Made by a program: the position numbers and the translations under genes
Shown: piece by piece, positions 1 to 64,000 of the stretch
How positions within the stretch are numbered: the first letter of the stretch is position 1
Layout of the letters: every line of letters begins with the position of its first letter
Assembly (NCBI RefSeq): GCF_006345805.1
Contig: NC_043002.1
Location: 111,972,001-112,036,000 of the forward strand
Length of the DNA stretch: 64,000 nt
DNA from: Octopus sinensis
Taxonomy: Eukaryota
Direction of reading: 5' to 3'
The notes under the pieces: generated by a model
What the model saw: only the letters and a program-made list of their open reading frames with translations
What the model was told of the DNA's origin: nothing
Database searches by the model: none

Positions 1-1233
1 ATTGCTGGCATTTATCCACAGTGAATTAAAAAGAGTTACATAAACGATAATACATTTTAATAGCATATTTTTCTCTTAGAAAAAAATTTTTTCTCGCACA
101 CACATACACACACACACAGCTTCGCTTGATTGAGTTGGGGGTAAAAATTTAGATTACAGTTATATTTTTGTTGTTTATATTCCACCAATGGACCACGTGT
201 GTGTTACTTCGGCATCATCATCCCATAAAATGTGTTTAATAAGAAAGAAATATTGAAAAAAATTCAATACATGTCAGAGTGAAAACGGAGGGTGGTTTGG
301 GTTGTGCTAGAAACAACAGCGAAACTTCCCCTGAATTGTTTACCTTTTCCTCTGAAAATATTTATATATTTTTTTACCAAAAAGGCTCCTCCCATGGATT
401 TTATATTAAAAAAGAAAATGGCCAAAATCGATGCGGATGGTTATTATTGTAAGGCTTATAGCGTTCAAAGCAGCCAAAACGACAAAATCACTTAATTATG
501 TTTACAAAAATTATTCCGGTATATTTAAAAAAAATTTCATTCAATAAATAATGTCTTTACATTACATATACATTAATAGAATAAACTGTCGGTTTTCCAA
601 ATAGCGAATTAAAACTTGAAATGAAAACATTGAAATAGAAAGGGAGAGACATTGCAAATGAAAATTGAATACTCCACAGTGAATGCAACGAATATTTAAA
701 TTTGTGAAAAATTGGAGTTCAAAAATTCAATAAAGTTCGTTAATCGAAATTATAGGAAATTTCTTGGAACACGAATTTATAAAATACTTTCCATACTTTT
801 AGTAATTGTTACATACCTAATTAATAAGCAGCTCTCTTCATTATAATGTGGAAGTACTCCGTCGGTTACGACGATGAGGGTTCCGGTTGATCCGAATCAA
901 CAAAACAGCCTGCTCGTGAAATTAACGTGTAAGTGGCTGAGCACTCCACAGACACGTGTACCCTTAACGTAGTTCTCGGGGATATTCAGCGTGACACAGA
1001 GAGTGACAAGGCCGGCCCTTTGAAATACAGGTACAAGAGAAACAGGAAATAAGAGTGAGAGAAAGTTGTGGTGAAAGAGTACAGCAGGGATCACCACCAT
1101 CCCCTGCCGGAGCCTCGTGGAGCTTTAGGTGTTTTCGCTCAATAAACACTCACAACGCCCGGTCTGGGAATCGAAACCGCGATCCTATGACCGCGAGTCC
1201 GCTGCCCTAACCACTGGGCCATTGCGCCTCCAC
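1..1233. repeat. Copy 1 of a tandem segmental duplication (runs off the window start; copy 2 at 2676-3906)
   Basis: 1-1233 aligns by eye with 2676-3906 (ATTGCTGGCATTTATCCACAG... through the SINE) with scattered substitutions and indels. Confidence 0.95.
849..1233 (-). mobile_element. tRNA-derived SINE, family A
   Basis: Minus strand GTGGAGGCGCAATGGCCCAGTGG (A box)...GGTTTCGATTCCC (B box); about 385 bp; many near-identical copies in the window. Confidence 0.9.
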
Positions 1234-2675
1234 TATGATGTTTTAATAAGAATAGTTTCGTTCTCGTTTGAGGTGTGACAACACTGATTTTAATAACGTA
1301 CAAAGCGATGCGACGCAGAAACGCATATGTCCTACGATCCAGTGGCCTAATTTACAATTCCAACTACCAAAACAACCGTTTTCACTCATGTCTAAGAGGA
1401 GCATTGTCTCGTAGGACAATCTCCGCAGCTAACGGTCTTATCACATCCGAAACACGTGTAGGTGTGAAATATGACTGTACAGAAAAATTCTTTTATTCAA
1501 CACTGTTTCGTGCGATATTATATACGCATGCATATGTTTGTGCGTGTGCATGTGTATGGTGTGAGTGTGGCGGCGTATGTGTGGCTGCTAGAAAATCAGC
1601 CAATATTATGCGTACAGAAAGCTACACAAGTACAGGAACATGCTTCCTATAGTGAACTATCTACGCATGCATAAATGGAACACAAGTGTCGCAATAAAAT
1701 AAACACTTTAACAAAAGGACAATAAAAATACTAGAAGTACCACCTCCGGGCGGTTTTCTGATAACCACTTGATAATATTTTCACATTTGATTCCCAGTTC
1801 TAATAATTTTTATATTATTTTGCGTCTATTTTTTTCTTTGTATAATAGTGCTCACTTGCTTATTAAATATTGCTTTCATTATTTTATCACAATCATAATT
1901 TTAAACAAACATCAAAGCAGTCCAACTACGGAGGGAGAAGCAATTTGTCAAGTTTTACTTTCTTCTCAAAGCAGCATAGAGATTTTAATTAAGCAACCCA
2001 GTGAGTGTGAGAAAAAGAGAGAAGAGTGGGAGACAGAGAATATTGCAAACAATGAATAAAATAAACAGTGAATGTTAAAATCGTATAAATAAAAGGACAT
2101 AACTACAGATGGTATGCCCCGCATTTGTTGCCTCATAACATCCAGAAAAATGGATACTTTTTAACGAAATTTTCAACAAATACTGCTTAGATGTTGTGGC
2201 TTCAGCGTATTTAGGGATTTATGGGAAAGAATATTTCCGAGGAGGGCGGAGAGAGAGTTTGAGAAAATTCACGTGATCCGACTTTTTCCATAACTTCCAA
2301 GAACCGAGTATCTTTTAATGAAAGTTTATACAAATACCTTTCAAACGGCATAAATATGATTATAAAGAAATTTACGGCGAAATTTTTCCGAGGGGTGGGG
2401 AGAGGGGTTTCGGTAAAACGGAGTTTCGGATCAGGAAGACCAAATAAGTTATAACTACTGTTGTTTTGGCTGTTGTTTCTAGCAATCCCAAAAACTTCCC
2501 TCCTCGTTTTGTTATCACTCTCGCATGTATTGATGTTTTTCAATATTTTTCCCCATAAATACATTTATATGCTAAAAAAAGAAAATTTGAGAAATTAAGA
2601 ATCTTTTGCAACCCCACTCCCTGCCCATGATTGCTTCTGTTTAGAAATTAAAATATTGGAGAGCCGGAGAAAGTT

Positions 2676-2766
2676 ATTGCTGGCATTTATCCACAGTGAA
2701 TTAAAAAGAGTACGTAAACGATAATACATTTTAATAGCATATTTTTCTCTTATAAAAAAATTTTTT

Positions 2767-2798
<32 letters not shown>

Positions 2799-3906
2799 GC
2801 TTCGCTTGATTGAGGTGGGGGTAAAAATTTAGATTACAGTTATATTTTTGTTGTTTATATTCCACCAATGGACCACGTGTGTGTTACTTCGGCATCATCA
2901 TCCCATAAAATGTGTTTAATAGGAAAGAAATATTGAAAAAAATTCAATACATGTCAGAGTGAAAACGGAGGGTGGTTTGGGTTGTGCTAGAAACAACAGC
3001 GAAACTTCCTCTGAATTGTTTACCTTTTCCTCTGAAAATATTTACGTTTTTTTTTTTTACCTAAAAGACTCCTCCCATGGATTTTATTTTAAAAAAGAAA
3101 ATGGCTAAAATCGGTGCGGATAGTTATTATTGTAAGGCTTATAGCGTTCAAAGTAGCCAAAACGACAAAATCATTTAATTATTTTTACAAAAATTATTCC
3201 GGTATATTTTTTTAAATGTCATTCAATAAATAATGTATTTACATTACATTTACATTAATAGAATAAACTGTCGGTTTTCCAAATAGCGAATTAAAACTTG
3301 AAATGAAAACATTGAAATAGAAAGGGAGAGACTTTGCAAATGAAAATTGAATACTCCACAGTGAATGCAACGAATATTTAAATTTGTGAAAAATTGGAGT
3401 TCAAAAATTCAATAAAGTTCGTTAATCGAAATTATAGGAAATTTCTTGGAACACGAATTTATAAAATACTTTCCATACTTTTAGTAACTGTTACATACCT
3501 AATTAATAAGCAACTCTCTTCATTATAATGTGGAAGCACTCCGTCGGTTACGACGATGAGGGTTCCGGTTGATCCGAATCAACGGAAAAGCCTGCTCGTG
3601 AAAATAACGTGTAAGTGGCTGAGCACTCCACAGCCACTTGTACCCTTAACGTAGTTCTCGGGGATATTCAGCGTGACACAGAGAGTGACAAGGCCGGCCC
3701 TTTGAAATACAGGTACAACAGGAAGTAAGAGTGAGAGAAAGTTGTGGTGAAAGAGTACAGCAGGGATCACCCCCATCCCTGCCGGAGCCTCGTGGAGCTT
3801 TAGGTGTTTTCGCTCAATAAACACTCACAACACCCGGTCTGGGAATCGAAATCGCGATCCTACGACCGCGACTCCGCTGCCCTAACCAATGGGCCATTGC
3901 GCCTCC
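2676..3906. repeat. Copy 2 of the tandem segmental duplication
   Basis: Direct repeat of 1-1233, offset about 2675 bp. Confidence 0.95.
3531..3906 (-). mobile_element. tRNA-derived SINE, family A, with TSD
   Basis: Family A sequence flanked by CTTCATTATAAT at 3518-3529 and 3907-3918. Confidence 0.9.
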
Positions 3907-4092
3907 CTTCATTATAATACAGATATCAAAGCTACAATTAGACTAAAACAACATCGCAGTTCATGTAGACAGGCATGTGATGAACGTAAGGGATCAGTAT
4001 GAAAGGGTACGTTTAATATTACGAATGAATTTATGACATTGGCAGCTCTCTCTATCTCGCGCTCTCTCTCACTCTCACTCTTTCCTTCTCTC

Positions 4093-4137
<45 letters not shown>

Positions 4138-4196
4138 GCGCTCACTCACACACATTCACAAACACACATGCACACACAATTTAATTCAGATGTGGA

Positions 4197-4305
4197 TGGA
4201 AGCACTCCGTCGGTTACGACGACGAGGGGTTCCGGTTGATCCGATTAACGGAACAGCCTGCTCGTGAAATTAACGTGTAAGTGGCTGAGCACTCCACAGA
4301 CACGT
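4197..4305 (-). mobile_element. SINE family A, 3' fragment (5'-truncated)
   Basis: Matches the last ~110 bp of family A; AATTCAGATGT on both flanks. Confidence 0.85.
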
Positions 4306-5259
4306 GAAATTCAGATGTATAAATGAATACACAACACAATCTACTTTTGTAGCGCTAATTATAATTATGACTTTTTTCACGGCTGGGGGGCCACAAATAT
4401 GGTGAGAGCAAGTTAAATTGATTATATAAACCGCAGGCCAGGTCTTGGAGGCCGGAAGGCAGAAAGTAAAGTTGACCTAGTCAGGTTTTCGAATCAAGAA
4501 ATACGAGTTATTGCTGCTGTAATTGTTTATTCCAACTCAGTCATCTTCGAGCAGACCTACAAACTCAAAGTCTTTTGGCTGCAGGGCCCATTCCTTAACT
4601 CTAGTTTTTGTCAAAGTATAAAATTTGTAACTACGAAATTAAATTACTTTAGATTTTAGGGTCAAACGTTTCACGTGTACACCATAATTTTCAATAAGAA
4701 ACTCGATCCTAGAAACATGCAGCCACTATTTATAGTAATTAAGAAATATAATTAGCTAAGCACAATTACTTAGTTGGATCACTGGAGTGGATTTAAAAAA
4801 AGATTGGGTGGTCTAATGAATGTCGAAGCAAAATATTGTCAATTAACTGAAAATTCCCTCTTAATTGGCGAAACAAAACTAAAACCTAGCGGCAATTGCA
4901 AGCAACTCTCAAAGAAAAGGGGAGATAATTTTAGGAAATTAATTACTTTTCCCTAAATTAATTTACATAAGGTAAATGTGTTCATTGCAGGCAAAGGGGT
5001 AACTGTAGACACTTTTTAGACTTATTAGACTCATATCAATTAAGGATAGTTTTTACACATAAAAAAATTTAAATAACGAGGTTTTGAGGTTTGTGTGATT
5101 TGCTCAATTTTTTAATTGAGCAAATCACACAGGTGAACCATTGGCATGACCAAATATTAAATAAGTCAAGGTGAGATGTACAGGGTGGCGTACACAAAAA
5201 TTCTCAGCTATCAGAAAACTTTCTCTAAGCGAGACAAAGAGAACTAAAACTTACAGATA

Positions 5260-5650
5260 ACTCTTTACTCTTTTACTCTTTTACTTGTTTCAGTCATTTG
5301 ACTGCAGCCATGCTGGAGCACCGCCTTTAGTCGAGCAAATCGACCCGGGACTTATTCTTTGTAAGCCCAGTACTTATTCTATCGGTCTCTTTTGCCGAAC
5401 CGCTAAGTGACGGGGACGTAAACACACCAGCATCGGTTGTCAAGCAATGCTAAGGGGACAAACACACACACATACACATATATACATATATACGACAGGC
5501 TTCTTTCAGTTTCCGTCTACCAAATCCACTCACAAGGCATTGGTCGGCCCGGAGCTATAGCAGAAGACACTTGCCCAAGATGCCACGCAGTGGGACTGAA
5601 CCCGGAACCATGTGGCTGGTTAGCAAGCTACTTACCACACAGCCACTCCT
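5260..5650 (-). mobile_element. tRNA-derived SINE, family B (internal (TA)/(TG) tract, (AAGAGTA)n tail)
   Basis: Head GGAGTGGCTGTGTGG...GGGTTCAGTCCC, CCTTGGGCAAG-type central segment, 3' stem-loops and tandem tail; more than 10 copies. Confidence 0.9.
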
Positions 5651-5878
5651 AAGGGCAACCGGGCATTGGGTATTTCAAGAAGACGAAATGAGACAGCTTT
5701 AATTGTCTGATAGCAATAGAGGACTGGAGCTACCAATTTGCATACCATTGGTACTTAGCAGTTTATGTATACCAACTGTATATGCATGTATGTGAGGAGG
5801 TGTCTATGTATTAAGATATATTCTTAGAAAACAGCAAACATCATTAAAAGCATTCAAAACAAAAATAAAAACATTACA

Positions 5879-6600
5879 TAGACGCAGGCGTGGTTGTGTG
5901 GTAACAAGTTTGCTTCCAAACCAAATGGTTCCAGGTTCATTTCCATTGCGTGGCACCTAAGTCATTTGTCTTCTAATATAATCCGCAGGAGGCGCAATGG
6001 CCCAGTGGTTAGGGCAGCGGACTCGCGGTCGTAGGATCGCGGTTTCGATTCCCAGACCGGGCGTTGTGAGTGTTTATTGAGCGAAAACACCTAAAAGCTC
6101 CACGGGGCTCCGGCAGGGGATGGTGGTGATCCCTGCTGTACTCTTTCACCACAACTTTCTCTCACTCTTACTTCCTGTTCTGTTGTACCTGTATTTCAAA
6201 GACCCGCCTTGTCACTCTCTGTGTCACGCTGAATATCCCCGAGAACTACGTTAAGGGTACAGTGTTCTGTGAGTGCTCAGCCACTTACACGTTAATTTCA
6301 CGAGCAGGCTTTTCCGTTGATTCGGATCAACCGGAACCCTCGTCGTCGTAACCGACGGAGTGCTTCCAAATATAACCCGCAGCTGAGAAAAGCCTTGTGC
6401 GCGCGTTTTTGTCCACCACCACAGCTTAACAATTGTCTTGATTAGTTTATACTCCTGTAACTTAGCAATTCGACAAAAGAGTCCGATACAATAAGTACCA
6501 GCCTTAAAGAACTGGAGTCAATTCGTTCGACTAAAAACTCTTCAAGTCGGTGCCCCAGCGTGGTCGCAGTCCAATAACTGAAAGAAGTAAAAGATAAAAG
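5879..6600 (+). mobile_element. Older, diverged family B SINE interrupted by a family A SINE
   Basis: B-like head 5879-5987 and B-like tail 6369-6600 on either side of the nested insertion. Confidence 0.8.
5988..6368 (+). mobile_element. SINE family A nested in a family B copy
   Basis: Full A sequence; TSD-like AATATAA(T/C)CCGCAG on both sides. Confidence 0.9.
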
Positions 6601-6816
6601 ATATCATTTAAATGCTAAAGGACATGCAAATCACCCAGGATGAACGAATCCTCGCAAATTGCTCCATATAGTAAAAACAGAACTATGAAAATAAGTGTTG
6701 CCATTTAAATACTTGAATATAATGGAGAATAGCAGAATTTTTATTTGCAGATTTCTACTTCAATTATTAAACAGCATATTTAAAAATATAACTGCGCAGC
6801 CAACACTTTCTGATAT

Positions 6817-6820
6817 GCAC

Positions 6821-6851
<31 letters not shown>

Positions 6852-6899
6852 CACACACATACATACATACATATATACATACATATACAAACACATACA

Positions 6900-6933
<34 letters not shown>

Positions 6934-7642
6934 CATACATACACAAACACATACATACATACATACACACATACATACATACACACATACATACACACAT
7001 ACATACATACATACACACATACATACATACACACATACATACATGCATACATACATATATACATACACACATACATACACACATACATGCACACACACAT
7101 ACACACATACATACATACATACATACATACATACATACACACATACATACATACATACATACACACATACATACATACATACATACATACATACATACAT
7201 ACACACATACATACATACACACATACATACATACACACATACATACATACATACACACACACATACATACATACACACATACATACATACATACATACAT
7301 ACACACACATACATACATACATACATACATACACACACACATACATACATACATACACATACATACATACATACATACATACACACACACACATACATAC
7401 ATACATACATACATACACACACACATACATACATACACACATACATACACACATACATACATACATACATACATACATACATACACACATACATACACAC
7501 ATACATACATACATGCATACATACACACATACACACATACATACATACACACATACATACACACACATACATACATACATGCATACATACATACATACAT
7601 ACACACATACACACACACATACACACACACACATACACACAC
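6817..7642. repeat. Compound (ACAT)n/(AC)n microsatellite
   Basis: Direct reading. Confidence 0.97.
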
Positions 7643-7884
7643 AGATGTGTGAGTGTATGTGTTAGTGTGTATAGACATCTGCGAGCGTTACGTCTTGCGC
7701 TTTAATACATGTCTATGTAAAAGTATATAAAGCAATGTTCCACCACCCATTACACAGCCAACCAAAGACACAAGTAACGTTTTACCAATAACAATGATTC
7801 TTCAAGACATTTGGTAATGTTGGGTGCTGAAAGTTGTTGGGTAGAATTATCATAGAAGAGTTTTGTGTATCTGTGTATAGTGTG

Positions 7885-7955
7885 CATGTATATGTGTATG
7901 TGCTTGTGTATACATACATATAATATATATATATATATGTTGTGTGTGTGTGTGC

Positions 7956-7998
<43 letters not shown>

Positions 7999-8310
7999 AT
8001 ATAAACATTTATATATATAATATATATATGTGTGTGTATACATATCTATATATATGTATATATATGTATGTATGTATATATATGTATATATATATATATA
8101 CAACATATATATATATATATACATATTATATATATATTATATATATATATATATACACAACATATATATATATATATAATATATATATATAATATATATA
8201 TATATTTATATACATACATGCGTATGTATGCGTGTGTGTAAGTGCATAAATATGTACGTATGTATGTATGTATGTATGTATGCATGTATGTATGTATGTA
8301 TAAATATATG
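7885..8310. repeat. Degenerate (TA)n/(TATG)n microsatellite
   Basis: Direct reading. Confidence 0.9.
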
Positions 8311-8969
8311 TGAAACGTGGAATTGCAATACAAAAACCTAAATAACTCGACTGTTGATACTTTACATTTGACGCAAAACATTCCGTCGAAATTCCTTAAG
8401 TTTACTTCAAAGGGAAGAATCTTTCCCTGCTTAATTCACAACATAAGTACGCTCTTATACACACATACACATATACACGAACATTCTTGCACTTTCACAA
8501 GAATACACACCATTTTGTTCTTTGTTTTGTATTTTTTCTCACTATTCATTCCTTCTTTGCTTCCTCAATCTCTCTCTCTTTCTCCCTACATGTCTCCGTT
8601 TCTCTCCCTACCTCTCTAGCTTCCTTTCTTTCTCCCACTTCCTACTCCTCTAGAATCGTTACCACAGCATAAAATGACAGAAAATAAGAGGAATGCTTGA
8701 TTTAAATTCAGAGCTACACAGATATTACACACGTAAATACGTTGCCCACAGTTGTCATGTGGGATGGATAACCACCAGCTACAAAGATCCAGTTTATACA
8801 ACTTGCAAGAAACATTCTCAAATACAGACCATTTATGATACCATATACAGACACAGGCAAACAGACAAAAGCTCGATCCATCGAGGGAATCTTCATATAG
8901 TCACTCAACTTGCTAAAAATAGCAGTGCAGTCAAATTTGTCTTACTTGTTTTGCTCTTCCTTGGAATGT

Positions 8970-9392
8970 ACTCTTTACTCTTTTTACTCTTTTACTTGTT
9001 TCACTCATTTGACTGCGGCCGTGCTGGAGCACCGCCTTTAGTCGAGCAAATCGACCCGGGACTTAGTCTTTGTAAGCCCAGTACTTATTCTATCGGTCTT
9101 TTTTGCCGAACCGCTAAGTGACGGGGACGTAAACACACCAGCATCGGTTGTCAGGTAATGCTAGGGGGACAAACACAGACACACAAACATATACACACAC
9201 ATACATATATATATATATACATATATACGACAGGCTTCTTTCAGTTTCCGTCTACCAAATCCACTCGCAAGGCTTTGGTCGGCCCGGGGCTATAGCAGAA
9301 GACACTTGCCCAAGGTGCCACACAGTGGGACTGAACCCGGAACCATGTGGTTGGTTACCAAGCTACTTACCACACAGCCACTCCTGCGCCTA
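8970..9392 (-). mobile_element. SINE family B
   Basis: Full-length match to the other B copies. Confidence 0.9.
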
Positions 9393-10105
9393 TAGTAAAA
9401 TATTTTTATAATAATTGTGTCATTTTGATCCAGAAGCATTGTAGGAAGGTGTAAGACTATATGGCGATGAGAGCAATTTGTATGGAGTAACTTTACATTA
9501 AGAAGTGGAACGTACAATTTCCTGTAATTCAGACCGCCTCATGGTCCAAGCAGACTAAATGGAAAAGATGTTGCCTCGGAGAATGGTGAGGAAGATACAG
9601 TCACTCTGACTCACGGGACTCGCACTTGCATATAGCCATCTCCACCCCGACAGCAGTGAGCAGTGATGTGGTCTCACAGCGGAGCCTGGTTCAATGCGTT
9701 CAGCTTAATAGCGACTGTTTGTGCATCGGTTTTTCCTTCAGATCATTGAGCCTCGTGGATGCCGCTACAAAACCCCCTGTGAATTCTTCAGCCTCCAACC
9801 ATTGTCATGCCGTCATTGTGCTGCCGCTTTCCACGCCAGGCTGTACAGTCAAACTCTCATCAAATTTACCAGTAGTGAATTAGAAGAATACTTATTTCAG
9901 CCATCTGACTGCGGCTATGCTGGGGCAACTCCTTGTGAATGTTTTAATAAATGTATTGTTCTCTGGTGTCGAGTGAGATCGAGCAGGTATGAACTTGCCG
10001 AGTTGATAAACTGGTTTTGATTTGTCTTTCTAGGTATTTCCTCGTATATGTTGTTCGCTTATGCTGTTGGCCAGCAGTGGAGTGTCTTCGATTCCTCCTC
10101 TTTTT

Positions 10106-10228
10106 GACCCCAAAGGAATGAAAGGCAAAGTTGACCTCGGCAGAATTTGAATTCAGAACGTAAATACAGGCGAAATATTGCTAAGCATTTCGCCCGCTGT
10201 ACTAACGTTTCTGTCAGCTCGCCGCCTT
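10106..10228 (-). mobile_element. SINE family C (Nin-domain-like), partial
   Basis: Reverse complement of GGCGGCGAGCTG...GCCTTTCATTCCTTTGGGGTC. Confidence 0.8.
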
Positions 10229-10738
10229 TAGGTGGATACAGTATTGATTCAACAATTTATATGATCTATATTTAAATCCGTCAAACACGTGTTTCGTAGT
10301 TCTGGGCAGAACACTTAATCCTACTTGAGTTCATCTGGCTATGGAGGACAAGCACCAAATCGTGTGAAAATGTGTCCTGTAAGAGACTGGCATCTTGTAT
10401 ACAGATTTTTATAACACGAATTTATTTATTTCATTCGTGTGTGAAATAATAACTAGCTTTAAAGTTTGCCGGTTGAGTGAATCACGTTGAAAATAATGAG
10501 AAATACAACAAATCTAAATAAAAGACTGCTGATATCAGAACTTCCAACTAGCCGATATAAACAGCGGAAGAATTGTAATTGACGAGTGTTTCATTAACTA
10601 ATGAGTTCTAATTCTTTCCTGCTTGTAGATTATAGTAGGATAAACCCACCACACACAATTGCTCTACTTGTACCACGCGAAGAGGAATTCTTCCGGTTAT
10701 ACTTCCAATGAGGTGTGTAACTCACTTATTTGGAAAAA

Positions 10739-10967
10739 GGCGGCGAGCTGGCAGAAACGTTAGCGCGCCGGGCGAAATGCTTAGCGGTATTTCGTCTGTC
10801 GTTACGTTCTGAGTTCAAATTCCGCCCAGGTAGACTTTGCCTTTCATCCTTTCGGGGTCGATAAATAAAGTACCAGTTTCGCACTGGGTCGATGTAATCG
10901 ACTTAATCCCTTTGTCTGTCCTTGTTTGTCCCCTCTGTGTTTAGCCCCTTGTGGGCAGTAAAGAAAT
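10739..10967 (+). mobile_element. SINE family C (tRNA-like head plus Nin-like central domain) with TSD
   Basis: GCCTTTCATCCTTTCGGGGTCGATAAATAAAGTACCAG resembles the Nin SINE domain; TATTTGGAAAA on both flanks. Confidence 0.85.
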
Positions 10968-12444
10968 ATATTTGGAAAACAGAATGTTATGTTTCTGGGT
11001 ATTTTTCTGATTTACATAAATTCTTGGACTGATTGAGTAAATTAAATAACCGATCCTCAAAGTTTAGCAGAATTTTCAAAAATGTATGTCACTTTGGAAC
11101 ACTTATTCAAAGACTGAGCGTTCATAAATGTTTCTTGTATTCTGGTGTTTCTTTGATAATATCAGTTAGTCCTTTCTTTCACTACACCTAGATTCTGTTG
11201 GCAAAAACTACATTTTAGGGATTAATTCACCGGCGATACTCTAGCGTCCTCAACGTTCCTAAAACCAGGATTATACACTTGCTTTGCAGCTTTTATGATA
11301 AGTGAAATTGTTGTGTTCTTTTGTAGTGTGTATCCAATCGGCTTGCCAAAAAAAGAAAACCACCCAAATCGTCCTTAAATCACACCAAACCATTTTAGGA
11401 AAAAGGTAAAACAATGGAGAATGTTAGCTTACATACATAATATCTGAAATCAAAGACGCATTGTCGTGGCTGGAATGTCCTTGATCATAAATATGCTCTA
11501 TCAGGGGTAATTAAAGACTAAGCAACAATTCATAGTCGGATTACATTTCTAGCGTAATCAAGATTTGATCATTAATTATATTACTTTACATTGTGAGTCC
11601 AAATCCCGCAGAGGTTAGTTTTGCCTTTCATCTTCCGGGGATCGATAAAATAAAGAATCATCCAAGTACTGAGTCAGTTTGTAATCACATGATACATCAA
11701 ATGTGTTTACACAGAATTTTAAGACTAAAATATGGTCAAACGGAGAACAAAAACTATTCTGTTAATTCTATACACTGAGTTTTGAAAAATTAGAAACGAA
11801 AACTTCTGAGAAGGAATTGCTAAATCAGATGTACTTACTCTGCTTCCCGCTTCTTGGAAACCATTTTATTTCTGCTTATCTTTCTACTTGTTTGTTTATT
11901 CGTTTATTTACTTATTATGCTTACGTTGCTTGCGATTCTGACAATTATTTATAAAGTATTTGGGGAATTCTCATTTAGAAACCACTTCGAATTCCTTAGC
12001 TGTATTTAGGTGAAAATCAGTTACTATGATAGTTTCTTTTATCTTAGAGGGAGGCATATCAATCTTGTTTGAAATATGGAAGAGAAGATGTAAAGAGAAT
12101 GAAAAGAACATTACTGAACAGAATAAAAGAAATAGTTGAAAAAAAAAAACAATCAAGGTAATGGATGCTGTTTTGGAACAGATATTTTTAGGGTGGAACC
12201 CCCAACGGATATAGCGGTTCCTTTTGTCTTCATAAGATTCATCATACCAACAGCGTGTTTAAGACTTGAACGCCATTGCTTCATTCTTCCCATTTCTTTT
12301 TCTCAGCTTCGAACCATTTGTTCAGTATATGATTGCATTCTTCAATTTATTCTTTTCTTTTTGGCAGTGCTGTTTTTAATGTTCTGATTATTCAAAAACC
12401 TATTTAACGTTACTCTACAGCAACGTTAATTAATCTATTTGATA

Positions 12445-12839
12445 CTAGCAGTATCGCCCGGCGTTGCTCGGGTTTGTAAGGGAACAAACTATATAAGCAT
12501 TTTTAGAGAGTTATAGCCAAAAATTAGCAAAAAAATGCATTAAAATGGAAAAAAATGATGGTAAATTTTTTTTTAAATCGTTGACTCATCGTAGAAATTT
12601 TTAGAGAGTTACTTCCCTTATATAATAGCGAAAAAATGCATTAAAATGGAAAAAAATGATGGTAAATTTTTTTTTAATTGTAGACTCATCGTAGACGCGC
12701 GCTAATACCCAGAAGGGCTCGATATGAATCACGACTATAAGATACCCGGTTTTGGTTAAACTGCACCGCAAAATGTGGGAGTAGTTAGGAATCTAAATCG
12801 TAGGAGACAGACACACAACTTCTCATTTATATATAAAGA
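12445..12839 (-). mobile_element. Non-autonomous Helitron (subtype 1)
   Basis: Minus strand 5'-TC...CCCGAGCAACGCCGGG hairpin...CTAG-3' inserted between A and T, no TSD; six copies in the window. Confidence 0.85.
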
Positions 12840-13421
12840 TTATTCTGCTGCCATAGAGGCGAGGAGCGTAAAATATCGCTGTTTTCCCACAATCTGACCT
12901 GATATGGGATTAAGCAACAATAACTAATATAGCGAATTTATTCACTAGGCAGTAAAGGAAACGATGAAGGAGCCTCTGTATAAGCCACTTCAGCTGTTTC
13001 ATGCCGCAGAAAAATCTCTCAAATCACGCCGTATCCTCTTTAAGAAAGTTTATACACATTCAATAATGTAATCCTAGACAAGGTGTCTGGGAAAATATGG
13101 GAGAGCCATAGATGAGACGTCTTTGAACATATTTCTGCTCGATTAGGTTAAGCAATGACTGTATAGTTGTATATATTGCAACACTTGTACACTACATTAC
13201 ACAGAAATCTAACAACAGAAAAATGTTATTTAAAGAATACCATTCACAATTATGTAGACCTGTTGGAGAAAAGTGAAATTTATATTGGCACATAACTACC
13301 GAAAATTGCTTAGTCTATTAAAACAACTCTGGAACTGTGAAAGACAAACTTTGATTTTTCTAAAACTGAATAATGATGACAACACACGTACTTGTACATA
13401 ATGAGCAAAATGAATAATAAT

Positions 13422-13548
13422 ATTGGTTTCAAATTTTGGCACAATGCCAGCATGTTCAGGGGAGGGGATAAGTCCATTACATCGACCCCAGTGCTTGATT
13501 GGTACTTATTTTATCGACTCCGAAAGGATGAAAGGCAAAGTCAACCTT
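13422..13548 (-). mobile_element. SINE family C fragment
   Basis: GGTACTTATTTTATCGACTCCGAAAGGATGAAAGGCAAAG. Confidence 0.75.
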
Positions 13549-13585
13549 TGAATGAAAACCCACATACACACAAAAACATACATCC

Positions 13586-13632
<47 letters not shown>

Positions 13633-14279
13633 TACATACATACATACATACATACATACATACATACATACATACATACATACATACATAGTTGTGGAAA
13701 TCAGCTTCTTAGCAGATGTTAGCATAAAGGTAGCAGATCAGCGAAGAAGAAAGTACCAATCTTGAGAAATTAGGTTTCTCAAAACCAGAAAGGAGACAGT
13801 TGATTGGATGACTTCAGATCCAAGCCATAACTGGAACTGTAGAAATCTGTAAAACTTTCCAGAAGTTTGTCATTTAAATATATGTGCGCATGTCTAAACA
13901 TGCAACTATATGCATGACAATACATTTGTGAAATGAAACCTACAAGTCTACACACGCACTGACTTCAAATACTGCACACATACATAAATTCCTGAAAAAA
14001 TACCTTGTTGATGTCATTGAAATTCTGATGAAGAAGGCTTGGGTCTTGGTTAGAAATCGGCTCTTTCTCTATTGGCGAGAGATCTTGCAATAAAAATAAT
14101 GACATGCATGCATACATACATACATACATACATACATACATACATACATACATACATACATACATACATACAATACATACATACATACATACACACATGT
14201 GCGTGTGAATGTGTTTGTGTTTCTTTGGCAGATTAATTCGTTTCTCTACAACTTTTGTTTGTCGTTTTTGAAATTGAAT

Positions 14280-14600
14280 AAATTTTACCTGTTTCCAAAC
14301 ATATTACGACGGAATGCCAAGCATAGAAACGGAGCAATTTTGACATCTGTTTCTCTTCACTTCTAATGAAGCTTCTAAAGCTGTCAAAATCCGCCATTTG
14401 TGCAGCATACGGAGGAGGCGTTATTAATGAAAGAACTGCAGAGAAGTGGCTTTCACACTTCAAGGAAGGGAAATTCGACTACACAGACTCTCTGCATTCC
14501 GTCCAAAATGTTCAGATTATCACCTTTTCGGTCAATGGAAAAAGGTGTTAGAACTATGGTCATCTCAGAGCGTTCTCTATTGGACGAATGAATGTATTTC
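14280..14600 (+). mobile_element. Internally deleted mariner transposase remnant
   Basis: ICAAYGGGVINERTAEKWLSHFKEG (mariner HTH-like) fused to SDYHLF (YSPDLAPSDYHLF motif remnant). Confidence 0.7.
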
Positions 14601-15209
14601 CATCACCTTAGTTCTCTTCAACACGAAGACAAGCAACTTTGAACTGACTAGTCCGGAGTTGCCTGCCAAAGGGTCAAATGGATTTTAAAAAGTTGCTCTG
14701 CTAATTTCATACACCGTATGTTAGAAAAACAGAAAAGAAAGCCTCCGAGAAGGAATCGGTTAATCAGATGTGTTCACTTTGCTTCCCATTTGTTGGAAAC
14801 AATTATCTTTCTGCTTACGTTTCTACATGTTTATTTAATTAATTAATTAGCTTTCTTTGTCGGAAATGAGTCAATATTATCTACTGACAGCATACATTGA
14901 CCGGACATATTCCAGTCCTATCACACCTCTTCAGCAAAATATAGTCCAACAAGTACATGCCAGATCCTAGAACGACTTTTGAAGAACATTGTTTTTGTAC
15001 GGAAATAATCCACTGATTAAGCAGATTAAAATATTGGCACTGGAAAATTATCTGGTGGGGAACTTCTGTATAAAGAATTAATAGTTAATTGCCGACTGAC
15101 ATGCCTTATTCAATAAGCCAAAAAGAATGCTCCCTCTACTGAAATTGAACCTGTAATAAGAACTCGATTCTTGAACTTCGTTACACGAATGTATGTATAA
15201 TCGTATACC

Positions 15210-15387
15210 AGGTGCAGGAGTGGCTGTGTGGTAAGTAGATTGCTAACCAACCACATGGTTCCGGGTTCAGTCCCACTGCGTGGCACCTTGGGCAAGTGTA
15301 TTCTACTATAGCCTCGGGCCGACCAATGCCTTGTGTGTGGATTTGGTAGACGGAAACTGAAAGAAGCCCGTCGTATATATGTATATG

Positions 15388-15453
<66 letters not shown>

Positions 15454-15660
15454 TGTCTGTGTTTGTCCCCCTAGCATTGCTTGACAACCGATGCTGGAGT
15501 GTTTATGTCCCCGTCACCTAGCGGTTCGGCAAGAGAAACCGATAGAATAAGTACTGGGCTTACAAAAGAATAAGTCCCGGGGTCGAGTTGCTCGATTAAA
15601 AGGCGGTGCTCCAGCATGGCCGCAGTCAAATGACTGAAACAAGTAAAAGAGTAAAAGAGT
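15210..15660 (+). mobile_element. SINE family B
   Basis: Full-length match. Confidence 0.9.
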
Positions 15661-16287
15661 ATGAGAAAACAACCAGAAAAATGTATGTTTACGTTTGTAG
15701 AGTTCTGTCCAAGGGATTTGTGGGTGGGTGGGGGTGGGGTGCATGTGTGTGTGTGTGTATGGTGGCTTAATCATTTCTGTAATTCTTTATCTACTTCCAC
15801 TACTCTTTGTATCTGTCTGTTTAATGTGTATGTGTAATATATATATATATATATGTGGCTGTGTTCTGTGTCAGGATTGCGTTTGTGTGTATTTATGTGA
15901 ATGCGTCTGTGTCTTATGTTTATTTATATTTATGCAATGTATGTGTATACGTAAATGTGTATGTGTGTGTGTGTGTGCTTGCGTGCGTGTGTGTGTGCGT
16001 CTGTGTGTGTATGTGTGTGTGTGAAGCGACTGATGATTCCAGTACAGCCACTTTAATAGAATTACAAGGAGTGCTAGTCTCAAAACGGAAACTTTAGTCA
16101 GCTGTATTTCAGTGTCATCTGGTTTAGTCTCTAGTAAATCAAAATTCTTTTCTCCTCCAATCCAATGCAAACCACTTAGGCTACTGCCTATGCGAAAGTG
16201 GGAAATGTAGGACGAAGCAGTTAAAGGGAGGAGTAAGAGGAATAGTTTCTTTTTTTTGATTTTTTTTTTATCATAGCTAGAACGATT

Positions 16288-16531
16288 TACACTTTTACAT
16301 TTTTACACTTTTACTCTTTTACTTGTTTCAGTCAGTTGACTGCGGCCATGCTGGAGCACCGCCTTTAATCGAGCAACTCGACCCCGGGACTTATTCTCTT
16401 GTAAGCCCAGTACTTATTCTATCGGTCTCTTTTGCCGAACCGCTAAGTAACGGATACATAAACACACCAGCATCGGTTGTCAAGCAATGCTAGGGGGACA
16501 AACACAGACGCACAAACACACACACGCATAT

Positions 16532-16576
<45 letters not shown>

Positions 16577-16753
16577 TATACATATATACGACGGGCTTCT
16601 TTCAGTTTCCGTCTACCAAATCCACTCACAAGGCTTTGGTCGGCCCGAGGCTATAGTAGAAGACACTTGCCCAAGGTGCCACGCAGTGGGACTGAACCCG
16701 GGACCATGTGGTTGGTAAACAAGCTACTTACCACACAGCCACTCCTGCGCCTA
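16288..16753 (-). mobile_element. SINE family B
   Basis: Full-length match. Confidence 0.9.
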
Positions 16754-17000
16754 CAATTGTACGAGAAAAGTTTATGAACTTGAGAGCAGTTCAAATCTCG
16801 CTACAATTCATAGAAGTACCATCTATTAGTAATGAATTTTATCAATTCAACCGACCTACTCCCCCTCCAATAAAGTATAATTATACAGAAGAAAGAAATC
16901 TGTTCTACTTGGCAAAACAATCTCAAAGCGTTGCTGAAACTCCTAACACAAAATATTCTTGTTGCTATCAATAAAATTCAAGTGTTTATTATTCAATACT

Positions 17001-17300
17001 GTGGAGGCGCAATGGCCTAGTGGTGAGGGCAGCGGACTCGCGGTCGTAGGATCGCGGTTTCGATTCCCAGACCGAGCGTTGTGAGTGTTTATTGAGCGAA
17101 AACACCTAAAAAAGCTCCACGAGGCTCCGGCAGGGGGTGGTGATCCCTGCTGTACTCTTTCACCACAACTTTCACCCACTCTTTCTTCTGATAGCCTGCT
17201 CGCTTAGCCAGCGGGGTGGCGTCATTCGAAGGCTAAAACAATGCGAACGCATTGTGACCAGCGATGTGTAACAACATCTGATGGTCTGGTCGGTCACGTG
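17001..17300 (+). mobile_element. SINE with the family A head and a different 3' tail, with TSD
   Basis: A head to about 17185, then an unrelated tail ending GGTCACGTG; ATTATTCAATACT on both flanks. Confidence 0.85.
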
Positions 17301-18553
17301 ATTATTCAATACTATCATGTGGTCATGCTCTTTCTATTGCAAAAGGATTGTAAAAGCACTGTAATTATTTTAAAATTGAACAGCAGTGTGTTAAACTGCA
17401 GATATAAATCTTTCACGTAAAGTTTTAGGTGGATTATTTCAACCCTTTATATTACAAAGTTTTGAATGTCAAAAGTTCATATAATCATTGCTTAATATAA
17501 TGAAATAAGCTTTAACTCGATCTGTGATTCTATATTCCTCCCTAACTTTACTCATCCATGTATTATCCATACTTAGCATTGAACCATGCGCCAAGCCTAC
17601 ATTAATTCCTTAAACAGAAACCTTGCGTGAATTCTTCAGTAGGGGCTATGTCAATCCTGTTTTTCTCACACCAAGAAAAAAAAACCCACTACACCACATC
17701 ATAGATGTCGCTCCAAATGCTTGATTTCACTATCAGCGAGGACCCCTCCAGGCGAAAGCATATTTTAGGCATAACTAGGACTACTTTTCATTTCTTAAAG
17801 GTCAGAAAAGAGTCATTCATCTAATTGCTATTTAATCATTAACGGACACGCTAGAAACTCTAGCCTAAAAGTGTACTGTCTCCTCTCTCTCCCTCTCTCC
17901 CTCTCTCTCTCTCTTCCTCCTTCTCTCTTTTCCTCCTTCTCTCTCTCCCTCCCTCTCTCTCTCTCTCTACTATTGTTACCAAAATGATTTCTGTTCCTTG
18001 GAACTGGCTGGTCTCGTACCTCCGCTAATCCGCCAATCATCCCGACCTTCTTGTACTTTCTCCTCCTATAACTCTCGGTGCGCTCGATTCCTTGTCCCCA
18101 CACTAACTATTAATCCCATTTTTTTCTCCCTCTAATGTCCCCCCTTCCCCTGAAATCTTTCTCCCTTCTGGTCTCGAATGACCTGCAAGCGTCATGAACA
18201 ATGACCTTTCACCAAACTCAAGAAAATAAAATGTAATATCCCTCTGTCCTATCAGGAATGCTCCCTCCTATACCACAACTTCTTTATCCTCACGGATTGG
18301 AAAACTACGAAAGTGGTGGGATTTCATTGCCGCAGCCATGTATGATTTCCCGACCATCCCAACAACGAGTCGAATGACTGCTTGTGGTTCCGATAAACCA
18401 GAGACTTGACTAGCGCTTAATCTTTATCGGGTCGAAATGGGTCAGGAAGCCTAGAAACTGCAAGCATTACAAGTTCAAACGACCGTTTCCTCCCGTTTAC
18501 AATTACATACACATAAATACACATATAAATGCACATATATACGAACATATACA

Positions 18554-18938
18554 TGGAAGCACTCCGTCGGTTACGACGACGAGGGTTCCGGTTGATCCGA
18601 ATCAACGGAACAGCCTGCTCGTGAAATTAACGTGTAAGTGGCTGAGCACTCCACAGACACGTGCACCCTTAGCGTAGTTCTCGGGGATATTCAGCGTGAC
18701 ACAGAGAGTGACAAGGCCGGCCCCTTGAAATACAGGTACAACAGAAACAGGAAGTAAGAGTGAGAGAAAGAGTGGTGAAAGAGTACAGCAGGGATCACCA
18801 CCATCCCCTGCCGGAGCCTCGTGGAGCTTTTAGGTGTTTTCGCTCAATAAACACTCACAACGCTCGGTCTGGGAATCGAAACCGCGATCCTATGACCGCG
18901 AGTCCGCTGCCCTAACCACTGGGCCATTGCGCCTCCAC
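18554..18938 (-). mobile_element. SINE family A with TSD
   Basis: GAACATATACA on both flanks. Confidence 0.9.
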
Positions 18939-18979
18939 TGAACATATACATATACACTATAGGATAGCCGAGACATTTT

Positions 18980-19200
18980 ATTTCACTTTACTCCAGGCCA
19001 CTCAGCTGGCAAAAAGGGGCAGCGCCTATAATCCAAAAGGCCGGTCTGTTCCCATTCTGTGTTACACTGAATCTCCCCCAAGAACTATGTTAAGGGCACA
19101 CGTGTCTGTGGAGTGCTCAGTCACTTGAACGTTAATTTTACGAGCAGGCTGTTCCGTTGGATCAACTGGAACACTTGTCGTCACAACCGACGGTCTGCCA
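18980..19200 (+). mobile_element. Diverged SINE 3' part (tail shared with family A and the 24501 element)
   Basis: CCACTCAGCTGGCAAAA...GAACTATGTTAAGGGCACACGTGTCTGTGG. Confidence 0.75.
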
Positions 19201-19221
19201 GTTGCATCAGTTATATATATA

Positions 19222-19447
19222 TTTCTTTATTGCCCACAAGGGGCTAAACACAGAGGGGACAAACAAGGACAGACAAACGGATTAAGTCGATTACATCGAC
19301 CCCAGTGCGAAACTAATACTTTATTTATCGACCCCGAAAGGATGAAAGGCAAAGTCGACCTCGGCGGAATTTGAACTCAGAACGTAACGGCAGACGAAAT
19401 ACCGCTAAGCATTTCTTCCGGCGTGCTAACCATTCTGCCAGCTCTGC
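19222..19447 (-). mobile_element. SINE family C
   Basis: Reverse complement of 10739-10967. Confidence 0.85.
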
Positions 19448-19860
19448 TATTATGCAAAGTGTCGTAAGCCCAAAACATTGCTTTTTTAGAAAACGAAAAA
19501 ATAGTTTCACCATTCCTTTTCTTTTTACATTAGTTACAGTTTCAGCTAAACAATAATACGCTGTTGGGTGCACAAAATCCTTACTCCATCCATGTATAAT
19601 ATTTTCAGTCAGAAATATTTTTGCAAAAACTGTCGTGTTTGGGACTTACTACACTTTCTAAAAATACTAAACCGTTGTACTACACTTTGACAAATTCTGA
19701 TATCTTGGCATCTGAAGCAGCTGGAGATACGATAGTTTGACTAAAAGAACCGGCTATTGCAAGCAAAATTTAATATTGGAAAAAAAAGACGCATTTGGAC
19801 ATACAACAGTTTAACATAATAGCAACGGTACACACACACACATACTCATTCTTTTTTTTT

Positions 19861-20251
19861 TACTCTTTTACTTGTTTCAGTCATTTGACTGCGGCCATGC
19901 TGGAGCACCGCCTTTAGTCGAGCAAATCGACCCCGGGACTTATTCTTTGTAAGCCCAGTGCTTATTCTATCGGTCTCTTTTGCTGAACCGCTAAGTGACG
20001 GGGACGTGAACACACCAGCATCGGTTGTCAAGCAATGCTGGGGGGACAAACACAAACACACACACATATATATATATACATATATACGACAGGCTTCTTT
20101 CAGTTTCCGTCTACCAAATCCACTCACAAGGCTTTGGTCGGCCCGGGGCTATAGCAGAAGACACTTGCCCAAGATGCCACGCAGAGGGACTGAACCCGGA
20201 ACCATGTGGTTGGTTAGCAAGCTACTTACCACACAGCCACTCCTGCGCCTA
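19861..20251 (-). mobile_element. SINE family B
   Basis: Full-length match. Confidence 0.9.
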
Positions 20252-20554
20252 TATACATACATATTTTAAAAATTTTCTTTAACAGTTTAGCATTTCCGAT
20301 TACGTACCTTCCCACTTCTAATTCAGAGGTTACCTCAACATTTGTTGTTTGCATTTTAACCCTTTCAGACCTGGGCTCCTGAGCCAATAAATAAATAAAT
20401 AAATAAGTAGTTGCAGATTGAGCCTCAAGAGAAACGATTGCAGACAAACTGATGGACGGAATCAGCAGCATCTTCTTTTTCTACATGAGTTGTAACTTCG
20501 TTTGCTTTTGTCACAGTACACAATATAGTCAGTTGCTCTTGTTTTATATATCAA

Positions 20555-20951
20555 CTAGCAGTATCGCCCGGCGTTGCTCGGGTTTGTAAGGGAAATAACT
20601 ATATAAGCATTTTTAGAGATGTAAAGTATAATAGCCATCTCAATATGGCTAACCACAAAGGGAGGGGGGTTACTGTAGCTTTTTACGTTCTGAGATTTAA
20701 TAATGAATTTTTAGAGAGTTACTTCCCTTATATAATAGCGAAAAAAATGCATTAAAAATGGGAAAAATTCATGGTAATTTTTTTTTAAATCGTTGACTCA
20801 TCGTAGACGCGCGCTAATACCCAGAAGGGCTCGATATGAATTACGACTATAAGATACCCGGTTTTGGTTAAACTGCACCGCAAAATGTGGGAGTAGTTAG
20901 GAATCTAAATCGTAGGAGACAGACACACAACTTCACTTTCATATTTAAAGA
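20555..20951 (-). mobile_element. Non-autonomous Helitron (subtype 2)
   Basis: TC...hairpin-CTAG termini at an A^T site. Confidence 0.85.
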
Positions 20952-20989
20952 TATATTACCCAAAATACCTGAAAACACCTTTTGGCTCC

Positions 20990-21217
20990 TTTATCTTTTT
21001 ATCTTTTACCTTTGACTTGTTTCAGTTATTAGATGCGGCCATGCTGGAGCACTGCCTTCTAGTCGAGTAAATCGACCACAGGACTTATTCTTTGTAAGCC
21101 TAGTACTTATTCTCTCAGTCCCTTTTGCTGAACCGCTAAGTGACGGGGACGTAAACACACCAGCACCGGTTGTCAAGCAATGGTGGGGGGACAAACACAG
21201 ACTCACAAATATATACG

Positions 21218-21255
<38 letters not shown>

Positions 21256-21422
21256 TACGACGGTCTTCTTCCAGGTTCCGTCTACCAAATCCACTCACAA
21301 GGCTTTGGTCGGCCCGAGGCTATAGTAGAAGACACTTGCCCAAGGTGCCACGCAGTGGGAATGAACCCAGAACCATGTGGTTGGTAAGCAAGCTACTTAC
21401 CACACAGCCACTCCTGCGCCTA
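20990..21422 (-). mobile_element. SINE family B
   Basis: Full-length match. Confidence 0.9.
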
Positions 21423-21664
21423 GAAGAATTTTTGTTGAATATATTGATCTCGGTACTTAATTTTTTAAAGCCTTATACTTAACATATTCTTATAGTCTAT
21501 TTTGCTGAACCACCAAGTTTCGGATAATGTAATACTATTTTATTGAGCCTGAAAACATGACGGTGGGGGTCACGGCTGGGGCACTTTTTATGATAGGTCA
21601 ACATAGGTCTGCTCATTCAGGACTCCGTAGAGACCAAAGTACATAAACAATCGCCTCAAAATGG

Positions 21665-21850
21665 TTTCAAATTCTGGTATATAGCAAGGGGTTTTTGAGG
21701 GGATGGGGAGTCGACCTCACAACTTGACTGGTACTTATTTCATCGACTCCGAAAGGAAGAAACACAAAGTCGACCTCGGCAGGATTTGAACTTAGAAGGT
21801 GAAGACGAACGAAATGCCACCTAAGCATTTTAACCAGCGTGCTAACAATT
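21665..21850 (-). mobile_element. Diverged SINE family C
   Basis: CTGGTACTTATTTCATCGAC...GTCGACCTCGGCAGGATTTGAAC. Confidence 0.75.
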
Positions 21851-22420
21851 CGACCACTTCGCAGCTTTAACAACAGCAACAATATCAGGGACGTGTAAAG
21901 TAGAAGACACTTATACAGTGTTGCTACTTATTTTATTGACTTCTATGGGATGAAATACAAAGTTGGCCCGAGCATTAGGTTTGTCCTGAGAAGTTCATTC
22001 GGTGCGATCTACTACCATTTCTACCACTCTGCACCCGTTGTTAATCATAGTAAATGTCGCAGTTCAAAGAATTTTATATCAGAACAGGTTTACAGGTTTT
22101 AAGTGAATGTAGAACAAATATGTTTTGTCTAAGTGCGAAAGGTATGACTATTTAATAAGTGACATCATGCAAACAGTGACACAGGTGTGCCAATGAGTGT
22201 ATGAACGAACAAGCCCGTATGGTATAGCTTGACTTGCAAGAAAGCGGTAGCCAGCCATTTCTTAATGAAGAGCACACTGGATAATATAGTCGCATATACT
22301 CTTACAAAGCTGATCTGTGGCTAAAGAACAACGATATGAAACTATTCAATTTAATAACTAAAATTACTTTAGGTGAGCTCGCAAGCCTGTCATATACAAG
22401 TACATCTACATTTTTATATA

Positions 22421-22680
22421 CCGTATTTGACGGCATATAGGACGCACTTTTTTCCAAAAAATTTGGCTCAAAACATCGCCCTGCGTCTAATATGCGAAGT
22501 CAAGACCCTCCCGTAGGCTAATCTTCTCTCAGACGCTCACTAACCTAGCTTACGATAAGTATTTCTACCTACGCTAACGCCTTAATTATATTTTCCATAA
22601 TCATGCATCATTATTTTATTGCTAGTATTATTATTATTATTATTATTACTATTACCAGTAATATTACTTTAAAATACGAA
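22421..22680 (+). mobile_element. TcMar (Tc2/pogo-like) DNA transposon end fragment
   Basis: TA|CCGTATTTGACGGCATATAGGACGCAC terminus; near-identical second copy at 31877. Confidence 0.65.
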
Positions 22681-23133
22681 TTATCGTAAAGATCAAAGCA
22701 ATCTACCGTAAATTGTTAGGCTGCGATCCATGACACACGTTTACTAATATCAGCTGATCGGAACCCTAACTCGATGCCATCTGACGGTGAGGAGTAAAAC
22801 TACGGAATGCACATGATCGTTGCGAGTTCGTGTATATACGGAGGTAGGTTGGATATCTTGGTACAACAAAGTTTATGATCATAACAAAATACACTACAAC
22901 AGTACAAGCACCCTCGCGGCTATGGTAATACAACCTAAATAAGACTTACGGAGCCCATTCTGTTTCAGTAAATGGGAACCACAAAGTTACTCTTATTTGC
23001 GATAGATGTACTGAGCTGTTTAAGAGTTATGGTTTTCACCAGCAGAGCCATCTAGAATTGCAACCTTCACTTCTTTCTTCTCACACCGCTTCTCTCCCTT
23101 TTACTCTTTACCACACACATTATACACAGGTGC

Positions 23134-23211
<78 letters not shown>

Positions 23212-23622
23212 ATATTACGGAGATGTACTTCAATAGCAAGTGACCTGATCTGAGACCGTGTGCTGGAACGAAAACAATTGCAGCGTGGAAGGTGTTTATA
23301 AGCCATTTAAGAAACACACAAAATCCGTTAGATTTACTTCAACATTTAATTTAATTTGTCAAAATATTTTCGATATATATATATATATATATAACGCACA
23401 ATATGACTGCACACCTTTGATGCAAGTGCGATGAAGTGCTTCTCTGAAGTCTAAAACCGAAAACATTACGTAAATTTTCACTACGAATTTTTTCGTTGCA
23501 AGCAGAGTTAGTGCAGAAACGATTGTAAGGATGCGTTAAAGAATTTTCTTTGTTTTATTAGTATTATTTGAATATAGAGATAGACGCAGGAGTGGCTGCG
23601 TTGTAAAAAACTTGCCACACAA

Positions 23623-24021
23623 GGCGGAGAGCTGGCAGAAACGTTAACACGCCGGGCGAAATGCTTAGTGGTATTTCGTCTGCCGCTACGTGCTGAATTC
23701 AAATTCCACGGAGGTCGACTTTGCCTTTCATCCTTTCGGGGTCGATTAAATAAGTACCAGTTTCGCACTGGGGTCGATATAATCGACTTAATCCGTTTGT
23801 CCTCTCTGTTTTTAGCCCCTTGTGGGTAGTAAAGAAATAGGTATTTCGTTTGTCTTTCGTTCTGAGTTCAAATTCCGCCGAGGTCGACTTTGCCTTTCAT
23901 CCTTTCGGGGTCGATAAATTAAGTACCAGTTACGCATTGGGGTCGATGTAATCGACTTAATCCGTTTGTCTGTCCTTGTTTATCCCCTCTCTGTTTAGCC
24001 CCTTGTGGGAAATAAAGAAAT
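23623..24021 (+). mobile_element. SINE family C tandem dimer inserted in a family B head (23581-24052)
   Basis: Full C unit followed by a 5'-truncated second unit; B head sequence on both sides. Confidence 0.85.
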
Positions 24022-24225
24022 AAGAAGCTTCCTTCCCAACCACGTGGTTCCAGACATACACACACACATTACATATATATATATATAATCAGCCGAAATT
24101 GCGAGGATGATCCAGTTCTTGACTGAAGATTAGAGGTTTCGAATGATCCGTCCGTTTTTTGTATCGTCTATTTGAATGTTTTGCGTTCTTGTCCCATTTT
24201 GTATTTTTATATATATTTTTATACG

Positions 24226-24324
<99 letters not shown>

Positions 24325-24500
24325 ATGTATTTATGTATATATTGTGTGTGCGTGTGTCTGTGTGTAAGTAGATACATACATTCATAAATACATTAATCAA
24401 AGTGTACGATATTATACAGTTATGTCCGTTGACTCCAAGGTACTTGAGATGACTCTAAGGCAGCAAGAGACTAGTCTGTATCGCGGTAGCTATTGTATGT

Positions 24501-24820
24501 GAGGGCGCGTGGCTTAGTGGTTAGGGCATTCGGCTCATGATCGTAAGGTTGTGAGTTCGATTCCCGGCGACGCGTTGTGTCCTTGAGCAAGACACTTTAT
24601 TTCACGTTGCTCCAGTCCACTCAGCTGGCAAAAATGAGTTGTACTTGTATTTCAAAGGGTCAGCCTTGTCACTCTCTGTGTCACGCTGATTATCCCCGAG
24701 AACTACGTTAAGGGTACACGTGTCTGTGGAATGCTCAGCCATTTGCACGTTAATTTCACGAGCAAGCTGTTCCGTTGATCGTATCAGCTGGGACCCTCGT
24801 CGTCGTAACCGGCGGAGTCT
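24501..24820 (+). mobile_element. tRNA-derived SINE, family D head with family A-type tail
   Basis: TGGCTTAGTGG A box, GAGTTCGATTCCC B box, central GTCCTTGAGCAAGACACTT...CCACTCAGCTG, then the family A 3' half. Confidence 0.85.
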
Positions 24821-24979
24821 TTAAGCTATTGTATAGTGTACTGGTTTTCGCTGGGGACCGACATGAGTTCGACCTGAGCCAATCGCACCGACTGAGAGGG
24901 CTCCTTCAACATGGATGTGTGAATATATGTGTTTATGCAAGCGTATGAATGAGTGATTGTTTCCTTTGAAGTATATATA

Positions 24980-25150
24980 TTTTTTTTTCTAGTTTCATCT
25001 CAGAGCTGCGGCCATGCTGATGCACCGCCGTTAATGTGCTATGCTTACTGCACCTAGGTTTCCCAAGCGGTCACCCATCTAAGTACTGACTAGGCTTGAC
25101 GTTGCTTAACTTCGGTGATCAGACGAGAACCGGTGCTTTCAACGTGATGT
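24980..25150 (-). mobile_element. 5S rRNA-derived SINE-like element (5S part 25042-25150, tail and poly(A) 24980-25041)
   Basis: Minus strand CACGTTGAAAGCACCGGTTCTCGTCTGATCACCGAAGTTAAGCAACG...AGTACTTAGATGGGTGACCGC is metazoan 5S-like and is followed by GGCGGTGCATCAGCATGGCCGCAG...GAAAC and an A run. Confidence 0.85.
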
Positions 25151-25151
25151 A

Positions 25152-25281
25152 GGCACAAGGCCCGAAATTTTGGGGGAGGTGGTCAGTCAATTAGATCGAC
25201 CTCAGTACGCAACTAATACTTAATTTATCGACCCTGAAAGGATGAAAGCCAAAATCGACCTCGGCGGAATTTGAACTCAGA
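25152..25281 (-). mobile_element. SINE family C fragment
   Basis: Nin-like segment TTTATCGACCCTGAAAGGATGAAAG. Confidence 0.75.
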
Positions 25282-25284
25282 AAA

Positions 25285-25593
25285 GACCCATTTGGGTCAT
25301 GAATAACCATGGAATTGCACTTATAAAGTTACTCTCTTAGGCACAAGTCAGGGTGAGATTGTTTATGGAAGACTAACAGTCGCCCATGCATACCCCTCTC
25401 CATGTCACTAATATTGTCCAAGGGAAAGGCAAAAGCCAATACAGCTTGGCACTAGTGACATCGCAATTCATTTCTACAGCTGGGTGAACTTGAACAACAT
25501 GAAATAAAGTGTCTTGCTCAAGAACACAACACACAGCCCGGTCCAGGAATCGAACTCACTACCTCACGATTGTGAGCCCGATGCTCTAACCAC
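25285..25593 (-). mobile_element. tRNA-derived SINE (D-like head, third tail type)
   Basis: Minus strand GTGGTTAGAGC...GAGTTCGATTCC...TTCTTGAGCAAGACACTTTATTTC...CACCCAGCTG. Confidence 0.75.
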
Positions 25594-25700
25594 ACACCTG
25601 TGTGTGTAAATGTGTGTGTGTATAGGTATCACCTTATGTAGTGCACCTTGTACTGTCGTTTACAGATTGGTTGTATATTCATACATATAAACATGTAATA

Positions 25701-25931
25701 GGCGGTGAGCTGGCAGAAACGTTAGCGCGCCGGGCGAAATGAGTAGCCGTATTTCATCTGTCGTTACGTTCCGAGTTCAAATTCCGCCGAGGTCGACTTT
25801 GCCTTTCATCCTTTCGGGGTCGATAAATTAAGTACCAGTTACGCACTGGGGTTTGATGTAATCGACTTAATCCGTTTGTCGGTCCTTGTTTGTCCCCTCT
25901 GTGTTTAGCTCCTTGTGGGTAGTAAAGAAAT
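25701..25931 (+). mobile_element. SINE family C
   Basis: Full-length match to the 10739 copy. Confidence 0.85.
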
Positions 25932-26606
25932 ATATAAATATGTAACCTCATTCGTGTATTGGAATGCTGGACACTCACTTTGTCCTTATGACAAATTCAA
26001 AGATCATTATTTTATCCATTATTATTATTTTGCTATTTTCCTTCTTCCCCCACAATTAATGCTTCTTATCTACCATTCCTTATCTACCATTCCTTCACAT
26101 CTTCCTATTTCCTTTTCTAGCTTTCTATCACTAAGTATATTTCGCCTTTGTCAACTTATCATTGCTGTTGTTAATGCTTTCGTTGTTACAGCTGTTGTTG
26201 CTGCTGCCATAGCCGCTTTTATTGTTGTAGTTTTTGCCGTTGTTAATCCCGTAAATCCTCAGCTAGTCAGCCCTGTAAGTCGATACATGCGAGGATGAAG
26301 GGATAGAAAGAAACATTCCACAGTTACCACTTAACCACTCGACTACTAAGAAATACCACTGACATCTAAACCAACACTATCATCACTCCCATCTGACTTT
26401 ACGTCAGCATCATCCTCATGAGAAAATGCTTTACAGAGGAGAAAGAATAATAAACTAGAAACGGTCGAACACAAAACGCAAAACTCTTACGTTGACTGCA
26501 ATCTAGGAAATATTTGCAATTTTTTTAACGTTTTGATAAAGACGACGTTCTTCCATTATAATTCCTTTCACAGCGAGGATGCATCACGCGATTAATTGAT
26601 CCTAGT

Positions 26607-26974
26607 ATCTTTTACTCTTTTACTCTTTTACTTGTTTCAGTCATTTGACTGCGGCCATGCTGAAGCACCGCCTTTAATCGAGCAACTCGACCCCGGGACT
26701 TATTCTTTTTCTAAGCCCAGTACTTATTCTATCGGTCTCTTTTTGTAGAAACGCTAAGTAACGGGGACGTAAACACACCAGCATCGGTTGTCAAGCAATG
26801 CTAGGGGGACAAACACAGAGACGCAAACAAACACACATACATATATATATATATACATATATACGACAGGCTTCTTTCAGTTTCCGTCTACCAAATCCAC
26901 TCACAAGGCATTGGTTGGCCCGGGGCTATAGCAGAAGACACTTGCCCAAGATGCCACGCAGTGGGACTGAACCC
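26607..26974 (-). mobile_element. SINE family B truncated within the head
   Basis: B sequence ends at CTGAACCC, which abuts telomeric repeats. Confidence 0.9.
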
Positions 26975-27002
26975 TAACCCTAACCCTAACCCTAACCCTA
27001 AC
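26970..27002 (-). repeat. Short interstitial telomeric repeat, about (TTAGGG)5
   Basis: (AACCCT)5AAC on the plus strand. Confidence 0.9.
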
Positions 27003-28023
27003 TCTGCATAGGTTCTTGGAAAATGCTTATTATTAATGTCAGGAAGTTTCTAGCTGTTAGTAGAAACTTCTAGATTCAATACTGGATTTCAAACCCTCCA
27101 TTCTGTCTCCCTGCATCTGATGAGTTGGACGTGTCTTACGTGTCTTACGTGTTCCCGAAGTCGAGCGGAGATGAGTCAAACTGTTATTAAATACATGTAA
27201 CTCCAACCATATATGCTCAGTACTACTTTCTTTCGATTGATCATTATCTTGTGTCATGTGTTTCAGTCACTGGACTGTGACCATGGTGGGGTAAAGCCAT
27301 GATGGCTTTAGTTGATCAAATTTCCCCTAATACTCATTTTGAATCAGGTACTGAATCTACCGCTCCGTAATTACCGAACGGCTAGTTTACAGAAACGTAA
27401 ACAAACCAACTTCATAGTTTATTACAGGCATTATCAAAATATTGAAACGCAATTTCAATGTAGTGAGATATATTTTGATATATTTACATGTTTATTTACT
27501 CCGTTACTCTACCGTTTCTTTAGCGTTGTCCTTCGTTCGTCCAGCGTTTATAAAATAAAGCATTGGAGTCGATATACTAAATTATACATCCCACCAAATA
27601 TTCAAGCTTTTTACCTGCTTAGAAGTTAATATTAACATTGCTACCAATTTTGATATAGGCATAAAGCTAAAAATTCGAAGAGGGATACAGCCAAGAATAT
27701 GGAGTACCTGACAGGGGTTCATTTTGTCGTGCCTGCAATGAAGAAAAGTTGAGTTTAGCTGGGCAAGATTTGAACTCGGAGAGTAAAAACACCTACCAAA
27801 ATATTACATGCTCTGACACTGTCATGTCATTGAGAACAACTTTCATTTTATTCGAATTTCTATATACTTTTGTAAACTTTGTGAAGCTTTGTATGTGTGT
27901 GTGAAGTCTGATTATATGTCAACTTTGTCTGATTTTCACGGTTTACTTATAATCGTGTAGTAGAGGTGACAGTCCTGTTTTACAATTTGCAAATTGTAAA
28001 ACATAACAGTCACCACTACTGCA

Positions 28024-28068
28024 TGAACCTGAAGATTGCAGAGTTTAATGCATGAAAGTACTAGTTCA
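28024..28068 (+). ncRNA. Minimal type I hammerhead ribozyme motif
   Basis: UGAAC-CUGAAGA-uUGCA(loop)UGCAu-GAAA-GUAC-UA|GUUCA; 5-bp stem I, palindromic stem III AGUACU. Confidence 0.8.
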
Positions 28069-28215
28069 ATCAGAATGGATATTTACTATTCTATCATTTC
28101 ATTATACTATAGTATATTATATTATTATAAGATATTGAATAAAACGGGAAAACCAAAGTTGGAATTTCTTTGAGTAATATATTCTTCTATACGCAATCAT
28201 ACTCACCCGTGTATA

Positions 28216-28297
<82 letters not shown>

Positions 28298-28329
28298 TTT
28301 ATTTAAAGCAGCAGAAAATTCAACAAAAC

Positions 28330-28367
28330 CTGTTACTCTGAGTTTCACGTTGCCGTTCATCGGACAG
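28330..28367 (-). ncRNA. Type I hammerhead motif, C4 core variant
   Basis: CUGU-CCGAUGA-ACG(GCAA)CGU-GAAACUCAGAGUA|ACAG. Confidence 0.7.
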
Positions 28368-28459
28368 TTTTTGCTAGAATAGAACCGATATCGGTTCTAT
28401 TCCAGCAAAAACTGTCCGATGAACGGCAACGTGAAACTCCGGTCCTATTCTAGCAAAAA

Positions 28460-28497
28460 CTGTCCGATGAATGGCAACGTGAAACTCAGAGTAACAG
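28460..28497 (+). ncRNA. Type I hammerhead motif, C4 core variant (a truncated third copy lies at 28412-28439)
   Basis: CUGU-CCGAUGA-AUG(GCAA)CGU-GAAACUCAGAGUA|ACAG. Confidence 0.7.
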
Positions 28498-28598
28498 GTT
28501 TTGTTGAATTTTCTGCTGCTTTAAATAAAGCATATTACTCTACCACTGGTATTTGAGTACTCTTTTTCCACCTTGTTTCACATTTATGTGTTTACTCC

Positions 28599-28659
<61 letters not shown>

Positions 28660-28663
<4 letters not shown>

Positions 28664-28860
28664 ACATCCGTTCTGGCTGTCTGTGGGTGTGACTTCTAGG
28701 ATCTCGGGCATCCTCCATCCGATTGCGCTCAAATTTGATATGTAGGTACCGACAACACCAGGGCGTGTATAAGTCTTGAAATATTACAAAAATCGATTCC
28801 AGGTGAGAATGCGATCGATAAAGCCGTGCGAACGTGCATTTGTACGCGCAAGCACATCAG
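28660..28860 (+). mobile_element. Possible Helitron-like 5' fragment (second family)
   Basis: TATATAA...CTGTCTGT...CCGATTGCGCTCAAATTTG layout resembles the 5' end of the other Helitron family; no 3' end seen. Confidence 0.35.
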
Positions 28861-29155
28861 TCGGAATCCGTCTTTTGCTGGTGTCTCAAATTTAGGTTAA
28901 ATCAGTGTTTCTCAAAGGGGAGGCCTATGGGACGGTCGGACAAGCTGTTTTGAGAAAATTTGGTTTAAATGTTTGACAACTCAGCACCGTCCATTGGACG
29001 GGGGGCGTTTTGCTCGTAAATATATATATATACATACATATATATATATACAAAAAAAGGGCTCTCAACACATCTATTGGGAATTGCATGTATAAATCAA
29101 AACAGTTTGATTCAGAGTACCAAGGAGTCTAAATCAAACTGTTTTGATCTATATA

Positions 29156-29556
29156 TCTGTATATATAAAAGTGAGGTTTGTTGCTGTCTGTCTCCAACGA
29201 TTTAGATTCCTAACTACTCCCACATTTTGCGGTGCAGTTTAACCAAAACCGGGTATCTTATAGTCGTGATTCATATCGAGCCCTTCTGGGTATTAGCACG
29301 CGTCTACGATGAGTCTACGATTTTAAAAATAATTTACCATCATTTTTTCCATTTTGATGCATTTTTTCGCTATTATATAAGGGAAGTAACTCTCTAAAAA
29401 TGTCTACGATGTGTCAACGATTTAAAAAAAAAACTTACCATCATTTTTTTTCCATTTTTAATGCATTTTTTTGCTATTTTTTGGCTATAACTCTCTAAAA
29501 ATGCTTATATAGTTATTTCCCTTACAAACCCGAGCAACGCCGGGCGATACTGCTAG
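29156..29556 (+). mobile_element. Non-autonomous Helitron (subtype 1)
   Basis: A|TC...CCCGAGCAACGCCGGG...CTAG|T. Confidence 0.85.
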
Positions 29557-29663
29557 TGTATATATATATATAACACTAAATTGAATTTTTTATTTCATTT
29601 CAGTGATGGTCAAACTAGGACTGAACGGTAAATATGAGTTTACATTATATTTAACTGCATTTT

Positions 29664-29704
<41 letters not shown>

Positions 29705-29943
29705 CTGTACAGCAACATAGTACCACGAGATGTAATTGAATAAAAAGTGAGAGCTCAGTGAGAATCGCAACATCTTCTCAGGGCTATTATCGTTATAATC
29801 AGAGTACCAGTTTGATTTCTTGTTTTGGACTGAGTGGACCAAAAGAATATTTACAGTTATATATTTAACAGATGAGGAATTATATATATTATTTACATTA
29901 TTTACATTTGACGGCTATTTGTCTCCTCGTCTTGTTTGTTGTT

Positions 29944-29989
29944 AACACAACGTTTCGGCTGATACACCCTCCAGCCTTCATCAGGTGTC
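29944..29989 (-). ncRNA. Minimal type I hammerhead ribozyme motif
   Basis: GACAC-CUGAUGA-a-GGCUG(loop)CAGCC-GAAACGUU|GUGUU; palindromic AACGUU stem III (dimer type). Confidence 0.8.
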
Positions 29990-30048
29990 TTGGGGAAATT
30001 TCGAACCTGGGTTCTCGTTCCTAAGGTGTTTTTCATGTTATAATAATA

Positions 30049-30084
<36 letters not shown>

Positions 30085-30109
30085 GTTATTGTTATTAATA
30101 ATAATAATA

Positions 30110-30144
<35 letters not shown>

Positions 30145-30147
30145 GTT

Positions 30148-30204
<57 letters not shown>

Positions 30205-30257
30205 TATAACATCAAAAACACCTTAGGAATGAGAACCCAGGTTCGAAATTTCCCCAA

Positions 30258-30303
30258 GACACCTGATGAAGGCTGGAGGGTATATCAGCCGAATAGTTGT
30301 GTT
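30258..30303 (+). ncRNA. Hammerhead motif with mutated core (GAAUA)
   Basis: Inverted partner of 29944-29989 with GAAAC changed to GAAUA. Confidence 0.55.
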
Positions 30304-31081
30304 AACAACAAACAAGATGAGGAAACAAATATCCGTCAAATGTAAATAATGTAAATTAATATTTGTGTGTGTGTGCGCACGTGTGATTTTATGTGTGTGT
30401 ATGTGTCTGTGAAAATGCGTGGTCTAGTGGTTACTGTATTGTGTTCTCGATCGTGAGGTCTTGGATCCACTTCATTTCATGTCGTTCCAGTCTACCCAGC
30501 TGAGAGTTAGTGCTAGCCTAATGATTGATGCACCCCTCACCCTCCAGCTGTTACATCTATGATGTTACATTGCGTAAGGAATGGCAAGGCCGAGAGACTG
30601 TCTGTATCTACTCGCGGCTACATAGGCCACTGAAACAATTGGCGAAAGCATAGTACAAAGTACCAGGTAATACTCGCTTGCGAGTCAAGATTCTTTTTTA
30701 TAAGGATTTGTTGTAGCTGGGTTCTAACTTACTTAAATCAGATATTCATTTGAAGTCATCTCTTTAAAAGCTAAAAGTTTAAATGAGCAAATAACCCAAC
30801 TTGCATTTAAAAAATAGTAGCAAGTAGTCCTGAAATGTTACGGAGTCTTCGATGCGTAACCTAATCTCGCAAACCACTGGTTATAATTCTTCCCCAGGCC
30901 TTCACGTCAACTGGCTTTCACTTAAATAATTTTTGAAAATTCCTTCGCATTTTGGATACATTCACATATTGTCATGTTTCTAACAACATTTTTTATTGTT
31001 ATCACATTTTAAAGTTGTACATTGTCAAATATAGCGTGGAAACTTTAATACAATATATACTTTGGGAAACTTTTAACCATA

Positions 31082-31246
31082 TACGCAGGAGTGGCTGTGT
31101 GGTAAGTAGCTTGCTTACCAACCACATGGTTCCGGGTTCAGTCCCACTGCGTGGCACTTTGGGCAAGTCTCTTCTACTATAGCCTCGGGCCGCCGACCAA
31201 AGCCTTGTGAGTGGATTTGGCAGACGGAAACTGTAAGAAGCCCGTC

Positions 31247-31277
<31 letters not shown>

Positions 31278-31481
31278 CATTTGCGCGTCTGTGTTTGTCT
31301 CCCATCATCGCTTGACAACCGATGTTGATGTGTTTATGTCCCAATAACCTAGCAGTTCGGCAAAAGATACCGATAGAAAAAGTACTAGGCTTCCAAAGAA
31401 TAAGTTCTGGGGTTGATCTGTTCGACTAAAGGCAGTGCTACAGCATGGCCGCAGTCAAATGACTGGAAAAAAATAAAAGAA
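31082..31481 (+). mobile_element. SINE family B
   Basis: Full-length match. Confidence 0.88.
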
Positions 31482-31876
31482 TATATAATTTAGAGATTAA
31501 GAAGACGCTCTCTGACCGTGCTATAATGCAGAACTCCTCTGTAATAATATCTGCCACAGTACTAAATTTCAGTCGGTGTTGATTTATGTTATTGCTTTTA
31601 AACATTATTTTATAGGATTTATTTATATTTTTGTAGTTAAAGTATTATCATGTTGCTTCTTTTCGCCTTTTTTTATACATACCGGCTAAGACAATTTGAA
31701 AAGAGACGTCTATGTATATCCATTGTAATGTATATTATCGTACAGTCTTCAAGTTGCATGGTATTAATAATATTATATTTCACGCTGTTGATATACAACA
31801 GCCTCTTTAGGTTTATTCTGGAAGGAATGTTAACATATAATTAGGATTGTTTTTTGAAATTAGTAATAATTAATTA

Positions 31877-32132
31877 CCGTATTTGACGGCATATAGGACG
31901 CACTTTTTTCCAAAAAATTTGGCTCAAAAAATCGCCCTGCGTCTAATATGCGAAGTCAAGACCCTCCCGTAGGCTAATCTTCTCCCAGACGCTCACTAAC
32001 CTAGCTTACGATAAGTATTTCTACCTACGCTAACGCCTTAATGATATTTTCCGTACTCATGCATCATTATTTTATTGCTAGTATTATTATTATTATTATT
32101 ATTATTACCAGTATTATTACTTTAAAATATGA
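31877..32132 (+). mobile_element. TcMar (Tc2/pogo-like) end fragment, copy 2
   Basis: Near-identical to 22421-22680. Confidence 0.65.
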
Positions 32133-32304
32133 AGATGTTCCTTGTTTTGAAGATAATGATTGAATATACTTAAGTGTTTTGTATTTAACATTATGTTCAT
32201 TAATTTTGCACAGACACACACATACTCATGTAGAAACAAACAGAGATATGCATACACTCACATACTCCGTAACGTTGCCAAAAGACTGTATAGTTATCAA
32301 CATC

Positions 32305-35300
32305 TTTGCTCTACGGTGTCTAGCGCACTGTCAGAGATGTTTTTTTCTTTGGTACAGAGTTCGGAATAATGTTCCACCCATCTCTCCTGCTGCTCTCTTT
32401 TGTGTCTTGATAACCTCCCCTGTTCTGGATTTGAGTGAAGCCATCTTGCTCTGGGTTGGGCCGATGGGTTTCTTGATACCCTCATACATTCCACGAATGT
32501 TGACTGTGTCAAACGACAGTTGGATATCTGCACATAGTTGTAACCAGTAGGCATTTTCACACCAAATCACTGTCTTCTGAATGCTGTTCCTTGCTGATCT
32601 CAAGGCTTGCAGCGTTGCCCTGGAGGGTTGACGTTTATGCTTGAGCAAGACAGCACGCTTCTCCTCCATGGGGGTATTGAGTTCTTTCACATTCGACTCC
32701 AACCTGTCATGTGTCATTTTCCTCCTCCACCCAAAGGCCCCCAATGCAGTGCTATGAATGATGTTCCTGAGAGAGGCTGGCCATTGCCTTCTGGTGGGTC
32801 TGCAAGAAGGGTGTTTCCCAGTGTCTTGAGGAATTTAGCTGTCATAGTTGGTTGTTGGGTTGCGGTAGTATTGATGCGCTGCTTGCCTGGGGACTGGGCG
32901 CAGTGCATCATTTTTGGTTGGAGTTTGGAGCTTGAGATTATAGAAAACCAGGGAGTGGTCTGTGTTGCTGTCAGCGCTCTGAAAAGATCGAGTCAGGAGA
33001 ACATTCCTGAGGTGGTTGCGTCTTGTGATAATCAAACTTACATGTCATAGAGGAGCTGGACACACTGCCAACTGCTGAAGAACTGAGTAGAGCCTTTGAT
33101 GGCTTGCCCACTGGAAAAGCACTGGGTTTGGATGGCATACCACGAGAAATCATCAGATGTACAAGGAGAATTCTACTTAGCCACTTGCTGAAGCTACTGT
33201 GTCAGTGCTGGGAGGAAGGATCAGTACCGTAAGACATGAGATACTGCAACATTGTCCCCCAATATAAGAACAAAGGAGACAAAAGTGACAGCAATAACTA
33301 CCGAGACATCTCGCTGTTGAGCATCGTTGGGAAAGTCTTAGCTCGCGTGGCCCTAAATACGCTGCAGAAAATTGCTGAGAGGGTATACCAGAATCTCATT
33401 GTGGTTTCAGAGCAGAACGCTCCACCATCGACATGATCTTCTCTCTCCGACAACTCAAGTGCCGAGAGTAAAGACAACCACTCTTTATCACCTTTATCAA
33501 CCTCACAAAGGCGCTTGACCTAGTCAGTAGAAACGACCTGTTCAAAATACTTACCAGGATTGGTTGTCCGTCAATACTTCACAGGATGCTCAGTCATTTC
33601 ACACGGTTATAAAAGGCGTCGTTCAATCTGATGGCTCTTTTTCGGAGACATTTAACATACACAGCGGCGGCGTGAAATAGGGCTGTCCCCTTGCCCGACC
33701 CTATTTAGTATCTTTGTAGTCAAGCTGAAGCATGCATTTGGGGCATCAACTGATGGTGTTTACCTCAACGTTAGGTCAAGTGGCAAACTGTTTAGTCTGT
33801 CGAGGCTGAAAGCAAATCCACCCCAAGGTGTGCCAGGTACTCGTCAAAGAAATGCTGTTGGCAGACGATGCAGCACTGACCGCGCACTCTGAAGAGCAAA
33901 TAAGGCATCTCGTGGACAAACCCTCAAAGGCCTGTCAGGAATTGAGCCTGACTATCAGCCAAGAAATGACTCAAAGTGTCAAGCACGCCCCACCATCACC
34001 ATCAAAAACTACAAGCTGGAGGTAGTCCATCAACTCACCTATATCTGCTCTACCATTACTGATGACCTCTCATTTGACCCTGAGATCAACAGACGAAGTG
34101 GACAAGCATCCTCCATATTTGCCAGGATCATAAAGAGAGTCTGAGAAAGCAAAAGACAGGCTGCAAACAACAAAAGTGTTGTCTATAAGGCGTGCATCCT
34201 CAGTACGCTACTTTATTGCAGTTAGACGTGTAGCCTCTATTCTAGACAGGAGCGGCATCTCAAAGTGTCGAGTGAAATGCACGCCCGGCTACCAGCCGAA
34301 AGTTGAATCGATATGTAAACTGACATTCACACAAGCTCACGTCCTAAATTCATAACTTCCACAGCACACCTAGAATGTGTAAAAGCTTTAAACAGGTGCA
34401 TGCATGAAATGCTTAAGAGGTTTGTTTCTGAACCACATGGACTCAGGTTCGGTCTCACCACGCAGTATCTTGAACCAGTTTTTTGCTCTGTAGCTTCAAG
34501 CCTTGTAAGTGAAATTAGTTGACAGAAAACTGTACCGAAGCTCGTCATACATAGATAGGTGTGTGTGTGTGTGTACGTGCGTGCGTGTGTACGTGCGTGC
34601 GTGTGTGTGTGTGTGTGTGCGTGTGTGTGTGTGTGTGTGTGTGCACGTGTGTTTCTCTGTTTCTATGTCTGTCTTTGTAGTAACCCATTTGAAACAACAA
34701 AACAACTTTTATGCCATGAGGAACCTTTCCTTCTTCAATATGGCAATAAACTTAATTCCGTTTCACCTTTGCAATTTAAGACGCATCTTCGGCATCAAGT
34801 GGACCGACCACATCACCAACACTGAAGTCCTCAACCGAGCCAAGATACCCAGCATACACATCTTGATCCAGCAGCGTTATTTGCCCTGGCTCGGTCATGT
34901 TCATCGCATGCCAGACGGAAGGATCCCCAAAGACCTCCTGCATGGGGAATTAGCTACTGGCACAAGAGTACGAAGATGACATCATCTTCATTTCGAAGAT
35001 GTCTGTAAGAGGGATATGAAGTCGCTGGATTTGGACGTCCTGAGATGGGAGGAGGTTGCGAATGATCGCCCGCACTAAGAGACAAATGCTGCGAAAGGGA
35101 AGGAAGAGAGCAGAAGGAAAACACGTACTCGCCACCAAAGAAAAGCGCACTCGACGGAAGGAAAATCAGCAGCACCGACAGAGAGCTCCTTCAAATGCAG
35201 TCGCTGTATGCGGGACTGCCACTTCCGTGTGGGCCTGTACAGCCACAACAGACACTGCACCACCATCAGCAGCTGACCCGATTTCTTCGAGCGCAGATCC

Positions 35301-35335
35301 ATGGCCTCTCCAGACCGACGGATACCTACTACTAC
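32305..35335 (+). mobile_element. Decayed RTE-clade LINE with an inverted 5' part (32305-~33040 on the minus strand)
   Basis: RT motifs YKNKGDKSDSNNYRDISLLS, LLADDAAL, WLGHVHRMPDGRIPKDLLHGEL; APE end TDHSLV on minus; (CTA)n tail; TSD TATCAACATC; many stops and frameshifts. Confidence 0.9.
34266..34760 (+). mobile_element. Unclassified composite insertion within the RTE (short version of 42813-43544)
   Basis: Same TGTCGAGTGAAATGCACG start and AATAAACTTAATTCCG end as the 42813 copy; interrupts RTE coding sequence. Confidence 0.8.
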
Positions 35336-35400
35336 TATCAACATCGTACAACAAAGTACAATAAAATGAATTTGATTATGTCAGTTAAGTTTTATAATAA

Positions 35401-35791
35401 TCTTTATATATAAAAGTCAAGTTGTGTGTCTGTCTCCTACGATTTAGATTCCTAACTACTCCCACATTTTGCGGTGCAGTTTAACCAAAAGTGGGTATCT
35501 TATAGTCGTGATTCATATCGAGCCCTTCTGGGTAATAGCGCGCGTCTACGATGAGTCTACGATTTTAAAAATAATTTACCATCATTTTTTCCATTTTAAT
35601 GCATATTTTTTTAATATAAGGGAAGTAACTCCCTAAAAATGTCTACGATGAGTCAACAATTTTTTTTTTAAATTACCATAATTTTTTTCCATTTTTAATG
35701 TATTTTTTGCTACTTTTTGGCTATAACTCTCTAAAAATGCTTTAAACTTATTTCCCTTACAAACCCGAGCAACGCCGGGCGATACTGCTAG
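35401..35791 (+). mobile_element. Non-autonomous Helitron (subtype 1)
   Basis: A|TC...hairpin-CTAG|T. Confidence 0.85.
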
Positions 35792-36443
35792 TAAAACATA
35801 AATGTAAAGTGGTTTGAACAGAGGCTGGCAACGTTAGACCTTCTCTGCAATCGCAATATGCTTTTTTCTCTATTTCTGTACAAGTTGTTTCACAATGATA
35901 AAGTCGCCAATCTGTAGAAATTTCAAGAACACAGATACATTTTACCTGAGATAGATATGTTATCAGGGGAAACATTTATTATTGACGCACTAAGCCCTAT
36001 AAACTAAATTCACATCAGTCTACTTAAATTAACCCCCAACGAAGGACAACTGACACAAAAATATAGTAAAGATGGCGAGTGCGCAGGCTCAAAATGTTGT
36101 TGAGTAACTTAGTTGTAAAGCGTATAATCCTGTAGGTCGGTGAACTATTTGAAAGGAATTAGTTTTCAGGAAGTGCTTCTATAAGAATATTGAGAGAAAT
36201 TACTAAGTGAGAGATAATTATTATATCATCCGAATTATAAGTTGTATTCCGAACAAAATTATAAAAAGAATTGTGGAAAAGCGAAAAAAAAACACTCTTC
36301 ATAGTTCATAGAGAGAAGAAAAAAATCAACATAAAATCTTATGAAAGCTGTTTCAGTTTATCTACAGATCTACTTTACGTGAGAGGAGGAGAATATAGTA
36401 AAATATGTGATTTAACAGTTTATGAAAGATTGCTAAAGATTTC

Positions 36444-37299
36444 TTAAGCATTAATTATTCACGAGCATCCTAATAAGTCTTTGTCTTCGTTGGCAAATAT
36501 GAAAAAAATCGTTGGCGAGCTATAACTGCAACTAACATTAGATTCAGAAGAATATATTTGAGGAACACACATTTTTTTCCGCTAGGCACGAAAAGGTTTG
36601 AGATTATATATATATATATATATAATAATAATAAATATTAGGGAATAAATCCAAATTTACAGGGAAAAATCAGATTTAGGATTAAATCCAATTTTATAGT
36701 AAAATATTATATAATATAATTCGAGACAAACCACTATTTTGCAAAACAAACAAGGAAAGACTTAATCAATACATAAAAATTTTTAATATAAAGAAATAAA
36801 CCACCACTATGTAAAATTGCATCTACGAACATACGCATACATGAGTATCTAAACACAGCTTCAGACGTCATATATATAAAGTTAGTCCAAACATGAAAAC
36901 ACAAAGAGAAAACACAACAACAACGCGAGGACGTGGAACAAGTATAGTATTATTGGACGCTCAGGAAGGAAGGGAAGAAGGAGGATTTAATGGATTTGTG
37001 TGTTCCTCAAATATATTCTTCTGAATCTAATGTTAGTTGCAGTTATAGCTCGCCAACGATTTTTTTCATATTTGCCAACGAAGACAAAGACTTATTAGGA
37101 TGCTCGTGAATAATTAATGCTTAAATTAAAACAGATTAGGAGATCGAAAATCCACCTGACGAATGTCATTGAAGACATGAAACGATTGTAGTGGCGGTTT
37201 ATTTCTTTATATTAAAAATTTTTATGTATTGATTAAGTCTTTCCTTGTTTTTTTGCAAAATAGTGGTTTTGTCTCGAATTATATTATATATATATATAT

Positions 37300-37346
<47 letters not shown>

Positions 37347-37360
37347 ACATACACACATGC

Positions 37361-37439
<79 letters not shown>

Positions 37440-37804
37440 CTAAACGCGAACCGGTCTTTCTTCTAAACTATGTCTTGTAAGAAAAAAAATTATATTGACT
37501 TAAATATATATTCTTTAACCTTTTAAAACAAGCCTTCTGTAGTTTTTTCACTTTTTACTATTTTCTATATATTCAACCACGTGCTTTCACAAACCAACTT
37601 TCTTATCTATATATATATATATATCCTCCGTTAAATCCTCCTTCTTTCTTTCCTTTCCTGAGCGTCCAATAGCACTATACTTGTTCCACGTCCTCGCGTT
37701 GTTGTTGTGTTTTCTCTTTGTGTTTTCATGTTTGGACTAACTTTATATATATGACGACTGAAGCTGTGTTTAGATACTCATGTATGCGTATGTTCGTAGA
37801 TGCA
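36444..37804. repeat. Three interleaved inverted-repeat pairs with Penelope-like end fragments
   Basis: A 36444-36571/36998-37124; B 36708-36808/37189-37290; C 36817-36990/37631-37804. Confidence 0.9.
37152..37194 (+). ncRNA. Minimal type I hammerhead ribozyme motif
   Basis: CCAC-CUGACGA-AUGUC(AUUGAA)GACAU-GAAAC(GAUU)GUA|GUGG. Confidence 0.82.
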
Positions 37805-38039
37805 AACTTATGAACAACGGAACACGCGCATACTTTATATATTTCAACGTGCAAGCCCCACCACACACACACACACAAATATATATGTTTGTGTGGTGGG
37901 GTCAGCTTTTGTGTGGCTGTTCGCGTTACAATTTTTGACCCTCATTTTTAGCGATTGCAGGTGCAATTTTGCACCGTCATTTATTAATTTTACCTTTTAG
38001 GTTTTAAATGCTATAGCCACCTATATCATAATATACTCT

Positions 38040-38442
38040 CTCTTTTTACTCTTTTACTTGTTTCAGTCATTTGACTGCGGCCATGCTGGAGCACCGCCTT
38101 TAGTCGAGCAACTCGACACCGGGACTTATTCTTTTGTAAGCCCAGTACTTATTCTATCGGTCTCTTTTGCCGAACCGCTAAGTAACGGGGACATAAACAC
38201 ACCAGCATCGGCTGTCAAGCAATGCTAGGGGGACAAACACAGACACACAAACACAGACACGCATACATATATATACATATATACGACGGGTTTCTTTCAG
38301 TTTCCGTCTACCAAATCCACTCACAAGGCTTTGGTCGGCCCGAGGCTATAGTAGAAGACACTTTCCCAAGGTGCCACGCAGTGGGACTGAACCCGGAACC
38401 ATGTGGTTGGTAAGCAAGCTACTTACCACACAGCCACGCCTA
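38040..38442 (-). mobile_element. SINE family B
   Basis: Near full-length match. Confidence 0.9.
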
Positions 38443-38972
38443 TATTTAATATATCTTAATATATTAATATGCTATTATATCTTATTGTGTGTATGTGTGT
38501 GTGCGTGTGTTTCATATCAGCCGTATAACAACTTTTGGATGTCTCCCAACGGCAACCCAAACCCGACTTAACAAAAATTATAACCCCTCAAAAATTCTCT
38601 ATCAAGGAATTAATTAACCTAGGAACCTGTACTATCGTAAGCAAGTAAAACAAATTTATCAGAACAGTAACAACGAACAGATTCATTAAGATGAAAACAA
38701 ATATATGTTTAAATATATCCAGAGGAACTTCCGTCGCCTGATACTTATCGGGAATCAACGCAGTTTCGGCGCTATGAGGTAGTATGGCTTATACTAACGG
38801 AAACGAACGCCTAAGAAAATATAGTCTAACATTGTTCGAGAAGATAGAAGCAAAATTCTTGGACCTGAGATACAAATCATAAACGTATAAATCTTGAACA
38901 CGACATAAAATACGAAATAAAACATAAATAATAATCACTACAAAATCGACTTATAGAAATTGTATACTAATA

Positions 38973-39371
38973 TCTTTATATATAAAAGTGAGGTTGTGTG
39001 CTGTCTGTCTCCTACGATTTAGATTCCTAACTACTCCCACATTTTGCGGTGCAGTTTAACCAAAACCGGGTATCTTATAGTCGTGATTCATATCGAGCCC
39101 TTCTGGGTATTAGCACGCGTCTACGATGAGTCTACGATTTAAAAAAAAAAATTACCATCAATTTTTCCCATTTTTAATGCATTTTTGGCATATATAAGGG
39201 AAGTAACTCTCTAAAAATTTATTATTAAATCTCAGAACGTAAAAAGCTACAGTAACACCCTCCCTCTTTGTGGTTAGCCGTATTGAGATGGCTATTATAC
39301 TTTACATCTCTAAAAATGCTTATATAGTTATTTCCCTTACAAACCCGAGCAACGCCGGGCGATACTGCTAG
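38973..39371 (+). mobile_element. Non-autonomous Helitron (subtype 2)
   Basis: A|TC...hairpin-CTAG|T. Confidence 0.85.
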
Positions 39372-39739
39372 TAATAAATAAAACATAAGAAACATAGTAT
39401 GACAAAGCACGTAAATCGCAGACTAAAATATAAAAGTAGAACTAAAACTTACAAAGAAAATTGATAAAACCCTAACCATCCGTTCATTTGAAGGAACGAA
39501 ATTTGTAAGCTTTGTATGATGAATGTATTGTTTGATGTGTATACGTATGTATGCTTGTGTGTGTGTGTGCGTGTGTGTGTGTGTGTGTGTGTTTGTTTGT
39601 GTGTGTGTGTTTTTTGTGTGTGTGTGTGTGTGTGTGCACGTGTGTGTGTGCACGTGTGCGTGCGTGTATATGTATTTGTGTGTGTATGTGTATGTGTGTT
39701 TGCAGGTGTGCGTATATATACATGAGGTATAAAGATATA

Positions 39740-39806
<67 letters not shown>

Positions 39807-39827
39807 TTGTATACCTATATATATATA

Positions 39828-40215
39828 TGCGCAGGAGTGGCTGTGTGGTAAGTAGCTTGCCTCCCAACCACATGGTTCCGGGTTCAGTTCCACTGCGTGG
39901 CATCTTGGCAAGTGTCTTCTGCTATAGCCCCGGGCCGACCAATGCCTTGTGAGTGGATTTGGTAGACGGAAACTGAAAGAAGCCTGTCGTATATATGTAT
40001 ATATATGTATATGTATGTGTGTGTATATGTGTGAGTCTGTGTTTGTCCCCCTAGCATTGCTTGACAACCGATGCTGGTGTGTTTACGTCCCCGTCACTTC
40101 GGCAAAAGAGACCGATAGAATAAGTACTGGGCTTACAAAGAATAAGTTCTGGGGTCGATTTGCTCGACTAAAGGCGGTGCCGCAGTCAAAATGACTGAAA
40201 CAAGTAAAATAGTAA
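39828..40215 (+). mobile_element. SINE family B
   Basis: Match with small deletions. Confidence 0.88.
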
Positions 40216-41342
40216 AGAGAGAGATATATGCATATGTGTGTGTGTGTATATATATATATATATGTATGTATATATATAGTGTGTGTGTGCGTGTATGTGT
40301 CTGTGTATATGTATGTTCGTATGTTCGTATGTATATTCATATGGATATATGTGTGTCTTTGCGTGTGTGTGTGTGTGTGTATTATACGTATATGTATGTG
40401 TATGCATCATTATTTACTCGCCATAAGTGCAGCCCATATACAATGAAACGTTTGTGTACACTGACGAAAGTAATAATATTAGCAATGCACCACACCACAT
40501 CGTCAATATAACACAGCAAATAAAATTTAAAAAAAGAAGACAAACGCCACCCAACATAAATCATTCTACGCAGTAACATGATGAAATCTATCGGCGAACG
40601 CGTAAGCTGGTTGTTTTATCACAAGACAAGAACCAGCCACATCACTCGTACCATTCCTGTCAGGCATGTTTACTAACAACTACAGGAAAAGAATTACAAA
40701 CAAGGAACGGTAATTGTATGCCACTTCTGAGATAGCTCAGGTAGAGGGCGCTAGGATTTCGTGAAATACTATAAGCTGTAATCGCAATATCTAATTGAAT
40801 TTTGGGTGTTATTATATGGAAATTTGATGGAAAAGATTTGTTTGCAGCCTATTTTACTTTTGTTCCTTTTGTTGTTACTTATTCCACTGACTAGCGTGCG
40901 TTATGCATGATATTAGAACATCCGTAATGTGTAAATATAGAAAAGTGGATGAAGCAGCCTTGTCTACTTTGTGATATTTCAAACCTATACTGGAAACTTC
41001 AACTCCAGCAGTTTCCATTTTGCAAACCCCTGGGGATCCACAAAGTTAGTACAAAGGATACGTGAACTATTCTCAAAATATCAAGATGTTACAGAGTAAA
41101 ATGCATAATTACTCACAATTAAATTACAAAATTCAGATGAGCAGAAACGAACAACTTTTCAGATGCGTTTTAGAAACGGTTCTATGCTTAAAACTGACTT
41201 AAATTAGAACATAATATCAACAAAGCAGTATCAACTATGTCATTAAATTTCTTTTTGCCAATAATATTATTTATAGAGTTGTATATTCTGTTACATATGT
41301 CTCTCAATTCAGAGATAACCTAGAGGAAGAGAGTTTTTTTTA

Positions 41343-41726
41343 GGAAGCACTCCGTCGGTTACGACGATGAGGGTTCCGGTTGATCCGATCAACGGAACAG
41401 CCTGCTCCTGAAATTAACGTGTAAGTGGCTGAGCACTCCACAGACACGTGCACCCTTAACGTAGTTCTCGGGGATATTCAGCGTGACACAGAGAGTGACA
41501 AGGCCGGCCCCTTGAAATACAGGTACAACAGAAACAGGAAGTAAGAGTGAGAGAAAGTTGTGGTGAAAGAGTACAGCAGGGATCACCACCATCCCCTGCC
41601 GGAGCCTCGTGGAGCTTTTAGGTGTTTTCGCTCAATAAACACTCACAACGCCCAGTCTGGGAAGCGAAACCGCGATCCTATGACCGCGAGTCCGCTGCCC
41701 TAACCACTGGGCCATTGCGCCTCCAC
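41343..41726 (-). mobile_element. SINE family A with TSD
   Basis: AGAGGAAGAGAGT on both flanks. Confidence 0.9.
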
Positions 41727-42062
41727 AGAGGAAGAGAGTATGTTGTTAGTTACTAAAATTGTCTTGTTGAGTAGACAGATCTTTCAGAAGCCTGAAGTCC
41801 GCGAAACCTGAAAAGTTTGAGAGACACGTGACACTGTTCTTGATTTGCTGGAAACACCAGTCAATCTCGCTCAAATCACATCCTACAGTTTTAGATATGG
41901 AATTGGCATATTAGATATATAGTCCTAAGTAAAATTTTTAAAAAGACGTAATAGTCACGAGTAGAATACCGTAGGCCCGCTCGATCGGACGTGATCAATA
42001 ACAACGTCGTTTCCTATGAGAGTTGCAGGCAACTAAAATCTTGTATTATATAATATCTACGA

Positions 42063-42245
42063 TACAGTTTTATATTTAAGAGATGAGGAATTATGTACAT
42101 TATTTACATTTGACGAATATTTGTCCTCATCTTGCTTGTTGTTAACATATTTCGGCTGGTATACCCTCCAGCTTTCATCAGGTGTCTTGGGGAAATTTCG
42201 AACATGGGTTCTCATTCCTAAGGTATTTTTCGATGTTATTATTAT

Positions 42246-42324
<79 letters not shown>

Positions 42325-42417
42325 CGGGTCACTGCTTGGAATCGAACTCGGAATCTTCGGGTTAAGGGCGCGGGCTACTAACCCCAAGATTCCGAGTTCT
42401 GAATAATAATAATAATG

Positions 42418-42487
<70 letters not shown>

Positions 42488-42640
42488 CAACATCGAAAAA
42501 TACCTTAGGAATAAAAACCCAGGCTTGAAATTTCCCCAAGACACCTGATGAAGGCTGGAGGGTATACTAGCCGAAATGTTGTGTTAACAACAAACAAGGT
42601 GAAGAGAAATATCCGTCAAATGTAAATAATGTAGATAATG
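42063..42640. mobile_element. Fold-back Penelope-like terminal repeat pair around (TAG)n/(TAA)n, copy 2
   Basis: Inverted arms of the 29852 family; central hairpin at 42337-42399. Confidence 0.75.
42540..42585 (+). ncRNA. Type I hammerhead motif (degenerate inverted partner at about 42143-42186)
   Basis: GACAC-CUGAUGA-a-GGCUG...UAGCC-GAAAUGUU|GUGUU. Confidence 0.65.
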
Positions 42641-42812
42641 AATATCTACGATATTTTATAGGACTATTAAATCAAAGAAGTACACGAATAACATTTTATT
42701 TTACCGTCATCCAAAAAAACGAAGTTTACTTCGTTGGGATTTGAATTCAGAACGAAAGAGTAGTAATTAAATACCGCAGGTATTTTTTTTTTTTTTTTAC
42801 TTGCCAATCCTT

Positions 42813-43255
42813 TGTCGAGTGAAATGCACGCACGGCTACGTCTACGCGTACGTGGGCGATACCGCGCGCTTAAGTTCGTTCTTTCGATTTCGGGCACGAT
42901 AGCGCGGTGGAGCAACGGGCGACCGGCACAGGCCAGCCTCTACCTCGTGCTAGCCGCAGTTGTCATCTTTCGGGATTTTACGGGACGGACCACGTCGCCG
43001 TATCGATATGTAAACTGACATTCACACAAGCTCACGTCCGAAATTCATAACTTCCACAGCACACCTAAAATGTGTAAAAGCTTTAAACAGGTGCATGCAT
43101 GAAATGCTTAAGAAGTTTGTTTCTGAACCACATGGACTCAGGTTCGGTCTCACCACGCAGTATCTTGAACCAGTGTTTTGCTCTGTAGCTTCAAGCCTTG
43201 TAAGTGAAACTAGTTGACAGAAAACTGTACCGAAGCTCGTCATACGTAGATAGGT

Positions 43256-43295
<40 letters not shown>

Positions 43296-43544
43296 GTGTG
43301 TGTGTGCATGTGTGTTTCTCTGTTTTTATGATTGTCTTTGTAGTAACCCATTTGAAACAACGATGCGACAAAAAGAGATCGCTAAAAAAAAAGAGAGGTG
43401 AGCATTGATCTGCTCTGCCAAAATCCTTGAAGGCGATGATCAATTATGGCGGCTGTACAATGACTGAAACAAATAAAACAACAAAACAACTTTTATGCCA
43501 TGAGGAACCTTTTCTTCTTCATTTTGGCAATAAACTTAATTCCG
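42813..43544 (+). mobile_element. Unclassified composite element: GC-rich head plus captured decayed family B SINE
   Basis: Second copy at 34266 with the same ends; internal B-like AACCACATGG...AAGCCTTGTAAGTG...(TG)n...AATGACTGAAACAAATAAAA. Confidence 0.75.
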
Positions 43545-43811
43545 TTTTCTAAACTTTTTTGTGTTTTAGTTTACCAACTCCTACCATCACTAGTTTCCTC
43601 AGATTCTACTGTTTTACTGTTTTACTGCGGAGTAGAAGCATAGTGTAATTAACGACTGTGTTGTTATTTTGTTGTGCTGAGTCATCATAAGGAAAAGGTC
43701 CATACTATGCTCCTCTCTCAACCACTTGTGTTAACCATGGGCTCAAATTTCTGGACTTGATTTGAAGAACCTCCTAATTCTTTAAGTGCCATACAGAGAA
43801 GATAAATATTT

Positions 43812-43994
43812 ATCATCATCATCATCATCATCATCATCATTTAACGTCCGTTCTCCATACTGGTAGGGGTTCAACTGTTTGACAGGAGTTAGCCAGCTGG
43901 AGAGCTACCCGTGCACCATTTTTCTGTTTTGATATGGTTTCTATGGTTGGATGCCTTCCTAACGCCAACTACTTTACAGAGTGTACTGTGTGCT
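43812..43994 (-). mobile_element. Probable SINE 3' fragment with (GAT)n tail
   Basis: (CAT)n-TTTAACGTCCG...GGATGCCTTCCTAACGCCAAC; single copy here, recognised by resemblance only. Confidence 0.5.
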
Positions 43995-44229
43995 GAGAGG
44001 GGGATGTAGAGGACATGCTTGTATGCATGAATAGCCGCTCCTATATATACTTTTTTCGATGTACTGCGTATTCGTTACTTTTTGCATCTGTTATTACCTC
44101 CGCCTTAGTTTATTATTGATCTTATTAAAAATGAAGCCGTAGCCTTTAATTTGCTGCTTTTCTATACACAAACCGAGAAGATATCTTGCAAATCAGTGTT
44201 ATTTTAACGCTGACACCAAATGAATCTTG

Positions 44230-44338
44230 TAATCACCTGAAGAGACACGTCTACACAGTCGGATACTCCTAAACAGGTTGTTAAATATACCACCCGTGAG
44301 GGATCGATGTCAGATGGGTCGAAACAACTGTAGGGATT
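44230..44338 (+). ncRNA. Type I hammerhead motif with long stem II insertion
   Basis: UAAUCAC-CUGAAGA-GAC(~70 nt)GUC-GAAAC(AACU)GUA|GGGAUUA. Confidence 0.6.
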
Positions 44339-44708
44339 AATAACATTCTCATATCTTCCATTTTCTGTCTCTCTCATTATTCAAATGTGTGTGAGAATGT
44401 ATGTGTGTATGTGTGTGCGCGTTTGTGTGAGTGTGTGTGTATAGCTTTTATTTTTAGCTCTTATTTCTAGTAATTTAGGTGTTCTAACACCCTAGTCATA
44501 TTTAGTGACAATTATAGTTTTCAAATTTAGTAAAATATTGCACACGGCTGTCTATATTAATTTCCTATATATATATATAGTAGTAGTAGTAGTAACAGAA
44601 AAGAGGAATTTCAAATTTCAATTATCCCCACGTGGTGGGTAGTAATGTATATAAGAAATTAAAAAAGGAAAATACGCACACTTACATGGTTTTAATATAA
44701 TTTTTAAT

Positions 44709-44743
44709 ATATCGACCGGTTTCGCTATCGCTATTCATGATAT
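44709..44743 (-). ncRNA. Type I hammerhead motif, A3-U8 core variant
   Basis: AUAUC-AUGAAUA-GC(GAUA)GC-GAAACCGGUC|GAUAU; lies downstream of the GIY-YIG remnant on the same strand. Confidence 0.72.
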
Positions 44744-45008
44744 TATGTTTTATTTATTTGAATATATATTTTTTCCTTAAGAAGAAATTTGGTCCATGTT
44801 GTGTGTGATGAAATTCACGAGTGAATGACTTCACAAGTAGACAAATAAAGGGAGGTAATTGGTTGTTATTATTGTTATTGTTGTGTGTAAGGGAGATAAC
44901 TGTTCAGCTTTTGGTAATGGGTGGGGATTAAATATGTGTACAGAAAAGAGACAGGTTTAAAAAAACCTTGTTTAGTAGGGGATTTAGGTATAGTGATGTA
45001 AAAGTTGG

Positions 45009-45475
45009 TTATGCGTGCATATTAAGATGTGTTTTGTATTTTTCAATGAAAAAAGTTTCTTTATTTAAACGTTCTAGTTGAGAGATTGCGTCTTTGCACT
45101 GGTAGAAAGGGAAGACTGTGAAATTTGGTTTGATGTTACCTGCACATTTTTCTATGTCTTCACTGAGAGGAATTTGTCTGTATTGCGGGAAACTGATTTG
45201 CTCCTTATGTAGAGTGATTCTCTTTCTCAAAGTCATACTCGTTTGTCCAATGTACTGATGACCGCAACCCGAGCAAGTTATTACATAAATTAGGTTCTCA
45301 GAGGCACAGGTGAAACTAGTTTTAATTGTGAACTTCTGTCCTTGTTTGAAAAGGAAATCCGAGCCTTCAAGCAGGTTGGGGCAGGTTCCACAGTTCGGGC
45401 GTCCACATTTTCAACCGTTTGTTTCGTGGTTGTTTTGTAAAGTTTTGCATTTGTTAGTAGTCTCTTTAGCTGCTC
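45009..45475 (-). pseudogene. Penelope-like element (Neptune-type) Zn-finger plus GIY-YIG endonuclease remnant
   Basis: Reading upstream of the listed ORF gives KCGRPNCGTC...FTCASENLIYVITCSGCGHQYIGQTSMTLRKRITLH...ERLNKETFFIEKY; frameshift to LKRLLTNAKL; 5'-truncated, no RT. Confidence 0.88.
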
Positions 45476-47530
45476 ATCAAACTCATCAAATGCAAAAAAC
45501 AAGACAAATCGCTAAAGAGACTAACAAATGCGAAACTTAAAATTTTAGTCTATCGAGGATATACAATACAAACCGACAAAATCGCATATCTCTTCGCAGC
45601 AGTATGATCCCACGCAGACACCAAATGAATCAGTTGGGGTTTTGCTCACAAACTAATACAATGGTATGTTTATCAAAAATATTATATATTTATGTTATTT
45701 TTCTGAAGGTAGCAAACTTCTATCGAATCTTTAACGGAATCAGAATTATCGTCATTTAAGCACTTTAAAGAACCGAGATATTTAAGAATTAAATTCTTAT
45801 GGTATGCATGTTTCAATGAAAATAATTTGTCAATTTCGTAAGCAAACAATAATGTGTAAATATTTGCTACTTAAAAGTAATTTAAGAGGATGTCTGGATG
45901 AGCCAATAGTTCATCAAATAAGTACACAACTTTACAAAGAATTCATACAATCTCAATACAGACAATATGTAATACATATTGCATGTAGAATTCTATGTTG
46001 AATACATACAAACTATTCGGAAGAGGACTCCGTCGGGTATGGAGATATAAAGTAAAATATGTTGATGTACCGTAGGGTGGTGAAATATCTGAAATTTCAA
46101 GTAGATGCGTTCATCAAAGAATGAAGGTATTTTATCCTAGATTTGATTTTTCTACAAGTAGACCACCTCGGTGTTTTTTTAATTTATAATCGAAATAAGA
46201 AACTCATTATATTTGTGAGAAGCCTGACGTGTATAATGTTTACTGTATGAACTATCTCATTACTCATCACTTTGTTATCTGCCCGAGCATAATTTCAAAT
46301 GAACCTCCTATATATCATTTAATCTAATGATTTATTTTTTACTCTCTACTGTTGGTCTAAAACAATTTCCATTTGAAACGAGCAAAAGCTAATTTCCGGT
46401 TTTAGATAATATTCTATTTCAAATACGGGGAAATTAAGTAGATAGCACAAAAGAAGACCTACGCTGAATCCAATTTTAGGACTGCTTTTCCATTATCTCA
46501 ATCATAATCATTCCTTGTTTTATAACTAACTACCTCTGAGTGGCAGCAAGTCCCTTGCAATGTCTAGTTAAACATAATCTAATGACTAAATCTGGAATAG
46601 ACGACTACATCTATTCCAGATTTAGCCATTGATTTTATTTGGTGAGCTGAAGTTTATAGAATACAATTTACTTCCCGGGAACTATACCAAAAGTGCATGC
46701 CAAGGATTTGAAACTACATCAAAAAATATAATCTGTTCTAGTAGACAGACATAAGAGTATTTTTAACATAATAAACATAATAAATCGACTGATATATAGT
46801 ATATAGATATGTATTCATGTGTTAAATATAGCTATGATGAGGTAAGTGCAGACAGGCCAGGCCTCTTTTAAACTTAAAGGTCATGTGACCCAACCCGGAC
46901 TCGTTGCAACTATGTTTTGACATCATCCATCAAGTTACAGCGGTTGTTTAAAGAAGCAAAAGTTCATAAAATTGACATTTAAACCTAATTCACGGCTACA
47001 TATTAGCAGGATGTTTTCTTATTTGGCTTCACTGATTCGCTGAGCAGGTTTTCCAATCCAGTTCTCTAGAAGGGTTTGAACCAATCTGAATGTATTAAAA
47101 ATTCTAACTAATGACATTTGAGTCATATTATAAAGGAAGGCCAAGGGACAATGGTGGAATGATATTTTGAATTAATAATCCTTTATACTATAGGAACAAG
47201 GCCTGGCATTTTGGGGGAGGGTACTAGTCGATTCTTAATTACAGATTATTAATTATTTATCGTTCTCAGCACAATAAGTAGAAAGCTATATTCATGAATC
47301 GAACCTGGGTGGAAGTTGCAGATCATCTCTACATCTTTCCACCACGCTATGTCAGCTACAAAACGAGAATATATAAAGATGTATATAAGGAATATATAAT
47401 ACAATGAGAACAGTTTATTTACAATTACATAAACATGAAAACCCATCATTAGACACAGAAACATTATCTGTCTAGCTATAACTATCTCATGGAAGAAGAA
47501 TAAAATGGAATGACAAAAAATGCATAACTA

Positions 47531-48345
47531 CAGTACCGTACAAAAGTCATTGGACACTTTAAGCTGTTGTAAATTTCTACTAATTGCCCAACTTATAAGT
47601 GGATGTTTCGCATTGCGTCTTTTTACAGATAGAACATTGACCATGTTGGGGTAATTTCCATACCTAATCATTATATTTTGTAGTAGGGATTCTGAATGAG
47701 AGGAAAAGATGCGAGACCGACTATGCAAAAATTGACTGTGCAAAATTTTTCAGCCTTCTCACATAAACTATTCAACAAAGTCTATAATGAAAATTAATTA
47801 CATAATGTTCATTTCAAGAAGTTACTGTACATTGTTAATATTTCATGTGGCTTCCCTTAGCTTGAATAATTGCTTCAATGCGTCTGGGAAGAGATACGTA
47901 CAAATCTTTCACCATCTTCACAGGTATGAGATGCCATTCTCTGTGGGTGAGATCCCACACTCTTCAAAATTGCGTAGATTCTTCTGACGAACTCTTCTCT
48001 TTAGTTCTGTCCGCATTTGATTGATGATATTTAATTCAGGGCTCTGAGCTGGCCAATCTTTCAATACGGTAAAACCTTCATCTGCTAAACTCTGTTGTGT
48101 TGTACGCTTCGTCATGCTGAAAAATCTCAGCTTCATCCAAGTCTGGTACCAAATTGTCCTTCAGGAATTGGATGTATCTGTCACTATTCAAGTTACCGTT
48201 AATTTTAACCAACTTTCTTGAACCATCACGTTTTATGTATCCCCAAAGCATTTATGTACCCCCAAACTTCACTGTTTTCGTAGTGTAACGTGGGTCGTTT
48301 TGCTTTCCTGGACGCCTTCTGACAAATTCTTGCTTATGAGAAAGC
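47531..48345 (-). mobile_element. Tc1-like transposon remnant (3' half plus one TIR)
   Basis: TA|CAGTACCGTACAAAAGT terminus; TVKFGG, MLWG, IFQHDEA and WPAQSPELNII motifs. Confidence 0.85.
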
Positions 48346-48888
48346 GAAACGACCCACGTTACACAACGAAAATAGTGAAGTTTGGGTGTAAGAGTCGGAT
48401 GCTTTGGGGATACATAAAAGTGATGGTTCAAGAAAGTTTGTGATATATAAAAGTGATGTTTCAAGGTGGTGGTGGTGGTGGAAATGAAGGTGGTAGGTAT
48501 GGAAGTGGTGATGGTGGTGGTGATTGGAAAAGTGTATTTTTTTGTTAACCGAACAAAGTTTTTATGTTAATTATCACTTTACGCATACACATAAGTGCAA
48601 TTCCGTGAAATAATCACGCTTATTTACGTGGCAGATATATGCAATTTAACTAAAAGATGTATCATATGCAGGGGAAACAATCTTTTAAAGGAAAAAATGG
48701 AAAAATAAGAATGAATATTTATTTTATGAGTGCTGAGTATTAAGTCTATGAAATAGTTAAATATATTCAATGAGAATATATTATATACTGAATTTATATT
48801 GAGTGCTCAATTGTATCAAAGTATTAATACTATTAAAATATTTATATATTTAATACGAGCGATTATATACATATATATTTTTTAAACA

Positions 48889-49273
48889 GTGGAGGCGCAA
48901 TGGCCCAGTGGTTAGGGTAGCGGACTCGCGGTCATATGATCGCGGTTTCGATTCTCAGACCGGGCGTTGTGAGTGTTTATTGAGCGAAAACACCTAAAGC
49001 TCCACGAGGCTCCGGCAGGGGATGGTGGTGATCCCTGCTGTACTCTTTCACCACAACTTTCTCTCACTCTTACTTCCTGTTTCTGTTGTACCTGTATTTC
49101 AAAGGGCCGGCCTTGTCACTCTCTGTGTCACGCTGAATATCCCCGAGAACTACGTTAAGGGTACACGTGTCTGTGGAGTGCTCAGCCACTTACACGTTAA
49201 TTTCACGAGCAGGCTGTTCCGTTGATTCGGATCAACCGGAACCCTCGTCGTCGTAACCGACGGAGTGCTTCCA
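48889..49273 (+). mobile_element. SINE family A
   Basis: Full-length match. Confidence 0.9.
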
Positions 49274-49294
49274 CATATATTTTTTAATAATATA

Positions 49295-50468
49295 TTATTA
49301 TTAAACAAAGTTTTTTTTAAAATCTAAAATATATTCTCCATTTTCTACAATGCTCTTCCATCTAACTGGTAGTTTTGCAAGGCCCCTCTTCCAAAATCCA
49401 CTTGTCCGGGACGAAAAGTACTCCTCCACATCTGTTCTGATCTCGTCTACAGCATTCATATTTTTTCCGTCCAAATGATCTTGAAGACTGCAGAATAAAT
49501 GATAATCAGATAGGGGAATGTCCGGTGAATATGGTGGATGGGGCATCGTTCCCATTTTAACTGCGTCAGCCTTTGGAATGTCGTCCTCGCTGTATGTAAC
49601 CGATCATTGTCCTGATGGAAGAACACCTTTTGTCTTAATACCAAAGATGGTCGTTTTTCTCCAAGCGCTGACTGAAGCCGGTCAAGCTGCTTGCAGTAGA
49701 TCTTCGTTATCGTTTGATTTGGGTTTAAGACTTCAAAGTGGACTATACCTTTCATATCCCACCAAACAGATAACAACACCTTACGTGGATGAAGACCTTC
49801 TTTAGCCTGGGGTGTCAGTGTTTCTTCCTTCCCTATCCACTGTCTTCGGCGCTTGACATATTTATAGAGAACCCATTTCTTGTCACCACTGACAATTCGG
49901 TCCAAAAAAGGTTCATTTGTGAGACACGACAGCAAAGAACCCATTGACCCAATTTGCTGAATTTTCTGATAGCATGTAGGAGTCAATGAATGGTTGAATG
50001 ACCAAATCCAGGCTTCTGCTAGTTCTTCAACTGTTACAATGGGATTTTGCTCCACCAGGGTTTGCAGGACGTCCTCATCGAGCTCTACAAATCTTCCAGG
50101 ACGAGGCCCGTCTTCTAGGCTGTAGTTTCCGACTCGGAACTTCTAGAACCACCGTTGACACTGGCTTACGCTTATTGTCCGATCCCCATATCCTGCATTA
50201 ATATTCTTCGCACTTTCCATTGCGTTGCTACCTTTATTGAACTCATAAAGCAAGACAAGCCTATATGCTCCTTTGTCACTTCCATTATAGCTTTGAAAAA
50301 ATAACTGTTAAAATAGAACTGCATTATTCAAAACTTGCACAAAGAATAAGAAGAAGGTAAAATTACTACCTGCTTTTATTGCAAGTTGATGCAGGTGGTT
50401 TATCCCGTCTTCCTTCGACTTTTAATTCATGCAGTTGAAAAAACCGCATTATTTATGGGATGACTCAA
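49295..50468 (-). mobile_element. Decayed mariner transposon (5' TIR present, 3' TIR missing)
   Basis: DRIVSGDKKWVLY, KVLLSVWWD, FHQDN and HPPYSPDIPLSDYHLF motifs; TIR-like TTGAGTCATCCCATAAATAATGCGG next to TA at 50469; frameshifts. Confidence 0.92.
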
Positions 50469-51342
50469 TATAACAAGCAAATAGAAAACAGACATATCAG
50501 TTATCGGCCAGAGTGTCAAACGCAATTTTGTGCCTTACGGTAATATTGATCCCTTCTGGTGGCACCAGCAACAAGAAGCTGTTGGGAAATGGGACCAAAA
50601 CCTAACAGAACAAGAACGAACAAAGAGGAAATGGATAAGCATGCAGGACAGAAGTGGACATACGAACATGAATAAATGTGATTCAAGACGAAACCATTAG
50701 TGGACAGACATGGGGCAAAGACGAAATAAATAAACAGAATACGGCATTAAGGCCAGATAGAAATGAAAGTATGGATGACGCTAAGAAGAAACTCGTAATG
50801 GCTTAGAAACAGACGAACAACGGACAGCGAAACAGGTTGAAGTGGAAGACTGGAGGAAATACGCCCAGTTGCTTTCGACCCGCGAATCGCCCGTCAAAAC
50901 TACCTGCTTTTGGTCTCTGTCAATCTCTCGTCTCTCGCATCGGTGTCCTCCTATCAAATACTATTATCGTGGTGTGCCCATGAAGCTTTCTCTGGCTCAC
51001 ATTCTGTTAATTCTACTGTGCTCCAGAATTCAGTTTGCTATATTCAGCTCCTATACGTCAACGATCTATGTACTGTCACCTTCAATAACACCCACTCCTA
51101 CGTACATAATATAACCCTTAATTTCTCCCCACCCTTCAGCACATTGACTATTCACGCCAAATCTGCGCTACTCCAAGAGGAAGCCACGAAAATATTCTCC
51201 TATAAAAATGTGCATGTTCCCACAGCCAGTCTTGTTGGATCCTTTCAGCAGTAAAGTTATAATCACTGCATATACCAAGAAAGCATTATTGCGCCTATTC
51301 TTTACCCGCCACAACTTCAACATAAACAAATTGCAACTGGGA

Positions 51343-51728
51343 TGGAAGCACTCCGTCGGTTACGACGACGAGGGTTCCGGTTGATCCGAATCAACGGAAC
51401 AGCCTGCTCGTGAAATTAACGTGTAAGTAGCTGAGCACTCCATAGACACGTGCACCCTTAACGTAGTTCTCGGGGATATTCAGCGTGACACAGAGAGTGA
51501 CAAGGCCGGCCCTTTGAAATACAGGTACAACAGAAACAGGAAGTAAGAGTGAGAGAAAGTTGTGGTGAAAGAGTACAGCAGGGATCACCACCATCCCCTG
51601 CCGGAGCCTCGTGGAGCTTTTAGGTGTTTTCGCTCAATAAACACTCACAGCGCCAGGTCTGGGAATCGAAACCGCGATCCTATGACCGCGAGTCCACTGC
51701 CCTAACCACTGGGCCATTGCGCCTCCAC
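51343..51728 (-). mobile_element. SINE family A with TSD
   Basis: ACAAATTGCAACT on both flanks. Confidence 0.9.
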
Positions 51729-51890
51729 TACAAATTGCAACTAGAGTGCTCACATGTATGAGTATTCTAGTATCTAGTGATCCAGCATGGCAGGGGTTCA
51801 GTGACAGAAACCATTAAAATATTTTAAGAATTCCATGAGAAAAAGATCTTATGAACCAATAATAAGGAAATGTTTTATATATCAAAACTG

Positions 51891-52085
51891 GGGAGCCGGC
51901 AGAATCGTTAGGATGCTTAGCGGCATTTCATTCGTCTTTATGTTCTGAGATCAAATTTCGCCGAAGTCGACTTTATCTTTCATCATTTCGGGGTCGATAA
52001 AATTAGTACCAGTTGAGTACAAGGGTCGATGTATTCGACAATCCCCTCCTTCGAAATTACTAGCCTAGTGCTAAAATTTGAAATC
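51891..52085 (+). mobile_element. Diverged SINE family C
   Basis: CTTTCATCATTTCGGGGTCGATAAAATTAGTACCAG. Confidence 0.75.
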
Positions 52086-52443
52086 AAAATTAAAAATGAA
52101 GTCCCTTGTGGACGTGACTAACAGACTGTAAAACACTCAAACACTTAGCCGATTTTTCATTGTTCTTAGCGGCCAAAGTTCATTGTTTAGACTCTACTTC
52201 CGACTAATATAAGTGCCTTAAATGTACTGCATTTCCGGTTGAAGGATTATGATCGTGTCCGAATATAGGCTTTACACTGGTTCTTTCCTGAGATATTTAA
52301 CTTAACCGGCAGTGGTTATGCGCTAAATGCTAAGTGGACAAAGGTAAGTAAATATATATTCCACTTAGTAAATATATATAATTATTCTACCACACATGTG
52401 TGTATGTATGCATATATATGTGTGCGTGTATACATACATTCAT

Positions 52444-52444
<1 letters not shown>

Positions 52445-52535
<91 letters not shown>
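52445..52535. repeat. (GATA)n microsatellite
   Basis: Direct reading. Confidence 0.97.
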
Positions 52536-52536
<1 letters not shown>

Positions 52537-52717
52537 CAGAGAGATAGTTAGATAAATGGATATAGATATATATACATCCACACACACACCATATCTATAT
52601 ATATATAATACATATCTCTACATATATATAAATACACACACACACACACTCACACACAAATACACACAAGTATTTATACATATAAAGTAAACATTATATC
52701 TATGTATGTATGTGTAT

Positions 52718-52765
<48 letters not shown>

Positions 52766-52941
52766 TTATACATGCATATATTTATATATATATATATATG
52801 TATGTTTGTATGTATGTATGCATATGTGTGTGTGTGTATGTGTGTGTGTAGAAGGTTGAAAAGGAACACACGAGTTGATATGTATAAGGAAAATAAGACA
52901 AGGTAGAAAATGCTAAAATAATTTTATCATGAAGAACATTT

Positions 52942-52976
52942 TAGTACCGGTTTCAGTCATTGAGACTTTTTCAACA
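52942..52976 (-). ncRNA. Degenerate hammerhead motif, U3-A8 core variant
   Basis: G-UUGAAAA-AGUC(UCAAU)GACU-GAAACCGGUA|C; stem I reduced to about 1 bp. Confidence 0.5.
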
Positions 52977-53452
52977 TAGAGTAAAGCATGAAAAACAATT
53001 AAATTTTGGAAAAAGGAAATGAAATATTTTAAAAATATTTCCATAGTTTTCAAATGCAAGGGACCTTTCTACATTTTTCTGTCTGTCTTTCTCTCTTTTT
53101 TACCCTTGTGACGGCTTGTGAAGGTAGTAGGTAGTAGCAGTCCTACATAAATATTTAATATGAGTCCTTGGCTTTGATTGTTTAAGCAGTAGTATAAGCC
53201 GAGGAAGGAGGCGAAGAAGAAGAAGAAGAAAAAGGATGAGGAAGAGGAGAAAAAGAAGAGAAAGTATAATATAGATATATATGTGTGTGTGTGTGTGTGT
53301 GTCTGTACATAGGTGCTACTTTGGTGTGTGATCTACAAGGGAGATTACTTTAGGTTACTTTTTAGTTTACTTTTGTGTTAGAGCTACTTCTGTGATCTAC
53401 GTAAGCGAATTCATTTTGGTAGGTGATCTACGTGTTTATTTCAATTATTATA

Positions 53453-53839
53453 TCTTTATATATAAAAGTGAGGTTGTGTGCTGTCTGTCTCCTACGATTT
53501 AGATTCCTAACTACTCCCACATTTTGCGGTGCAGTTTAACCAAAACCGGGTATCTTATAGTCGGGATTCATATCGAGCCCTTCTGGGTATTAGCGCGCGT
53601 CTACGATTTAAAAAAAATTTACCATCAATTTTTCCCATTTTTAATGCATTTTTGGCATATATAAATGAAGTAACTCTCTAAAAATTTATTATTAAATCTC
53701 AGAACGTAAAAAGCTACAGTAACACCACCCCCCCTTTGTGGTTAGCCATATCGAGATGGCTATTATACTTTACATCTCTAAAAATGCTTATATAGTTATT
53801 TCCCTTACAAACCCGAGCAACGCCGGGCGATACTGCTAG
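53453..53839 (+). mobile_element. Non-autonomous Helitron (subtype 2)
   Basis: A|TC...hairpin-CTAG|T. Confidence 0.85.
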
Positions 53840-54176
53840 TGGTTATTAAAATAGTAAATAATTTAAAAAGTAACTTAAAGCAATCTCCCTTGTAAATCAC
53901 ACGCCAAAGTAGCACATATATATGTATACATATAATGTTATTTCTTTAATTAAAGCATAATGTTTTAAAGTATATTCTGCTTTCTATGTATATTTCGTCT
54001 GAGGGGTTATGTCTTTCGAAAAGGAAAATAAGGTGTTTTGATTGTCAATATCTCGACAGTTGCCTTTTCAATGAAACCTATATTACTTTATATTCTTTTA
54101 GCTCTACTTAATGAGCGGTAATTTTAGTTTTGTATAGGAAATTCATTTCCTTCTATTTTCTTCTTATATATACATT

Positions 54177-54282
<106 letters not shown>

Positions 54283-54945
54283 TATGTATATATGCATATA
54301 TACATACATATATGTACATAGATATATATATTTATATATACATGCATATATGGGTACAGGGCGTCAAAATAACGTGAACAAAATGAAAAACGAGAACATA
54401 AAAAATAAAACATGGAAAACAAACTTTTTTCGGAGAACGAAAGAAACAAATAGAGAAACAAGACAAGCAATATAAAAAACAATCCCTTCATCAGTTGTCC
54501 CCTGTTTTGTCTACTCCGCGTTTCGTAGGTTGGGACAAGACGTGACTTCGTTAAAACAGTCCTTCAGCAAAGAAAATTAAATAAAATTTGGGATTTTTGC
54601 GGAGGGTTAAAGTGGTAACAAAAATAGGACAGTAACAGCAAAACAGTAAACGGTGAAGTGGGGAACGCTGGAGAAAGGAGCTGTGACAAAAGACAAGCAA
54701 AAGTAGATCTTATTTCTTGTAAAACGACAGGAAAAAAGAACAATAGCCGCTGGATACGTGTGACAAACGTGAGAGTCAAGGAGGAAAAGGGAGAGAGAGA
54801 GAGGAAGAAAAAGAGAACGGTGAAAGGGAGGAGAAGGAAACAGAAAGAAAGAAGAATAGTGATAAAGGGAGAATAGAGAGTGTAGAGTGCGCATCTGAAT
54901 TATTAAGATAAAACTTACTTGGAAATGGATACGTGACGTTCGGTC

Positions 54946-55046
<101 letters not shown>

Positions 55047-55515
55047 GACTGTTTACGGAATCCACTCAGCAGTTAGTATATACAGACATGGAACGCTTTC
55101 ATATCTGAGTTTCTCGATAGTGATTTATTTGATACTCGTCATCGTATCAATTGTTACAAGCATATCTAATAGAACTTTTTTTACCGTTCAAAAGGAGCGA
55201 CATACTAGCCTTAATTTGAGACATATAAATAAAAATGTATATATATGCTCGTTCACTATATTTCTTTTACTTTATCACATTACCTCTCTAATCTCATGTC
55301 CTCTGAATTACGCATGCTATATCTTCCCCACCTTTTTCTTTTCCCTCTCTATATTTAACTGTCAAGTTATAAATACCTTTCTTATAAGCTGCTTACTCCC
55401 ACCCAGTCAGTTTCCCACCCACGTAGTTATCTATCTAATGTACTAGTCTTCATATATTCTTTCCTCTATTTCACCTCTCTCACCTCAGTAACCTTTTTTC
55501 AGTATTAAGTTTATA

Positions 55516-55550
<35 letters not shown>

Positions 55551-55807
55551 ACGTACGTACGTATGTATGTATACACTTACATTTACGTTAACATAATTTG
55601 TTGGGGATGAATAAAATCAGTTACAGAATTCTTATTTAATCAGCATTTATAATTTTAAATATCTCTACATCCCCCTGTTGACAGTTTTGAGTTCTTAATA
55701 TTCGTTCTTACAATGTACTTCTGTACAGTAACTTGATTACACATGTATATAGATATGTGTGTGTGTGTGCGTGGTCGCGTGCGTAAATTCTCTGTGCGTG
55801 TCTATGT

Positions 55808-57375
55808 CCTTCGTGGCTTGGCTTCGCTGACGAACATTAGGAAGTCTGTTGTCCGCGTCGTCTGCACGGTCGTTCGTGGCTGATAAGGCTGACGTGGAAT
55901 CGACATATCCAATTGCAATGATGACAGGGGTTTGGTTGTCCAGAATCTGATGATGCAGCTGCATTATTTTTTCGTTTCTAACGAGAGGCACTGAGAGAGA
56001 GCTGAAAGGAGGAAACAACAACGCTGATGGTATGGCGCCAAGCAAAACGGTCAGCTGTTAGAGTGGACCACTCTCGATAATCAATGTTACAAACGCTAAG
56101 GGACTGCTTCAGGCAATACTTGTAACACTTCTTTGGTGCCCCCTGTTGCAGTGACCAGTGGTTAGCTCACCGTACCTGATGATCTTGGGTAGGCGGTGGT
56201 CTTTCATCCTGTCAACATGTCCTGCCTAACGTAGTCGTGTCTCATATAAAGTGGTTTCCAGGCTAGTGACCTTTGCTTGCTTCAGGACTTCAGTGTTGGT
56301 GATGTAGTCGCTCCAGTAGATGTTAAGCACGGTACGAAGGCAGCGTTGTTGACAACTTCAAGGAGCCTAAGATGACAGAGGTAGGGGACCAAGGGCTCAG
56401 AGCCATAGACTCTAACTTTTGTGCTGATCTTAAGATGCTTATTATTCCATATTCGCTTGTGCAGTCTGCGAAATACTTTGTTTGCTTTGTCAATTTCTAT
56501 GTCGATATTCGCATCTAATGAAATGGTACATCCAAGATAAGTGAACTTCTGAATCGACTTCAGTTCTGTTTGGGCAACGGTGATTTGTGACATCCTCTAC
56601 TCTTCCCGAGGAGCTGGTTGGTGTAGGACTTCAGTCTTTTTCAAGCTTACTTCCAGCCCTAAGAGCTGGGCGGCCGCTGCAAAGCAGGATGTGATGCACT
56701 GCAGGACTCGTGTGCGACAAGTGCGGCATCACCTGCAAAGAGGAGGTCCTAGATCAATTGCTCTTGAGTCTTGGTGCGGGCCTGTAGGCGCTGGGGATTG
56801 AAAAGACTGTCGTCCAGACGGTACCTGATTTAGACGCCTGCTCACAGTGTCGAACGCTTTTGTCAGATCGACAAATGTTACAGACATTGGTTTCTTTTGC
56901 TCCCGGAACTTTTCTTGGAGCTGCCTGAGAACGAAAACCATATCTGTTGTGCTCCTGTTGACTCTGAAACCACATTGGCTTTCTGGAAGATGGATGTTCG
57001 GCGATGGACAGAATAAGTCTGTTGAGGAGCAATCTTGCTAGAACTTTTCTTGCAGTGTAAAGCAGGGTGATCCCCCGTTGTTTGAGCAGTCCAGCTTTTC
57101 CTATTTGTTTTTGTATAGCGTAATGATGACAGCATTATGGAGATCTTGTGGCAGCTTGCCCTGTTCCCAGCATGCAACGAGGAGCTCATGGAGTTTAGCA
57201 TGCCCCCTTCCCATCGTTACAGGGGTTAGAAATTTGTGGTAGTGGACGTAAACAGGTGCTTCGGCCTGCGCGATGGAGTTTTAAGGTGAAGTGCAGTCTG
57301 TGCAGAACTGACCCCACCTGGGGCTCCCGTGGCCCAGCAAGCTGGGACGATGACAGAGAGGTCCTCGTGTCGTAG
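55808..57375 (-). mobile_element. Decayed, internally deleted RTE-clade LINE (second family)
   Basis: FVLRQLQEKFREQ...FVDLTKAFDTVSR, KFTYLGCTIS, GHVDRMKDHRLPK, C-terminal CHHC...SHERPC knuckle, 3' GCGAAGCCAAGCC. Confidence 0.85.
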
Positions 57376-57465
57376 GTTTTATATATATATGCTATATGTG
57401 TCAAAATAATTGTCGTGGTTAATATAAACTCCTGTATATTCCATCTTCCGTCTTTCATTTTTTCC

Positions 57466-57510
<45 letters not shown>

Positions 57511-57675
57511 CAAATTGAGATAGGGGTTGTAAATGCACCCTCCATGGATAACATATATGCAATCTACCGCTAGTTAAGTACCCAACAAAGTTAATACATA
57601 AATGTAATAATTGCGATGCAATTAATTCATTTACTGTATTATATGGGCAAAGGTAAAATGTTTTACCACAAATTC

Positions 57676-57998
57676 ATAATACAAAATAAGAAAATGGAGA
57701 AATACATCGAAATCAAATATCGATTACCAGATAATACCCAATCACATACTTTATTAAACCACCACATAAGAAACTATAAGGTTAAACATAATAAAGTAGA
57801 ACAAAATAGTGTACATAAAGGAGTAATATGATACAATAAGTACAATATAACATTACTCCTTTATGTACACTATTTTGTTCTACTTTATATGTGTGTCCTT
57901 ACATTTCTTATGTGGTGGTTTAATAAAGTATGTGATTGGGTATTATCTGGTAATCGATATTTGATTTGGATGTATTTCTCCATTTTCTTATTTTGCAT
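57676..57998. repeat. Fold-back palindrome between (TA)n tracts
   Basis: Outer arms 57676-57772/57903-57998; inner hairpin 57791-57887. Confidence 0.9.
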
Positions 57999-57999
57999 A

Positions 58000-58085
<86 letters not shown>

Positions 58086-58190
58086 TATGTATGTATGTAT
58101 GTATATATGTGATATATATATATTCTACATATATATACATACATATATATACATATATATATAATTATAATATGTATGTATATATATATA

Positions 58191-58245
<55 letters not shown>

Positions 58246-58254
58246 TATATAATA

Positions 58255-58286
<32 letters not shown>

Positions 58287-58729
58287 ATATATATATATAT
58301 ATATGTATATATATATGTATATATAATTAGAGATTTCTGGAGAGAGTGAGAAAGCGATTCATCTTATCTAACGTTAGCAAAAGCAATCAATGCGCGTAAC
58401 ACGAGAGTGTGGCTTGATACTGCGTATATCCGTTTTCGCTTCCTTTGAATCACAGATAGGGAAGCTGAAAAGGGAAGAACACTTCCGACTGTGAAGATTA
58501 ACAGTTTCCTCTTGTTCATTTCACTGCATCTGCATTTATGAGGCTGGGCTAATAACACCATTAATCACCACTGTATAACATTTGAGTGGGCGACACCTGA
58601 GGCACTGACAAAAGAATACACATGCACCCATCACCATCACCATCACAACTACTAGTGGCTACTATCGATATTGACATCATTATCGACATCAACATCATCG
58701 TTATTTTTCATCGATGCTTATAACGAAAC

Positions 58730-58813
58730 TGATGATGAGGTTGAGGAGGAGGAGGAGGATAATGATGATGATGACGATGATGACGATGATGGTGGTGGTG
58801 GTGGTGGTGGTGG

Positions 58814-58850
<37 letters not shown>

Positions 58851-59034
58851 CTTTACTGTCGTCATTGTTACCATCTTCATCGGAATACTCATTAACATGA
58901 ACATTATCCATATCGTTATCATCACATTCCTCATCATCATCCTCATCATCATTCTCTCATCATCATCATCTTCATCATCATCATCATCATCATCATTGTT
59001 GTCATCGTCGTTGTCATCATCATCATCATTACCG

Positions 59035-59088
<54 letters not shown>

Positions 59089-59216
59089 CTATCATCATCG
59101 TCGTCATCGTCATTGTGATCATCGTCACCATCATCATCATCATCACCACCACCATCATCATCATCATCATCATCATCACATCATCATTACCATCATCATT
59201 GTCGTCATCGTCGTTG

Positions 59217-59262
<46 letters not shown>

Positions 59263-59360
59263 TACCATCATCATTGTCGTCATCGTCGTTGTCATCATCA
59301 TCATCATTACCATCATCATCATCATCATCATCACCATCATCATTGTCGTCATCGTCGTTG

Positions 59361-59393
<33 letters not shown>

Positions 59394-59592
59394 ATCATCA
59401 TTATCATCATCATCATCATTATCATCTCATCAGTTTCGTTGTTATAAGCATCGTCGGCATCACCGTCAACCATCCTTCCATTATTCATCATTGCTGTAGT
59501 TAATATCAACAACAACTACTAACGCCATCACCACTATCACCACCACCACCACAACAACAACAACAACAACGACAACTACAACAACAACAACA
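58730..59592. repeat. (GAT)n/(CAT)n/(CAA)n trinucleotide repeat field
   Basis: Direct reading. Confidence 0.95.
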
Positions 59593-59732
59593 TCAATGAC
59601 AAAAAGTCCAGCTGCACTAACAGGCATAACTAATGAAAACATCCATCTTGACATGACAGATCGACAAATTAGTTTATTCAGTTGAAATTATTGAGGTTCA
59701 TTTATTACCTGTTACCTCACCACCACCAGTAG

Positions 59733-59894
59733 CGCCGACAGAGAGCTCCTTCAAATGCAGCCGTTGTATGCGGGACTGCCACTTCCGTGTAGACCTGTAC
59801 AGTTACAGCAGACACTGCACCACCATCTGCAGTTGACTCGATTACTTATGGCGCAGATCCATGGCCTCTCGAAACCGACGGATGCCTGCTACTA
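59733..59894 (+). mobile_element. 3' end fragment of the RTE family seen at 35170-35335
   Basis: Aligns with 35174-35335, including the tail. Confidence 0.88.
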
Positions 59895-59924
59895 TATATA
59901 TATATAGATCGTTCCTTCTCCTAT

Positions 59925-59959
59925 GTTTCCGACGAAGAGCTCCGCTCGAAACGTTAAAC
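59925..59959 (+). ncRNA. Type I hammerhead motif, C4 core variant
   Basis: GUUU-CCGACGA-a-GAGC(UCC)GCUC-GAAACGUU|AAAC; downstream sequence is shared with 37631-37750. Confidence 0.72.
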
Positions 59960-60053
59960 CCTCCTTCTTCCCTTCTTTCCTGAGCGTCCAATAATACTAT
60001 ATTTGTTCCACGTCCTCGTGTTGTTGTTTTTTTGTGTTTTCTTGTTTGGATTA

Positions 60054-60089
<36 letters not shown>

Positions 60090-60255
60090 AAAGTTGGTTT
60101 GTGAAAGCACGTGGGGGAATATATAGAAAATAGTAAAGAGTGAAAAAACTACAGAAGGCTTAAATGTTAAAAATATATATATTTGCGTCAATATGTCTGA
60201 AGAATATTAGAAAATCTTTAAAAAAAATTTTTTCTCTTATAATGACATAATTTAA

Positions 60256-60294
60256 AAGAAAGACCGGTTTCGCGTGTAGCTTTTCAAATTTCTT
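60256..60294 (-). ncRNA. Type I hammerhead motif, U3-A8 variant
   Basis: Reverse complement of 60318-60356. Confidence 0.68.
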
Positions 60295-60317
60295 GCGACG
60301 TTTCTTGATAACGTCGC

Positions 60318-60356
60318 AAGAAATTTGAAAAGCTACACGCGAAACCGGTCTTTCTT
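60318..60356 (+). ncRNA. Type I hammerhead motif, U3-A8 variant with one extra U before the core
   Basis: AAGAAA-u-UUGAAAA-GC(UACAC)GC-GAAACCGGUC|UUUCUU. Confidence 0.68.
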
Positions 60357-60484
60357 TTTAATTATGTCATTATAAGAGAAAAAAAATTTTTTTTTAATTT
60401 TCTAATATTCTTCAGACATATTGACGCAAATATATATATTTTTTAACATTTAAGCCTTCTGTAGTTTTTTCACTCTTTACTATT

Positions 60485-60519
<35 letters not shown>

Positions 60520-60520
<1 letters not shown>

Positions 60521-63500
60521 GCAATTGCTGTCTGACCAACCCGGGAGTGAATTCCCTGACGTCCGTTCACATGCCTCGGCCGGCGAAAGGAGGCCGACGC
60601 TATCCTGTCGCCTCCGCACTTCTCTTCTTACGCTTCCTCTTCTAGCCAGTCCCTTGACCACTGATGTCATGGCCCTCACCCCCCCCCCTGCTCATTCCCA
60701 CACACCCCTGATCTCAAAGATCACCTCACTTCACTCCATGTCGAAATCTACCACCCACCTGGGTGGGCCCCTTGCAAGTTGTGATCTTCTGAAACTAGGA
60801 AGCACTTTCTCTTTCTCTTTTCTACAATCATCATCCGATGAAGCGACAATCCTACGAACATCCAAGACATGACGCAACATTCCATCCACAGAAATGTTGT
60901 TTTTGGAATTCACAGCCGTCACTATTCCTCTGTCCCACTGAGTTGTACAGCGTGCCTTTGGTGGCTTCACACAGACTTCATCTCCAACCTCCACAAAGTC
61001 GGGCCCTCTCTCTCAATTCCCTCCAAACGGCCATCCGGCCCGGTCCATAATCTACCATCGAGAGATACGTCCCCTGCCGGTAATGTATTACATCCACTGC
61101 AAGTCGTCTCCAGTTGTGCTCTACCGAAGTGTTTCCCTACTCATGCACACCCGGAGCAGGGTTGATGGATTGACACCTGTCGCAGTTCCCAACCACCTTT
61201 TGGATGCTCCGTCTGTTAACGTCGGCGTCAATCCTCCTGACGAGATACAAGCTCCTATCCATGCCAATATGATGCATGGCATGCAGTCTCCTTAGCTCGG
61301 AGTCCTTCAACTGACACACAGCGGCTACCCCTTGCTTCGATTCTTGCGGCTCCTCTGTCCAAGCTCTTTTTTCACCCTGGTTAGAGCATCTGCCTTGTTT
61401 CTCTCTGAAGGCACAAAGACCACATTCAGCTTCAGGCCGAACTCGCCAATCAGCTCCCCTAGAATCCCTAGGTGGTGCTTCATTAGCATTTCCGCAGCCC
61501 CTTTGGTTCGCACCCTCTCCTCGTCGGTGATCACCGATCCTTCCCAGCCAAGCACAGTAGCCAAATCCGTCCGAATTTCGATGGAGTGCAACCCCCATTT
61601 CAAGGCCAAATTCACTCCCCTCAGTACCGCGTCATTGAAGTGGTTGTAGTCATCTGCTTTTCGAAGCCAGGCGGCATCCTCCAGTTCGGTACCTCCGATT
61701 TCTGACACAACCCCTATCGCGATGCTACTAGCATCACACCATACGGTCCCGTTATCCGATTTGGGCACATGCCAGTTCCCTCTGACTGGGCCTTCCGCTC
61801 TCACCCCCTCCAGGACTTCCTGCATCATCTCCACCATCCGCTCTCCTACCTTGTCATTTCAGTTCTCCCCTCCTGTTTGTCTTTTGCTGTAACTGCATGC
61901 CGTATGCATCAACCCCGCGATCGGGTAATGACCTACTAATTTCCCCCACATGAAGAACAGTTCTCTCCTGATGACGTTGGTACCCAGCTCCGGGATCTCG
62001 TTCTCCCTACGAAACACCAACTCGCATGTTCTATCTCTCTGAAGCTTAAGCCCCAGTGCAGCTCCTCCAGCCATTGGCTCCGGTGGCTTCGCAATCAGCC
62101 CTAATTTCTTCAGATGTCTCACAACCTCTGTGGTAGGCATTACGGTCTCATCCACTAGGATGCCATCTATGTAGGAATTGGTGGCCCTTCTTATCTTTTC
62201 CCAGGATGGATTTGAGCAATGTCGCCATGATCTTCGACGCAGAATTCAGCCCAAAACCCAGCCTTGTCAGACAATATGTCCGGCCCTTGTGTCGCACCAG
62301 TTTGTACCGCCACAGTTTGTCGATCACATGGAGCTGCAAATATGCCGACTTCAAGTCAACCATTGTCACTGCCTTAGTCGACTTCCTCCATAAATGCGGC
62401 GTCCCATCGCAGACGTCGGTCGCCTCACCACCTATGTGGCTCGATACACGGCCGTTCATCGCCCGAAAGTCCAGTACCGATATAATTTTGCCCTTGTTGA
62501 CTGCACCACTGCCATTAGATGTAACACTCCGCTCACCACCTCCTCTCTCCACAAAATAAAGACACCTTCCTTAGTCCACTTCTCTACCTTTTCTTCAAAC
62601 TCGCTCTTGGCGTGTCCTTTCAGGGTATGGTGGAAGCAGCTCACCTTGTTCTTCAGTGTTGGGATCCCTCTTTCCAGCGCCACTCTATCGTCCATCGCTG
62701 ACCATCGAACGTCGCCCGAAAATCCTTGTCTTCAATGGCGTAGGCAGTGCAGCTCCTCGTGGGGCTCTGCTCCCGCTCACAATCTTGACTCACGGCGCAC
62801 GACACCTCCACGGCACCAGACGAAACCACGTCTCCTCCACTACTGACATATCCGAAGCGGTCGATCGCGTCAATCCCCATCACCCCGTCAATCCCGTATA
62901 GCACGGGGGCGATCACGATCGCCCGAAGCCTTAGCGTTATGCCTCTCACCGCTATATCCACATCGTTGCTACCCTTGCATTCTATTTCGCTGCCGTCGAC
63001 AGCCCGAACGCTACTCGTCCCCTTTCGTTTCTTTATCCTACTCGGGGTCACGAGAACCATCGTGCAGCCCGTGTCCACGAGGGCCTTGAACGGGTTTCCC
63101 CACACCACGACCTCAACTACAAGCAACGATTTCACCAACGCTTCTACTCGTTCGCGGTTTGAAAGGCAACAACTTCCCCGAGGCCTTTTCCCTGGCTACA
63201 ATCTCCCTGGCTACAGTTTGTTTGCACCAGTAGCAAACCGGTCCGGGCTCCGCGCAATCCATCGACATGTGCGGTCCTTGGCACTTAAAACACCGGCATG
63301 TTAACGGCCGCTGTCGATCCACAGCCTCTTTTCGTCTTTCACTGTTTTGTGTCAACACGCATGCTTGAACAATGAGCTCGCTCATCACCATTTTGTTGCC
63401 GCCTGGCAACTGTTGTAGTCGCACCGACACGTCGTCGGGAAAGTCATTCACAAAGACCAGTCGCGCTACTTTCTCAAGTCCCTCACCGGTGAGACCAGAC

Positions 63501-63620
63501 AACACAACCAGTCACCGTACCTCTGCTGCATATTCGTCGACCTGTTCTTCTCTCCATCTGATTGCTCCCAGTCTGTTCTCGGTCCCATATTCCCTGCAGC
63601 TCTTGCAACTGCCACCAGCG
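60520..63620 (-). mobile_element. Decayed Ty3/gypsy LTR retrotransposon (gag-PR-RT-RH-INT; partial 3' LTR at about 60520-60702)
   Basis: Gag knuckle CFKCQGPHMSMDC; protease ALVDTGC; RT VDLKSAYLQ, LGFGLNSA and YIDGI; RNase H WCDASS and NKADALTR; integrase HH..CDRC; frameshifts; integrase core missing. Confidence 0.9.
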
Positions 63621-63963
63621 TGAATCAATATTATCGTTAAAGGCACGAAATTGCGTTAGACCAACTGGTTGATAACTGATGAGGAATTAGAGACCTTCTG
63701 TGCTTGTTTTCCGTTCGTCTGAGCATTTACTATATGTTTTATAAATTGTCATTCTGAGTCACTTTTTCGTTTGTGCCTTTACTATACATTTTTTAACTTA
63801 CTGATTAACGGAACGCAAAGAACCCTTAATTTTATTCACAGTATATATATATGAGTGTGTGTGTGTCTGTGTGTGTATGCATGTGTGTATATATGTACAT
63901 ATATGAATATATATACAAATATATATATACACTTAATTATAAAGTAGCAAAAATATCACAAAA

Positions 63964-64000
63964 ACTGTTACTCAGAGTTTAACGTTCCCGATCGTCGGAC
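63964..64000 (-). ncRNA. Degenerate hammerhead motif of the 28330 family, cut by the window end
   Basis: GU-CCGACGA-UCG(GGAA)CGU-UAAACUCUGAGUA|ACAG. Confidence 0.45.

What the first reader, a model, noticed from the sequence alone, without database searches (positions are those of the whole stretch)
28295..28530. Palindrome with three C4-variant hammerheads (CCGAUGA) and a GNRA-capped stem II
Seen: one minus-strand copy, a palindromic apex (AGAACCGATATCGGTTCT), then two tandem plus-strand copies with the first truncated, all between (TA)n tracts. The same C4 change occurs in an unrelated family at 59925 (CCGACGA) and in the 63964 copy. Inference: the inverted plus partial tandem terminal repeat layout is the PLE insertion signature, and U4C is a recurrent tolerated core variant here.
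Basis: partly seen in the sequence, partly recalled or inferred. Interest (0 to 1): 0.7.

Follow-up and report, generated by a model that had tools for sequence, protein, structure and literature searches.

The report
Penelope stub with C4-core hammerhead
The palindrome is a short two-armed copy of a known kind of jumping gene, and its hammerhead RNA motif carries a normally damaging core change (U to C) that thousands of copies in two unrelated element families inherited from their parent elements, so the changed motif is likely still of use to them, although cutting is untested.

Summary
The locus is a 309-bp stub of a Hydra-clade Penelope-like element (PLE) in a (TA)n tract; relatives carry a 723-aa ORF with Hydra motifs. 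The arms end at two fixed sites, one each, in 35 of 35 head-to-head pairs. The scan noted this anatomy before on other DNA. Non-C cores, nearly all U4, outnumber C4 (2016 vs 1202), yet C4 is not decay. It marks an ORF-bearing subfamily (119 of 128 copies), is the state of an older sister family, and the younger U4 subfamily nests inside the C4 group. The 59929 family is Neptune-type, with C4 in 70 of 100 listed among 9061 copies. U4C is known from a viroid, and I could not read the main paper on PLE hammerhead variants. This copy would fold into a 96-bp hairpin and is predicted inactive. Cleavage by C4 is untested. Verdict: a modest new variant of a known kind, and a ready-made C4/U4 pair for testing whether PLEs need hammerhead cleavage.

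The parts
28208..28297 (.). (TA)n target tract, left
   Evidence: (TA)n is the stated Hydra insertion preference (PMC8557442 section 11)
28292..28389 (-). Inverted, 5'-truncated pseudo-LTR arm ending at the 'short' fixed end; complete C4 hammerhead (core 28357-28363, predicted cut 28334/28333)
28377..28402 (.). Perfect 26-bp palindromic apex; the arms meet at the element's own self-complementary ATAT (28388-28391)
   Evidence: L024 has the same apex
28390..28439 (+). Partial tandem copy: 5' strand of stem I, C4 core (28416-28422), stem II, GAAA and half of stem III; no cleavage site
   Evidence: family D2, 94% identical to the next copy
28440..28535 (+). Pseudo-LTR 3' part with a complete type I minimal hammerhead: core 28464-28470 (C4 at 28465), 3-bp stem II with GCAA loop 28471-28480, GAAA 28481-28484, palindromic stem III 28484-28492, predicted cut after 28493
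   Evidence: same stem I and stem III plan as Hydra-2_aMil in File S2 of PMC8557442
28536..28600 (+). One-sided 65-nt tail: the sequence that follows the upstream pseudo-LTR in full-length copies; begins with a hairpin (28536-28559)
   Evidence: (L031)
28601..28663 (.). (TA)n target tract, right
59929..59958 (+). C4 hammerhead (core to 3' strand of stem I) of an unrelated Neptune-type PLE family
63940..64000 (-). Older sister-family copy with C4 but G12 changed to U (decayed); cut by the window end

Best explanation
The locus is a 5'-truncated, two-armed insertion of a Hydra-clade Penelope-like retroelement, and its C4 hammerhead core was inherited from an ORF-bearing subfamily rather than acquired by decay; the C4 motif likely remains a slow but selected ribozyme in the parent elements. 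Shown: family identity, subfamily structure, arm anatomy, and C4 as the ancestral state with a later return to U4. Inferred mechanism of insertion: the element's RT-endonuclease nicks both strands of a (TA)n tract and primes reverse transcription twice on element RNA, once at the pseudo-LTR end and once about 65 nt further down at the tail end. Both cDNAs stop early and are joined head-to-head, here at a self-complementary ATAT, and a short template slip duplicated 48-50 nt. Inferred role of the motif: weak, dimer- or protein-assisted cleavage of tandem precursor transcripts that is not needed for cDNA synthesis, so that C or U is acceptable at position 4 while the other core bases are kept. 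This particular copy is predicted inactive because a read-through RNA would form a 96-bp hairpin.
For: Full-length elements: L031 (U4) and L177 (C4). Intact 723-aa ORF P0001 with RWK, DKT, YRDD, CxCX5C, CxxC and CxH (motifs named in PMC8557442 section 11). Counts: C4 1202, non-C 2016 (99 of 100 listed are T), CpG-decay control 70. Linkage to a diagnostic base outside the core: 119 of 128 G59 copies are C4, 68 of 72 A59 copies are U4, 27 of 36 sister copies are C4. In the sister family decay of the core CpG goes both ways (16 CG, 10 CA, 6 TG, 1 AG of 33). In a tree built without position 4 the U4 clade (99/97) nests in the C4 group, with the sister family outside (100/99). ORF dN/dS between the C4 and U4 subfamilies is 0.11 over 589 codons. 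Between the two C4 masters, the 4 changes among 38 hammerhead positions fall at N7, loop II, 11.1 and loop III (P = 0.015 with 7 free sites). Arms: 35 of 35 head-to-head pairs have one short and one tailed end (P = 1.5e-11) and 67 of 70 in a wider set. Either arm can carry the ORF, which excludes simple fold-back for those copies. Two internal RT start sites, two-strand priming and cleavage-independent insertion were shown in vitro for another PLE (PMC11167929). Second lineage: 9061 copies, 70 of 100 listed C4, decay control 205; of 14 copies found by flank alone 7 are C and 7 T at position 4, while G5, A6, A13, A14, A15.1 and U16.1 are invariant.
Against: No cleavage was measured and no read-level RNA evidence was obtained. 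U4C considerably lowers activity in vitro (PMC3088659 discussion), and single changes in the CUGA turn gave low activity in a mutational scan (PMC9901934 passages). Invariance of the 10 other core bases between masters is not significant by itself (0 of 10 against 34 of 203 flank differences). Pair 10.1-11.1 is a mismatch in about half of G59 copies and in 71 of 72 A59 copies, and the isolated monomer does not fold better than shuffles (z = -0.9), so the motif may be very weak in both states. The youngest and most numerous subfamily (2.0% vs 3.1% divergence) is U4, which could mean U4 is favoured. The tree rests on about 130 columns, 41 of 101 eligible rows and a midpoint root. My junction-microhomology test resolved only 9 of 30 junctions and was inconclusive. 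3 of 70 pairs break the one-each rule.
Confidence: 0.72

Rival explanations
1. Same element and same insertion mechanism, but the C4 motif is catalytically dead or nearly so and is kept only as an RNA structure (a protein-binding or RT-pausing fold) or by short-term inertia.
For: Hammerhead catalytic mutants did not affect insertion of another PLE in vitro, and no RNA-seq reads ended at its cut site (PMC11167929). U4C is damaging in vitro. Only about 1-2% of arms begin at the cut site. Stem II is weak.
Against: Changes between C4 masters avoid the catalytic bases and fall at loops and N7. C4 persisted between families whose ORFs are about 57-75% identical in amino acids. 7 of 11 arms that begin exactly at the cut site are from the C4 subfamily (read by eye; weak).
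Confidence: 0.22
2. C4 copies are decayed U4 copies, or U4 copies are CpG-decayed C4 copies, within one homogeneous family.
For: Non-C copies are the majority (2016 vs 1202). C4-G5 forms a CpG, and some T4 copies in the G59 and sister groups do look like CpG decay (8 of 128 and 8 of 36).
Against: The opposite-strand CpG product occurs only 70 times. Position 4 is tightly linked to positions outside the core. The two arms of one insertion agree at position 4 in 57 of 58 pairs. The ORFs of the two groups differ at 59 synonymous sites.
Confidence: 0.02
3. The palindrome arose by fold-back of a single cDNA or by later DNA rearrangement, or it is a MITE or microRNA hairpin.
For: The arms are nearly identical and often stop near the same position. 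Rfam gives a sub-threshold mir-745 match at 28340-28439 (35 bits against a cut-off of 62).
Against: The arms end at two different fixed sites (35 of 35). In L180, L181, L183 and L184 the untailed arm carries the ORF while the tailed arm is short, so neither arm can be a copy of the other. The sequence is the pseudo-LTR of an ORF-bearing element.
Confidence: 0.04

Closest known systems
Hydra clade of C-terminal EN+ Penelope-like elements (Craig et al. 2021, PMC8557442; passages, section 11 and part 2 of the supplement read)
   Same: RWK, DKT, CxCX5C, CxxC and CxH motifs; (TA)n target; pseudo-LTR tandem, inverted 5'-truncated copy and one-sided tail; hammerhead with the same stem I and ACTC-N-GAGT stem III as Hydra-2_aMil; mismatch at 10.1-11.1 as in many Hydra rows.
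   Different: All 26 Hydra rows of File S2 have U4 (the descriptor was CUGANGA-based). Here a large subfamily and its sister family have C4. The unit is 3.3 kb (stated: generally under 3 kb), the tail is 65 nt (stated: 30-40 bp), and the hammerhead differs from that listed for Hydra-1_oBim.
Minimal dimer-type PLE hammerheads (Cervera and de la Pena 2014, PMC4209133; parts 1-2 of 4 read)
   Same: Type I motif in the pseudo-LTR, palindromic short helix III, low activity expected as a monomer; opposite-strand pairs 100-700 bp apart were noted.
   Different: The core variant named in the parts read is U3-A8, not C4. Helix II here is 2-3 bp with a GNRA loop rather than 7-8 bp.
Natural U4C hammerhead of a viroid (as cited in Perreault et al. 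2011, PMC3088659; passages and section 8 read)
   Same: The same core substitution, described as lowering activity in vitro but enough for infectivity in vivo.
   Different: A viroid variant with full tertiary contacts; here the state is inherited by thousands of genomic retroelement copies in a minimal motif.
PAc Poseidon element of the green anole (Frangieh et al. 2024, PMC11167929; parts 1-2 of 4 read)
   Same: Two internal RT start sites bracket the tail; both target strands are cut and extended; the hammerhead is protein-assisted and not needed for insertion in vitro.
   Different: A different clade; its hammerhead overlaps the ORF start. The strict one-arm-per-site pairing is not stated in the parts read.

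Membership tests
Penelope-like elements | Single ORF with RT and C-terminal GIY-YIG endonuclease | tested here: met
   P0001, 723 aa, with YRDD and a C-terminal GVVY...YTG stretch; Atlas look-alikes at 0.96-0.99, some clusters with GIY-YIG or RVT_1. Pfam and PDB sequence searches found nothing.
Penelope-like elements | Pseudo-LTR tandem, inverted 5'-truncated copy, one-sided tail | tested here: met
   L031, L177, L196; 35 of 35 pairs
Hydra clade | RWK motif, DKG changed to DKT | tested here: met
   RRLRWKAFF and NSDKTRN in P0001 (definition)
Hydra clade | CxCX5C linker; CxxC and CxH near the C-terminus | tested here: met
   CNCKSESSC, CKLC and CRH in P0001
Hydra clade | N-terminal GxKF/Y not conserved; CCHH absent | tested here: inconclusive
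   Judged by eye only; a GNKY word lies after RWK, and no alignment to reference Hydra proteins was made
Hydra clade | (TA)n insertion preference | tested here: met
   28 of 30 tails are followed directly by TATAT
Hydra clade | Placement in the Hydra clade by RT phylogeny | not tested
   Reference proteins were not available as tool sequences
Canonical type I hammerhead | Core CUGANGA | tested here: not met
   C4 in all three window cores; met in the U4 subfamily
Canonical type I hammerhead | GAAA, UH cut site and three stems | tested here: met
   Met for the copies at 28464(+) and 28363(-); not for the partial copy
Canonical type I hammerhead | G10.1-C11.1 pair | tested here: not met
   A-U in the window; A-G or A-A in many relatives
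Canonical type I hammerhead | Self-cleavage | not testable with these tools
   Needs an assay
Neptune-type PLE (59929 family) | DKG motif and CX2-5CxxC linker before the endonuclease | tested here: met
   KPADKGG and CSRSRCNTC in L197, whose two terminal repeats both carry C4; linker also in L206. Neptune versus Nematis was not resolved.
Non-LTR retrozymes | ORF-less tandem units of several hundred nt | tested here: not met
   The family has ORF-bearing masters, and ORF sequence lies beside 8 of 25 U4 and 2 of 40 C4 loci

The most novel reading that the evidence does not exclude
C4 is a functional alternative hammerhead core used by active Penelope-like elements of at least two clades. It makes up over half of one common hammerhead class in this genome (9917 C4 vs 8172 U4 pattern matches), is invisible to CUGANGA descriptors, and position 4 acts as a switch by which elements tune how much of their RNA is cut versus left whole for reverse transcription.
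Probability: 0.25. Interest if true: 0.62.

Novelty: new variant of a known kind. Interest (0 to 1): 0.38.

Why it matters
What hammerheads do for Penelope-like elements is open: they are nearly universal, yet catalytic mutants still insert in vitro (PMC11167929). This family offers two close subfamilies (ORF dN/dS 0.11) that differ at a normally invariant core base, and both amplified more than a thousand-fold. That makes it a natural pair for testing whether cleavage rate matters. It also means that CUGANGA-only searches undercount hammerheads in such genomes. The locus itself is an ordinary dead stub.

Tried and rejected
Rfam finds no hammerhead family in the window at E up to 1; the mir-745 match is a by-product of the palindrome. 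The idea that C4 marks a non-autonomous short derivative was suggested (ORF near 2 of 40 C4 loci vs 8 of 25 U4 loci) and rejected (17 of 25 cores beside a C4-type ORF are C4; L177 is full-length). CpG decay as the source of either state was rejected. Junction microhomology test: only 9 of 30 junctions resolved (2 with overlap of 3 or more, 5 with inserted bases), inconclusive. Truncation at the cut site as a genomic trace of cleavage: 128 matches vs 83 for a control position; by eye 11 of 28 vs 6-8 of 30 are exact truncations (the script labelled 14 and 15). That is about a two-fold excess, confounded by a local near-palindrome, so inconclusive. Sequencing runs: no RNA holder listed; no reads were laid, so expression and RNA ends stay open. 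Pfam and PDB gave no match for P0001. The monomer fold is not better than shuffles. Lunse, Weinberg and Breaker (RNA Biol 14:1499), the paper most likely to list C4 in PLE hammerheads, is not held; I saw only its title in a reference list. Paper searches for U4C or C4 cores surfaced only the viroid case and a CYGANGA descriptor for deep-sea RNA viromes (PMC13481778 passages). The preprint on retrozymes (passages) did not mention core variants; its supplements are closed.

Full report
Observation. A structure-aware scan of the window found 7 hammerhead candidates, 2 of them here, at 28464(+) and 28363(-). The middle copy ends at the centre of stem III and has no cut site. A 65-nt tail (28536-28600) belongs to the element. 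Rfam has no hammerhead match in the window.

What the element is. The 161-nt unit is repeated in this 2.7-Gb genome (1695 first-look candidates, 40 scored). Of the 30 best loci, 28 have TATAT directly after the tail. Paired pattern matches led to full-length copies. L031 is pseudo-LTR, ORF, pseudo-LTR over 3.3 kb, and the tail is the sequence that follows its upstream pseudo-LTR. L032 holds an intact 723-aa ORF (P0001) with RWK, DKT, YRDD, CxCX5C, CxxC and CxH, the features that define the Hydra clade in PMC8557442 (section 11). Pfam and PDB searches were blank; Atlas look-alikes scored 0.96-0.99 and included clusters with GIY-YIG or RVT_1. File S2 of that paper lists a Hydra hammerhead with the same stem I and stem III plan, and all 26 Hydra rows have U4. 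Earlier scan notes call this an octopus genome; I did not test that.

How the palindrome likely forms. In 65 loci chosen only by a 25-nt core pattern, 59 arms end at the pseudo-LTR end, 45 at the tail end and 11 elsewhere. All 35 head-to-head pairs with two fixed ends combine one of each (P = 1.5e-11). In a wider set of 120 loci it is 67 of 70. Either arm can carry the ORF, so one arm is not a copy of the other in long insertions. This fits in vitro work on another PLE, where both target strands are extended and RT starts at two internal sites that bracket the tail (PMC11167929, parts 1-2). I infer two priming events followed by a head-to-head join, here at the element's own ATAT. My test of junction microhomology was inconclusive (9 of 30 resolved). 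The scan noted the same two-end anatomy earlier for other families.

This copy is predicted inactive. A read-through RNA folds into a 96-bp hairpin at -171.2 kcal/mol; forcing the hammerhead raises this to -84.8. The partial plus full tandem alone could form a hammerhead with a 4-bp stem III within 2.3 kcal/mol of its best fold, but only if the inverted arm were not transcribed.

C4 is inherited, not decay. Exact counts are 1202 for C4 and 2016 for non-C (99 of 100 listed are T), with 0 reversed-pattern controls. If CpG decay linked the two states, the opposite-strand product would be as common, but it occurs 70 times. Among 247 distinct copies, classed by bases outside the core, 119 of 128 G59 copies are C4, 68 of 72 A59 copies are U4, 27 of 36 sister-family copies are C4, and 10 of 11 unclassed copies are C4. 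The two arms of one insertion agree at position 4 in 57 of 58 pairs. C4 copies are ORF-linked: 17 of 25 cores beside a C4-type ORF, and L177 is a full-length copy with frameshifts and C4 at both ends. Majority ORFs of the two subfamilies (15 and 23 loci) differ with dN/dS 0.11 over 589 codons. Most copies are stubs: ORF sequence lay near 2 of 40 C4 and 8 of 25 U4 loci.

Direction of change. The sister family, which includes the 63964 copy, is older (9.4% from consensus, against 3.1% for G59 and 2.0% for A59). Its core CpG decays in both directions (16 CG, 10 CA, 6 TG, 1 AG of 33), so its master was C4. In a tree of 41 of 101 eligible rows, with position 4 removed, the U4 copies form a clade (99/97) inside the C4 group and the sister family lies outside (100/99; midpoint root). 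C4 is therefore ancestral in this lineage and the youngest subfamily returned to U4.

Second lineage. The 59929 motif has 9061 exact matches; 70 of the first 100 listed are C4 and 30 are U4, and the CpG-decay control is 205. L197 has C4 in both terminal repeats, 6.3 kb apart, around a broken ORF with DKG and a CX4CxxC linker, which is Neptune-type and unrelated to P0001. Of 14 copies found by flank alone, 7 are C and 7 T at position 4, while six core positions are invariant and the other catalytic-core positions have one change each. Older relatives have U4, so C4 probably arose separately here. A generic pattern gives 9917 C4 and 8172 U4 matches (controls 165 and 202), but the C4 list is dominated by this one family.

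Is the C4 motif functional? For: between the two C4 masters of the Hydra lineage, the 4 changes among 38 hammerhead positions fall at N7, loop II, 11.1 and loop III (P = 0.015 on the most generous count of free sites), and a natural U4C viroid ribozyme is reported to work in vivo (PMC3088659). Against: core invariance alone is not significant (0 of 10 vs 34 of 203); stem II is weak; U4C lowers activity in vitro; and cleavage was not needed for insertion of another PLE. Arms that begin exactly at the cut site are about twice as common as at a control position and include C4-subfamily copies (7 of 11), but they are 1-2% of arms and the site is near-palindromic. No read-level RNA evidence was obtained. 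I favour slow but selected cleavage over a purely structural role, with real uncertainty.

Novelty and verdict. The element class, the anatomy and the U4C change are each known. I did not find C4 described as an inherited state of PLE hammerheads in the searches run or in earlier scan notes. A CYGANGA descriptor is already in use for viromes, and the most relevant paper could not be read. I rate it a new variant of a known kind, interest 0.38. Its value is the natural C4/U4 pair for testing whether PLEs need hammerhead cleavage.

Noticed in passing
window 28536-28559: The tail begins with a hairpin directly behind the short fixed end; the sister family keeps the pairing with a changed loop. 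Earlier scan notes suggest that such hairpins mark RT start sites.
   Followed up: partly
L240 (G000:C5:11749833-11749885); also L219, L222, L236, L239, L244: Both arms of these insertions begin at or within one base of the predicted hammerhead cut site; may reflect cleaved templates or a local near-palindrome.
   Followed up: partly
L046-L110, unit positions 8-11: Many arms stop at the 5' edge of hammerhead stem I. The 25-nt pattern used to pick these loci starts at position 11 and a variable stretch lies just upstream, so part of this may be an artefact.
   Followed up: no
L015 (G000:C740), just after the tail end: The tail runs 46 nt past the usual end before the TA tract, a possible third start site.
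   Followed up: no
window 29984 (-), 42545 (+), 37156 (+): Three further hammerhead candidates with canonical U4 cores from other repeat families.
   Followed up: no
window 25042-25160 (-): 5S rRNA match, 86.6 bits.
   Followed up: no
about 110 nt upstream of the hammerhead in the pseudo-LTR (e.g. L004, L070): A GAGC...GCTC-GAAA stretch resembles the stem II plus GAAA half of a second hammerhead, with no 5' core; unexplained.
   Followed up: no
G000:C1:3797475-3797498 (-): A C4 core with a different, GAAA-capped stem II, possibly a third C4 lineage; single listing only.
   Followed up: no
L206 3050-5500: The Neptune-type element has about 2.5 kb of CA-rich simple sequence between its ORF and the hammerhead, and a strongly C-rich coding strand; a C bias could favour U4 to C4 there.
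   Followed up: no
window 36907-36971 (-) and 37630-37745 (+): 3' flank pieces of the Neptune-type family without the hammerhead.
   Followed up: no

What the first reader, a model, noticed from the sequence alone, without database searches (positions are those of the whole stretch)
44709..44743. Hammerhead with an A3-U8 core (AUGAAUA) downstream of a PLE endonuclease
Seen: the core reads AUGAAUA instead of CUGANGA, with a perfect 5-bp stem I, palindromic ACCGGU stem III and a GUC site. Established: positions 3 and 8 form a Watson-Crick pair in the active fold. Inference: the double change is compensatory, so the motif was selected, and standard CUGANGA searches would miss it.
Basis: partly seen in the sequence, partly recalled or inferred. 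Interest (0 to 1): 0.8.

Follow-up and report, generated by a model that had tools for sequence, protein, structure and literature searches.

The report
Hammerhead ribozyme with swapped core pair
A broken jumping-gene copy carries a hammerhead ribozyme motif with an A-U core pair in place of the usual C-G, and related motifs in the same genome use all four possible base pairs there, which suggests the shape predicted to cut RNA was kept by selection, although cutting is untested.

Summary
Confirmed, on the minus strand. The motif is a minimal type I hammerhead 265 nt after the GIY-YIG frame of a 5'-truncated Penelope-like element (PLE). A3-U8 is the family consensus: 27 of 27 endonuclease-selected copies that reach the site carry it. 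Genome-wide, 6,702 motifs share this frame: U3-A8 5,019, A3-U8 1,062, C3-G8 97, G3-C8 85, so 93% are Watson-Crick. Near-identical subfamilies differ by A-U versus G-C, or C-G versus U-A. Stems I and II covary too, and the endonuclease tree rejects one A3-U8 clade. The predicted best two-copy fold is the double hammerhead; the monomer fold is unfavourable. Against: no cleavage or RNA data; in one mutational scan only G3-C8 rescued activity; one small family breaks the rule; sampled copies run 70-130 nt past the cut site. PLE minimal hammerheads and natural U3-A8 are published. I found no natural A3-U8 or G3-C8 in the library, but six key papers were not held. This scan earlier noted one A3:U8 copy in a phage. 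Verdict: new variant of a known kind.

The parts
44709..44743 (-). Minimal type I hammerhead ribozyme motif with A3-U8 core pair
   Evidence: 267 exact core copies in the genome
44739..44743 (-). Stem I, 5' strand (5 bp with 44709-44713)
   Evidence: covaries across subfamilies
44732..44738 (-). Core positions 3-9; A3 = 44738, U8 = 44733
44724..44731 (-). Stem II, 2 bp (G10.1-C11.1 invariant in 19 of 19 rows) with 4-nt loop
44715..44723 (-). GAA (G12-A14) and the palindrome ACCGGU, a predicted 6-bp intermolecular stem III
   Evidence: pair probabilities 0.65-0.88 in the dimer
44713..44714 (-). Predicted scissile bond after C17 of GUC (inferred from hammerhead numbering)
   Evidence: sequence; not assayed
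45009..45410 (-). C-terminal remnant of the PLE ORF: CX5CX2C linker and GIY-YIG endonuclease
   Evidence: longer copy L034/L061 has RT + GIY-YIG
44590..45475 (-). Whole 5'-truncated PLE copy (median 91% identity to sister copies), including 3' UTR and about 120 nt of tail beyond the cut site
44564..44593 (.). (CTA)n/(TA)n microsatellite at the element's 3' end, likely the target site

Best explanation
This is the hammerhead motif in the 3' end of a 5'-truncated Penelope-like retrotransposon, with A3-U8 in place of C3-G8 across the whole family, and it likely cleaves the element's RNA after GUC only when two copies pair into a double hammerhead. Shown: the anatomy, the position after the GIY-YIG frame, the family consensus, and covariation of the 3:8 pair and of stems I and II across sister PLE families. 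Predicted: two copies pair through the ACCGGU palindrome (6 bp) and exchange stem I strands (2 x 5 bp), so each strand would cut the other. From literature: the 3:8 pair forms only in the active conformation and the general acid is the 2'-OH of residue 8, so the base can change if the pair is kept. Inferred: selection on the transposing master copies kept that active conformation, and cleavage would trim read-through or tandem transcripts to unit length, possibly followed by circularisation. This copy is alone, truncated and most likely dead.
For: Consensus: 27 of 27 endonuclease-selected loci that reach the site have A3/U8, and 2 of 29 lack the region. Genome counts for N-UGA-N-N-A-G-N4-14-CGAAACCGGU: total 6,702, control 18; U3-A8 5,019; A3-U8 690+372; C3-G8 97; G3-C8 85. 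Watson-Crick total is 6,263 = 93.4%. Clustering 196 fetched instances on flanks alone gave one cluster with 4 A-U and 6 G-C and no mismatch, and one with 25 C-G, 3 U-A and 2 mismatches. For stem II beginning GUAA (my hand count of the listings): A-U at least 37 (first 100 of 372 rows), G-C 32, intermediates G-U 3 and A-C 3. In 19 hand-picked representatives the 3:8 pair held in 19 of 19 (AU 6, UA 5, GC 4, CG 3, UG 1); covariation score 0.85 against 0.17 shuffled and at most 0.15 slid. The endonuclease tree of 38 rows needs 7 state changes (minimum 3), and a single A3-U8 clade is rejected, p-AU 1.2e-6. The dimer MFE equals the double hammerhead at -13.3 kcal/mol; the monomer hammerhead fold is +3.5. 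Same-strand tandem copies exist (L200, 3 copies at 544 nt). PMC4209133 reports PLE minimal hammerheads, natural U3-A8 and low dimer cleavage. PMC3884650 and PMC2920678 cover the C3-G8 pair and the G8 2'-OH.
Against: There is no cleavage assay. In a full double-mutant scan of one type III hammerhead only the G3-C8 swap rescued activity; other double mutants in the motif were low (PMC9901934). Published PLE minimal hammerheads cleave poorly in vitro. Stem II has only 2 bp. With 71 nt of context a downstream AU-rich hairpin (44713-44694) outcompetes stem I in the predicted dimer. Of 13 representative dimers, stem III with both stems I formed in the MFE of 8 (3 exactly as the double hammerhead) and not in 5. 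Family E (7 loci seen) keeps G8 while position 3 is C, U or A and stem I does not pair. 256 matches in the classes C-A, C-C, G-G and U-G were counted only by subtraction (94). Sampled copies run 70-130 nt past GUC, so the 5' cleavage product alone was not the insertion template. Tree and alignment rows were fetched by Watson-Crick patterns and are related, so they are not independent events. No copy flanked by two terminal repeats was seen in 28 loci.
Confidence: 0.72

Rival explanations
1. The hammerhead fold is selected, but mainly as a slow or rarely firing switch, or as a dimerisation or RT/EN-binding structure. A3-U8 and U3-A8 would be tolerated or favoured because they weaken cleavage, so most RNA reaches reverse transcription uncut.
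For: All sampled copies include sequence 3' of the cut site. A-U-type swaps were low in a type III scan. PLE minimal hammerheads are slow in vitro. 91% of motifs with this frame use the weaker A-U or U-A pair.
Against: A pure binding or dimer role does not explain keeping a tertiary pair that forms only in the active state. H17 is almost never G. A circular template also explains the tails. AT mutation bias can explain the A/U preference.
Confidence: 0.18
2. The ribozyme is a dead relic. A3 and U8 were fixed by drift in one master copy in an AT-rich genome and merely amplified.
For: Copy number reflects few master elements. There are no activity data. Family E shows that the motif can decay while the element persists.
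Against: Four different Watson-Crick pairs, several swaps on the tree, scarce intermediates (35, 36), and covarying stems I and II across families whose endonucleases match the reference at only about 50-70% amino-acid identity (59, 66, 97).
Confidence: 0.04
3. The motif cleaves as a monomer in vivo, with the element's protein or a host chaperone stabilising the 1-bp stem III.
For: Most copies are solitary. Cervera and de la Pena suggest host factors may be needed.
Against: The monomer fold is +3.5 kcal/mol. A published monomer of this class gave no cleavage. A palindrome serves no purpose in a monomer (its invariance here is built into my patterns).
Confidence: 0.06

Closest known systems
Minimal type I hammerheads of metazoan Penelope-like elements (Cervera and de la Pena 2014, PMC4209133; Lunse et al. 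2017, recalled, not held)
   Same: Location in the PLE 3' repeat after RT-EN, short stem I, G10.1-C11.1, short palindromic stem III, predicted dimer.
   Different: A3-U8 core (0 of 56 rows of their Fig. S3 have A3 or G3; 53 C, 3 U, but their descriptor favoured C3-G8). No unpaired base after A9. Stem II of 2 bp rather than 3-8.
Natural U3-A8 hammerheads (Perreault et al. 2011, PMC3088659; Schistosoma Cercyon PLEs, about 1,300 hits, PMC4209133)
   Same: Compensatory change of the same 3:8 pair. U3-A8 is also the commonest class here (5,019).
   Different: Purine at 3 and pyrimidine at 8 (A3-U8, G3-C8), and all four pairs in one genome.
Neptune/Nematis-type EN+ PLEs (Craig et al. 2021, PMC8557442)
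   Same: RT with C-terminal GIY-YIG, CX2-5CxxC linker, (TA)n targets, inverted 5'-truncated pairs.
   Different: Clade not fixed here (no reference tree); non-canonical ribozyme core.
Engineered 3:8 swaps (Przybilski and Hammann 2007 and Nelson and Uhlenbeck 2008, recalled; Roberts et al. 2023, PMC9901934)
   Same: They show the pair, not the bases, can matter. I recall that any Watson-Crick pair kept cleavage in two type III ribozymes.
   Different: Laboratory mutants of type III ribozymes with loop-loop contacts. In the 2023 scan only G3-C8 rescued.

Membership tests
Minimal type I PLE hammerhead | Core U4 G5 A6, A9, G12 A13 A14 | tested here: met
   (present in the window copy and in EN-selected copies)
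Minimal type I PLE hammerhead | Watson-Crick pair between positions 3 and 8 | tested here: met
   A-U here; 6,263 of 6,702 genomic matches Watson-Crick; 19 of 19 representatives paired, one as U-G
Canonical hammerhead consensus (literal CUGANGA) | C3 and G8 | tested here: not met
   AUGAAUA, hence a variant, not the canonical consensus
Minimal type I PLE hammerhead | G10.1-C11.1, A15.1-U16.1 and an NUH cleavage triplet | tested here: met
   GUC in the window; H17 = C in 52 of 56 of the main cluster
Minimal type I PLE hammerhead | Open stem I of 4-6 bp | tested here: met
   5 bp; all 6 stem I columns show changes on both sides
Minimal type I PLE hammerhead | Short palindromic stem III allowing a double hammerhead | tested here: met
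   computed dimer MFE -13.3 kcal/mol against monomer +3.5; prediction only
Minimal type I PLE hammerhead | Unpaired base after A9 and long helix II (typical, not universal) | tested here: not met
   G10.1 follows A9 directly; 2-bp stem II. The Marsupenaeus row of Fig. S3 also lacks the extra base
Minimal type I PLE hammerhead | Self-cleavage as a dimer | not testable with these tools
   needs an assay
Rfam hammerhead families | Covariance-model match | tested here: not met
   no hit at E<=10 on 251 nt; none in 7 related loci at E<=0.5, including a C3-G8 one
EN+ Penelope-like element | Single ORF with RT and C-terminal GIY-YIG | tested here: met
   635-aa frame of a sister copy: PF01541 above cut-off, PF00078 E 1.5e-6 just under cut-off; 465 RT-EN homologues
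EN+ Penelope-like element | Tandem or inverted 5'-truncated arrangements | tested here: met
   L191-L195, L198-L200; the window copy is solitary
Neptune/Nematis clades | CX2-5CxxC linker before GIY-YIG; (TA)n target bias | tested here: met
   CX5CX2C; (TA)n ends
Neptune/Nematis clades | Placement by RT phylogeny with reference elements | not tested
   no reference sequences in hand
Non-LTR retrozyme | Non-coding tandem repeat of about 300 nt with one hammerhead per unit | tested here: not met
   window copy carries an endonuclease remnant and is single

The most novel reading that the evidence does not exclude
These are the first family-scale natural hammerheads with purine-3/pyrimidine-8 cores (A3-U8 and G3-C8). 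One genome's PLE radiation has swapped this catalytic tertiary pair several times through all four Watson-Crick states. That would be evolutionary evidence that PLE minimal hammerheads are selected for catalysis, and would mean CUGANGA-based surveys miss about 98% of the motifs with this frame.
Probability: 0.5. Interest if true: 0.65.

Novelty: new variant of a known kind. Interest (0 to 1): 0.5.

Why it matters
Whether PLE hammerheads do anything for the element is open: they cleave poorly in vitro (PMC4209133), and Craig et al. allow that they merely parasitise PLEs. The 3:8 pair exists only in the active conformation, so repeated compensatory swaps point to selection on that conformation. 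Near-isogenic natural pairs (A-U against G-C with the same flanks; C-G against U-A) give a ready test set for how this pair tunes the rate. Search descriptors should read N3-UGAN-N8 as a pair: here only 97 of 6,702 motifs with this frame have C3-G8, and PLE clades reported to lack hammerheads could be rescreened that way.

Tried and rejected
Rfam gave no hammerhead hit. Sequencing runs: no RNA holder listed. The four runs laid were contigs only, so they show nothing on expression, strand or cut ends. No full-length element with two terminal repeats was found in 28 longer loci. No tail starting at the cut site without the core was found: 0 of 51, in a sample biased towards core-bearing loci. 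A within-family test of core against flank mismatch (5/324 against 217/3,819) was not used, because the reference was the window copy with its own mutations and post-insertion decay is neutral. The supplement of PMC8557442 showed only coding or unrelated matches to the A3-U8 strings in the 4 of 10 places displayed. Literature searches for natural A3-U8 or G3-C8 and for this host group found none; colon notation such as A3:U8 cannot be searched. Rejected: chance match, single-copy mutation, retrozyme status of the window copy.

Full report
Observation. On the minus strand, 44743 to 44709 reads as a complete minimal type I hammerhead: 5-bp stem I, core AUGAAUA, 2-bp stem II with a 4-nt loop, GAA, the palindrome ACCGGU, C17 and the second stem I strand. 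The pattern occurs once in the window and in none of 100 shuffles. The 25-nt core has 267 exact copies in the 2.72-Gb genome against 0 for the reversed control; with positions 3, 7 and 8 left open there are 294.

Setting. The motif lies 265 nt after the stop of a 133-aa GIY-YIG frame. Similarity to sister copies runs from about 45475 to about 44590, median identity 91% over 53 alignments longer than 400 nt, and ends in a (CTA)n/(TA)n run. A sister copy holds a 635-aa RT plus GIY-YIG frame with 465 homologues at E<=1e-20 among 7,988 scored; the few named animal ones are from bivalves. The CX5CX2C linker and (TA)n ends fit the Neptune/Nematis type as described in PMC8557442 (passages); the clade was not placed on a reference tree. 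Other copies form inverted pairs or short same-strand tandems. The window copy is single and 5'-truncated. My impression that the host is a cephalopod mollusc is recalled and untested.

Is A3-U8 the consensus? Yes. Of 29 loci picked only by endonuclease similarity (L032-L060, the best hits after the window itself among 150), 27 reach the site and all 27 have A3 and U8. Four of them also show a compensatory change at the end of stem I (A-U to G-C).

Is it compensatory? I counted the frame N3-UGA-N-N8-A-G-N4-14-CGAAACCGGU genome-wide: 6,702 in all, control 18. U3-A8 5,019, A3-U8 1,062, C3-G8 97, G3-C8 85; together 93.4%. Unpaired classes: A3 with non-U 78, non-A with U8 66, U-C plus G-A 39 and the remaining four classes 256, both by subtraction. 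The two listed mismatch classes read as scattered single-base decay of paired families. These counts hold only for this exact stem III and for G directly after A9, so they say nothing on canonical hammerheads of other shapes in the genome. The clearest cases are homologous pairs: one subfamily occurs as A3-U8 and as G3-C8 with the same stems and flanks, another as C3-G8 and as U3-A8. Clustering 196 fetched instances on flanks alone put these forms together. In 19 hand-picked subfamily representatives, including two of the deviant family E, the 3:8 pair held in all rows and stems I and II covaried: 89.8% of cells paired against 53.8% shuffled and at most 37.6% slid. A tree of 38 endonuclease fragments (6 of 27 near-identical family rows kept; 9 rows under half filled) needs 7 changes of pair state, and well-supported branches force at least 3 for A3-U8. 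One A3-U8 clade is rejected (p-AU 1.2e-6). The rows were fetched by Watson-Crick patterns and are related, so the number of independent swaps is small, perhaps three to seven.

Mechanism. The named monomer fold costs +3.5 kcal/mol. The minimum-energy fold of two copies is exactly the double hammerhead, -13.3 kcal/mol, with stem III pair probabilities 0.65-0.88 and stem I 0.29-0.44. This matches the published model for PLE minimal hammerheads, where monomers gave no cleavage and dimers gave low cleavage (PMC4209133). The 3:8 pair appears only in the active conformation (PMC3884650) and the general acid is the 2'-OH of residue 8 (PMC2920678), so a base swap that keeps the pair is chemically plausible. 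Cleavage itself, its rate and its role in making unit-length or circular RNA are inferred.

Results against. In a complete double-mutant scan of one type III hammerhead only the G-C swap rescued this pair (PMC9901934). A downstream AU-rich hairpin displaces stem I in the 71-nt context. Five of 13 representative dimers did not form stem III with both stems I in their minimum-energy fold. Family E, 7 loci seen, keeps G8 with C, U or A at 3 and has no stem I in register. Copies end about 70 or about 130 nt beyond GUC (35 of 95 instances carry the long tail), so insertion used uncut, re-ligated or circular RNA. No RNA evidence was obtainable. Contigs of four runs under four organism labels carry the element, with no variant inside 44709-44743 among the 40 rows shown and 134 rows hidden; this is weak.

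Known or new. Minimal hammerheads in PLE repeats and natural U3-A8 are published (PMC4209133; PMC3088659). None of 56 rows in Fig. S3 of PMC4209133 has A3 or G3. Eight searches found no natural A3-U8 or G3-C8. What I saw: PMC4209133 parts 1-2 of 4 and supplement parts 1-2 of 3; PMC3088659 part 3 of 8 and passages, not its Dataset S1; PMC2920678 part 1 of 2; bioRxiv 10.64898/2026.07.22.740005 part 1 of 5; passages only of PMC8557442 (plus one supplement search), PMC9901934, PMC3884650, PMC10085705, PMC7229834 and PMC6155905. Lunse 2017, Przybilski and Hammann 2007, Nelson and Uhlenbeck 2008, Weinberg 2015, Seehafer 2011 and Hammann 2012 were not held. What I say of them is recalled, and their alignments may already hold such variants.

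Verdict. The finding is wider than stated, since all four pairs occur, but it extends a known phenomenon. New variant of a known kind; interest 0.5.

Noticed in passing
G000 genome-wide; e.g. L132-L142, L196, L201, L202: U3-A8 minimal hammerheads are the dominant class with this frame (5,019 matches) and sit after related PLE endonucleases; at least two separate clades on the tree.
   Followed up: partly
L163-L188: G3-C8 hammerhead subfamilies (85 matches) in PLEs closely related to an A3-U8 subfamily, mostly with A17.
   Followed up: yes
L071-L100, L143, L144, L157 (e.g. L085:920-2073): GC-rich 360-nt tandem and inverted repeats with one hammerhead per unit and no PLE ORF hit nearby, retrozyme-like; both C3-G8 and U3-A8 forms occur.
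   Followed up: partly
L080, L091, L149, L150, L189, L203, L204: Family E: G8 constant, position 3 variable, stem I unpaired in register; possibly a PLE lineage with a decayed ribozyme. Unexplained.
   Followed up: partly
window 44694-44713 (-): AU-rich hairpin beginning at the cut site competes with stem I; it could slow cleavage or help product release.
   Followed up: partly
window about 44680-44690 (-): An ATG followed by a splice-donor-like GTAAGT lies about 25 nt after the cut site in most family copies; it may relate to the intron known in PLE terminal repeats.
   Followed up: no
L200:2711-4343: Three near-identical 544-nt tandem units, each with the A3-U8 hammerhead; a natural candidate for a multimeric transcript.
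   Followed up: partly
window 25042-25160 (-): 5S rRNA match, 86.6 bits; gene or pseudogene.
   Followed up: no
window 47918-48566 and 49301-50142 (-): Broken frames resembling Tc1/mariner transposases (the resemblance is recalled, not searched).
   Followed up: no
window 38197-38571 (+) and about 39900-40200: Two copies of a short dispersed repeat, SINE-like, next to microsatellites (seen in the translations).
   Followed up: no

What the first reader, a model, noticed from the sequence alone, without database searches (positions are those of the whole stretch)
60121..60492. Perfect cruciform with two divergent U3-A8 hammerheads next to its centre
Seen: about 180-bp arms and a 7-nt loop; each arm carries UUGAAAA-GC(UACAC)GC-GAAACCGGUC starting about 8 nt from the loop. 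A separate family at 52942 also has UUGAAAA with a different stem II. Inference: this is a second, independent 3-8 covariation. The fold-back apex lies just upstream of the ribozyme, consistent with self-primed second-strand synthesis at the element end. Read-through transcripts would form long dsRNA.
Basis: partly seen in the sequence, partly recalled or inferred. Interest (0 to 1): 0.75.

Follow-up and report, generated by a model that had tools for sequence, protein, structure and literature searches.

The report
Back-to-back Penelope retroelement stump insertion
This near-perfect DNA palindrome is two head-to-head stump copies of the tail end of a Penelope-like jumping gene, each carrying that family's small hammerhead motif in an already published variant form; it is an ordinary kind of insertion, likely made when both DNA strands primed a short copy.

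Summary
The palindrome is real in the assembly: arms 60119-60302 and 60310-60494, a 7-nt centre, 1 mismatch plus 7 gap columns in 188. It is near-perfect, not perfect, and its flanks are not mirrored. [quoted passage not shown] Copies are 5'-truncated at many points, sit in (TA)n, and carry a 33-nt "tail" on one arm only. This is the published anatomy of PLE insertions.

The motif UUGAAAA-GC(UACAC)GC-GAAACCGGUC fits the PLE minimal type-I hammerhead. Its U3-A8 core was already reported in 2014. This genome holds 7,505 such motifs against 44 for the control pattern.

The apex is not an element end. It is the junction of two truncated copies, and only 1 of 27 unselected copies ends within 30 nt of the motif. 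Among symmetric palindromes, however, apices pile up just upstream of the hammerhead (53, 32, 14, 12 loci per successive bin) and avoid its interior (2 loci).

Read-level confirmation and ribozyme activity remain untested. This scan has noted the same pattern in other genomes. Verdict: a new member of a known kind, of low to moderate interest.

The parts
60058..60085 (.). left part of the (TA)n target microsatellite; TRF calls (TA)15 at 60058-60087
   Evidence: copies of the family elsewhere are likewise flanked by (TA)n, (GATA)n or (GA)n
60086..60118 (-). 33-nt PLE 'tail' extension, present on this arm only; in sense it reads TCCCCCACGTGCTTTCACAAACCAACTTTCTTA
   Evidence: read. The same extension is on exactly one arm in 14 of 15 inverted pairs by pattern; the 15th, L020, shows a shortened tail on one arm. 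It is on 15 of 30 central arms by my reading.
60119..60302 (-). left arm: the last ~184 nt of the PLE 3' UTR, with sense on the - strand
60256..60294 (-). left hammerhead motif (helix I strand, U3-A8 core, 2-bp helix II, GAAA, palindromic CCGG, C17, helix I strand); the predicted cut lies between 60262 and 60261
   Evidence: read; an exact mirror of the right motif
60303..60309 (.). 7-nt junction filler TCTTGAT. With the two preceding T's it repeats TTTCTTG of 60289-60295, so it looks like a short templated insertion.
   Evidence: read. This exact junction was found at no other scored locus: one search scored 40 of 1219 candidates and the best other locus was 93% identical.
60310..60494 (+). 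right arm: the last 185 nt of the PLE 3' UTR, ending CTATTTTCTATATAT, without a tail
   Evidence: (97-98% identical copies; 2027 first-look candidates, 40 scored)
60318..60356 (+). right hammerhead motif: AAGAAA(U) helix I strand 60318-60324, UUGAAAA core 60325-60331, GC/UACAC/GC helix II 60332-60340, GAAA 60341-60344, CCGG 60345-60348, U16.1 60349, C17 60350 (predicted cut after it), UUUCUU helix I strand 60351-60356
60495..60517 (.). right part of the (TA)n target microsatellite
52944..52974 (-). hammerhead motif of a second PLE-type family (UUGAAAA-AGUC-UCAAU-GACU-GAAACCGGUA); an old copy whose helix I no longer pairs
   Evidence: the same stem II type recurs across the genome

Best explanation
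The 376-bp near-palindrome is a head-to-head pair of severely 5'-truncated copies of the 3' end of a Penelope-like retrotransposon (PLE) sitting in a (TA)n microsatellite, each arm carrying the element's minimal hammerhead motif with the published U3-A8 core; it was likely made when the element's protein nicked both strands of the target, primed a short cDNA on each, and the two cDNA 3' ends were joined.

Shown here:
- The identity of the arms as PLE 3' ends.
- The one-sided tail, the microsatellite target and the variable inward reach of the arms across copies.
- The motif class and its abundance.

Inferred:
- The two-cDNA route.
- The 7-nt centre is filler from that join.
- The short arm length reflects an RNA or cDNA end just upstream of the hammerhead.
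- The hammerhead itself played no part in making the palindrome.
For: **1. The arm is the end of a longer coding element.** Copies extend up to at least 2.2 kb inward. They encode reverse-transcriptase motifs and then a CX4CXXC linker and a GIY-YIG-like block. Pfam gives RVT_1 at E = 2.3e-5 and GIY-YIG at E = 0.0029, both below the curated cut-offs. A 268-aa piece finds 157 proteins at E <= 1e-5 among 1156 candidates. Two of them that I scanned, P0001 and P0004, carry RVT_1 above cut-off followed by a C-terminal GIY-YIG, which is above cut-off in P0004 only.

**2. The PLE anatomy of PMC8557442 (passages) is met.**
- 5' truncation occurs at many points.
- An inverted 5'-truncated copy adjoins in 15 of the 30 loci fetched.
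- A 33-nt tail sits on one arm only.
- The flanks are (TA)n.
- The hammerhead lies about 70 nt after the stop codon and about 145 nt before the end.

**3. Head-to-head is the rule.** By my reading of the first 100 places listed, 21 of the 22 neighbouring motif pairs within 6 kb are '- then +', 1 is '+ then -' and 0 are on the same strand.

**4. The two arms mostly end independently.** Inward reach is 159-1240 nt. The tail-bearing arm is the longer one in 4 pairs and the shorter in 7 of 14. This fits two cDNAs better than one folded cDNA.

**5. Published in vitro work supports the route.** In PMC11167929 (main text read) a PLE protein cleaves and extends both strands. It starts reverse transcription at two internal sites whose spacing gives the tail. 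Hammerhead mutants do not change insertion.

**6. The two arms of a copy likely come from one template.** In six dispersed palindromes of a sister subfamily, variants private to one copy appear in both of its arms (alignment columns 36, 49, 79-80, 94-95). The central base faces either way relative to the tail, 4 against 2.

**7. The motif class is supported.**
- 7,505 genome matches against 44 for the control.
- Helix I pairs better than with shuffled partners. Mean contiguous pairs are 2.11 against 1.14 +/- 0.20 (maximum 1.81 in 500 shuffles), or 4.21 against 2.54 +/- 0.21 if one bulge is allowed, over 57 distinct variants.
- Different families use different helix I and II sequences: CAG/CUG, AAGAAAU/AUUUCUU, GAGAAAU/AUUUCUC, CACGUG/CACGUG; and GC/GC, GU/AC, GGUC/GACC.
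Against: - No read or contig was shown to bridge this apex. The Logan contigs laid are about 50-70 nt pieces and none spans it. The raw-read run X22 laid 0 reads, and the exact-match retry did not complete.
- The window's own hammerhead is weak. Helix II has only 2 bp and helix I needs a bulged U beside U3. Its minimum-energy fold is not the hammerhead and is no better than shuffles (-3.8 kcal/mol, z = +0.96). Rfam gives no hit.
- Nothing here separates two joined cDNAs from one cDNA that copies itself back in the symmetric cases. Arm ends lie within 17 nt of each other in 4 of 14 pairs, more often than independent truncation would suggest.
- The own copies have frameshifts and stops. Their RT and EN Pfam scores are below cut-off. 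No phylogeny was built.
- The window's two arms share no private variant, so common origin from one template is not shown for this copy.
Confidence: 0.8

Rival explanations
1. A single-cDNA fold-back, as the first reader proposed and as Arkhipova et al. 2013 proposed for PLEs. One target-primed cDNA stops just upstream of the hammerhead. Its 3' end then pairs back on itself or switches template onto itself, and it is copied back to the start, giving a mirror image with a short loop.
For: - The window's arms end within 2 nt of each other around a 7-nt centre.
- 85 loci have the two cores 60 nt or less apart.
- Many centres fall on short self-complementary words such as ACGT, AAATTT and TCGA.
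- Copy-private variants are mirrored in both arms.
- PMC3846280 (passages) reads palindromes at inverted pLTR junctions as self-priming.
Against: - In 10 of 14 pairs the arms differ in length by 88 nt or more, and either arm can be the longer one.
- The tail sits on one arm only. This needs two different start sites, which is simply explained by two priming events (PMC11167929).
- Copying back along a target-primed cDNA should run into the flank, yet the flanks are not mirrored: 69 of 190 columns match. The (TA)n would hide a short run-on.
- Loop-less perfect centres cannot be hairpin turns, but they fit two 3' ends annealing.
Confidence: 0.3
2. The palindrome is a copy of a palindromic master: a hairpin-shaped, SINE-like non-autonomous element that is transcribed and reverse-transcribed as a whole.
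For: - The same centre recurs at dispersed loci. CTTGTGACAAG or its complement is at 7 of the 50 loci listed, and six of them have different flanks.
- Some palindromic units lie in tandem arrays.
Against: - The window's junction (TCTTGAT) was found nowhere else among the 40 scored of 1219 candidates.
- In the recurrent-centre subfamily, private variants are mirrored in both arms and the central base flips relative to the tail. A master copied as a whole would pass on arm-specific changes instead.
Confidence: 0.07
3. A fold-back or MITE-type DNA transposon with ~185-bp terminal inverted repeats and an internal deletion.
For: - Inverted arms have variable spacing between them.
- The flanks are (TA)n, which could pass for a TA target.
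Against: - There is no fixed inner boundary of the repeat. Each arm is simply a longer or shorter piece of one RT-EN coding sequence read towards the same outer end.
- Many copies are single arms truncated at different points.
- The two outer ends differ by the one-sided 33-nt tail.
- No transposase was seen.
Confidence: 0.02
4. An assembly or long-read chimera artefact, in which a fold-back read was mis-assembled.
For: - No read or contig bridging the apex could be shown.
- PMC8557442 notes that such PLE structures trouble assemblies.
Against: - The flanks are unique and not mirrored (69 of 190 columns).
- The arms differ by 1 mismatch and three indels.
- One arm alone has the tail.
- 85 other loci have the same architecture with different centres.
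Confidence: 0.03

Closest known systems
Insertion units of canonical endonuclease-positive Penelope-like elements: pLTR, adjoining inverted 5'-truncated copy, 30-40-bp tail (Craig et al. 2021, PMC8557442; Arkhipova et al. 2013, PMC3846280)
   Same: - RT followed by a C-terminal GIY-YIG nuclease
- heavy 5' truncation
- an inverted copy joined head to head
- a 33-nt tail on one end only
- a (TA)n target
- a hammerhead near the 3' end
- a CX4CXXC linker before the nuclease, as described for the Neptune and Nematis clades
   Different: - Here nothing is left but the two inverted stumps; there is no ORF and no direct pLTR.
- In my reading of 22 neighbouring motif pairs none was in direct orientation, whereas the papers describe partial tandems as typical.
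- The clade was not placed by a tree.
Minimal type-I hammerheads of metazoan PLEs, including the U3-A8 core variant found with the Schistosoma mansoni Cercyon element (Cervera and de la Pena 2014, PMC4209133)
   Same: - the same core with U3 and A8
- G10.1-C11.1
- a palindromic 15.2-16.2 (CCGG) that would let two copies pair as a dimer
- thousands of copies, mostly solitary, or in pairs on opposite strands 100-700 bp apart
- families with compensatory changes
   Different: - Helix II is 2 bp here, against 7-8 bp in the Schistosoma families.
- There is no unpaired base between A9 and 10.1.
- The window's subfamily has an extra U between helix I and U3.
- U3-A8 is the dominant form in this genome (7,505 matches, against 272 for C3/G8 in the same helix III setting).
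Animal non-LTR retrozymes: tandem hammerhead repeats giving circular RNAs, proposed to derive from PLE pLTRs (bioRxiv 10.64898/2026.07.22.740005, abstract only read)
   Same: A short non-coding piece of a PLE end with a hammerhead. The same genome also holds a C3-G8 family in ~357-nt head-to-tail arrays.
   Different: This locus is an inverted pair, not a direct tandem. One strand therefore carries one sense and one antisense motif and could not release a unit by two cuts.
Fold-back elements and MITEs (DNA transposons with long terminal inverted repeats)
   Same: A hairpin-forming inverted repeat with variable inner spacing, and AT-rich flanks.
   Different: - The arms are truncated retroelement ends of variable length.
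- The outer ends are unequal because of the tail.
- There is no transposase.

Membership tests
Canonical EN+ Penelope-like element (insertion unit) | Reverse transcriptase domain in the element's single ORF | tested here: met
   RT motifs are read in copies L031 and L032. RVT_1 gives E = 2.3e-5 at 24.6 bits, below the 29.6 cut-off, in the decayed copy. Relatives P0001 and P0004 pass the cut-off. Telomerase-like placement of the RT was not tested.
Canonical EN+ Penelope-like element (insertion unit) | GIY-YIG endonuclease C-terminal to the RT | tested here: met
   The own copy gives GIY-YIG at E = 0.0029 and 18.3 bits, below the 22.6 cut-off. P0004 scores 26 bits, above the cut-off, at residues 661-748 of 752. 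P0001 scores 20.4 bits, below it. The strings IIYVIKC and DYVGST are read.
Canonical EN+ Penelope-like element (insertion unit) | Variable 5' truncation with a common 3' end | tested here: met
   Homology to L003 starts at many different points between 438 and 1509 and ends at the same outer terminus. In an unselected sample the upstream reach ran from 10 to 1500 nt or more.
Canonical EN+ Penelope-like element (insertion unit) | Adjoining inverted 5'-truncated copy (inverted pLTR) | tested here: met
   15 of 30 loci have a '- then +' partner within 1.5 kb. By my reading, 21 of 22 neighbouring pairs within 6 kb are '- then +'.
Canonical EN+ Penelope-like element (insertion unit) | 30-40-bp tail extension on one end of the unit | tested here: met
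   A 33-nt tail is on exactly one arm in 14 of 15 pairs. The 15th has a shortened tail on one arm. In the window it is at 60086-60118 only.
Canonical EN+ Penelope-like element (insertion unit) | Direct pLTRs from partial tandem copies | tested here: not met
   There is no direct repeat at this locus, and 0 of 22 neighbouring pairs were on the same strand. The papers call pLTRs 'direct or inverted', so this is not disqualifying.
Hammerhead ribozyme, type I, minimal PLE form | Conserved core C3-U4-G5-A6-N7-G8-A9 ... G12-A13-A14, with positions 3 and 8 able to pair | tested here: met
   The core reads UUGAAAA ... GAAA, with U3 and A8 replacing C3 and G8 and all other core positions kept. The genome holds U3/A8 7,505, C3/G8 272, U3/G8 388 and C3/A8 334 matches, with controls of 44, 55, 111 and 67.
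Hammerhead ribozyme, type I, minimal PLE form | Helix I closing directly on position 3 and on the base after H17 | tested here: inconclusive
   The window's subfamily has AAGAAA/UUUCUU (6 bp) only if the U next to U3 is bulged. Sister subfamilies pair 7 bp without a bulge. Across the 57 variants the pairing exceeds every one of 500 partner shuffles, but the variants are related.
Hammerhead ribozyme, type I, minimal PLE form | Helix II closed by G10.1-C11.1 | tested here: met
   The helix is GC/GC, only 2 bp, around the 5-nt loop UACAC. Variants GU/AC and GC/GU keep the pairing.
Hammerhead ribozyme, type I, minimal PLE form | Short palindromic helix III (15.2-16.2) that allows a dimer, and H17 not G | tested here: met
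   A-CCGG-U followed by C17. The same GAAACCGGU is present in all the families counted.
Hammerhead ribozyme, type I, minimal PLE form | Match to the curated covariance models | tested here: not met
   There is no Rfam hammerhead hit at the gathering score in the window, nor at E <= 10 in 52000-61500. Minimal PLE hammerheads lack helix III and so may escape these models.
Hammerhead ribozyme, type I, minimal PLE form | Self-cleavage after H17 | not testable with these tools
   This needs a bench assay. The hints are weak. At least two loci among the 13 have arms that start exactly at the predicted cut. The monomer fold is not hammerhead-like.
Non-LTR retrozyme | Head-to-tail tandem repeats, each with a hammerhead on the same strand | tested here: not met
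   The two motifs lie on opposite strands, and no direct repeat is present.
Fold-back or MITE DNA transposon | Terminal inverted repeats of fixed extent with equal ends and a constant target duplication | tested here: not met
   The arms vary from 159 to 1240 nt, the ends are unequal, and the interior is RT-EN coding sequence.

The most novel reading that the evidence does not exclude
The stump palindromes are not random debris. They are run-off products of a discrete RNA that begins 0-30 nt upstream of the hammerhead, at a start site or processing site inside the pLTR. That RNA is copied from both nicked target strands and joined through tiny self-complementary words, so each landing builds its mirror half anew. 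Stumps that keep this start site would then form a self-propagating, SINE-like parasite of the PLE. The upstream edge of the hammerhead would mark the 5' end of the PLE's working RNA, in molluscs as in the fish and shark genomes noted earlier by this scan. That would give a first testable role for the motif's position.
Probability: 0.3. Interest if true: 0.55.

Novelty: new member of a known kind. Interest (0 to 1): 0.3.

Why it matters
As a single locus it does not matter much. It is a dead-on-arrival double stump of an abundant retroelement, and both its architecture and its U3-A8 hammerhead core are in print.

Three by-products are of some use to people who work on Penelope-like elements:
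- This 2.7-Gb genome is a case where the U3-A8 core is the dominant form (7,505 motifs). It sits beside a canonical C3-G8 family and an amplified U3/G8 subfamily, which makes a natural series for testing what the 3-8 pair is needed for.
- Symmetric palindromes have their centres piled up just upstream of the hammerhead and almost never inside it. This points to a discrete RNA or cDNA end there.
- Copy-private variants mirrored in both arms suggest that the mirror half is made at each insertion. This bears on the unsolved question of how PLEs finish integration.

Tried and rejected
**Read-level check of the apex**
- One search listed 24 runs; none is on record as RNA (no RNA holder listed).
- laid X1, X2, X3 and X22 at 97% likeness. 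Only short contig pieces of the repeat family were laid. None spans the apex together with a unique flank.
- X22 raw reads laid 0 reads (about 3 in 100 of the run was read). This result is therefore no test either way.
- An exact-match lay on 60262-60350 was asked seven times and never answered.

**Rfam**
- There is no hammerhead hit. The E-value list is dominated by chance microRNA-like matches to (TA)n and to the hairpin itself. One is RUF6-5 at 51 bits against a gathering score of 70; I take it as spurious.

**Pattern searches**
Shorter anchors were used instead.
- The anchor counts have limits. They need exact 10-mers on both arms. The downstream anchor fits one subfamily only. Some loci are tandem or recurrent copies. 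A few rows are not family members. The bins are therefore a rough profile, not a census.

**Copy-level checks**
- The window copy has no private variant shared by both arms, so the mirrored-variant argument rests on the sister subfamily.
- In one search, 3 of the 30 loci had no relative in the sample and were dropped. The extents it gives are lower bounds.

**Readings considered and rejected**
- A DNA transposon with long inverted repeats, an assembly chimera, and a retrozyme monomer (see rival explanations and membership tests).
- The equal (TA)15 calls on both sides are not a clean target duplication, because 7 nt of the right run belong to the element's own end.

**Not attempted**
- I did not try to name the organism.

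Full report
**What is there.**
- Window 60119-60302 and 60310-60494 are inverted copies of one another around the 7-nt centre TCTTGAT.
- The arms differ by one mismatch and seven gap columns in 188. All the indels lie in A/T runs. The inner 49 nt on each side are exact mirrors.
- As single-stranded DNA the stretch folds at -193 kcal/mol, against -34.6 +/- 3.8 for shuffles.
- The flanks beyond the (TA)n runs are not mirrored: 69 of 190 columns match.
- Each arm carries TTGAAAA-GC-TACAC-GC-GAAACCGGTC, reading away from the centre.
Rfam's hammerhead models do not see the motif.

**What the arm is.**
- The right arm is a high-copy repeat in the window's own genome of 2.7 Gb. There were 2027 first-look candidates. 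The 40 that were scored are mostly 97-98% identical.
- In 15 of the 30 loci fetched the arm has a partner in '- then +' order, at very different distances.
- Laid against the longest copy, both arms always start at the same outer terminus (...CTATTTTCTATATAT). They run inward for different lengths, 159 to 1240 nt, before meeting head to head.
- Single copies are cut off at many different points on the inner side.
- The inward sequence is coding. It holds reverse-transcriptase motifs, then a CGRSNCATC (CX4CXXC) linker and a GIY-YIG-like block, a stop codon, and about 70 nt later the hammerhead. About 145 nt after that comes the terminus.
- Pfam gives RVT_1 and GIY-YIG below cut-off in these decayed copies. 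A 268-aa piece finds 157 relatives. The two I scanned have RVT_1 followed by a C-terminal GIY-YIG. The named relatives are from bivalve molluscs, or are mislabelled as their symbionts.
- One arm of each pair, and only one, continues for 33 nt (TCACCCACGTGCTTTCACAAACCAACTTTCTTA) beyond the terminus. This holds in 14 of 15 pairs by pattern, and the 15th has a shortened version. In the window this tail is at 60086-60118.
- The flanks are (TA)n, (GATA)n or (GA)n.

**Comparison with print.**
- Craig et al. 2021 (PMC8557442; passages) describe exactly this for Penelope-like elements:
  - heavy 5' truncation;
  - an inverted 5'-truncated copy adjoining;
  - a 30-40-bp tail on one end;
  - a microsatellite bias that includes (TA)n;
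  - a CX2-5CxxC linker in some clades;
  - hammerheads in the pLTR.
- Cervera and de la Pena 2014 (PMC4209133; whole text) describe the following:
  - minimal type-I hammerheads in PLE pLTRs;
  - a U3-A8 covariation in the Schistosoma Cercyon element, with about 1,300 further hits;
  - pairs of motifs on opposite strands 100-700 bp apart;
  - a palindromic 15.2-16.2;
  - low activity in vitro.
- In the held library only that paper contains 'U3-A8' together with 'hammerhead'.
- Frangieh et al. 2024 (PMC11167929; main text) show that a PLE protein cleaves and extends both target strands. They also show that reverse transcription starts at two internal sites whose spacing is the tail, and that hammerhead mutants do not affect insertion.
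- Arkhipova et al. 2013 (PMC3846280; passages) read palindromes at inverted junctions as self-priming.
- The locus is therefore a member of a known kind.

**The hammerhead reading.**
- TTGAAAAN{6,24}GAAACCGGT occurs 7,505 times in the genome, against 44 for the reversed control.
- Several stem II families are present: GGUC/GACC, GC/GC, AGUC/GACU and GU/AC.
- In the same helix III setting, C3/G8 occurs 272 times (control 55). This count includes a family in ~357-nt tandem arrays and a family with CACGUG/CACGUG helix I.
- U3/G8 occurs 388 times (control 111). Many of these belong to one amplified subfamily.
- C3/A8 occurs 334 times (control 67). Most look like single changes of U3-A8 families.
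- Over 57 distinct variants, helix I pairs better than with shuffled partners, and different families use different helix I sequences.
- This supports the fold as a class. The families are related, so the counts are not independent events.
- The window's own version is weak. Helix II has 2 bp, there is a bulged U beside U3, and the monomer fold is neither hammerhead-like nor better than shuffles. Activity is untested.
- The U3/G8 subfamily suggests, as the 2024 paper does, that an intact core is not needed to spread.

**Where the apex lies.**
- In a sample chosen by the motif alone, 27 of 30 loci could be evaluated. Only 1 of the 27 copies ends within 30 nt upstream of the core, and the others reach 82 to 1500 nt or more. 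The window's short arms are therefore a minority form, and the apex is not an element end.
- Among symmetric palindromes there is structure. I used exact 10-nt core anchors on both arms and binned the gap between the two cores:

| Gap between the two cores (nt) | Loci |
|---|---|
| 0-30 | 53 |
| 31-60 | 32 |
| 61-90 | 14 |
| 91-120 | 12 |

- Only 2 loci have the apex inside the hammerhead.
- An anchor downstream of the cut site, which fits one subfamily only, gave 13 loci against 2 for the control. At least two of them start exactly at the predicted cut.
- Part of the peak is recurrence. By my reading of the 50 loci listed, the centre CTTGTGACAAG or its complement is at 7 of them, and GTGACGTCAC-type centres are at about 7.
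- Many centres sit on self-complementary words (ACGT, AAATTT, TCGA), and some have no loop at all.
- Six dispersed copies with the GTGAC centre form their own subfamily. Variants private to one copy are present in both of its arms, and the central base faces either way relative to the tail, 4 against 2. This argues that the mirror half is made at each insertion and is not inherited from a palindromic master. Arm-to-arm conversion is not excluded.
- The window's junction itself is unique among the loci scored. Its filler repeats a nearby TTTCTTG.

**Mechanism.**
- I commit to the following route. The PLE protein nicks both strands in (TA)n and primes a cDNA on each, one from the distal start site (giving the tail) and one from the proximal site (no tail).
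- Both cDNAs end early, here about 15 nt upstream of the core. Their 3' ends are then joined with a few filler bases.
- Shown here are the anatomy, the one-sided tail, the independent arm lengths and the mirrored variants in a sister subfamily. Taken from print is the extension of both strands and the two start sites.
- Inferred is that this locus arose this way, and that the cluster of centres reflects an RNA or cDNA end at the upstream edge of the hammerhead.
- The fold-back of a single cDNA remains a live rival for the symmetric cases.

**Reality of the locus.**
- I could not show a read across the apex (and the unanswered retries).
- The unmirrored flanks, the indels between the arms, the one-sided tail and the 85 similar loci with other centres make an artefact unlikely. 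The long-read check is still owed.

**Earlier notes of this scan.**
- They report the same things in fish and shark genomes: palindromic mini PLE insertions, centres differing between copies, and 5' ends at the upstream edge of the hammerhead.
- I used them as leads. My searches test the same points on this genome, and they agree in part.

**Verdict.** This is an ordinary PLE double-stump insertion with a published hammerhead variant. The apex profile and the mirrored variants are modest mechanistic leads.

Noticed in passing
window 25042-25160 (-): A 5S ribosomal RNA gene (Rfam RF00001, 86.6 bits, full length), the only Rfam match at the gathering score in the window.
   Followed up: no
window 52944-52974 (-): A second U3-A8 hammerhead motif from another family (stem II AGUC/GACU, A10.1-U11.1, H17 = A). 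Its helix I no longer pairs, and the copy runs into a (CA)n/(TA)n tract. The same family is common in the genome.
   Followed up: partly
G000:C1:182078660-182079399; C2:188530505-188531246; C4:158033750-158034646 (not in the window): A canonical C3-G8 minimal hammerhead family (CTGACGA-GAGG...CCTC-GAAACCGGT) lies in head-to-tail arrays with a ~355-360-nt period, sometimes preceded by one inverted unit. The layout is retrozyme-like.
   Followed up: no
G000, many loci, e.g. C1:73171815/73171880 and C1:83020293/83025673: An amplified subfamily has U3 with G8 (TTGAAGA-GCTAACTGC-GAAACCGGT), often in '- then +' pairs. This suggests that spread does not need the 3-8 Watson-Crick pair.
   Followed up: no
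G000:C4:55774003-55774046; C25:18526744-18526787 (L087, L088): Perfect palindromes whose arms begin exactly at the base after the predicted cleavage site (…GAAGAAA|TTTCTTC…). This would be expected from run-off on a hammerhead-cleaved RNA, but the cases are few.
   Followed up: partly
G000:C3:156440857/156441634; C22:10185260/10186153; C4:21213160/21214030/21214900; C18:38957222/38957673; C6:61364117/61365167: Palindromic stump units are repeated in tandem with periods of about 450-1050 nt and identical centres. Some palindromes were therefore duplicated after they formed.
   Followed up: no
window 58730-59432: Long trinucleotide arrays: (TGA)40 at 58730-58850 and (ATC)172 at 58918-59432, just upstream of the insertion. 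They explain the run of chance snoRNA-like Rfam rows.
   Followed up: no
window 60058-60087 and 60488-60517: TRF calls exactly (TA)15 on both sides of the insertion. Seven nt of the right run belong to the element's own end, so it is not a clean target duplication.
   Followed up: partly
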